Assembly (NCBI RefSeq): GCF_006345805.1
Contig: NW_021834905.1
Span: 1-45,161 of the forward strand
Length of the DNA stretch: 45,161 nucleotides
Direction of reading: 5' to 3'
Source: Octopus sinensis
Lineage: Eukaryota
Shown: positions 1 through 45,161 of the stretch, piece after piece
Position numbering within the stretch: the first letter of the stretch is position 1
Layout: every line of letters starts with the position of its first letter
Position numbers and translations under genes: made by a program
The notes under the pieces: generated by a model
Database searches by the model: none
The model's input: only the letters and a program-made list of their open reading frames with translations
What the model was told of the DNA's origin: nothing

Positions 1-11964: not shown

Positions 11965-12280
11965 GTCATGCTGGAGCACACCTTGAAGATTTTTGTCCAA
12001 TGAATCGACGCCAGTTCTTACTTCTGATTCTGATACGTATTCTATCGTTCTCTGTTGTCGATCCACTAAGTAATGTTGGTATAAACAACCAAACGCCGGT
12101 TTTCAGGCAGCACAAAGGGGCACACTCTTACACACACACACTTTCCGTCAAACAACTTCACTTACAAGGCATTGACCAGCCCGGGCCTATAGTGGAAGAT
12201 AATTAGGTGCCGTGCATTGATACTGAACCCAAATCCACGTGGTTGCAACACGAACTTCTTAATTTCACAACCATGCGTGC
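11965..12280 (-). mobile_element. Decayed SINE family S3
   Basis: CATGCTGGAGCAC, TATTCTATCG, AAGGCATTGACCAGCCCGGGCCTATAG and ACTGAACCC motifs occur in S3 order. Confidence 0.65.
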
Positions 12281-13100
12281 ATCTGTTAGGGATGTTTAGT
12301 CTACTATTTTAATCTCGCCAATCCTTTAATATATTTTAAAAAAACAATATTCCATTATCGAAAAACACATTAACATACCATCTCTTTTTATTAGATATAT
12401 TTTTTTTATTGTTTTGCATTGTTCTCTATTAACTCCACTCCCATACCAACACACTGATTTCACCAGCTTTAACAAACTGTAGCTGCTCCATTTGTCACCC
12501 TGATATTCATTGTATTGAACCAATCCCAACTCCAACCACACACCTGTTTGATTGTTTGATTGTCTTATTGTTAAAAGCAATAGGGCAATCAAATTGATGA
12601 GATGACCTGTTTTAACCATTGACTCCTACTCCAGCCTCTCATTTCATCCTTTTCCCATCACCCTGTTCCTATTTTCGGCCAACTTTTTCTCTCTCTCTCC
12701 CTCTTCTGTTACCCATTCACCCTGTCTTAGCCACCCAGCTGTATTGCCCTCTGTAGACACTTACTCTACACCTAGAATAAATGAGCAGAATGGAAACACT
12801 TTACAAATCTTCTCAGATACTTTCTGATAAATGTGGATTTGGACAAATCGCAGCGCGTCACCTAGATTGTGCTGAGATAGAATTTTCGCTTGGTAAACAG
12901 GTAGAATTAGCATAAGTTGCTCAGAATTTCGGATAGTAGGCTTGGCAGACTAAAAATCCGTGAAGTGTACAGTCGATTTAAACAGAGTGCTTCCTTGCCG
13001 GTGCGGAAAGAGTTCAGAAATTAGATTCGCAATAAATGGGGAAATAACTTCAACGAGTAGGACGTGATAGAAAACTAAGAATTTTGGCAAAAGCGCTCAC

Positions 13101-13194
13101 TATGTTGTCGATAATGGCGATCGATAAACCTGTGTGATGATCGGCGATGTATCCACGATAACTACTGCATGATGTTAGAACCAGTCGGTAGAGC
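13101..13194. repeat. ~95 bp direct repeat, copy 1 (copy 2 at 15026-15133)
   Basis: TATGTTGTCGATA..ATGGCGATC.ATAAACCTGTGTGATGATCGGCGATGTATCCACGATAACTAC.GCATGATGT..TAGAACCAGTC.GTAGAGC is present at both sites. Confidence 0.92.
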
Positions 13195-13694
13195 ATCTGG
13201 CTTTGTCAAGGTACTGAACATTTTGAATCAGTTTAAAGCTTTCGGCATCGTTGACCATCGCCACACCGCATCTGTCGTGAAAACAGTCAGATTCAGTGGC
13301 GTCTCTGCAGGATGGGATGCTAAAATGTAGAGCAGCATTTGTTCGGTGGGCAAATAAAACGGCCACCTTCCAGAACTTTTGGCATATAACGCCCTGTTCG
13401 TCTCCCCTCTCTTGTGTCTTTTAGTGTTGGAACTATTGCCGCTGAAAACAGAAAATTGAAGAGTATCCCACTCGAACTGGATCACAAGAGATGTCATCCG
13501 TATCATCCGTGTCTCAGTATACACAGATGATATTACTGTCATGCATTCTCGTGTACACACACAAACGCTCGCACGAACGGATGTGTGCGTCAGGTCGCTT
13601 CTGAACTCTATTGGTAAAAAGTAACTTTATATAACTTGCTGCCATCGGCAAATCAAGCAGTTCTCTCACCAGACTAGCCCGAGGAGGAAGATTG

Positions 13695-13984
13695 CTTTTG
13701 ATTTTACCGCCTCTGGTTAGATATCTTTCATAGTCGCACCAAGACACTTTTCGATGGTGCTTTCCTCCAGGTGTTCAAATCTTTTTTGTTTCTCTACATT
13801 GTATACTTTATAGACAATAGTCTTTTCTTTAATTTAATTTTTTTTTTCGTTTGGTGGTGTTATCCTAGATTCACCGTCTTTGTCGGTGATCAATCCGTAT
13901 TTCTTCCATTTTAATTTCAATGTGTTTGCGCCCGCCGACGGCTGCAGCGAAATTCATTTTTGGACTTTCTTCTATCGAAGACAT
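13695..13984 (-). pseudogene. Probable 5' part of an L1/Tx1-like LINE ORF1 (frameshifted)
   Basis: ATG at 13984 gives MSSIEESPKMNFAAAVGGRKHIEIKMEE. After frameshifts it continues KEKTIVYKVYNVEKQKRFEHLEESTIEKCLG and YLTRG. An N-terminal (S/N)FAxAV motif is typical of L1/Tx1 ORF1. About 300 bp upstream may be the 5' UTR. Confidence 0.45.
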
Positions 13985-14786
13985 TTTAACAAAATTGCTT
14001 CCGTGTAAACAGTGAAAATGTTGTCAATTTCCCCAAACAGGGACACAATTCGATTTTTAAACAATAACCAAAGCTTCTTCTCCCAAAGAGGGAGGGTTAC
14101 GGTTTACAATTATTTAACAAATGCAACACAACAACGCTTCCCTTACGAGGAACCAACAAACGTGATAACAATAGTTAAACAGAAATAATAATAACAACAA
14201 ACCTTACGGTAAACCAAAAAGCAGTACTCTGTTGAAGCTATAGGCCTTTATGGATCAGAAATAAACCAACAGCGGTACTCAGTAGAAGCATCTTTCGAGA
14301 AAACAGACATTACATACAGCCAAACTTCATATAGATACTTAATGCTAGCTAATTAGCAAATAATCTAATGTAAAACCCGTGCACACCTCCATCTGGACTA
14401 TTCCATTTCTGCACACTAATTTTATTTTTAATTTATTCCCATTCATGTGAAACCACATATTCAAGTTCAAGTCATTGATGCAATTTTATACCAATTGCTA
14501 TTTTTACTTTTGTTATGTTACGATAATATTATACTTTAGTTTGATTTTAATTATTACTTACTACATATAATTCAATTGTTATTATCATTTTTTATTAAAG
14601 TGAAAGCATCTGACATAAAATAGAAAAATGTTTTTGTTTCACTTTTAACACGTAATACTGAAATAGTGGATAAGATATGATATTGCTATGGGCTCGCTCT
14701 AGGTAAGAAGTTGAACATTTTTTTTTACCCATGAAACTACATGGACTCTAAGTAAGGCATATGTAAAAAAAATAAATAAATAAGAA

Positions 14787-15025
14787 GGCGGCGAGCTGGC
14801 AGAAACGATAGCACGCCGGGTGAAATGCGTAGCCGTATTTCGTCTGCCGTTACATTCTGAGTTCAAATTCCGCCGAGGTCGACTTTGCCTTTCATCCTTT
14901 CAGGGTCGGTAAATAAAGTACCAGTTACGCACTGGGGTCGATGTAATCGACTTAATCCGTTTGTCTGTCCTTATTTATCCACTCTATGTTTAGCCTTTTG
15001 TGGGTAGTAAAGAAACAGATATTTC
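14787..15025 (+). mobile_element. SINE family S1, full length
   Basis: GGCGGCGAGCTGGCAGAAACG...GAGTTCAAATTCCGCCGAGGTCGACTTTGCC...GTGGGTAGTAAAGAAA. Confidence 0.92.
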
Positions 15026-15133
15026 TATGTTGTCGATAGTGTAATGGCGATCCATAAACCTGTGTGATGATCGGCGATGTATCCACGATAACTACGGCAT
15101 GATGTGATACATGTTAGAACCAGTCAGTAGAGC
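15026..15133. repeat. ~105 bp direct repeat, copy 2
   Basis: Matches 13101-13194 with two small insertions. Confidence 0.92.
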
Positions 15134-15239
15134 TGACTGGTTATATATTTTTAAAAGCCAATATTCTAAAACTGACAAAAAAAATAAAAAAACCTAGGGT
15201 CTGTGACTACTGTGCTCTATAACAGTGCACAGGAGAGGA

Positions 15240-16112
15240 CTGGTAATGTGGTACCAGACTTTAAAAGAAGTGCCATCGTCGATTTGTTAAACCTCAAAAC
15301 CTTACAGGCTGATGCCCTAGTATGGTCTCAATCCAAGAATGAAATAAGCAAAGGATAAAAGACAACCCCACACTAACTGGCTAGCATGTTCGGGGGAGGG
15401 AGTAAGTCGATTACATCAACCTCAGTATACAACTGGTACTTAAGGATTAAAAGCAAAGACAGCGGAATTTGAGCGTAAAGACGGACGAAATGCCGCTGTC
15501 CACTTTGTCCGGCGTACCCAGGATCTACAAGCACCCCGTCTACTGACGCATGTAATATCGGTTTCAAAGTTTGGCACAAAACCAGCAGACTTCAGTGATC
15601 AACTATTACTTCTTTTATCGATCCCGAGAGGATGAAAGGCAAAGTCAACCTCGTCGAAATTTGAATTAAGAACGTAAAGACAAACGAAATGTCACTTAGC
15701 ATTTTCATCGTCGTACTAACGATTCTACCAGCCCGTCGCCTACGGGTCAATGTAAAATCGGTCTCAAATTTTTGTGCAAGGCTAGAAGTTTCGAATGGGG
15801 AGGGGGCCAAGTCGATTAAATCGACCCCAGTGATCAACTGGTGCTTGTTTTATCAACCTCGAAAAGATGAAAGGCAAAGTCAACCACGGTGGAATTTGAA
15901 CTCAGAACGTAAGGACGGACGAAATACCTGTTTCTTTACTACCCACAAGGGGCTAAACACAGAGAGGACAAACAAGGGCAGACAAACGGATTAAGTCGAT
16001 TACATCGACCCCAGTGCGTAACTGGCGGAATTTGAACTGAGAACCTAGCGGAAGACGAAATACGGCTAAGCAGTTTACCCGGCGTCCTAACGTTGCTGCC
16101 AGCGCGACGCCT
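15240..16112 (-). mobile_element. SINE cluster: S3 tail fragment (+) then 3-4 tandem S1-type copies (-)
   Basis: Repeated GATGAAAGGCAAAGTCAACC and GGAATTTGAACT motifs near 15465, 15630, 15867 and 16027. Confidence 0.8.
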
Positions 16113-16709
16113 TTGAGTGATATATGTAATACCAACATGGCATATTGGTAATGTAGTCAAAATATCTTAATGACAGGTAGTAAGAGATATTGCCCTTTGC
16201 GGGAAGTCAGTGCTCAAGAAGCTAACGCAAATGCAGCAAAAAAGCTTAACGTCGAATGTTCTAACTATGCCACCAGGTTAATTTCTTAGATCTGGATTCT
16301 TTTTTATCGACCCCCGAGAGGCTGTAGCATGTTTAAAAAAAAAATTTTTTTTAACATTTTTAATGGGACACTCCTAAGAAGCTCGCTTCGCTTTAAGTCC
16401 CACAACGTGGTGCATTGGGGGAAACGTCATCCATTATAGCCCCGGATCCTCCAATGCTTTGTGGTTAAATTTAATATGTAAACCTTAAAAACAGAAAAGA
16501 TCCGAGAAAGATAGTTTATACAAAATTTTAATGTTTTACATACATTTCACTTGTAATAACAATGTTAGCCACATTTTTCAAATGGACGGAATTTTTTTAT
16601 GATAGATAAGCCACCAGATAAAATATATACACCTGAGAATCTGTCAGAAAATTACATCTTCAAAAGAACACACATACACATATATAAGAGTTTTAAAGGA
16701 ATATAACAA

Positions 16710-16736
16710 ATAATAATAATGATAATAATAATAATG

Positions 16737-16779
<43 letters not shown>

Positions 16780-16925
16780 TAATAATAATAATAATGATAA
16801 TAATAATATTAATAATAATAATAATAATAATATTAATAATAATAATAATAATAATAATAATGATAATAATAATAATAATAATAATAGTAGTAATAATAAT
16901 AATAATAATAATGATGATGATGATG
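16710..16925. repeat. (AAT)n/(GAT)n microsatellite, abutting the 3' end of the adjacent LINE
   Basis: Direct reading. Confidence 0.95.
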
Positions 16926-16934
16926 GTGTTGATG

Positions 16935-17615
16935 GTGATTTCTTTTGTTTGTGTCCAGGGTGAAGACTGAGGGGTGGGAGCAATACAAACACAGATATAA
17001 AGTGTTGGGGTTTACGTATAATGAAATTATAAAAAAAAGAAAATCGAAGGATACAGGGTATACAATAAAACAGAGAAGGAAAGGACGCATAGTAAACAAC
17101 AGTAAAACAAAGAAAAAAGATGATGGGGGGAGGTGGTCCTTCTGATGCAGGAGGACTTTAGGGATAATTGAGGAAACCCACTGTCCAAAATCTCCCTGAA
17201 CACCAAGGGCAAGGGCTCTCTCCAATTTCTTCTCCCTGACTCACGTCTACATTTAGATTGGTACCATCCATTCCGACCATTTTCGCAACATTCACTCATA
17301 TTTCAATAAATTCACTCGAGGACAGCACCCCCCCTCTCCACCCTCACTTTCCTTTTCAAGTGAAACTTGAAAAAGCCGAAGAAGGCTCTGCCAAAATGGA
17401 TTCTCTCTCTCCTCTTGTCTTTCAGCGTTGTCCACCAGATAACTTCTTTCGTACAGCCACCAGGTAAAGGAAAACTGCCTTACCTGCTCGATTAAAGTAG
17501 GGTGGCAGGGCAATCCTCTCTATGGACTTGACCGATAGACAGATCCCCCGCCCCACACGCGACAGCAGCTGTTCCACATTACTCTTCAAGTCAGCAATGC
17601 CCGGACACCGAATGA
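16935..17615 (-). mobile_element. 3' end of an L1/Tx1-like LINE ORF2 plus T-rich 3' UTR
   Basis: Minus strand IRCPGIADLKSNVEQLLSRV...PPYFNRAGKAVFLYLVAV/EVIWWT.../FFGFFKFHLKRKVRVERGVLSSSEF matches the L1/Tx1 C-terminal pattern after the zinc finger (C...IW...F..W). The UTR ends AACAAAAGAAA and then a microsatellite. Confidence 0.7.
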
Positions 17616-18311
17616 CACTTAAGACAACTCAATCTGACAGCACATCTGTATCTAAAGAGTTTATCTCGAACCGGTAGCGCCCTCAGTGTGGTTTGGTTTC
17701 AAATTTTGGCACAAAGTCAGACATAATGATAATGATATTAAATAATACATAGATATTACGACAATGATGCTGAATGCTTTAACTGGGACTAGAGAAAGAA
17801 TGTTCGTACCTGTAACATCTCATTTTTAAATAGTTTGAGGTAGAACGAATGCAATGTCTAATTCTATTATGGGCATCCGTATCCTGCATATATTCTGTGA
17901 CAGTAACACTTAAGGGGACATAGATTGGCAAGTCTACAATTACATCTACATTTTGTATCATTCGTACTAATTTGACTTAGCGAATGTAATATTTGATTCG
18001 ATAAGGTTACAATAGGTACGGCATTATTTTCAATATTGAATAAGGAGTGCTTTTATACATGCACTCTGCGTCATTGCGATCGATACTAAATTTATAACCC
18101 TCGACTATGCTTTTATTTTGTTTTATGCAAGCGTAATTATTCGGTGCAGGAGTAACATTAGTAACCATCTGCATCGTCTTGTGCGGATTGGTTTTAATAT
18201 CATTCGTATGGCTTCCATTAAAATCATTAATCACAATGATTGATATATCTATGTTTATGGATGTAATATTATCAGCGAAAAATATATTGGGTTTTCGTAT
18301 ATAGACACACG

Positions 18312-18348
<37 letters not shown>

Positions 18349-19604
18349 GCACACACACAGATAGATAGATACATACATACATACATCATACATACATAGA
18401 TAATACCCAATGCGTTTTTAGATACATACATACATACATGCATACATACATACATACATACATAATACATACATACATACATACATACATACATACATAC
18501 ATACATACATGCATGCATATGTAATACCCAATGCTTTTTTGTTCAATTCATATATTTTTTACATAACAAGATTTCACATGGACTTCGAATTTTCGACTTG
18601 ATCGATATTATTTGATGACGGCGAAAAAGCTAAAACTTCGAAATCCCGATCAACCTTTTGTTACACGCATACACACACACGCACAATGCATGCATACACC
18701 ACTGACAACATACATACACAACATCACACATTAATATATATATATATACACACACACACATACAGATATGTTTATATAGATGTCTATAGCACATATAAAC
18801 ACGCGCACATGCAAGCCGACGTATACACACTAATATACACATGTATGTGTATATATTAACTTCTTACGACAGGCTATCATCCACTAAACGCGCTTACATA
18901 TACACTCAGACACAAACACATTCACATTCATGCACACACACACACCCAGACATATAAGCAGCTAATTACAAGCAAAGCTTATTTTTCCTGCGTCGAGGCC
19001 CGGGTGCAGAAGTGTGCAAGGTGTGGTCGTACATGTCGTTGGAAGAGGGTTAATTATTGATGTTACCTATACCCTGAGGACACAGGTACGGGTTAAGATG
19101 GCGAGGGGTCGACGAAGTTAAATCCTGGCGCTGATAAGGAAGCGGAAGTAGGTGGAGTGTAAGGAAGAAAGCTAAATATATCCCTGTTTGCATGTAAATG
19201 TTATGTATATGTATGAATGTGTGCAGACTTTACTCATGCACACTATTAGGCTAGACACACGCATACACACACGCACGCACGTGTGTGTATGTATATATGA
19301 ATGTATATGTATACATGCATACATACACATATTTATGTGTACACACATAGAAGCGTGCGTTGAATCGTTTGCGTATGTGTATAGGAGAATAATTATGTAT
19401 ATATATTTAATGAATTAAGATCTCAAATGATGTAAACAACGATATCAAATATTTATATATATATTGTATATGTAATGTATATGTATATATATATATAGAT
19501 ATATATTATATATATATATATATTATATATATATATACATATACACATATATATATATGTATTATATATACATACATACATATATATATATATACCACAC
19601 ATAC

Positions 19605-19667
<63 letters not shown>

Positions 19668-20186
19668 TGTATGTATAGAATATATATATATCAGTATGCA
19701 TGTAGTTTTTTATGTGTTTGTGTAGCATCTGTGCGTATACTGGCGACGTTCCGGTTATAGGACTCTCCCAGTTTTTATATATTCGTAAATATATCCTGAA
19801 ATTAAGTAAAGTAAATTTAGACCGCGCCGTTGTTGTGAATTTCACTTCCATATTTCAGCGATACACTCACCTGTGTTTATATCTGTGTGTTTATTTATGC
19901 TTCGTTTTTTTTTTTCCCTGATTGCAATTATGGGAGAGCTGTAATGCTGGAGCACCATTGTCAGAGATTAAACAATTCTATTGACCGCAGTAGTTATTTC
20001 AGTCTGAAGTATATAATTAAGGTTGGGTTAGTCGAAACGCTAAGTTAAGGGGATATGAAAAAAACAAAAACGCGAACGTAAATGTCACCGGTTTTCAGAC
20101 TGTAAAAATAAACGGAAGCATATACATGGATACACACACACACTTAACGTGTGTATATATAGTGTGTATATATATATATATATACT

Positions 20187-20371
20187 ATGATTTATCGCTA
20201 GCCACTAAACCCTTTTTATTTTCTCTATTTATTTCTGTGTTCCTTTCTGTTGAAGAGCGTAGGCTCGAAACGTTAAAGACTTTTTCACTTCCCGAGCGTT
20301 ATACTAATACATTTGTATGTTGTCTACACCACTTGTCTTCATCTTTTGTTGTTTTTTTTTGTGAATTCTCT

Positions 20372-20373
<2 letters not shown>
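20187..20373 (+). mobile_element. Short PLE 3'-end element, family A
   Basis: Homologous to 8420-8600; flanked by (TA)n. Confidence 0.8.
20243..20278 (+). ncRNA. Minimal hammerhead motif (A6U variant)
   Basis: CTTT-CTGTTGA-A-GAGC(GTAG)GCTC-GAAA-CG-TT-AAAG. Confidence 0.62.
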
Positions 20374-20412
<39 letters not shown>

Positions 20413-20516
20413 CTGTGTTCGGTTTGTCCTTACACAGAGGCCATCCGGATTCCCGTTTGCGCCGTGAACAGGAATTAATCTTCTCTCTTCGCTCTTATAC
20501 GCCATTTGGTCTCAAC

Positions 20517-20859
20517 TCCCCCCCTCCTCATCTAACCCCTCTCCCCCCTCCTCTCCTACCTTCCCCCCCGACCCCTACTTCTTCAGTCCTTCATCCTTTC
20601 CACCCCTACTCCCTTCCCTTCTTCCCTCTTTCTCTCCCTCTTTCTTCCCTCCCTCCTTCCCTCTTCCCCTTCCCTCTTTCCCTCACTCCCCTTCTTCCTC
20701 TCTCCCCCTCTCTCTCTCCCCCTCTCTCTCCCCTCCGTCCCCTCTTTCCTTCTCCTTCCTCCTTCCTCTCTCCCCTCCTCCTCCCCTCCTCTCTCCCCCT
20801 CTCTCCCCCTCTCCCCTCCTCTCCTCCCTCTTCCCCCCCTCCCCCTTCTTCCTCTCTCC
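20517..20859. repeat. ~340 bp polypyrimidine (C/T) tract
   Basis: Almost exclusively C and T on the + strand. Confidence 0.95.
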
Positions 20860-20904
20860 ACACTACACCACACTACTTTACACATCACATCATATATGAT
20901 GTGC

Positions 20905-21278
20905 CATACTAATACATACACCAACTAATACATACTAATACATACTAATACATACTAATACATACACCAAACCTATACATACACACGTCCAGACCTCTCA
21001 TACGCACTAATACTCCTCATACACACACACACAAACAACACCCTTATACATACTAATACGTACTAATACATACTAATACATACTAATACATACACCAACC
21101 CTATACATACACACGTCCAGACCTCTCATACGCACTAATACTCTCTCATACACACACACACACACCCTTATACATACTAATACATACTAATACATACACC
21201 AACCCTATACATACACACGTCCAGACCTTCATACGCCCTAATACTCTCTCATACACACACACACCCACACACCCTTAT
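20905..21278. repeat. Nested minisatellite: 10-mer CATACTAATA inside three ~105-130 bp units
   Basis: The unit CATACACCAACCCTATACATACACACGTCCAGACCTCTCATACGCACTAATACTC starts near 20961, 21089 and 21193. Confidence 0.9.
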
Positions 21279-21451
21279 GTTGGAGCTGGTCACTCAACCC
21301 TATTATCAACCCTATTATCTCCCCTAATTTAGCTCTCGAGTCTCATGTTTGATCTTTGACTTCTGGCCGAAATCAGATCGCCATGTTGGTTCGTTAGTTA
21401 CTGCACGCATTTTTTTCTCTCCTTCTTTCAGTGTTTTTTTCTCTCTGTGTA

Positions 21452-21489
21452 TCTTTCTGTTGAAGAGCGTTGGCTCGAAACGTTAAAGA
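21452..21489 (+). ncRNA. Minimal hammerhead motif (A6U variant) at the PLE 3' end
   Basis: TCTTT-CTGTTGA-A-GAGC(GTTG)GCTC-GAAA-CG-TT-AAAGA; 5 bp stem I. Confidence 0.65.
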
Positions 21490-21599
21490 CTTGTTTTATT
21501 TATATTTCCTGAGCACCATACTAATACAATTGTTTGTTTGTTTTCCACCTGCCTTCGTCTTTTGTCTATTTTCATAAAGCTTCCCGTTATATTATATAT

Positions 21600-21660
<61 letters not shown>

Positions 21661-21679
21661 ACATATATATATATATACT

Positions 21680-21877
21680 CAATCCAAAGAAGACCAAGCA
21701 AGAAAAAACAACAATGCGAGGACGTGGTACAAGTACAGTGTTACTGGACGCTTAGGAAAGGAAAGAAAAGAAAGAGGATTTCACTTTTCGAGCGGAGCTC
21801 TGTGTCAGGAATATAGAAAAAGTCCAAAGAAGGGAAGACGGAGAAAGAAAATCGTCAACGATACACACGCGGTCACA
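21680..21877 (-). mobile_element. Short element family B with a decayed HHR (21778-21812)
   Basis: The reverse complement matches 4995-5210. The core reads CTGACAC-A-GAGCTCCGCTC-GAAA-AG-TG, with G8 and A9 mutated. Confidence 0.75.
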
Positions 21878-22124
21878 TATACATACATACATACATACAT
21901 ACATACATACACACACACATATATATATATATATATACACACGCATACACATACATACGTACACACACACACACACTCACACATATACATACATCTAATC
22001 TAATGAGTTACAACTGTGATGATGTTGGTAAAACATGTTCTTTGTCTATATCCTTATCCCCTTGGAGATTTTAGGTAAAATCATATTAATGTGTCCTTCT
22101 AATTTAATTAAATTCTATGTCTTT

Positions 22125-22218
22125 GTGCAGCTGAAGATTGCTCTACATTTTAAACTGATGTAATGAAATGATTGCATTGTTCAATTAAATGGAGTCGCAT
22201 GAAACGATCGTACTGCAT
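22125..22218 (+). ncRNA. Type I hammerhead ribozyme with long stem II
   Basis: GTGCAG-CTGAAGA-[63 nt imperfect hairpin TTGC...GCAT]-GAAAC-GATC-GTA-CTGCAT: 6 bp stem I, palindromic ACGATCGT stem III, GUA site. Confidence 0.8.
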
Positions 22219-22807
22219 TACCTCTGGATATCCATGTTGCTTATTTTGATATATATATATATATATAGTTTAAGCTTCTCTGTTTTCCAAATAACAAGAT
22301 TTCAGTCTTATTTGATCTTCCTCGGAGGATATTTATCATCCATCCAACAATATGCTGATAAAACAATAGCAGACTGATATTTAATTTTTACCTGCACAAC
22401 TGCTATCATATTCATAGGCGATAAGTTAGTAAGATTATTTCTGTTTGTTGTTAATCTATTTAGCAACAATTAAGTAGCAATCATGTGCTGTGAGTAAATA
22501 TCAAGGGATAGCAGTAGGCATTAATAAAATAAGCTGTCAGCAGAGGCCTTATCACTCTGAGATAATGGTAAAATATTTTGACAAATTAAAAAAGACAAAA
22601 ACACACATCGTATGCATACACACTCATACACAAACACTCACATATAGACATAGGTATGCGTGGGTGTGTGGGTGTGAGTGTATGTATGTATTTTTTTATT
22701 GTTACTTCGGCATAGCGATGCTAATAACCAGTTGTTGGAACACGATATACTTATGCTTCGGAATAAAGTGCCGCGCGAGTACAGATTGTAATATTAATTA
22801 ATGAATA

Positions 22808-22891
22808 AAGGGGAACAGGAAATTGTGTGAGGAACTTCATTAACTTACAGCTGTAACCTAATGAAGCTGATTACTTCATTCCTGTTCCCTT
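22808..22891. repeat. Imperfect ~84 bp palindrome centred on TTACAGCTGTAA
   Basis: GGGAACAGGAA/TTCCTGTTCCC and CTTCATTA/TAATGAAG arms around a perfect 12 bp palindromic centre. Confidence 0.88.
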
Positions 22892-22892
22892 G

Positions 22893-22929
<37 letters not shown>

Positions 22930-23006
22930 CATATATTCATATATATACATATGTAGGTATTACAAGATAAGGGCATGAGTAAGTATTTTATTTATATCTC
23001 GCGTAT

Positions 23007-23067
23007 TTGCCGCTGAAGAGGGGAAAATTTCTTATGAATTAACCCCGAAATTGGACCAATACGGTAA
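23007..23067 (+). ncRNA. Type I hammerhead ribozyme, canonical core
   Basis: TTGCCG-CTGAAGA-GGGG(AA AATTT CTTAT GAATT AA)CCCC-GAAA-TTG(GAC)CAA-TA-CGGTAA. All three stems pair; predicted cleavage after A23061. Confidence 0.88.
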
Positions 23068-23285
23068 TAACGAATTTTTTAGAGATTTCTATCGGTTTAT
23101 TTCGAGACACATAAATTTTAATGGTTATCGACAAAAAAATTTTTGTTTCGGCATATTTGGCATTAGAATTTTTCTTCTGCCCTTACCTTGTAAATTATGT
23201 ATAAATTTTACCTTTAAATGCATTTTTGATATGCTGGCCATTGATAAAAATTTCTTCCCGAAAAATTTTTCCCCTATTAATTATA

Positions 23286-23350
<65 letters not shown>

Positions 23351-23632
23351 TATCATATATATATATACATACATACATACATACATACATACTACACATA
23401 CATACATACATACATACTACATCTGTTTGTTGTTTACACACCCGTCTTCGTCTTTTGTTTATTTCATAAACTCTTCCTATATATATATATACACACACAT
23501 ATATACAAATATATATAAATATATATTGATAGAAATGGTAAGACAACAAAAGAAGGAAAGAGACCTCGATATTATGCAAATAGATGAATTTATCTGTAAA
23601 TATAATATCTGACAATTATTCGGTAGCCATGG

Positions 23633-23689
23633 TAAAACTCCGAGTTTCGGTTGTCGGGGCGGAAACCCACGCCGGCACCTCTTCCGTTA
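23633..23689 (-). ncRNA. Hammerhead-like motif (U4G variant) in a short TA-flanked element
   Basis: Minus: TAA-CGGAAGA-GGTGCCGG...CCGACAACC-GAAA-CTCGGAG-TT-TTA. GC-rich stem II, near-palindromic stem III, 3 bp stem I. Confidence 0.6.
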
Positions 23690-23789
23690 TTGCTTTGCAA
23701 CTGCAACTCTCTCCAGTCAGGATTTGACAACAGTCTGACGCAGATTCACATAACCGCCTGAACTGAGTCCAAAGCTGTGGGTAGCAGCT

Positions 23790-23976
23790 CTTCGGAGACA
23801 CTCCCGAAGATAACCACAGTTTGGAGGAACTTGGTTTCCATGATGTCCGTCAAGTTTTACAGCCTTTACACTGTTCACAGACCAGCAGTCGTGATGTCGG
23901 CATTTTCACACCCGGCGCGACTCCTCATGATATAGGTAATTCTTTTCCACTATTCAAATGGCTTCCAGTCCTTCAT
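23790..23976 (-). pseudogene. Internally deleted Tc1/mariner transposase relic
   Basis: MKDWKPFE*WKRITYIMRSRAGCENADI (HTH-like start) joined to METKFLQTVVIFGSVS, which resembles the TKFPxxVMVxGxVS motif. Confidence 0.45.
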
Positions 23977-24306
23977 GTCCACCCCATCTTTCTTAACTAC
24001 AGATTTAACTTTTACGCTCTCCAACAGTGTTGACTGTTTCTGTTTTTATGTTTCCGTTTCTCATTGTGTTCAACGTTTTTTTGATGTCATGTACCCATAT
24101 ATGCATGTATACATACATATATATGCAGGCATGTACATATTTGTATGTATATACGCATATATTTATATATTATTTATATCATTATATGATCGAACGCCAT
24201 GCATCCTTTTCGAAGTAAGTTTTACATACATACATACATACATACCATACATACATACATACATACATACATACATACATACATACATAAATACATACAT
24301 ATATAA

Positions 24307-24368
<62 letters not shown>

Positions 24369-24859
24369 ATAACAAACATACATATATGTATATATATATA
24401 TATATATATCTATATATATACAAACATACATATATGTATATCTATCTATCTATCTATCTATCCATCTGTCTAAATACCCTATAGAGATGCAGAAAATATT
24501 CAATGGTGTGTACCGATGTACGCATGTAAGCAAACGTAAATACTATTACACATACAACTTTGTAATTGATATATTTGTATACTTGTGCGGTTGTACCCAT
24601 GCACACACAATCCTCATGTTTTTATTGAGATTAAAGGTAAGTCCGAATGATTTTTGTCTTTATGACACTATATATAATAATGTCTACTGGAATGTGATGC
24701 TGTGACAGTTATGGCTATCCAAAAGATATTGCTAGCAACATGAGGTAATATAGCTACGGCGAGAATCGATAGACAACAAGCTAATGATTAAAGAAAATAA
24801 AACTTTTATGTGAAGAGAGAACACATTTTGTTATGTGAATAAGTACATTCGTCAGCTAA

Positions 24860-25500
24860 TCGATAGATTGACGGTTCGCTTCAAATCGCCAGTGTAGTGT
24901 TTTATTCCCGATCAAGAAACTTAGCTGTCAACAACCTGGTCTACCACATACCACAGATTGCTATAGACCGGCTCATCCAGCTGCCGGTAGGTGACACAAC
25001 GTGTTACAGTCGGGTTCATCAAGCTGTTCGTAGATACATCATGATGCTATAGCGTGGAATGCGCGCCGTTTCGGGGCCTACCTCTCGATGGCATCAATGA
25101 TATGAGGCCCCACTTGCTAGATCAACTGCTTATTAAACACAGCTCAATATTCTTCTAGCCATCGCTCATCGTCTCTTTTTAACCAAATCCAGTGGCTAGC
25201 CTTCTCCACTGTAGTTTGGACATCGGTCATGGTGGTATTTACTTTACGATGAGTTAGGCCTAACGATAACAACAGTCGTGTCACAACAAACCCTCTACAC
25301 CCGACTTCGAGGAGGTTTACATAACGGTCAATCTTTCGAGCCCTAGCGGCATTCATGTTATCTTCATGAGGAACCGTTAACTCGACTAGATTCAAAACTT
25401 TCTTTCCAAAATGTCCGCCTTTTTCGTAATTTGGATGGGAAAGAGTCCCTGGCATCCTGGTAAATCTGCAGTCACCTCCCAATACGTCCAGACGTCAATG
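24860..25500 (-). mobile_element. 3' end of a HERO-clade non-LTR retrotransposon (restriction-like endonuclease domain plus 3' UTR)
   Basis: WEVTADL...FPIQITKKADI, frameshift, then LVELTVPHEDNMNAARARKIDRY...EVGCRGF...VEKASHWIWLKR, with the stop at 25144-25146. ELTVP, RK..(K/R)Y, EVGCRGF and AS.W.W.KR are hallmark HERO motifs. The UTR boundary is approximate. Confidence 0.85.
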
Positions 25501-27494
25501 AACTGCTAAATGCCCAGTCCATTTCTGTAGCACAGAGAAATATAGAGTGGTAGACCTAACACACCACCCGGTGTGACACCACTACCTGATTTCTTGCATG
25601 TTTTTATCAGAGTTCACTGTGTTGTACACATCTGAACCAAATATTCGCTTCCTTCTATGCCTCTGCTTTCACCACATCATTCTCGACCGCAAAAGCCATG
25701 GTCACTACCCAGCCTTCTCTGATTGACTTCTGAAAGAAAAAAAAAATGAAAAGCAAGAAATAATTAACCACAGAGTACTGATGGCTCAAACGCTCAACGA
25801 TGTCAGTCTAACTATGAAGTATATTCCGCAGCCATGTTTCAATGAGACAAGAGGCTTCATTGTCGTCTGTGCAGTACTGTCATTTCCCTACAGGTATCAC
25901 TGTTTAAGACCGTTTCAGTTAACCTCCTTAAAATACTAGAATCTTTTTGAAATAACAAGTGATTTCTTGTCAGTTGGAATCTGGATTTCTGTTTAATATA
26001 GATTGATTTCTCCTCTGCTCAATGCTCCTGAAATAGAGAGATAAATCTTGTCTGAATCTCTGAGGTTTGAATAAGAATTCATTTACACAACAAAATAGAT
26101 GAAACAACTTTTTTCTATCACTGGAAAATTTTCTTATCATTGACCTGTTGGCCCAACACTGAGCTAAGGATAACCAACAAGAATCATTCTGATAATGAGT
26201 AGTACAATCAACTGGGAGTGTGGAAGACTTCTGTAATATTAATCTTCAACTTTTATGTAGGAAAGTGAAACCGTTAATGACGGAACTCATCTACCACCAC
26301 CACCACCGCCACCGACACCACCACTGCCGCTGCCACCGACGTCACCGCCGCCGCCGTAACCAGTGCCGCTGTCAACAGCTTCTGTTAAAGGTACCCAAGT
26401 TCTAGATTTCGGCAATAAACCGAGTACCATATAACATTTACTATTGAACTGTATATAAACACGCCGTCTGTTATAACTGGAGAGACGGGATCGCTTTCCA
26501 AGGCCACGATGGAATAGTGACGATAACGGTAGAAATAATTGCCAATCTTTTGACCTATCGCCCCTCGTCAATCTTGAATCGCACACACACACACACACAC
26601 ACAACACGTACTCACAAAGTAACAATACACGTTATTTATACATATACATTCGTTGTTTATCTGGATGTATAACAGATGGTTATGAAGATGTCGGTGCAGT
26701 ATAGAAAAAAACCCCAGAAAATACAAAGCGTAAGTGGAAATCTAGCAACAACTTTAAAAATAACCAAATAATCCAACACCAACAATAAAAAACCGGCCAC
26801 TCCCTTCATCAGTCAAATTGTCACGCTGTCTTTAAATTGGTTGTGTGTAATATTAGAATGTTAAAAATATATATCTGAGAATCTCTAATTTGGAAAAGAA
26901 CAGTAAAAAAAAAAATAGCTATGACTATAACCTGGAACATTTCTCAATGTCAGAAAGCCAAAAGTATATTCGAGATTTACTGGAGTTAGTGATGACAATC
27001 TTAGAAATGTATTGAAGTATCCAAAATGGTCGCTGCTAAAAAAATTCTTGCTGTATTTTCAACATTTTCGTCAAGAATCAAAAGTGTTTTTACCCCCGTG
27101 TACTTTTGTTCATTGCACGTGATTGGCGTGGTGATTGCGACTTAAGGGGAAGGAATTGCTTCAGCTGTATGTTGAGGAATTTATATTAAAGAGTGAAGAG
27201 CATACATATATTTCTATACATTTCTTTTATTTTTATTCTTCATTTCCATTAGATAAAGTTCTTAAAGTTACTGGTAGTCGCTAATAACACAATTTCGTCC
27301 TCCTTTTGAACTCGTTGACGAGACATAACTCGGGATTTGAAATTAATTGAGTTAAATCCAATAAAGTAAAATGATTTACTGCTTTCTTTATTTTTTTCTT
27401 CTAACAGCAGACAAAAGAGAGAAAAGCATCTAACATACTGGAAAAACATTCATTATTTATTTCTGTTATATCGTGACTGTGAGCAAGAGTAGCA

Positions 27495-27897
27495 ACCAAG
27501 TTGTTTAGTTAAGCAGTTCGCGTTGCAATCGTGTGGTTTCGGGTTCAGTAACACTGCGCAATACCTTGGCCTGTTGTCTTCCACTACAGTCCTGAACCGA
27601 GCAATGCTTTGTGAGCGAACTTTATAGATGGAAACTGTATGGAAGCTCGTCATGTATATGCATGTTATATGTGTGTGTGTCTTCGTATTTGTGTTTTTCT
27701 CCCACCGATTGACAACCGGTGCTGGTTTGTTTATATCCCCGGATGTATAACAGATGGTTATGATGATGTCGGTGCAGTAGAGCAAGATGAAAAGTAAAGT
27801 CGACCTCGGTGGAATTTGAACTCAGAACGTAAAGACAGACGAAATGCTGCTAAGCATCTTGCCCAGTGTGCCAACGATTCTGCCAGATCGCCGCCTT
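27495..27897. mobile_element. Decayed S3 SINE (+, 27495-27740) facing an S1 head (-, 27785-27897)
   Basis: Shared family motifs GGGTTCAGT, GGAAACTG, TGACAACCGGTGCTGG and AAAGTCGACCTCGGTGGAATTTGAACTCAG. Confidence 0.75.
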
Positions 27898-28018
27898 ATT
27901 GGTGGTATTGATACTGTCGATGGTATAGGTGATGGTGGTGACACTTTTACTATTGATAGCAGTACTGTTGATAGTGGGGCCATTAGGAGTGGTAGTCGTG
28001 GTGGTGTCGGTGTTGGAG

Positions 28019-28071
<53 letters not shown>

Positions 28072-28490
28072 GGTTGTAATGGTATTGTTCAGTCTCGTAG
28101 ACCAGAAGTAATGTTGACTTAACTATATTTGGCTTACCCGCTGACAGTATGTAGATCTATAAGAATAAGGCAATGTAAGAATTCGAAATTCCTCGCAGGA
28201 AATGTTGGAATCGCCGAAATTGATCGAAGATAAAACGGGAGGAATCAAGAAATAAGTTTTATGACAATTCTACGCCAAATCCACAGCATACCATTGTCAC
28301 TCTTCCCAGTTCCTCTCGCTTCGAACCGTGTGGCATCGTAAAAATAATACGACCGTTATTCATGTGTTTGTATATATGTATACATACATATACAGATGAA
28401 AATGTGAGTGCCCGAGCGCATATGTGTACGTATGTATATATGTAATATAAAACATACATACATATATATGTGTATATATATACATGCATA

Positions 28491-28538
<48 letters not shown>

Positions 28539-28543
28539 TTTAT

Positions 28544-28574
<31 letters not shown>

Positions 28575-28828
28575 TATCACACACTCATGATGTGGTATAA
28601 AAATTGTACGTCAAATATATAGGTGCGTGTGCTTAGCTAAATTCAAGATATTAAGGTATATCAACCCTAATTCCCGTCCTTAATTTTATGGAGATTTTCT
28701 TATTGACTTGCAACCGAAAGGAAAAGGAAGACGTGCGTAAAGTTTGGAGTGTCGGGTGAGAGTGTGTGGTGGAGGGTCGTTACGTATTAGTGTGGTATTT
28801 GTTAGTCTATAATACAGAAGCTGCTGTG

Positions 28829-29142
28829 AAGGCGAGTGGCTTAGTGGTTAGCGTACTCGGTTCACGATCGTAAGGTCGGGAGTTCAATTCCCGGCGACAC
28901 GTTGTGTCCTTGAGCAAGACACTTTATTTCACGTTGCTCCAGTCCACTCAGCTGGCAAAAATGAGTAGTACCTGTGTTTCAAAGGGTCAGCCTTGTCACA
29001 CTCTGTGTCACGCTGAATCTCCCCGAGAACAGCATTAAGGGTACATGTGTCTGTGGGGTACTCAGCCACTTGCACGTTAGTTTCACGAGCAAGTTTTTTC
29101 CGCTGATCGTATCAGTTGGGACCCTCACCGTCGTAACCGACA
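28829..29142 (+). mobile_element. tRNA-derived SINE (S2-type head, different 3' body)
   Basis: TGGCTTAGTGGTTAG A-box, GAGTTCAATTCCC B-box, TGTGTCCTTGAGCAAGACACTTTATTTCACGTTGCTCCAG. The 3' body recurs reversed at 41294-41462. Confidence 0.85.
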
Positions 29143-29404
29143 GAGATACAAAATTTTGTATCTTTTCATTTGTATTGCTCACTTTACGTTCTGGTGTTTG
29201 CCGAAATTTCTTAAGAAGAATTTTTCTTAGTGGTCAGACCATATGAGGTCTTTCTCTAGCATATTAGGAATCCACCTAGTGATCAATCCCACTTATTTGT
29301 ATGTAATATAATTTTTCTGAATCTTCGGATATTTTAAATATGCTAGGCCACTGGTTTAAATTGATATTAATTTAATTAATATTAATTTCTGCCCTCATTA
29401 TTTA

Positions 29405-29439
<35 letters not shown>

Positions 29440-29849
29440 GCCTCCCCAATATTCTGAATAAGCAAAACTGCTATATATCTCCCGTCACCTTCTATGTACG
29501 TTTTCTTGTTACTCCACAGTAAATATGACTTGGAAAGCTGGAGGACAAATAGAGAGCCAAACTTGTCTGACAGCCTTATGATGTGGGCAAGTCAAGGGAA
29601 ACTCTCTAATGTTTAACGGATACATTAGGAGAGCACTCGACTCTGCGGATGGATGTAGCAGCCAAATCTCCCTCTAATTTCATTCTACCGTCATAAATAA
29701 AAGAGAATGGCGTGGCGAATGTAGTACCAGATGTATATCAGGCGTGGTGGTTAAGATTGGAATGCATATGGTAATAGGTCTAATTATTTAAGGCTAACCT
29801 CAGGCTAATAATAACTGTTCCTAATTTTGATACAATTTAAGGTTAAATT

Positions 29850-29895
<46 letters not shown>

Positions 29896-30931
29896 CACAA
29901 GAACACCATGAGCTACACAGAGTGAATGAAATTCTCCGGTTTCGTAGAAATATTTTCGAAAACTGGTTTGTTACATGTAGATTCGCGGCGAATGCACAAA
30001 CAGTGTATCGCAGCATGGAATATCGTCAAAGTTTGTAAAGGAAATCCCATCAAATAGTGTGAATGTTATAATTTCCCCTCTGTTGAGTAATTCTTTGAGA
30101 GAACTATGGAATGTAAACAAACAGAACAACCGCCATGCCGTTTGGTAAACGAAGTACGGGAATCAGGCATTTTAGCAAAACTTCTCTCGTAGGACGTTAT
30201 AACATCATCACTGACATTCGACGGCAAGTAATTGAAAAACGGTAAAGAGAGAAGTCACCTGGGAGAAATCTGATAGGGGGATACTGGCAGAGAAAATTAT
30301 ATTGTACGAGAGAGAAACAAAACAGAAGGGAAGGACCTCGTTGGCCTGTTCTGAAGAACAATGTATGGTAACCTTGACACACTGGCAAACAGTTTCACTC
30401 ATTACACTACTTGCGAAAGGATGTAACAATCCATCTGCCAGTGCACTTTATTACAGGCTGCAAATGTTTCTCCCAAAATATATGCCAAAAATAAACAGAG
30501 CAATAACTGGCGTGTAAGCAGCAGACGGAGTGTAGCAAGTGTGAGAAGGTGCCAGAGGTATTTCCGTTAGCAAAGAACGAGCCATCAGCAATGTTTTTAT
30601 ATGTGGTCATTTGATTTGATAGAAATAGCAGCAAAGTATCGCCCTAACCACACCTTACGAGGTTCAAAAAAGTTACGATTCATTATAGATAATGAAGTCA
30701 TAAATGTTGACAAAAAAAAAAAAGAAAAAAGGAAAAAGGAATCGTAACGGACGGAATGCCTTCTGGATCATAGTTACGTCGGGTCAGGGGTGAACACAGG
30801 CTAATCACCACCACCATCACCACCACCACCACCACCATCACCACCACCACCACCACCATTGCCGCCACCGCCGCCGCCGCACCTGCCACAAACAGCAATA
30901 TCGTAAAAATTGCTTTTGAATTTGCAATATT

Positions 30932-31328
30932 CTTTTCTACTCTAGGCACAAGGCCCGAAATTTTTTGGGATGGGAGCCAGTCGATTAGTTCGACCCCAGT
31001 ACGCAACTGGCACTTAATTTATCGACCCCGAAAGGATGAAAGGCAAAGTCGACCTCGGCGGAATTTGAACTCAGGACGTAGCAGCAGACAAAATACCTAT
31101 TTCTTTACTGCCCACAAGGGGCTAAACACAGAGGGGACAAACAAGGACAGACAGACGGATTAAGTCGATTATGTCGACCGCAGTACGTAACTGGTACTTA
31201 ATTTATCGACCCCGAAATGATGAAAGGCAAAGTCGACCTCGGCGGAATTTGAACTCAGATCGTAACGGCAGACGAAATGCGGCTACGCATTTCGCCCGGC
31301 GTGCTAACGTTTCTGCCAGCTCGCCGCC
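30932..31328 (-). mobile_element. Dimeric S1 SINE within a single TSD pair
   Basis: Two tandem ACCCCGAAA.GATGAAAGGCAAAGTCGACCTCGGCGGAATTTGAACTCAG cores; flanks TTTGAA(T/G)TTGCAATATT at 30915-30931 and 31329-31345. Confidence 0.9.
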
Positions 31329-32265
31329 TTTGAAGTTGCAATATTAGAGGAAAACAATACAGCAGGGAACTTCTATGTAGCTGCTATTATTGCTAAAACA
31401 ACTGCCATATCTTTCTAAAACCACTGAAAAAAATAACATTTAAAAAGAAAAGAATTCATTGGCTAATACGACCCCAAGATACACTATGCCTAAAAAACAG
31501 ACAATCCAGCCATGACTGCCGTTGCTTGATTACCTTTACTCGCATGGCTGTTCACTCACTGATAACTTTGTTCCTAAATAATAACGGAAGGAAGTTTGAG
31601 ATAAGTGTACTTCATTGATAAATGCTAGCACAGTTGTAGATTGCCATGGTCTGTTCTGTTATAATCAATCACACGAATCAGGTAGATTAACCAATGACTA
31701 ATAAGCACTGTTATTAATGACATAAGCAAGCAGGGGTCCTTAACAAAGAAACCTGACCGTCTGAACAATGCGAGGATCATTGAGAAAGTGCTGTGGTTAC
31801 ATACCTGCGTCAGTATTAACGGGGAGGAAAACTAAAAACACAAACAATTTTGTCGATGATCCTGAAGCTGCTTTCAAGCAAATGTATAGCTGACTCAGGA
31901 AACCAATTTCAAAAAGCTTTAAAATAACACGCCTATAATTTCAGAGATCACAGGGTTTTTTTAAATACCCGTTTTATTATAGTAAACAGTCCCATACCAT
32001 TCTGGTATGGGACTATCGTCACGTGGACTTAAATGAAGAAATCTCGATTTAAATGTCCTACTCAAAAGACACAATAGAACGCCCGAATTAGAAATGTAAG
32101 CAAAGAGATTTGAACATACAATCTCTGTGTTTATAATCCAACAGCCTATCCAATCGGTTTTGGAATGCAATTGAATCAGGATAAATATTTGTTTGAGGTG
32201 AGCATAGGGTAATTTGTAGGTAACTAAAACACGAACATTGATATCTGTATATATGACGATTTATG

Positions 32266-32490
32266 AAGGCGGCGAGTTGGCAGAAACGTTAGCACGCTGG
32301 GCGAAATGCTTAGCCGTATTTCGTCTGCCGTTACGTTCTGAGTTCTAATTCCGCTGAGGTCGACTTTGCCTTTCATCCTCTCGGGGTCGATAAATTAAGT
32401 ACCAGTTACGCACTGGTAATCGACTTAATCCGTCTGTCTGTCCGTGTTTGTTCCCTCTGTGTTTAGCCCCTTGTGGACAATAAGGAAATA
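32266..32490 (+). mobile_element. SINE family S1, full length, with ~15 bp TSD
   Basis: TATATGA(C/G)GATTTAT at 32250-32264 and 32493-32507. Confidence 0.9.
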
Positions 32491-32499
32491 TATATATGA

Positions 32500-33025
32500 G
32501 GATTTATCTCAGGACAGGTGATTTATACCAAAATTTGAGCACCTTTTCTGTCAGAAACAACAACCAAACCTCCCCAAAATTTACATTCTGCCATCTTAGA
32601 AAAAAGAAAGGAGGCATTAGCTTATGTAATTTGTGACGCGACTTGCAAACCGATGACATGGTCAAAGCTGGAACGTCGTTGATTAAGGGTCTGCTTAACT
32701 GTTCTTTCAGGGTTAACCTGAGGCGAGACAAAACCCCTCGTTTATTTTGATTCTGTTCGCCGTAGAACTTTCTCCTACTGTTTTAGCTATTCGACTATGG
32801 CCATGCTGGGGCACAGCTTCGTCTACATAATCGCCCCCACCATACTCCGACCAAATGAGAAGCCACTAAGTGGTTATTTGAACTGCTTGAAATAGCGGTT
32901 AAATCTTCTTCAGACAGCATTCCACCGTTCAAATAGATAAGAAAAAAAATGGACGGGATGGTCATCGTCGGAGTGTCTTTTGTTCATAGGTGTTATCTAT
33001 CAGTAAAGTCCTAGGGTTAAATACC
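32500..33025. repeat. Fragments of an old dispersed repeat family
   Basis: Motifs like GAAATAGCAGC/CAAATCTCCCTC, ATGGTCA..GCTGGAA.GCC and ACCTG/GGGCTAAA recur near 5880-6060, 10020-10200, 29650-29810, 30620-30810 and 40710-40860. Confidence 0.5.
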
Positions 33026-33312
33026 ACCACCACCATTACCACTACCACCACAACCACCATTAGCGCCACCACTACTACCACCACTACCACAACTATTACC
33101 ACCACCACCACAACTATTACCACCACTACCACAACTATTACCACCACTACCACAACTATTACCGCCACCACTGCTACCACTACCGCCACCACCACCACCA
33201 CCATCACTGCCAGTACCACCAGCATCAGCACAACCAGCATCAGTATCACCACATCACTACCAACAGCAGCAACCCCAACACCAGCACCACCACTACCACC
33301 ATCACCACCACT
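33023..33312. repeat. (ACC/ACT)n trinucleotide tract with 21 bp higher-order units
   Basis: Direct reading; ACCACAACTATTACCACCACT is repeated. Confidence 0.9.
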
Positions 33313-34087
33313 AATAACCTATGTTATAAAACACAATAGGGACATTTATCTGAAATCCAAACAAGGAAGCAGAGGCGACCCCCATCCCTACCAAAAAAAA
33401 AACAAAAAACAAAAAAATCTTCGTCCTGAGGACTTTGGCGTGCTGGATTATTTCATTTTTAAGTATCAGGAAGAGGAACGAAAAGAATGACATTATGAGT
33501 GTCCCCTGCAGTCAAGGAAGATTATTCTTGTGGAGATGGATGGCTGTGGGTGAGGCGTTTAGCATGGAATGGACTTCTTGGGTAAGAGTTTCGTATCAAT
33601 GTGCGAGAAGATTAATTAAGAGGAAGAGAATCGTTGCCCATCGTCTGCAGCTCAAAGTCAATTCGCTGAGAGGGAACGTTTCCAGGTAACACGATACTTA
33701 TTCACGAGATAGTTGAGCGAAGATAAGATCGTATAAAATGTCCTGCTCAGAATCATGTTGAATGTCCTGAAATGTATTCGGCCTGATTCGTGCGTAGGGA
33801 ACCCCAGCACTTTGTACATGCAGCTATCTTTCTAAAACAATAGAAAAAAAATATATATATAATATGATATGGTTACAAATATTCACAAAAATAGCCAAAA
33901 ATATATCTTAATATAATAAAGGAATTACTATGAAGATACTCTGAGTAAAACCAAAATCAACTGGTGTCACTAAAATATATAGACTCAAGGGACAATTCCG
34001 TTGATATATCGTTAGAAAATCAACGAAACAATTACACAGCTAGTGAGTGGCTATTCTGGAGATTAATCAGTCCATCACCTAAAATTG

Positions 34088-34393
34088 CTGTTTGTTCCTT
34101 CTCGAGCCATACCTTGCTCATAAGGGCCGGTTTCCCGGTTTCCTTGGCATATAGGTTCCCCCACCTGGACGGGACGCCGGTCCGTCGCAGGTGAGCTGCA
34201 AGATGCAGGAGAAAAGAGTAAGAGAAAGTTGTGGCGAAAGAGTCAGCAGAAGTTTCACCATTACCTTCTGCCAGAGCCGCGTGGAGCTTAGGTGTTTCGC
34301 TCATAAACACACACATCGCCCGGTCTGAGATTCGAACCCGCGATCCCTCGACCGCAAGTCCGCTGCTTTAACCACTAGGCCATGTGCCTCCAC
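34088..34393 (-). mobile_element. tRNA-derived SINE family S4, full length
   Basis: Head GTGGAGGCACATGGCCTAGTGGTTAAAGCAGCGGACTTGCGG...GGGTTCGAATCTC, body GCGACGGACCGGCGTCCCGTCCAGG, tail GGAACAAAC. Confidence 0.85.
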
Positions 34394-34646
34394 ATCACCT
34401 ATGTATGTATGTATATATGTATGTACGTTTATTTACAGACACATACATGCATATATATGTATTTTTATATATATATATATAATATATATATATATATATT
34501 ATATATATATATATATATACGTCTCTCCGCTTTCTTTCTCTGTCTCTATATATATGTATAGGAAAAAAAAAAATATATATATATACATACATACATACAT
34601 ACATACATGTACATTCATATATGTTTGCATGCATGTATATATATTG

Positions 34647-34979
34647 AGACCCCCTTCGGTCATGACTGACCGTGAGATTGCACCTAGAAAGTTACCCTCC
34701 TAGACACAAGTCCGGGCAAGGTTGTTTTATGGAAGACCGACAGTCACCCATGCATACCAGCCTCCCCTCTCCACACTAACAGTGTTATCCAAGGGAAAGG
34801 CAAAGAGGCCGATACAGCTTGGCACCTGTGACGCCGCAACTCATTTCTACAGCTGAGTGAACTGGAGCAACGTGGAATAAAGTGTCTTGCTCAAGAACAC
34901 AACACGCAGCCCGGTCCAGGATTCGAACTCATAACTTCACGATCGTAAGCTCGACTCTCTAACCACTGAGCCATGCGCC
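34647..34979 (-). mobile_element. SINE family S2, full length
   Basis: Highly similar to 11225-11553. Confidence 0.92.
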
Positions 34980-35001
34980 TTCATATATATATATATGTGT
35001 G

Positions 35002-35033
<32 letters not shown>

Positions 35034-35624
35034 ACACACCTGTTCTTCTCCATGTGGTACACGTACAAGACACTGTCCTTTCTAAGTTTTTCTCTAATGT
35101 CATTTTGTTTAACATCATTTATGCATACATACATACGTTATCTGTCATGTGAAAATTAAGTTATGAACATACGTTTGCTACTGTAGTAAAAATATGTATT
35201 AATTACATCTGTACTTAATTGCTAATTAAAACGTATTATTGTTATTGGTAACATATTATTGCAATGATGTAAGTTAGAAATTAGTTTCGACCATATTTTA
35301 ATTTGATGAGCATTTCATTTTGATTATTCATTTCGTTGTTTTGTTGACGCATTTAAACGTTTGAAGATTGTAAAAAAATGTCATTATTGTACCTGTCCAA
35401 TGTTACATGGTGATACCCATACTGGCCAAAGTACATACCCAACATTACCCATTCTACGATGGGTAATACAGTAGCTTATTTTATAAATGTACGTCCAACG
35501 GTCGGTAGCTCGACTGTGTAGAAGAGGGTGTAGGCGAGAGTTAGCGGGACGTTGGATGCTGCCGTTGGCCACTTTGAGTATTTCTCTTAAGTATTTCTCT
35601 CGTCGGACAGTTGCGATATATAGC

Positions 35625-35790
35625 CAAAAGTGTGACTGCGTGACAAAGAAATTTGCTCCCAAACCACATGGTTCTCGGTTCAGTCCACCTGCGTGGCAAC
35701 CTGGGCAAGTGCCTTCTACTACAGCTTCAAGTCGACCAAAGCCTGATAAATAGATTTGGTGGACAGAAACTGAAAGAAGCCCGATGTATA
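35625..35790 (+). mobile_element. SINE family S3 5' half
   Basis: ACCACATGGTTCTCGGTTCAGTC...GGGCAAGTGCCTTCTACTA...GAAACTGAAAGAAGCCCG. Confidence 0.75.
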
Positions 35791-35850
35791 TACACACACA
35801 CACTCACACACACTCACACACACATACATAGCAAAAGTATAAGAGGTATT

Positions 35851-36141
35851 ATGGAGAAGTTCTTAAGCAGATCAGGCCAAAAATGTCGCTAGAAGCTAGG
35901 ATCACCAAGCATAGATTGGCATATTTCGGTCATATTATGCGGAGAAAATCCCTGGAGAAGGACATCATGCTCGGAATGGTCAGTGCCAAGAGAGGAAGAG
36001 GCCGACCAAGAACCCGCTGGCTTGACACCATCAAGGGTGATACCGGAATGGACATAGCCAATCTGAAAGAAGCGGCCCAGGATAGAACTGACTGGAGGAC
36101 ACTGATCCAACGAGTAATCGAGAGTCGACTTCGACTGAGCG

Positions 36142-36183
<42 letters not shown>

Positions 36184-36202
36184 GATAGATAGATAGATAG
36201 AT
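35851..36202 (+). mobile_element. 5'-truncated RTE/BovB-like LINE with (GATA)n tail and 12 bp TSD
   Basis: Open frame EVLKQIRPKMSLEARITKHRLAYFGHIMRRKSLEKDIMLG...KRGRGRPRTRWLD...AQDRTDWR, a classic RTE C-terminus. ATAAGAGGTATT at 35839-35850 and 36201-36212. Confidence 0.93.
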
Positions 36203-36407
36203 AAGAGGTATTGGTATCCAGAAGATCAAGGTAGCAGGTAGGACTTATGTAAGTGCTGTGGAAGGACCGTAGTTAAACTCTCGGTTTGGTAATAATACAA
36301 GTGAGGGGTCTAATGCGGGTCTTGTATGAGCAGCTTTATGTTAAATTAAATGAGACAACAAAGCCAAGGCTGTGTGGAATTTCAGGAAATTTATAAAGAG
36401 AAAGTTA

Positions 36408-36455
36408 GTCTTACAGCTGTTTCTGGGGTTTTAGGTATATCCCTTCTTCAGAGAC
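36408..36455 (-). ncRNA. PLE-type minimal hammerhead ribozyme
   Basis: Minus: GTCT-CTGAAGA-AGGG(ATATACCTAAAA)CCCCA-GAAAC-AGCT-GTA-AGAC. Stem I GUCU/AGAC, palindromic ACAGCUGU stem III, GUA site. Confidence 0.8.
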
Positions 36456-36792
36456 GATGTGAGATGGTCACATAGAGTGAAATAGTAGAGTTTCAATATA
36501 GGGAATTATTTTGGAAAAGGATGGAAATAAGAAGCATAGGAGGAATATAAGAGAATAAAAGTAAAAATTAAGATATATGTAGGATGTTATAGTTGCAGTT
36601 CTTTTATTCAAGGAAAGTGGTAGAAGAGGTAGAAATGTTTAATACCAATCGTGAAGGAGATATTGAACATCAACTTATGGTCCTGTACAAGTGAAGTCAT
36701 AACATGGTTCCATCTCTTAAACAACAAATGGCTGCCCGAGTGAACGTGGGCTTGTGTCTCTGTTGTGTTTATGTACATATATATATAATAAG

Positions 36793-36869
<77 letters not shown>

Positions 36870-37175
36870 ATGTATATATATATATGTATATATATTACAC
36901 ACATACATATATACATATATATATAAATATCATATATTATATTATATTAATATATATATATATTATATTATATATATATATATATATATATATCGTATAT
37001 ACTCTGTATATTTATGTATATGTATATCACAGATATATTTCTTTCTGAATGCATGAGTAGTATATATACATTATGTCCATGCGTATACACCTATGCATAC
37101 ACATATCACATATGTATCAGTGTGCAGAAAAAATAAACGAGATATTGGCAGGGCGAAATAGATAAATAGATAGAT

Positions 37176-37219
<44 letters not shown>

Positions 37220-37547
37220 AGAGAGACAGAGAGAGACAGAGGTACACACGTCCAGAGATGGGACATCTATGTTCCTATAACATGTAAGTACGGAAATTCA
37301 CAGTAAGGGATATAAACGGTTGACTGGGTAGCTGGACTGTGCGTGTGTAGGGGGTAGGGTGGGTGAGTGTAGAAACGGAGTGGGCGAAGCGGTAGCTCGA
37401 CTGTGTCTGGGAGTCTGTGTGTGTATATGTGGGGGGGCAGGTTTCGAATGGGTAGCTGGACTGCTGAGTAGAGGGATGAGGTATGGGTCGGATGGATGCT
37501 GGATGACAAAATAAAGGTAGCAGCAAGAACGACTGAATTACAGAAGA

Positions 37548-37871
37548 TCATCACCATCACCACCACTATGACTACCTTTACCATCACCACCATTACTACT
37601 ACCATTACTACCATCATCATCACCAGCACTAATACCATCATTACCACCCCACCACGATAGCAACCATCACAATTACTACTACTACTACTAACTACTACCA
37701 CCTTCACCGCTACCACCACCACCACCATCACCATCACCACCACCACAACCAACATCACCAACATTACTACTACAAGCCTCAACACCACTTCCATTGCTAC
37801 TACCCCTAATACCTCCACCATCACCACAACTACTACTTGTACTATCATCAGCACCAGCTCCCCTACTACTA

Positions 37872-37913
<42 letters not shown>

Positions 37914-37938
37914 GCTACTGCTGCTGCTGCTGCTGCTG

Positions 37939-37976
<38 letters not shown>

Positions 37977-38004
37977 GCTACTGCTGCTGCTGCTACTGCT
38001 GCTG

Positions 38005-38055
<51 letters not shown>

Positions 38056-38056
38056 A
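37548..38056. repeat. Compound (CAC/CAT/CTA/CTG)n trinucleotide tract
   Basis: Direct reading. Confidence 0.95.
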
Positions 38057-38181
38057 TGCTTTTGTGGAAAGACAATGACAGCAACAACTAATATATTAAC
38101 AATGCCTCCAAAAAACAATTAAATCCTCGAAAGTTCATTTGTTAATGTGGAATATTCATGACTTAATTAACTCATTAATTA

Positions 38182-38271
38182 TGTATGAGTTTCCGCTGTC
38201 TATTGACGGGTTGCACCACCCCGAAGTGTATGAGTTTCCGCTATCTAAAGACGGGTTGCACCACCCCGTAT
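38182..38271. repeat. 45 bp tandem duplication
   Basis: TGTATGAGTTTCCGCT.TCTA..GACGGGTTGCACCACCCCG occurs twice. Confidence 0.92.
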
Positions 38272-38456
38272 TGTATGCAACCAGTGCTAAGTACGCGCGA
38301 GGTCACTTCCCACATTTGACACATCTGCAGTGTTTTACTCTTAATAATGTTACAAGCATTGCTAATTGCATAATAATTACTATTGCTGTAAATGTGGCAT
38401 TAGCTGCATGGCATGATTGAGAGGAACTGAGAGGGAGCAACATGTGCAGATGGATA

Positions 38457-38496
<40 letters not shown>

Positions 38497-38536
<40 letters not shown>

Positions 38537-39516
38537 AGTATATATGTGTGTGTGTGTATGCTTGTATATATGTATGCGTGTACAAATGTATGTATAAATG
38601 TATGTACGAAGACATCAATGTATGTACGAATGCGTCTATGTATGTACGAACGTATGTCTTAATGTATGTACATATGAGTGAAGGCGTGTGGCCTAGCGGC
38701 TAGGCTGTTGCGCTCAGGATCGCTTGATCGTGGGTTCGATTTCCTGAGTGAGCGGCACGTGAGGTTCTTGAGCAAAACACTTCCTTTCGTGGTGTTCATA
38801 TATGTGTGTGTATAAATATATATGTGTGTGTATGCTTGTATATATGTATGCGTGTACAAATGTATGTATGCATGTATGTACGTTTACAATCCATGTATGT
38901 ACGAACGTATATCATAAGTATGTACGCATGCGTGAAGTCGTGTGGCCTAGCGGCTAGGCTGTGGCGCTATGATCGCTTGATCGTGGGTTCGATTCCTTGA
39001 TTGAGTAGCGTGTAGGGTTCTTGAGCAAAACACTTCCTTTCATGTTGTTCCCATTTCGATCAGGTAGGTAATGTTGGCTTGCTCGCTTAGCCAGCGGGGT
39101 GGCGTTATTTGAGGGCTAAAGCAATGCAAAAGCGCATTGTGACCAGCGTTGTACAATAACGTCTGACAGCCTTGTCGATCCTATGATGTACCTATGCATG
39201 TACGTATGTACGTATGCATGTGCACAAGTATGTATGTTCTAGAGTTACCCGTTCAGGAAAACATGATGAAGTCGCCGAAAATAAAATACTCAGTGTGCAT
39301 ATACGGGTTTGAAACATGTTTTATAAAATAGAGACTAACAAATTATGTTTTCGAATGAAGCAAAAACAATTTTTGTGGAACTCACTGTAAAAAACAAATT
39401 AGAGTGGTATTGCTCAGGTGTCGAAACCATAGTGATATCCGTGGGACAGCTGAGGATGGAGGTGAGGATGGCTGTTATTGTATGTGCGCAGAAGTTTTAT
39501 AAGACATACATCTGAT

Positions 39517-39562
<46 letters not shown>

Positions 39563-40560
39563 TGTGTGTGTGTGTGTGTGTATAAGTATATATGTGTTGT
39601 GTGTGTATGCTGTTATAGATGTATGCGTGTACAAATGTATGTATAAATGTATGTACGAAGACATCAATGTATGTACGAATGCGTCTATGTATGTACGAAC
39701 GTATGTCTTAATGTATGTACATAGAGTGAAGGCGTGTGGCCTAGCGGCTAGGCTGTTGCGTCACTCGATCGCTGATCGTGGGTTCGATTCCTGAGTGAGC
39801 GGCACGTGAGGTTCTTGAGCAAAACACTTCCTTCGTGGTGTTCATATATGTGTGTGTATAAATATATATGTGTGTGTATGCTTGTATATATGTATGCGTG
39901 TACAAATGTATGTATGCATGTATGTACGTTTACATCCATGTATGTACGAACGTATATCATAATGTATGTACGCATGCGTGAAGTCGTGTGGCCTAGCGGC
40001 TAGGCTGTGGCGCTTATGATCGCTTGATCGTGGGTTCGATTCCTTGATTGAGTAGCGTGTAGGGTTCTTGAGCAAAACACTTCCTTTCATGTTGTTCCCA
40101 TTTCGATCAGGGTAGAATGTTGGCTTGCTCGCTTAGCCAGCGGGGTGGCGTTATTTGAGGGCTAAAGCAATGCAAAAGCGCATTGTGACCAGCGTTGTAC
40201 AATAACGTCTGACAGCCTTGTCGATCCTATGATGTACCTATGCATGTACGTATGTACGTATGCATGTGCACAAGTATGTATGTTCTAGAGTTACCCGTTC
40301 AGGAAAACATGATGAAGTCGCCGAAAATAAAATACTCAGTGTGCATATACGGGTTTGAAACATGTTTTATAAAATAGAGACTACAAATTATGTTTTCGAA
40401 TGAAGCAAAAACATTTTTGTGGAACTCACTGTAAAAAACAATTAGAGTGGTATTGCTCATGGTGTCGAAACATAGTGATATCCGTGGGACAGCTGAGGAT
40501 GGAGGTGAGGATGGCTGTTATTGGTATGTGCGCAGAAGTTTTATAAGACATACATCTGAT

Positions 40561-40605
<45 letters not shown>
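38497..40605. repeat. ~1.04 kb near-identical tandem duplication bounded by (TG)n; each unit has an internal ~250 bp duplication of a SINE head
   Basis: 38531-39530 matches 39579-40575 (offset 1044-1048), and the differences are mostly 1 bp indels. Confidence 0.95.
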
Positions 40606-40608
<3 letters not shown>

Positions 40609-41293
40609 CCTTGTGTCTATATTTGTCCTGCACCACCGCTTCACAAAAAGATGAATGTTAATGTTGTCAAGACAGTTCTTCGAGGCATTTGATGCCGTTG
40701 TTATTATTCTTGTTTAACTCCAGGGTAACTCTGGTGCAGCCGACCAACAGCCAATTGTATTCCAGTTGTGACTCTCCTATCTACAACTACATTCCTTATT
40801 CAATTCGGTTAGGTGTGATTTAAGGGTGACGTAACTGTTATTTCAAGTCGGATTGGCGGCAACGTTGACTTGCTAATGGGTGACGTTGCTAACAACAACT
40901 AAATCCCTGCTCTGTGCCTTAAAACATTATCAACTGCTCCTTTAGTATCTCAGACACCATGTTGTGATATAACATTCCATTATGATATTTGTGAAAATTA
41001 TTCGCAGCCTCTGGACTACTTGACAAGTTAAGCAGCTACTCCAGTGTTAATGCTGAGTCAGAAATTGTGTAAAGTACTTCTTATCTGGAAGGAAGCCATC
41101 AGTAGCAAATAATCTTATGCCCAGAACATAAATTTACCTTTGACAATTCTTTCCTTGGTTCATGAGCCTTGTGAAAACACAGTAAAATCTCTGCTTTCTC
41201 ATCTTATAATTATATACATAGATACATACATGCATGCATACATATGTGCTTACATTCATCCCGTATATATACATTAAAAAAATTAAAAATTGG

Positions 41294-41462
41294 CGCCCCG
41301 TCGCTTACATCGACGAGGGTTCCAGTCGATCCGGTCAGCGGAGCAGCCTGCTCGTGAAATTAACGTGTAAGTAGCGGAGCACTTCACAGAAGCACTCTTA
41401 ACGTATTTCTGAGGGAGGTTCATCGTGACACAGAATGTGACCAAGCCAGTCCTTTAAAATAC
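41294..41462 (-). mobile_element. 3' body of the SINE seen at 28829-29142
   Basis: GCTCGTGAAATTAACGTG and CGTGACACAGAATGTGAC are reverse complements of 28995-29090. Confidence 0.78.
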
Positions 41463-41514
41463 ATACATACATACGTACATACATATACGTACATACACAC
41501 ATATATTACGTGTG

Positions 41515-42684
41515 TATGGTGTCCTCCCCGCCCCCCCACCAAAATTGTATACACAAATTTACAGCTAATAATTCAACCATCCTTTCTTTTTAAAGTTAAA
41601 ACAGAACTAATGAAAGGAACCAGATTAAGTTTTGAGCAACGTGAAATTTATGTCAGTGTGCCACTTGAAGTTCGGAAACGCAGAGAAAGTGAAAAGACAA
41701 TTTAGAATGGAGTTTTGGAGTTTCAAATTGATCTGCGTACACGACTACCCATCACTCGAGATAGGAGCGTGTTTGGAGTAGATGGAGCTGTTCAGAATAT
41801 CCACAAGAGAGGTTCTGGTAGACCTCGGACACTGACGAGGTTCTTGAAAACTATTGTCAGAGTCGAAGAAAAACCTGTGAGGCAAGTGAATCGTGAGATG
41901 GAAATTTCAAAATCAAACGATCATCGCATTTTGAAGCGTTGCTATTAGAAATATTGCATTCCATGAGTAGTCCAAGCTCTCAGTGAAGGTGATACGAACT
42001 GGAGAGTGGAGTTTTGCGAGTGATAGTTGGAAACATGTGTTGAAGATGCTCACTTTCGAACAAAAATTGTTTGACGTAATGAAATTATATTAAAAAATGT
42101 AGCTCTATTCGACGCCAAAGTTGTACCTACAGAGGATCTGACATTCTGCCTATTACGGATTAACATCATGTTAATTTTTCAGTATGGTGCGGCTTATCTA
42201 AAGGATTAACAGAGCTATTTTTTATTATACTCTTACTGGTCTCATTTACTCGAACTTGATACTACGATTTGTCGAGTATCCAAGAGGACTTTGAAGATGT
42301 GGAGTTTTATTTTCATCAAAACGGGACCCACACTCACACACTCACACACACTACCATAATAATTTAAGGCCCTACATTGTTGAGAATTTATCAAACAGGT
42401 CGGTTGAACAAAGGGATTGAGCAGAGAATCCTGCTCATTTATCGGACCTCACACGACTAGAGTTTTTTTTTTCATGGGGACACTTAAAATATAGATTTTA
42501 GGGTACAAAGCCGGCAACAGTCGACAAATTGAGGGTAGCTATTGGACTTGAAGGCGGACAAATACCGAATGAAATATTGCTGATGTTTACGATTCTATTA
42601 CTTTGCGCTATGAGCGCAGGCCACAACGATTATCAATTTGAAAACAAGCATTCAATGCGGTATACATTTTCTGGGACAACCGAT
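41515..42684 (+). mobile_element. Full-length decayed Tc1/mariner DNA transposon (DUF4817-type N-terminus) with residual TIRs
   Basis: From ATG 41610 the disrupted frames give FGVDGAVQNIHKRGSGRPRT, VQALSEGDTNWRVEFCE, VWCGLS, FYFHQNG and PAHLSDLTRLEFF/WGHLK...KPATVDKLRVAI (the WPxxSPDLxPxDFFxWGxLK motif). TIRs: GGTGTCC..AAAATTGTATAC (41518-41552) and GTATACATTTTCTGGGACAACC (42660-42681). Confidence 0.85.
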
Positions 42685-43273
42685 TGTGTGTGTATATTAT
42701 ATATATATATATATATATATTTTATTTTAGAATATATATTTATATATATATATATTAATATATAATATATACATTATACATACACATACAGTGCAATTTA
42801 AGACACGACTATAATCAATGTTTTCATCAATGTCTGCAAAATTTATTAAATTATCGAAGCAATTGTAAACAAGAAAATGCAATACCAGCTACTCAACTCT
42901 GTGTGTGTGTGTGAATGAAATAATTTTAGCATTTTCAACTTTTTCAACAGCGTATATTTTCGAAAGAATCTTTGGAAAAGTATCTTGAGTGGATCGCATG
43001 CAACGTCTTTGCGTGATTTTAGGGGGACTGTCGAGACAACATCAGTACCTGCTGTTACGTTAGGCTAGAAAGTCATCCCCTAGAAACATATATACATAAA
43101 AACATAAGCACGTATGCATTCATAGATACGCACATACGTACACACTCACAAACGAGAATACACGTAGTTCGTGTAATCAAATAGCAAATTCCATATTAGC
43201 ACCAATTTGAAGAATCCACTGTCCAATTCGATACTCAGTACTACAACTTGAATGTAAATTTAATCTTTTGCCA

Positions 43274-43317
43274 AATGTAACACGTGTTTCTACCTTAAAA
43301 GGCGTCATCAGTTCATT
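43274..43317 (-). ncRNA. PLE-type minimal hammerhead motif with intact core and damaged stem I
   Basis: Minus: AATGAA-CTGATGA-C-GCCTT(TT)AAGGT-A-GAAAC-ACGT-GTT-ACATT; palindromic ACACGUGU stem III. Confidence 0.68.
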
Positions 43318-43484
43318 AAAATGCAGTTGTTCTTTGTCTCTTGACAATCAAAGTGTATTTCGTATTTTTATTAGTATGATCTGGGCAGTACCATGAGCAA
43401 GTGTCTTCTACTATTTCCGGGACGACCAATTACCTTATTAGTGAATATGATAGGCGGAACGTGTATGAAAGCCACCGTATGTAT

Positions 43485-43559
<75 letters not shown>

Positions 43560-43562
<3 letters not shown>

Positions 43563-43716
43563 CAGAATGGGACAAGAACGCAAAACATCCCTACAACTAG
43601 GTGATACAAAACGAGACAACAAAACATCCAGATAGACGATACAAAAAACAAGGACGGGTCATTCGAAGCCTTTTATCTTCAGTCAAGACCGGATCATCCT
43701 CGCAGTTTTCGGGTTG
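43560..43716 (-). repeat. Second copy of the 2690-2815 short element
   Basis: See 2690-2815; flanked by long (TA)n. Confidence 0.75.
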
Positions 43717-43744
43717 ATATATATATATATATATATAGGGGATA

Positions 43745-43779
<35 letters not shown>

Positions 43780-43799
43780 TAGATATTAGATAGATAGGT

Positions 43800-43931
<132 letters not shown>

Positions 43932-44058
43932 GGTGGGCTTATATATGTATATTTATGAGTGTGTGCGTGTGCGTGTGCTCATATGTGTGTATGGGTTTGC
44001 GTGCATGCTTATATGTGAGTTTTTGTTTTTGTTGTTCATCCAATGAGGAGATATCTGT

Positions 44059-44089
<31 letters not shown>

Positions 44090-44870
44090 TCGCAAGGATA
44101 TTAGCGAAGAAACGCGCACGCGCAAACATGCACCTTTACACACACACTGAGTCCCCCCCCCACACACACACACGTGCACGCACGCACACGCACATATGCA
44201 TGCATAGATACACATATATGAATACGCAAATAAAAACCCATGCGTGCATATGTGTATGCATATATTATGTATGGCTATACATCAACCCAAGCCGATTGCA
44301 TATAACCGTGAGTACAGATGTCTATGCATCGTTGCATGCATGCTTAACTAAGGAATTAATTGGGTATTTATTAATTAGTATCTGAAATCCTTGATATATA
44401 TTTGTAGTGTTTTGACAGAACATGGTGTATATACAAGTATATCATAACGCAACATCTATACACAAATACAAAATTAATATACATGCTGGAGAAGTGGAGA
44501 AGTATAAATAATGATTTAAATACAACTATACACATACAGTTATATGTATGTGGACGTGTGCTTATTAATGACTATCATACAAATTGGCATTAATTAAATA
44601 TTATTAATTATAATTGAATCGTTGAGTACCTTAGAATAAAGTGCTCAGCAGCATGAGGCACAATACACACACACACACACACATTTCAAAAGGTAATAGG
44701 TAGAGATTCTCAATGTAGAAAACACGTAGCAGTGCTCAAAGGATTTAAACTTACCCTAAATCTTTATCGAGGACTAGGGCTACGGGTTTAGGACTGGGTA
44801 TAGGAGAATGCTTTATATATTTGTTGTGCAAGATTTTTTATGTGAAGTTGTGTGTTGAAACAGATATTGT

Positions 44871-45158
44871 TATATTTCGGAATGGTCATTTTGCCAGTTT
44901 AGCCAATAAAAACACTCGCACTATATATTTGGTGTTATTTTGCTTCAGTGTTATTTATTTTTTATATTAATCTTAATCCTATTTCGGCCAGAGTTCTTTC
45001 TTCACAATCCTGAGATCACATCAGTGGTCCTTTGTTTTCTTCTTTCTTATTTGTAAGATTAATGTAAAAAATGAATAACACTGAAGCAAAATAACACCAA
45101 ATATATAGTGCGTGTGTTTTTATTGGCTAAACTGGCAAAATGAGCATTCCGAAATATA
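44871..45158. repeat. Long inverted repeat, ~105 bp arms with a ~78 bp spacer
   Basis: 44871-44975 is the reverse complement of 45054-45158 with about 4 mismatches. It may extend beyond the window end. Confidence 0.95.
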
Positions 45159-45161
45159 TAA

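What the first reader, a model, noticed from the sequence alone, without database searches (positions are those of the whole stretch)
20409..21590. Truncated Penelope-like element links the short HHR repeats to an autonomous parent
Seen: hidden inside a low-complexity ORF is a 37-codon GIY-YIG C-terminus (R..REQELIFSL....PFGLN), followed by ~870 bp of polypyrimidine and minisatellite sequence and then the family A HHR unit. Shorter family A copies (7565, 8395, 20187, 23420) share the same 3' end but start at different 5' points. Inference: they are 5'-truncated products of this PLE family, all inserted into or generating (TA)n. The adjacent upstream unit at 20187-20373 mimics the partial-tandem (pLTR) PLE arrangement and provides a second HHR for dimeric cleavage.
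Basis: partly seen in the sequence, partly recalled or inferred. Interest (0 to 1): 0.7.

Follow-up and report, generated by a model that had tools for sequence, protein, structure and literature searches.

The report
Truncated Penelope retrotransposon in TA repeat
This 1.2-kb stretch is the cut-off tail of a young, abundant Penelope-type jumping gene that sits in TA repeats and carries a predicted self-cutting RNA motif, a known kind of element; the short look-alikes nearby mostly come from sister families, and many copies begin at one fixed spot that likely marks where the element's RNA starts.

Summary
Core claim confirmed. 20410-21589 is a 5'-truncated copy of a young Penelope-like element (about 4.45 kb; RT, CX4CX2C linker, CCHH GIY-YIG; Neptune-like). 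38 of 39 other peptide-selected loci join the peptide to the same terminus, and the genome holds 3,213 exact terminal 25-mers. Copies sit in (TA)n.

Two claims fail. Only the 7565 copy belongs to this family; 8395, 20187 and probably 23420 belong to sister families, the first two with their own endonuclease-coding long copies. The 20187 unit is not a pLTR: it is 77.5% identical and separated by TA, whereas true pLTRs are 92-100% identical and join the body at one fixed junction.

Extras: 27 of 82 unbiased 5' ends fall in 14 nt, giving 200-214-nt copies, likely run-off to the RNA start. Eight internally deleted tandem mini-arrays keep the hammerhead region (retrozyme-like). The core reads U at position 6 in 11,016 copies against 105 with A, so cleavage is doubtful.

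The scan noted an altered-core family of that size, and promoter-start hotspots in another family, earlier on other DNA of this genome. New member of a known kind.

The parts
20410..21589 (+). 5'-truncated copy of PLE family A1 (haplotype A1a); last ~1.1 kb of a ~4.45-kb unit
   Evidence: Aligns to positions 3382-end of natural full-length copy L149; terminal part 94.6% identical
20410..20519 (+). Last 36 codons of the GIY-YIG endonuclease (R..REQELI..L...PFGLN)
20517..20535 (+). C-run and the family's stop codon (20533-20535), out of frame in this copy; cause of the spurious low-complexity ORF
20516..20858 (+). Polypyrimidine tract of the 3' UTR, variable in length between copies
20905..21268 (+). 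Minisatellite of the 3' UTR, period 104-128 bp
21374..21387 (+). Site matching the family's 5'-end hotspot (27 of 82 unbiased 5' ends); inferred RNA start
21452..21489 (+). Minimal type I hammerhead fold: 5-bp helix I, core CUGUUGA (U at position 6), extra A, 4-bp helix II, GAAA-CG-UU; predicted cut about 100 nt before the terminus
   Evidence: cleavage untested
20374..20409 (.). (TA)n tract on the 5' side; also the 3' flank of the sister unit
21590..21677 (.). (TA)n tract on the 3' side
20187..20373 (+). Short copy of sister family A2 with an intact hammerhead motif (20242-20279); independent insertion, not a pLTR
   Evidence: 77.5% to the element's own end vs 87.5% to L079/L094, which carry EN coding upstream
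7565..7752 (+). Short A1a copy, the only short window copy of the same family; hammerhead damaged by small deletions
8393..8600 (+). Short copy of sister family A3 (core CUGUAGA, GUA at the cut site)
   Evidence: 92.9% to L115, which carries RT-EN coding 68% identical to A1
23410..23478 (+). ~65-nt terminal remnant without hammerhead, closer to the sister families than to A1; too short to assign firmly

Best explanation
The stretch is a 5'-truncated insertion of a young Neptune-like Penelope retroelement lying in a (TA)n microsatellite, likely made by target-primed reverse transcription that stopped inside the endonuclease gene. Shown: the family anatomy (RT, Zn-linker, GIY-YIG, low-complexity 3' UTR, hammerhead-shaped motif, one fixed terminus), TA on both flanks, true partial tandems elsewhere, a 5'-end hotspot 200-214 nt from the terminus, and sister families. 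Inferred (about 0.6): the endonuclease nicks (TA)n and the freed ...TATA 3' end pairs with the UAUAUA that follows the terminus in the RNA, which explains the fixed 3' end and the TATAT kept at every tandem junction. Inferred (about 0.5): transcription starts in the pLTR about 210 nt before the terminus; priming at the junction near the RNA's 5' end runs off there and gives the 200-214-nt copies, which in some subfamilies spread further on their own like SINEs; priming at the far end of a full transcript gives long truncated copies like this one. Inferred (about 0.5): pLTRs longer than 210 nt and the mini-arrays need a circular template or template jumps. This copy has no RT and cannot move itself. 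The hammerhead is under structural constraint, but is likely slow or protein-dependent.
For: Peptide: 4,233 first-look candidates, 150 scored, all 97-100% identical. Upstream frames hold RT (Pfam RVT_1 E 7.9e-8, above cut-off; GIY-YIG E 0.0048, below cut-off), DKG, YIDD, CX4CX2C and CCHH motifs. 38 of 39 non-window peptide loci carry the terminus 0.35-0.95 kb downstream. 3,213 exact termini, control 0; 128 exact tandem junctions. All 22 loci holding the body start show the same junction. Of 91 unbiased termini 80 continue TATATA and 3 are tandem junctions; 61 of 82 visible 5' flanks have (TA)3 within 14 nt vs 7.0% background. Hotspot: 27 of 61 starts in a 250-nt zone fall in 14 nt (p about 4e-18); 374 TA-joined starts there vs 3 at a matched site 26 nt upstream; sister family A3 has 14 of 30 starts in the matching zone and none longer than about 210 nt. 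Haplotype A1b: 1 of 32 copies of 300 nt or more vs 27 of 32 for A1a. Internal initiation and pLTR promoters are shown for other PLEs (PMC11167929, parts 1-2 of 4; PMC2377424, abstract and passages).
Against: No RNA evidence: no run on record as RNA, contigs only. 17 of 20 long elements have pLTRs over 400 nt and none is 200-215 nt, which a simple start-at-minus-210 model does not give. One mini-array (L146) resumes about 45 nt upstream of the hotspot. The control count of 3 misses one sequence variant (29 of 125 sampled sites, including the long A1b copies seen), so 374 vs 3 overstates the contrast. In the anole PLE, initiation is at a site not homologous to the target (PMC11167929), so base-paired priming is not a general PLE rule. 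Neptune vs Nematis is untested. None of the frames of 300 aa or more listed for the 20 long elements ran unbroken from the putative start to the stop.
Confidence: 0.85

Rival explanations
1. One reading: all short copies are random 5' truncations of this one family, and the 20187 unit acts as a pLTR that supplies the second hammerhead for dimeric cleavage.
For: All copies are homologous and TA-flanked. The 7565 copy is of the same family. Both motifs have the palindromic ACGU and lie on one strand 1.2 kb apart. PLE hammerheads are proposed to act as dimers (PMC4209133, parts 1-2 of 4).
Against: 77.5% identity vs 96-100% in 17 of 18 measurable true pLTRs (one at 92%; 4 of 22 not measurable). 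It is followed by TA and an EN fragment, not by the body start. Sister families have their own coding copies. Truncation points are strongly non-random.
Confidence: 0.07
2. The 200-214-nt peak is an RT pause or a microhomology artefact on a long template, not an RNA start.
For: Most starts sit on AT/TA dinucleotides that match the target. A modest hairpin (-11.4 kcal/mol in a 60-nt window) spans the site. Long pLTRs show that templates often extend past it.
Against: The peak stays when only AT/TA sites are counted (2 of 33 such sites take 27 of 61 starts, p about 3e-17). It recurs at the homologous place in sister families whose upstream sequence differs. A1b and A3 are almost all short. No second-pass peak among 20 pLTRs.
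Confidence: 0.3
3. The element makes the (TA)n itself, by telomerase-like slippage on the UAUAU template, rather than inserting into existing tracts.
For: 3' TA runs are longer than 5' runs (median 18 vs 6 nt, p 1.5e-6; 33 of 81 have 6 nt or more on the 3' side only). PLE RTs are sister to telomerases (PMC8557442, introduction).
Against: 40 of 81 have TA runs on both sides. One copy sits in a (TCTA)n tract with TCTA on both sides (L176). The genome is full of TA tracts without elements. Loss of target bases at the 5' joint gives the same asymmetry.
Confidence: 0.2
4. The hammerhead-shaped motif is no longer a ribozyme but a conserved hairpin with another role (RT binding or promoter).
For: U6 in 11,016 exact copies vs A6 in 105. 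The lowest-energy fold pairs the two core strands into a rod (-10.2 vs -7.8 kcal/mol for helices I+II alone). A1a has U at the cut position. A change at position 6 (A6C) gave under 0.1 per min (PMC3088659, passages). Cleavage is dispensable in vitro for the anole PLE (PMC11167929).
Against: Among common variants, change falls on the positions a hammerhead leaves free (7: U/A/G/C; 17: U/A) and on a helix-II wobble, while the rest of the core stays fixed. All eight mini-arrays keep the region. The anole motif cleaves only with its protein.
Confidence: 0.4

Closest known systems
Neptune-clade EN+ Penelope-like elements (Craig et al. 2021, PMC8557442: introduction, section 11, passages; one supplement search)
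   Same: RT followed by a C-terminal GIY-YIG with CCHH, CX2-5CxxC linker, DKG motif, partial-tandem pLTRs, hammerhead in the terminal repeat, (TA)n preference.
   Different: Clade not fixed by a tree (Nematis shares the linker). About 0.9 kb low-complexity 3' UTR, U at core position 6, sharp 5'-end hotspot, fixed TATAT junction.
Minimal hammerheads of metazoan PLEs (Cervera and De la Pena 2014, PMC4209133, parts 1-2 of 4)
   Same: No helix III in the monomer, palindromic CG at 15.2-16.2, extra base between 9 and 10.1, G10.1-C11.1 pair, 5-bp helix I, mostly solitary copies from truncation.
   Different: Helix II is 4 bp, not 7-8. Position 6 is U. Sequence is very uniform (11,016 near-identical copies).
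PAc, Poseidon of Anolis carolinensis (Frangieh et al. 2024, PMC11167929, parts 1-2 of 4)
   Same: Insertion end lies downstream of the hammerhead, implying internal initiation; AT-rich targets; ribozyme may need the protein.
   Different: PAc starts at two sites in an AC-rich loop not homologous to the target and leaves a 30-40-bp tail. Here there is one terminus, followed in the RNA by a TA stretch that matches the target.
Animal non-LTR retrozymes (Li, Clavereau, Pollet, bioRxiv 10.64898/2026.07.22.740005, parts 1 and 3 of 5) and non-autonomous Chlamys such as MRC1 (PMC8557442, passage)
   Same: Non-coding tandem units with a type I hammerhead, related to PLE pLTRs.
   Different: The eight arrays seen here (units about 260-570 nt) are 90-99% identical to a present autonomous family and each has its own deletion joint, so they look like one-off products rather than an amplified family. 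They are not in the window.

Membership tests
EN+ Penelope-like element | RT domain with PLE motifs (GxxF, DKG, YIDD) | tested here: met
   Family copy L022: Pfam RVT_1 E 7.9e-8 above cut-off; motifs in alignment with 13 homologues. Absent from the truncated window copy.
EN+ Penelope-like element | C-terminal GIY-YIG endonuclease with CCHH motif in the same ORF | tested here: met
   IIY-CxxC-YIG, catalytic R/E/N positions and two His conserved; Pfam GIY-YIG E 0.0048, below its cut-off; window peptide 22.2 bits on a foreign-homologue profile
EN+ Penelope-like element | Partial-tandem pLTR arrangement | tested here: met
   22 of 22 loci with the body start, 128 exact junctions; met by the family, not by the window copy
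EN+ Penelope-like element | RT phylogeny within PLEs, sister to telomerase | not tested
   No clade-labelled reference sequences among the tool results
Neptune clade | CX2-5CxxC linker between RT and EN | tested here: met
   CX4CX2C; shared with Nematis (PMC8557442)
Neptune clade | (TA)n insertion preference | tested here: met
   also true of Naiad and Hydra, so not exclusive
Neptune clade | RT grouping with Neptune rather than Nematis | not tested
   No labelled references; homologues found are unnamed or 'uncharacterized'
Penelope/Poseidon clade | No Zn-finger-like linker before the EN | tested here: not met
   Linker present
Hydra clade | DKT for DKG, CxCX5C linker, no CCHH | tested here: not met
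   DKG, CX4CX2C and CCHH present (definitions)
Naiad/Chlamys | N-terminal endonuclease | tested here: not met
   EN is C-terminal
Minimal type I hammerhead ribozyme | Helices I and II, palindromic 15.2-16.2, extra base after A9, G10.1-C11.1 | tested here: met
   definitions
Minimal type I hammerhead ribozyme | Core CUGANGA (A at position 6) | tested here: not met
   U6 in 11,016 vs A6 in 105 exact matches; Rfam gave no hammerhead among the 150 of 187 rows shown
Minimal type I hammerhead ribozyme | Self-cleavage, as a dimer | not testable with these tools
   needs an assay
pLTR (for the 20187 unit) | Near-identity to the element's own 3' end and direct junction to the body start | tested here: not met
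   77.5% identity; TA tract then EN fragment
Non-LTR retrozyme (for mini-arrays elsewhere in the genome) | Non-coding tandem units that each hold the hammerhead region | tested here: met
   Eight arrays; in the six counted unit by unit, 16 of 20 units match the exact motif; the 4 misses were not inspected
Non-LTR retrozyme (for mini-arrays elsewhere in the genome) | Circular RNA and spread as a family of its own | tested here: inconclusive
   Each array has its own joint; no RNA data

The most novel reading that the evidence does not exclude
This Neptune-like lineage primes reverse transcription by base-pairing a nicked TA microsatellite to a built-in UAUAUA, telomerase-style. The same internal priming on one RNA yields three products visible in the genome: run-off copies ending at the transcription start that become SINE-like subfamilies, long copies with pLTRs of any length, and one-off rolling mini-arrays that are retrozymes at birth. 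It does so with a hammerhead whose normally fixed A6 has been U across several sister families.
Probability: 0.35. Interest if true: 0.6.

Novelty: new member of a known kind. Interest (0 to 1): 0.3.

Why it matters
The window copy is an ordinary dead fragment. The family matters modestly: it is young (0.9% mean pairwise difference in the terminal 140 nt of A1a), abundant and comes with sister families, so how pLTRs regenerate, why Neptune-type elements target (TA)n, and how retrozymes arise from PLEs can be tested on it with simple assays. Schostak et al. (PMC2377424, passage) state that no mechanism for pLTR regeneration was evident beyond tandem formation.

Tried and rejected
Rfam scan: no hammerhead family among the rows shown, nearly all microsatellite-driven miRNA hits. 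Pfam on the short peptide: nothing. The profile comparison included a family copy and is circular; one search replaces it. RNA: no RNA holder listed; contigs of four runs guessed to be RNA cover the junction region but show no joints or intron and cannot show starts; not used as evidence. A Pol III promoter at the hotspot, as the scan noted for another family: unlikely here, since an 8-T run lies about 35 nt downstream and five more T-runs follow. Splicing as the source of the mini-array joints: no GT donor at the joints I read. Same-family fold-back partners: none within 600 nt upstream of 82 unbiased 5' ends (3 inverted neighbours at 76-81%), though L006 and L028 show inverted pieces. Names for the closest homologues (55% identity): none. 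Luense et al. 2017 on PLE hammerhead variants is not held and may already list A6U; one search opened an unrelated paper. Searches gave no paper on this family, its hotspot or a natural A6U core; Repbase and Dfam could not be searched. In the Craig supplement I saw 3 of 4 'octopus' rows (two Naiad, one Hydra). PMC13282606 (passages) reports 31 recently active Penelope-like families in an octopus without naming them. Dropped rows: from 91 termini, 7 cut by the 1.5-kb flank and 2 mini-array junctions were left out of the 5'-end counts; 3 of the 30 A3 loci share flanks (likely duplicates: 12 of 28 if merged).

Full report
Setting. The window is contig C11376 of G000, an animal genome of 2.72 Gb in 13,516 contigs. 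I take it to be an octopus from recall and from earlier scan notes; I did not test this.

The peptide. The 37 residues at 20409-20519 are present. Pfam finds nothing in so short a piece, but a profile built only from 120 foreign homologues scores it 22.2 bits against a best of 2.9 for 1000 shuffles. In the genome it has 4,233 first-look candidates; the 150 scored are 97-100% identical. I read the 20 best loci and 20 more chosen for long open frames. Upstream the frame holds a reverse transcriptase (Pfam RVT_1 E 7.9e-8), then a CX4CX2C linker and a GIY-YIG endonuclease with the CCHH motif. 38 of the 39 loci other than the window carry the family A terminus 0.35-0.95 kb downstream. The element starts at 20410, position 3382 of a natural full-length copy. 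The surrounding 211-aa ORF is an accident of the TA tract and of a C-run length variant: 24 of 63 copies stop six residues after FGLN, a sister family does too, and 105 of 120 homologues end within 18 residues of that motif.

The parent. Twenty-two loci holding the start of the body all show it joined to a terminus by the same short TATAT junction; 128 exact junctions exist genome-wide. Twenty are long elements of about 4.45 kb with a 5'-truncated upstream copy, the partial tandem described for PLEs (PMC8557442, introduction and passages; PMC2377424, abstract and passages). Their pLTRs are 96-100% identical to their own 3' ends in 17 of 18 measurable cases and 92% in one. The family is young: 0.9% mean pairwise difference in the terminal 140 nt of haplotype A1a. 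The motifs exclude Poseidon, Hydra and Naiad and fit Neptune or Nematis; I could not separate those two.

The short copies. Only 7565 is of this family (91%). 8395 is 93% like L115 and 20187 is 87.5% like L079 and L094; these loci carry their own EN or RT-EN coding, about 60-75% identical to this family's protein. 23410-23478 is closer to the sisters but short. The 20187 unit is 77.5% like the element's end, is separated by 36 nt of TA and is followed by an EN fragment, so it is not a pLTR. A same-direction sister unit within 300 nt upstream occurs in 1 of 81 unbiased copies. It is best read as a second insertion into a shared target; a third, more distant element faces it across the downstream TA tract.

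Target. A terminal 25-mer has 3,213 exact matches, control 0. I read 90 of the first 100 listed, 91 termini. 80 continue as TATATA, 3 are tandem junctions, 8 are variants, mostly TA-like. 61 of 82 visible 5' flanks have (TA)3 within 14 nt against 7.0% of background positions. 40 of 81 have TA runs of 6 nt or more on both sides, which favours insertion into existing tracts, but 3' runs are longer (median 18 vs 6), so some TA synthesis is not excluded.

The hotspot. 27 of 82 5' ends fall in 14 nt, 200-214 nt from the terminus; only 4 fall in the 86 nt upstream. The excess stays when only AT/TA sites are counted. Genome-wide, 374 copies start there directly after TA against 3 at a matched site 26 nt upstream; the control misses a variant found in 29 of 125 sampled sites, so the ratio is inflated. 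Sister family A3 (1,462 exact termini) has 14 of 30 starts in the matching zone and none beyond about 210 nt. Within A1, haplotype A1b has 1 of 32 copies of 300 nt or more, A1a 27 of 32 (copies of 180 nt or more; 3 unassigned). I infer an RNA start in the pLTR with run-off after internal priming, and self-propagating short subfamilies. T-runs argue against Pol III. Against the simple model, 17 of 20 pLTRs are longer than 400 nt, so circles, multimers or template jumps are also needed. Eight internally deleted mini-arrays, each with its own joint repeated unit after unit, point the same way.

The hammerhead. The motif has the traits of the minimal PLE hammerheads (PMC4209133, parts 1-2 of 4). 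Positions 7 and 17 vary freely and the rest is nearly fixed, but position 6 is U in 11,016 exact matches and A in 105. A change at 6 lowered activity in one tested natural variant (A6C; PMC3088659, passages), and U6 lets the core strands pair into a rod. Cleavage is untested. The two window motifs could pair through ACGU, but no transcript is shown (no RNA holder listed).

Mechanism, marked. Shown: anatomy, fixed terminus, TA flanks, true tandems, hotspot, sister families, mini-arrays, U6. From established knowledge: endonuclease nicking, target-primed reverse transcription, pLTR promoter, internal initiation (PMC8557442; PMC2377424; PMC11167929, parts 1-2 of 4). Inferred: base-paired priming on UAUAUA, RNA start at the hotspot, circular or jumped templates.

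Novelty. PLEs with hammerhead pLTRs, (TA)n targeting and non-autonomous derivatives are in print (PMC4209133; PMC8557442; bioRxiv 10.64898/2026.07.22.740005, parts 1 and 3 of 5). Searches gave no paper on this family, its hotspot or A6U; Luense et al. 2017, Repbase and Dfam could not be seen, and I saw only part of one supplement. The scan earlier noted a family with an altered core letter in over 11,000 copies (e1-10358150; it prompted my count, and the numbers agree) and promoter-start hotspots in a Poseidon-type family (e1-9937398); I had seen U6 and the hotspot before reading those notes. Verdict: a real but ordinary truncated copy, new member of a known kind, interest 0.3.

Noticed in passing
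window 5000-5210 (+) and 21685-21877 (-): Two copies (73% alike) of a more distant TA-ended family with the same hammerhead layout; the 5064 copy has core CCGACGA (C at position 4, A6 kept). The second copy faces the element across the 21590-21677 TA tract, so one TA cluster holds three insertions.
   Followed up: partly
window 22979-23280 (+): Unrelated TA-ended unit with a canonical-looking type I hammerhead (core at 23013, CUGAAGA, long loop II, real helix III); 8 matches among fetched loci.
   Followed up: partly
window 14781-15030, 10227-10460, 31091-31330, 32262-32495, 15921-16113 and others: About ten pieces of a ~240-bp interspersed repeat with A/B-box-like motifs, likely a tRNA-derived SINE (label recalled).
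   Followed up: no
L132, L146, L271, L272, L273, L274, L289, L290; sister-family case L278: Tandem mini-arrays of internally deleted units (terminus with hammerhead plus the first 65-307 nt of the body). Six of eight resume 12-34 nt downstream of the hotspot; first units start at random points and last units end at the normal terminus (L289 ends short). Fits rolling copying of a small template.
   Followed up: partly
L037, L038, L131-L150: pLTR lengths of 20 long elements: 3 under 170 nt, 17 between about 415 and 1,500 nt, none longer although about 3 kb of flank was visible; 5 start within 40 nt of the ORF end. Unexplained.
   Followed up: no
L022:4327-6558: Best outside homologues are 52-57% identical, unnamed except one from the shark Chiloscyllium punctatum (55%); named mollusc homologues are only 44-47%. 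A hint of horizontal transfer, untested.
   Followed up: partly
window 21383-21397 and sister families: A four-codon ATG...TAG frame just after the hotspot is kept in all families compared, preceded by an initiator-like YCAGT/YCATT-type motif (consensus recalled).
   Followed up: no
window 44871-45158: Inverted repeat, 105-nt arms, 96% complementary, 78 nt apart.
   Followed up: no

What the first reader, a model, noticed from the sequence alone, without database searches (positions are those of the whole stretch)
23007..23067. Apparently intact, monomer-competent type I hammerhead
Seen: a perfect CUGAAGA/GAAA core, G10.1-C11.1 closing a 4 bp GC stem II with an extension, a 6 bp stem I, and a stem III (AUUG/CAAU) long enough to fold in cis or dimerise through near-palindromic AUUGGACCAAU. 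The cleavage triplet is AUA. It lies in a ~320 bp unit (about 22957-23281) between TA tracts. This is the best candidate in the window for a currently active ribozyme.
Basis: partly seen in the sequence, partly recalled or inferred. Interest (0 to 1): 0.75.

Follow-up and report, generated by a model that had tools for sequence, protein, structure and literature searches.

The report
Truncated hammerhead retrozyme, dimer-type ribozyme
This is a shortened copy of a protein-free jumping repeat, present in hundreds of copies, that carries an intact self-cutting RNA motif predicted to work in pairs and that is likely pasted into TA microsatellites by Penelope-type retrotransposon enzymes, a kind of element already known from other animals.

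Summary
The hammerhead is real and intact: core, stems and AUA site lie as described, and its stems covary across three related families. It is not a lone ribozyme. It sits in a 5'-truncated copy (22975-23285, plus a 17-nt inverted stub) of a 468-nt non-coding repeat; a 22-mer across the cut site occurs 315 times in the genome. Copies carry the Penelope footprint: (TA)n targets, head-to-head arms, and two fixed 3' ends about 82 nt apart (29 of 30 scorable two-arm loci use one of each). 'Monomer-competent' is doubtful: the cis stem III is unstable, the active monomer fold holds 1-8% of the ensemble, two copies co-fold into the double hammerhead, and the palindrome is kept at loop positions that can pair only in trans. 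'Currently active' is unsupported: this copy has one ribozyme and differs from the family majority at 13 of 315 positions, while a sister subfamily forms arrays over 99% identical. Verdict: a new member of the animal non-LTR retrozymes. The scan has noted this kind before, in this genome and others. Cleavage is untested.

The parts
22897..22952 (.). (TA)n tract, left half of the target microsatellite
22959..22975 (-). Inverted, 5'-truncated second arm (stub); 16 nt match the family sequence just before the short 3' end (equivalent of window 23178-23193)
22975..23285 (+). Main arm: 3' two thirds of the 468-nt monomer (family A), ending at the long 3' end; 13 of 315 positions (22971-23285) differ from the family majority
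23002..23003 (+). 5' strand of distal helix I (pairs 23071-23072), beyond a 3x3 internal loop (23004-06 / 23068-70)
   Evidence: helix 1, 80% of cells paired, 2 of 3 pairs with a double change
23007..23012 (+). Stem I 5' strand (pairs 23062-23067)
   Evidence: 5 of 6 pairs with a double change
23013..23019 (+). Catalytic box C3-A9 (CUGAAGA)
23020..23046 (+). Stem II (4 G-C pairs), A-rich internal loop and extension hairpin
23047..23050 (+). G12-A13-A14-A15.1
23050..23060 (+). Stem III / 11-nt palindrome: 4 bp and a 3-nt loop in cis, 5+5 bp around an A.A mismatch in trans
23059..23061 (+). NUH triplet AUA; predicted cut 3' of A23061
   Evidence: sequence; position inferred from the hammerhead consensus, untested
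23062..23072 (+). Stem I 3' strand, internal loop (U1.7 = 23068) and distal helix 3' strand
23200..23285 (+). Tail of about 82-87 nt between the short and the long 3' end, holding an imperfect hairpin near 23243-23273
23282..23391 (.). (TA)n tract, right half of the target microsatellite

Best explanation
The motif is an intact type I hammerhead inside a 5'-truncated copy of a 468-nt non-coding repeat (a non-LTR retrozyme) that is likely mobilised in trans by Penelope-like retrotransposon enzymes, and the ribozyme is predicted to cut mainly as a double hammerhead. Shown: the structure and its covariation, the family, the tandem and head-to-head layout, the two fixed 3' ends on (TA)n, and no reading frame joined to the unit in the loci examined. 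Inferred cycle: a tandem source locus is transcribed; two neighbouring hammerheads pair through the stem III palindrome and cut out a unit-length RNA; a host ligase closes it into a circle, which the weak cis stem III leaves largely uncut; a Penelope-type RT/GIY-YIG protein nicks both strands of a (TA)n tract and primes reverse transcription at two internal sites about 82 nt apart, giving two back-to-back arms of random length. The window's copy is such an insertion (311-nt long-end arm, 17-nt short-end arm); with one ribozyme it could not release a unit-length RNA and is likely a dead end, though its ribozyme sequence should still be competent if a partner is supplied.
For: Structure: 90% of 540 cells paired, 12 of 18 pairs with a double change in 30 copies from families A, B, C; slid controls 29-38% paired. 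Family: 315 exact 22-mers, control 0; 1364 hits of a superfamily pattern, control 1. Layout in 74 loci taken in genome order: 51 with two opposite arms, 48 head-to-head; of 30 with both arms at a defined end, 29 pair a short with a long end, 1 long/long, 0 short/short. 16 of 125 arms exceed one unit. Of 42 arms not selected for the cut site, 17 run through it and 1 stops at it, so cut linear RNA is not the main template. Opposite arms of one locus differ at 16% of diagnostic cells against 49% between loci. In sister-family arrays a locus-specific variant is shared by all 7 monomers on both arms of L275, another by 6 of 7 monomers of L278 (gap in the seventh). Dimer mode: cis hairpin +1.8, trans duplex -8.9 kcal/mol; co-folding two copies gives the double hammerhead as lowest-energy structure; the outer loop III positions are complementary in 147 of 150 distinct sequences (116 G-C, 28 A-U, 3 G-U). 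Literature: PMC7229834, PMC4209133, PMC8557442, PMC11167929, bioRxiv 10.64898/2026.07.22.740005.
Against: No cleavage, RNA ends or circles were observed. The covariation rests on few lineages (three families, some subfamilies); the G-C to A-U swap in loop III is one independent event. No autonomous partner was found: a profile of the monomers hit no Penelope-like element among 90 loci tested. The one junction with a young Penelope-like fragment (L037) pairs two short ends, against the long/short rule. An uncut linear multimer also explains arms that cross the cut site, and in the anole element ribozyme cleavage was dispensable in vitro (PMC11167929). In bioRxiv 2026.07.22.740005 only 1 of 9 predicted dimer elements cleaved. 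Some amplified sister subfamilies carry U4C or a mismatch at the base of stem II, so a perfect ribozyme is not required for spread. Folding energies omit tertiary contacts.
Confidence: 0.8

Rival explanations
1. The ribozyme cleaves efficiently as a monomer: loop I-loop II tertiary contacts pull the 4-bp cis stem III into the active fold.
For: Active fold only 1.0 kcal/mol above the lowest-energy fold; stem III longer than the 1-2 bp of typical animal type I motifs (PMC4209133); coral and mussel single-ribozyme constructs cleaved at about 0.8 and 0.1 per min (PMC7229834); U1.7 and the last A of loop II are kept in 30 of 30 aligned copies (their role is recalled, not from a call); family C has a stable cis hairpin (-0.7 to -1.3 kcal/mol).
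Against: Stem III pair probabilities 0.05-0.06; active fold 1.3-8.4% in 4 contexts; complementarity kept at positions that cannot pair in cis.
Confidence: 0.3
2. Same element and enzymes, but the template is an uncut linear multimer or read-through transcript rather than a circle, and the ribozyme is a passenger.
For: Anole PLE uses unprocessed RNA in vitro and no reads ended at its cut site (PMC11167929); subfamilies with core or stem II deviations amplified; arms crossing the cut site fit this as well.
Against: Core and stems are kept by compensatory change across families only 63-79% identical; arrays of 6-9 units with a locus-specific variant in all units on both arms are simplest from one circle.
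Confidence: 0.25
3. The unit is the terminal repeat (pLTR) of an autonomous Penelope-like element whose coding copies were not sampled.
For: Footprint is that of PLEs (PMC8557442); most PLE insertions are 5'-truncated; only part of the family was examined (74 loci plus 60 score-ranked loci, some overlapping).
Against: In the 30 loci chosen for the unit's 5' part, 29 show the unit's own 3' end directly upstream, not coding sequence; 7 of 74 loci have PLE coding pieces within 3 kb; the two nearest (L151, L180) are decayed remnants 240-480 nt away and the others lie 800 nt or more away; PLE coding families here carry different, minimal hammerheads.
Confidence: 0.08
4. The motif is a chance match, or a locus-specific ribozyme kept for a host gene.
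For: This copy's ribozyme has no change while the rest has 4%.
Against: 0 hits in 100 simulated windows; 8 of 40 copies share the identical motif; core mismatch among copies (1.3%) is near the median column (1.9%); no convincing host exon among 59 frames of 100 aa or more (judged by eye).
Confidence: 0.02

Closest known systems
Metazoan non-LTR retrozymes (Cervera and de la Pena 2020, PMC7229834, parts 2-4 of 6 read; Li, Clavereau and Pollet 2026, bioRxiv 10.64898/2026.07.22.740005, parts 1-3 of 5 read)
   Same: Non-coding, low-GC unit of a few hundred nt with one type I hammerhead (6-bp helix I, 4-bp helix II, short palindromic helix III); monomers, dimers and multimers; co-occurs with PLEs.
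   Different: Unit 468-495 nt, longer than the 170-400 nt of the 2020 paper but within the 51-972 bp of the preprint; extended stem II; head-to-head arms with two fixed ends on (TA)n, not described in the parts I read; no sequence likeness to local PLE terminal repeats found, unlike 24 of 57 Xenopus families; circles not shown here.
Penelope-like elements with C-terminal GIY-YIG (Neptune, Hydra, Poseidon; PMC8557442 passages, PMC11167929 abstract and main text)
   Same: Partial tandems, inverted 5'-truncated arm, tail on one end, (TA)n targets; two RT start sites define the tail in the anole element.
   Different: No RT or endonuclease frame; tail about 82 nt rather than 30-40; canonical-type rather than minimal hammerhead.
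Double (dimeric) hammerheads of newt/axolotl satellite repeats and Aedes repeats (PMC4209133 parts 1-2 of 4; PMC3088659 passages, Fig. S8 legend)
   Same: Palindromic stem III plus loop III that pairs fully only between two ribozymes.
   Different: Cis stem III here is longer (3 bp beyond A15.1-U16.1), so monomer activity is a closer call.

Membership tests
Type I hammerhead ribozyme | Core C3UGANGA9, G12AAA15.1 and U16.1-H17 | tested here: met
   all core boxes intact in 34 of 40 copies
Type I hammerhead ribozyme | Three helices, stem I open, supported by covariation | tested here: met
   12 of 18 pairs with a double change; few independent lineages
Type I hammerhead ribozyme | Score against Rfam hammerhead models | tested here: not met
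   no hammerhead family matched; likely due to the long stem II insert (inference)
Type I hammerhead ribozyme | Loop I-loop II tertiary contact | not testable with these tools
   U1.7 and last loop II A conserved; role recalled
Type I hammerhead ribozyme | Site-specific self-cleavage | not testable with these tools
   needs in vitro transcription
Non-LTR retrozyme | Short non-coding unit in head-to-tail tandems, each with a type I hammerhead | tested here: met
   468-nt period; sister arrays of 6-9 units
Non-LTR retrozyme | No RT or endonuclease coding capacity | tested here: met
Non-LTR retrozyme | Two consecutive ribozyme-bearing units ('active' criterion of Li et al.) | tested here: not met
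   window copy has one; met at 3 of 74 family A loci and in sister arrays
Non-LTR retrozyme | Target-site duplication longer than 4 bp | tested here: inconclusive
   both flanks are (TA)n
Non-LTR retrozyme | Expression as linear and circular unit-length RNA | not testable with these tools
   only contigs of runs guessed to be RNA were available
Penelope-like element (autonomous) | RT plus GIY-YIG reading frame | tested here: not met
Penelope-like element (autonomous) | Inverted 5'-truncated arm, tail on one end, (TA)n target | tested here: met
Penelope-like element (autonomous) | Minimal hammerhead (helix II 7-8 bp, helix I 4-5 bp, extra base after A9, little or no helix III) | tested here: not met
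   helix I 6 bp, helix II 4 bp, no extra base in family A against PMC4209133

The most novel reading that the evidence does not exclude
These insertions record a Penelope-type RT-endonuclease dimer copying one small ribozyme RNA circle from both ends of a cut TA tract at two fixed start sites, and the stem III palindrome is selected as a counter that cuts multimers while sparing the monomer circle. The family would then be a direct test system for how retrozymes are mobilised and why their circles survive.
Probability: 0.45. Interest if true: 0.55.

Novelty: new member of a known kind. Interest (0 to 1): 0.3.

Why it matters
Animal genomes hold thousands of such type I hammerheads, so one more intact copy is ordinary. 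The family is useful as a test case for two open points: which enzymes move non-LTR retrozymes (Penelope-like elements are the proposed but unproven drivers) and why their circular RNAs are not cut by their own ribozyme. The long/short end rule, arms longer than one unit and the trans-only palindrome give concrete bench predictions, best tested on the young sister subfamily rather than on this decayed copy.

Tried and rejected
Rfam: no hammerhead hit in the window and no family on the full unit. tRNA-derived head: a B-box-like word lies in the 5' part of the unit (consensus recalled), but ARAGORN found no tRNA and T runs follow it; promoter not identified. Expression: no RNA holder listed on record as RNA; contigs of runs guessed to be RNA cover the unit but cannot show strand, ends or level; at 23099, 23186 and 23219 the laid contigs carry the family letter, not this copy's, which is weak because contigs drop rare variants. 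Several contigs end at 23063-65, next to the cut site, but this is 30 nt after the common variant at 23034 and fits a k-mer branch point, so I rejected it as cleavage evidence. Autonomous partner: GIY-YIG search gave Neptune-like and other PLEs with no likeness to the unit; L037 chimera inconclusive; L151 and L180 neighbours are old remnants. Kissing of loop II UUAU with loop I AUAA: loop is UUGU in a large subfamily and the geometry is poor; dropped. Selection on inserted copies: core mismatch 1.3% against median column 1.9%, no signal. Sequence look-up in earlier notes found nothing.

Full report
Observation. A full descriptor finds it once in the window and never in 100 simulated windows. 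Rfam misses it, likely because of the long stem II insert (inference).

What it lies in. The window is a whole 45-kb contig of a 2.7-Gb, microsatellite-rich animal genome (earlier notes call it cephalopod or octopus-like; I did not test that). The 331-nt query gave 2441 candidates, of which 40 were scored, at 90-94% identity. Copies extend about 155 nt further 5' than the window's copy and run head to tail with a 468-nt period. An exact 22-mer across the cut site occurs 315 times, control 0. The window's copy is a 311-nt arm ending at the long 3' end, preceded by a 17-nt inverted stub that matches the family just before the short 3' end; 13 of 315 positions differ from the family majority, none within the ribozyme. 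Among 40 complete ribozyme segments in the first 30 loci (the window's own included), 34 have all core boxes, 24 also pass a strict stem test and 8 are identical to the window's.

Insertion footprint. I fetched 74 loci from the first 100 listed of the 315 hits, merging neighbours and leaving out those whose ribozyme region I already held. 51 have two opposite arms, 48 of them head to head; 23 have one arm. Arm 3' ends fall at two unit positions about 82 nt apart, each followed by (TA)n. Of 30 two-arm loci with both ends at a defined site, 29 pair short with long, 1 long with long, none short with short; the other 21 have at least one end elsewhere. 16 of 125 arms exceed one unit. Of 42 arms not selected for the cut site, 17 cross it and 1 stops within 5 nt of it. 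Opposite arms of one locus differ by 4.7% against 7.6% between loci, and at 16% against 49% of diagnostic cells. This matches the Penelope-like layout of partial tandems, inverted truncated arm and tail (PMC8557442, passages) and the two reverse-transcription start sites, with both strands cut and extended, shown for the anole element (PMC11167929, main text).

No coding part. In 29 of 30 loci chosen for the unit's 5' part, what lies upstream is the unit's own 3' end. PLE coding pieces lie within 3 kb of 7 of 74 loci; the two nearest, which I inspected, are decayed remnants. The genome has many PLEs, some with open frames of about 780 aa (RVT_1 plus GIY-YIG for L068), but they carry other, minimal hammerheads and a profile of the monomers finds only the unit's own copies among 90 such loci. 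One locus (L037) joins the unit head to head with a young PLE fragment through a 3-nt overlap, but both arms end at short sites, so it does not name the driver.

Related families and covariation. Two sister families turned up beside family A copies: B (63% identical, 488-495 nt) and C (79%, 476 nt). A superfamily pattern has 1364 hits, control 1; by eye 29 of the first 100 rows are type A and 71 type B. On 30 copies (11 A, 11 B, 8 C, picked from 150 distinct sequences; a divergent ninth C-like row was left out), 90% of cells pair and 12 of 18 pairs show a change on both sides, including 5 of 6 in stem I and 3 of 4 in stem II; slid controls pair 29-38%. Cells are not independent events: this rests on three families and a few subfamilies. 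Against a strict need for a perfect ribozyme, B subfamilies with U4C or a mismatch at the base of stem II also spread; U4C is reported as weak in vitro but sufficient in a viroid (PMC3088659, passage).

Monomer or dimer. The cis stem III hairpin costs +1.8 kcal/mol and its pairs have probability 0.05-0.06; the lowest-energy monomer pairs the CUGA box with the stem III 5' strand; the active fold is 1.0 kcal/mol higher and holds 1.3-8.4% of the ensemble in four contexts. Two copies co-fold into the double hammerhead as their lowest-energy structure, with a -8.9 kcal/mol palindromic duplex. The first and last bases of loop III, which cannot pair in cis, are complementary in 147 of 150 distinct sequences: G-C in A and C, A-U in B, while the middle varies. 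That is one independent swap, so it is suggestive, not proof. Palindromic loop III and dimer cleavage are known for animal type I motifs (PMC4209133; PMC7229834; PMC3088659). Tertiary contacts are not in the energy model, so monomer cleavage cannot be excluded.

Is it active now. Family A arms have diverged about 2.4% each since insertion (half of 4.7%), and this copy has one ribozyme, so it could not release a unit. The young lineage is a B subfamily with arrays of 6-9 units (one head to head, 3 plus 6) and 0.5% substitution within loci; each of L275 and L278 has its own variant in all or nearly all units, in L275 on both arms, as expected if one circle is copied repeatedly. No expression evidence could be had (see Tried and rejected).

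Mechanism. Shown: structure, covariation, family, footprint, lack of coding frame. Inferred from the literature on retrozymes (PMC7229834) and PLEs: transcription of a tandem locus, dimer cleavage, ligation to a circle, and priming from both DNA ends by a PLE protein. Not shown: any cleavage, circle, promoter or driver.

Novelty. This is a non-LTR retrozyme, a kind described in 2020 and tied to PLEs in a 2026 preprint. Six literature searches listed no paper on cephalopod retrozymes; I saw PMC10886601 and PMC11662667 only as listings, and I did not open the supplements of PMC7229834 or PMC8557442, nor could I see those of the preprint, which may list such families. I derived the long/short rule before seeing that earlier notes of this scan report the same footprint for other units in this genome and in others; those are unchecked AI notes, not independent support. 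Interest 0.3.

Noticed in passing
L275-L278 (G000:C1:73.24 Mb, 21.83 Mb, 57.51 Mb, 112.50 Mb): Young sister-family arrays of 6-9 hammerhead units of 492-495 nt, about 99.5% identical within a locus, one head to head (3 plus 6); better material for activity tests than the window's copy.
   Followed up: partly
L037:1262-2475: Retrozyme arm joined head to head, with a 3-nt overlap, to the 3' part of a young GIY-YIG Penelope-like element; both ends are short-type.
   Followed up: partly
L091-L120: Penelope-like family (1525 candidates) with its own tail of about 58 nt and long/short arms; its hammerhead has C in place of A9 in most copies listed.
   Followed up: partly
L065, L068, L077, L080-L083, L086-L090, 3' non-coding part: Neptune-like elements carry a minimal hammerhead with the U3-A8 core variant described for Schistosoma in PMC4209133.
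   Followed up: partly
L126/L127 (G000:C16:25146363 and 25146794): Another hammerhead family over the Rfam cut-off in a 431-nt tandem; likely a further retrozyme.
   Followed up: no
L014, L022, L048, L064, L123, L187, L251: Several unrelated type I hammerheads in flanking DNA, each with a self-complementary stem III.
   Followed up: no
window 10227-10460, 14785-15024, 15588-15741, 27786-27900, 31091-31330, 32266-32415: A dispersed repeat of about 240 nt in at least six copies in both orientations; SINE-like, not examined.
   Followed up: no
window 25144-25494 (-) and 35832-36146 (-): Short frames that resemble C-terminal parts of LINE proteins (resemblance recalled, not tested).
   Followed up: no
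window about 38460-40610: Same tandem-repeat pattern recurs about 1046-1049 nt apart, suggesting a local duplication or assembly repeat.
   Followed up: no
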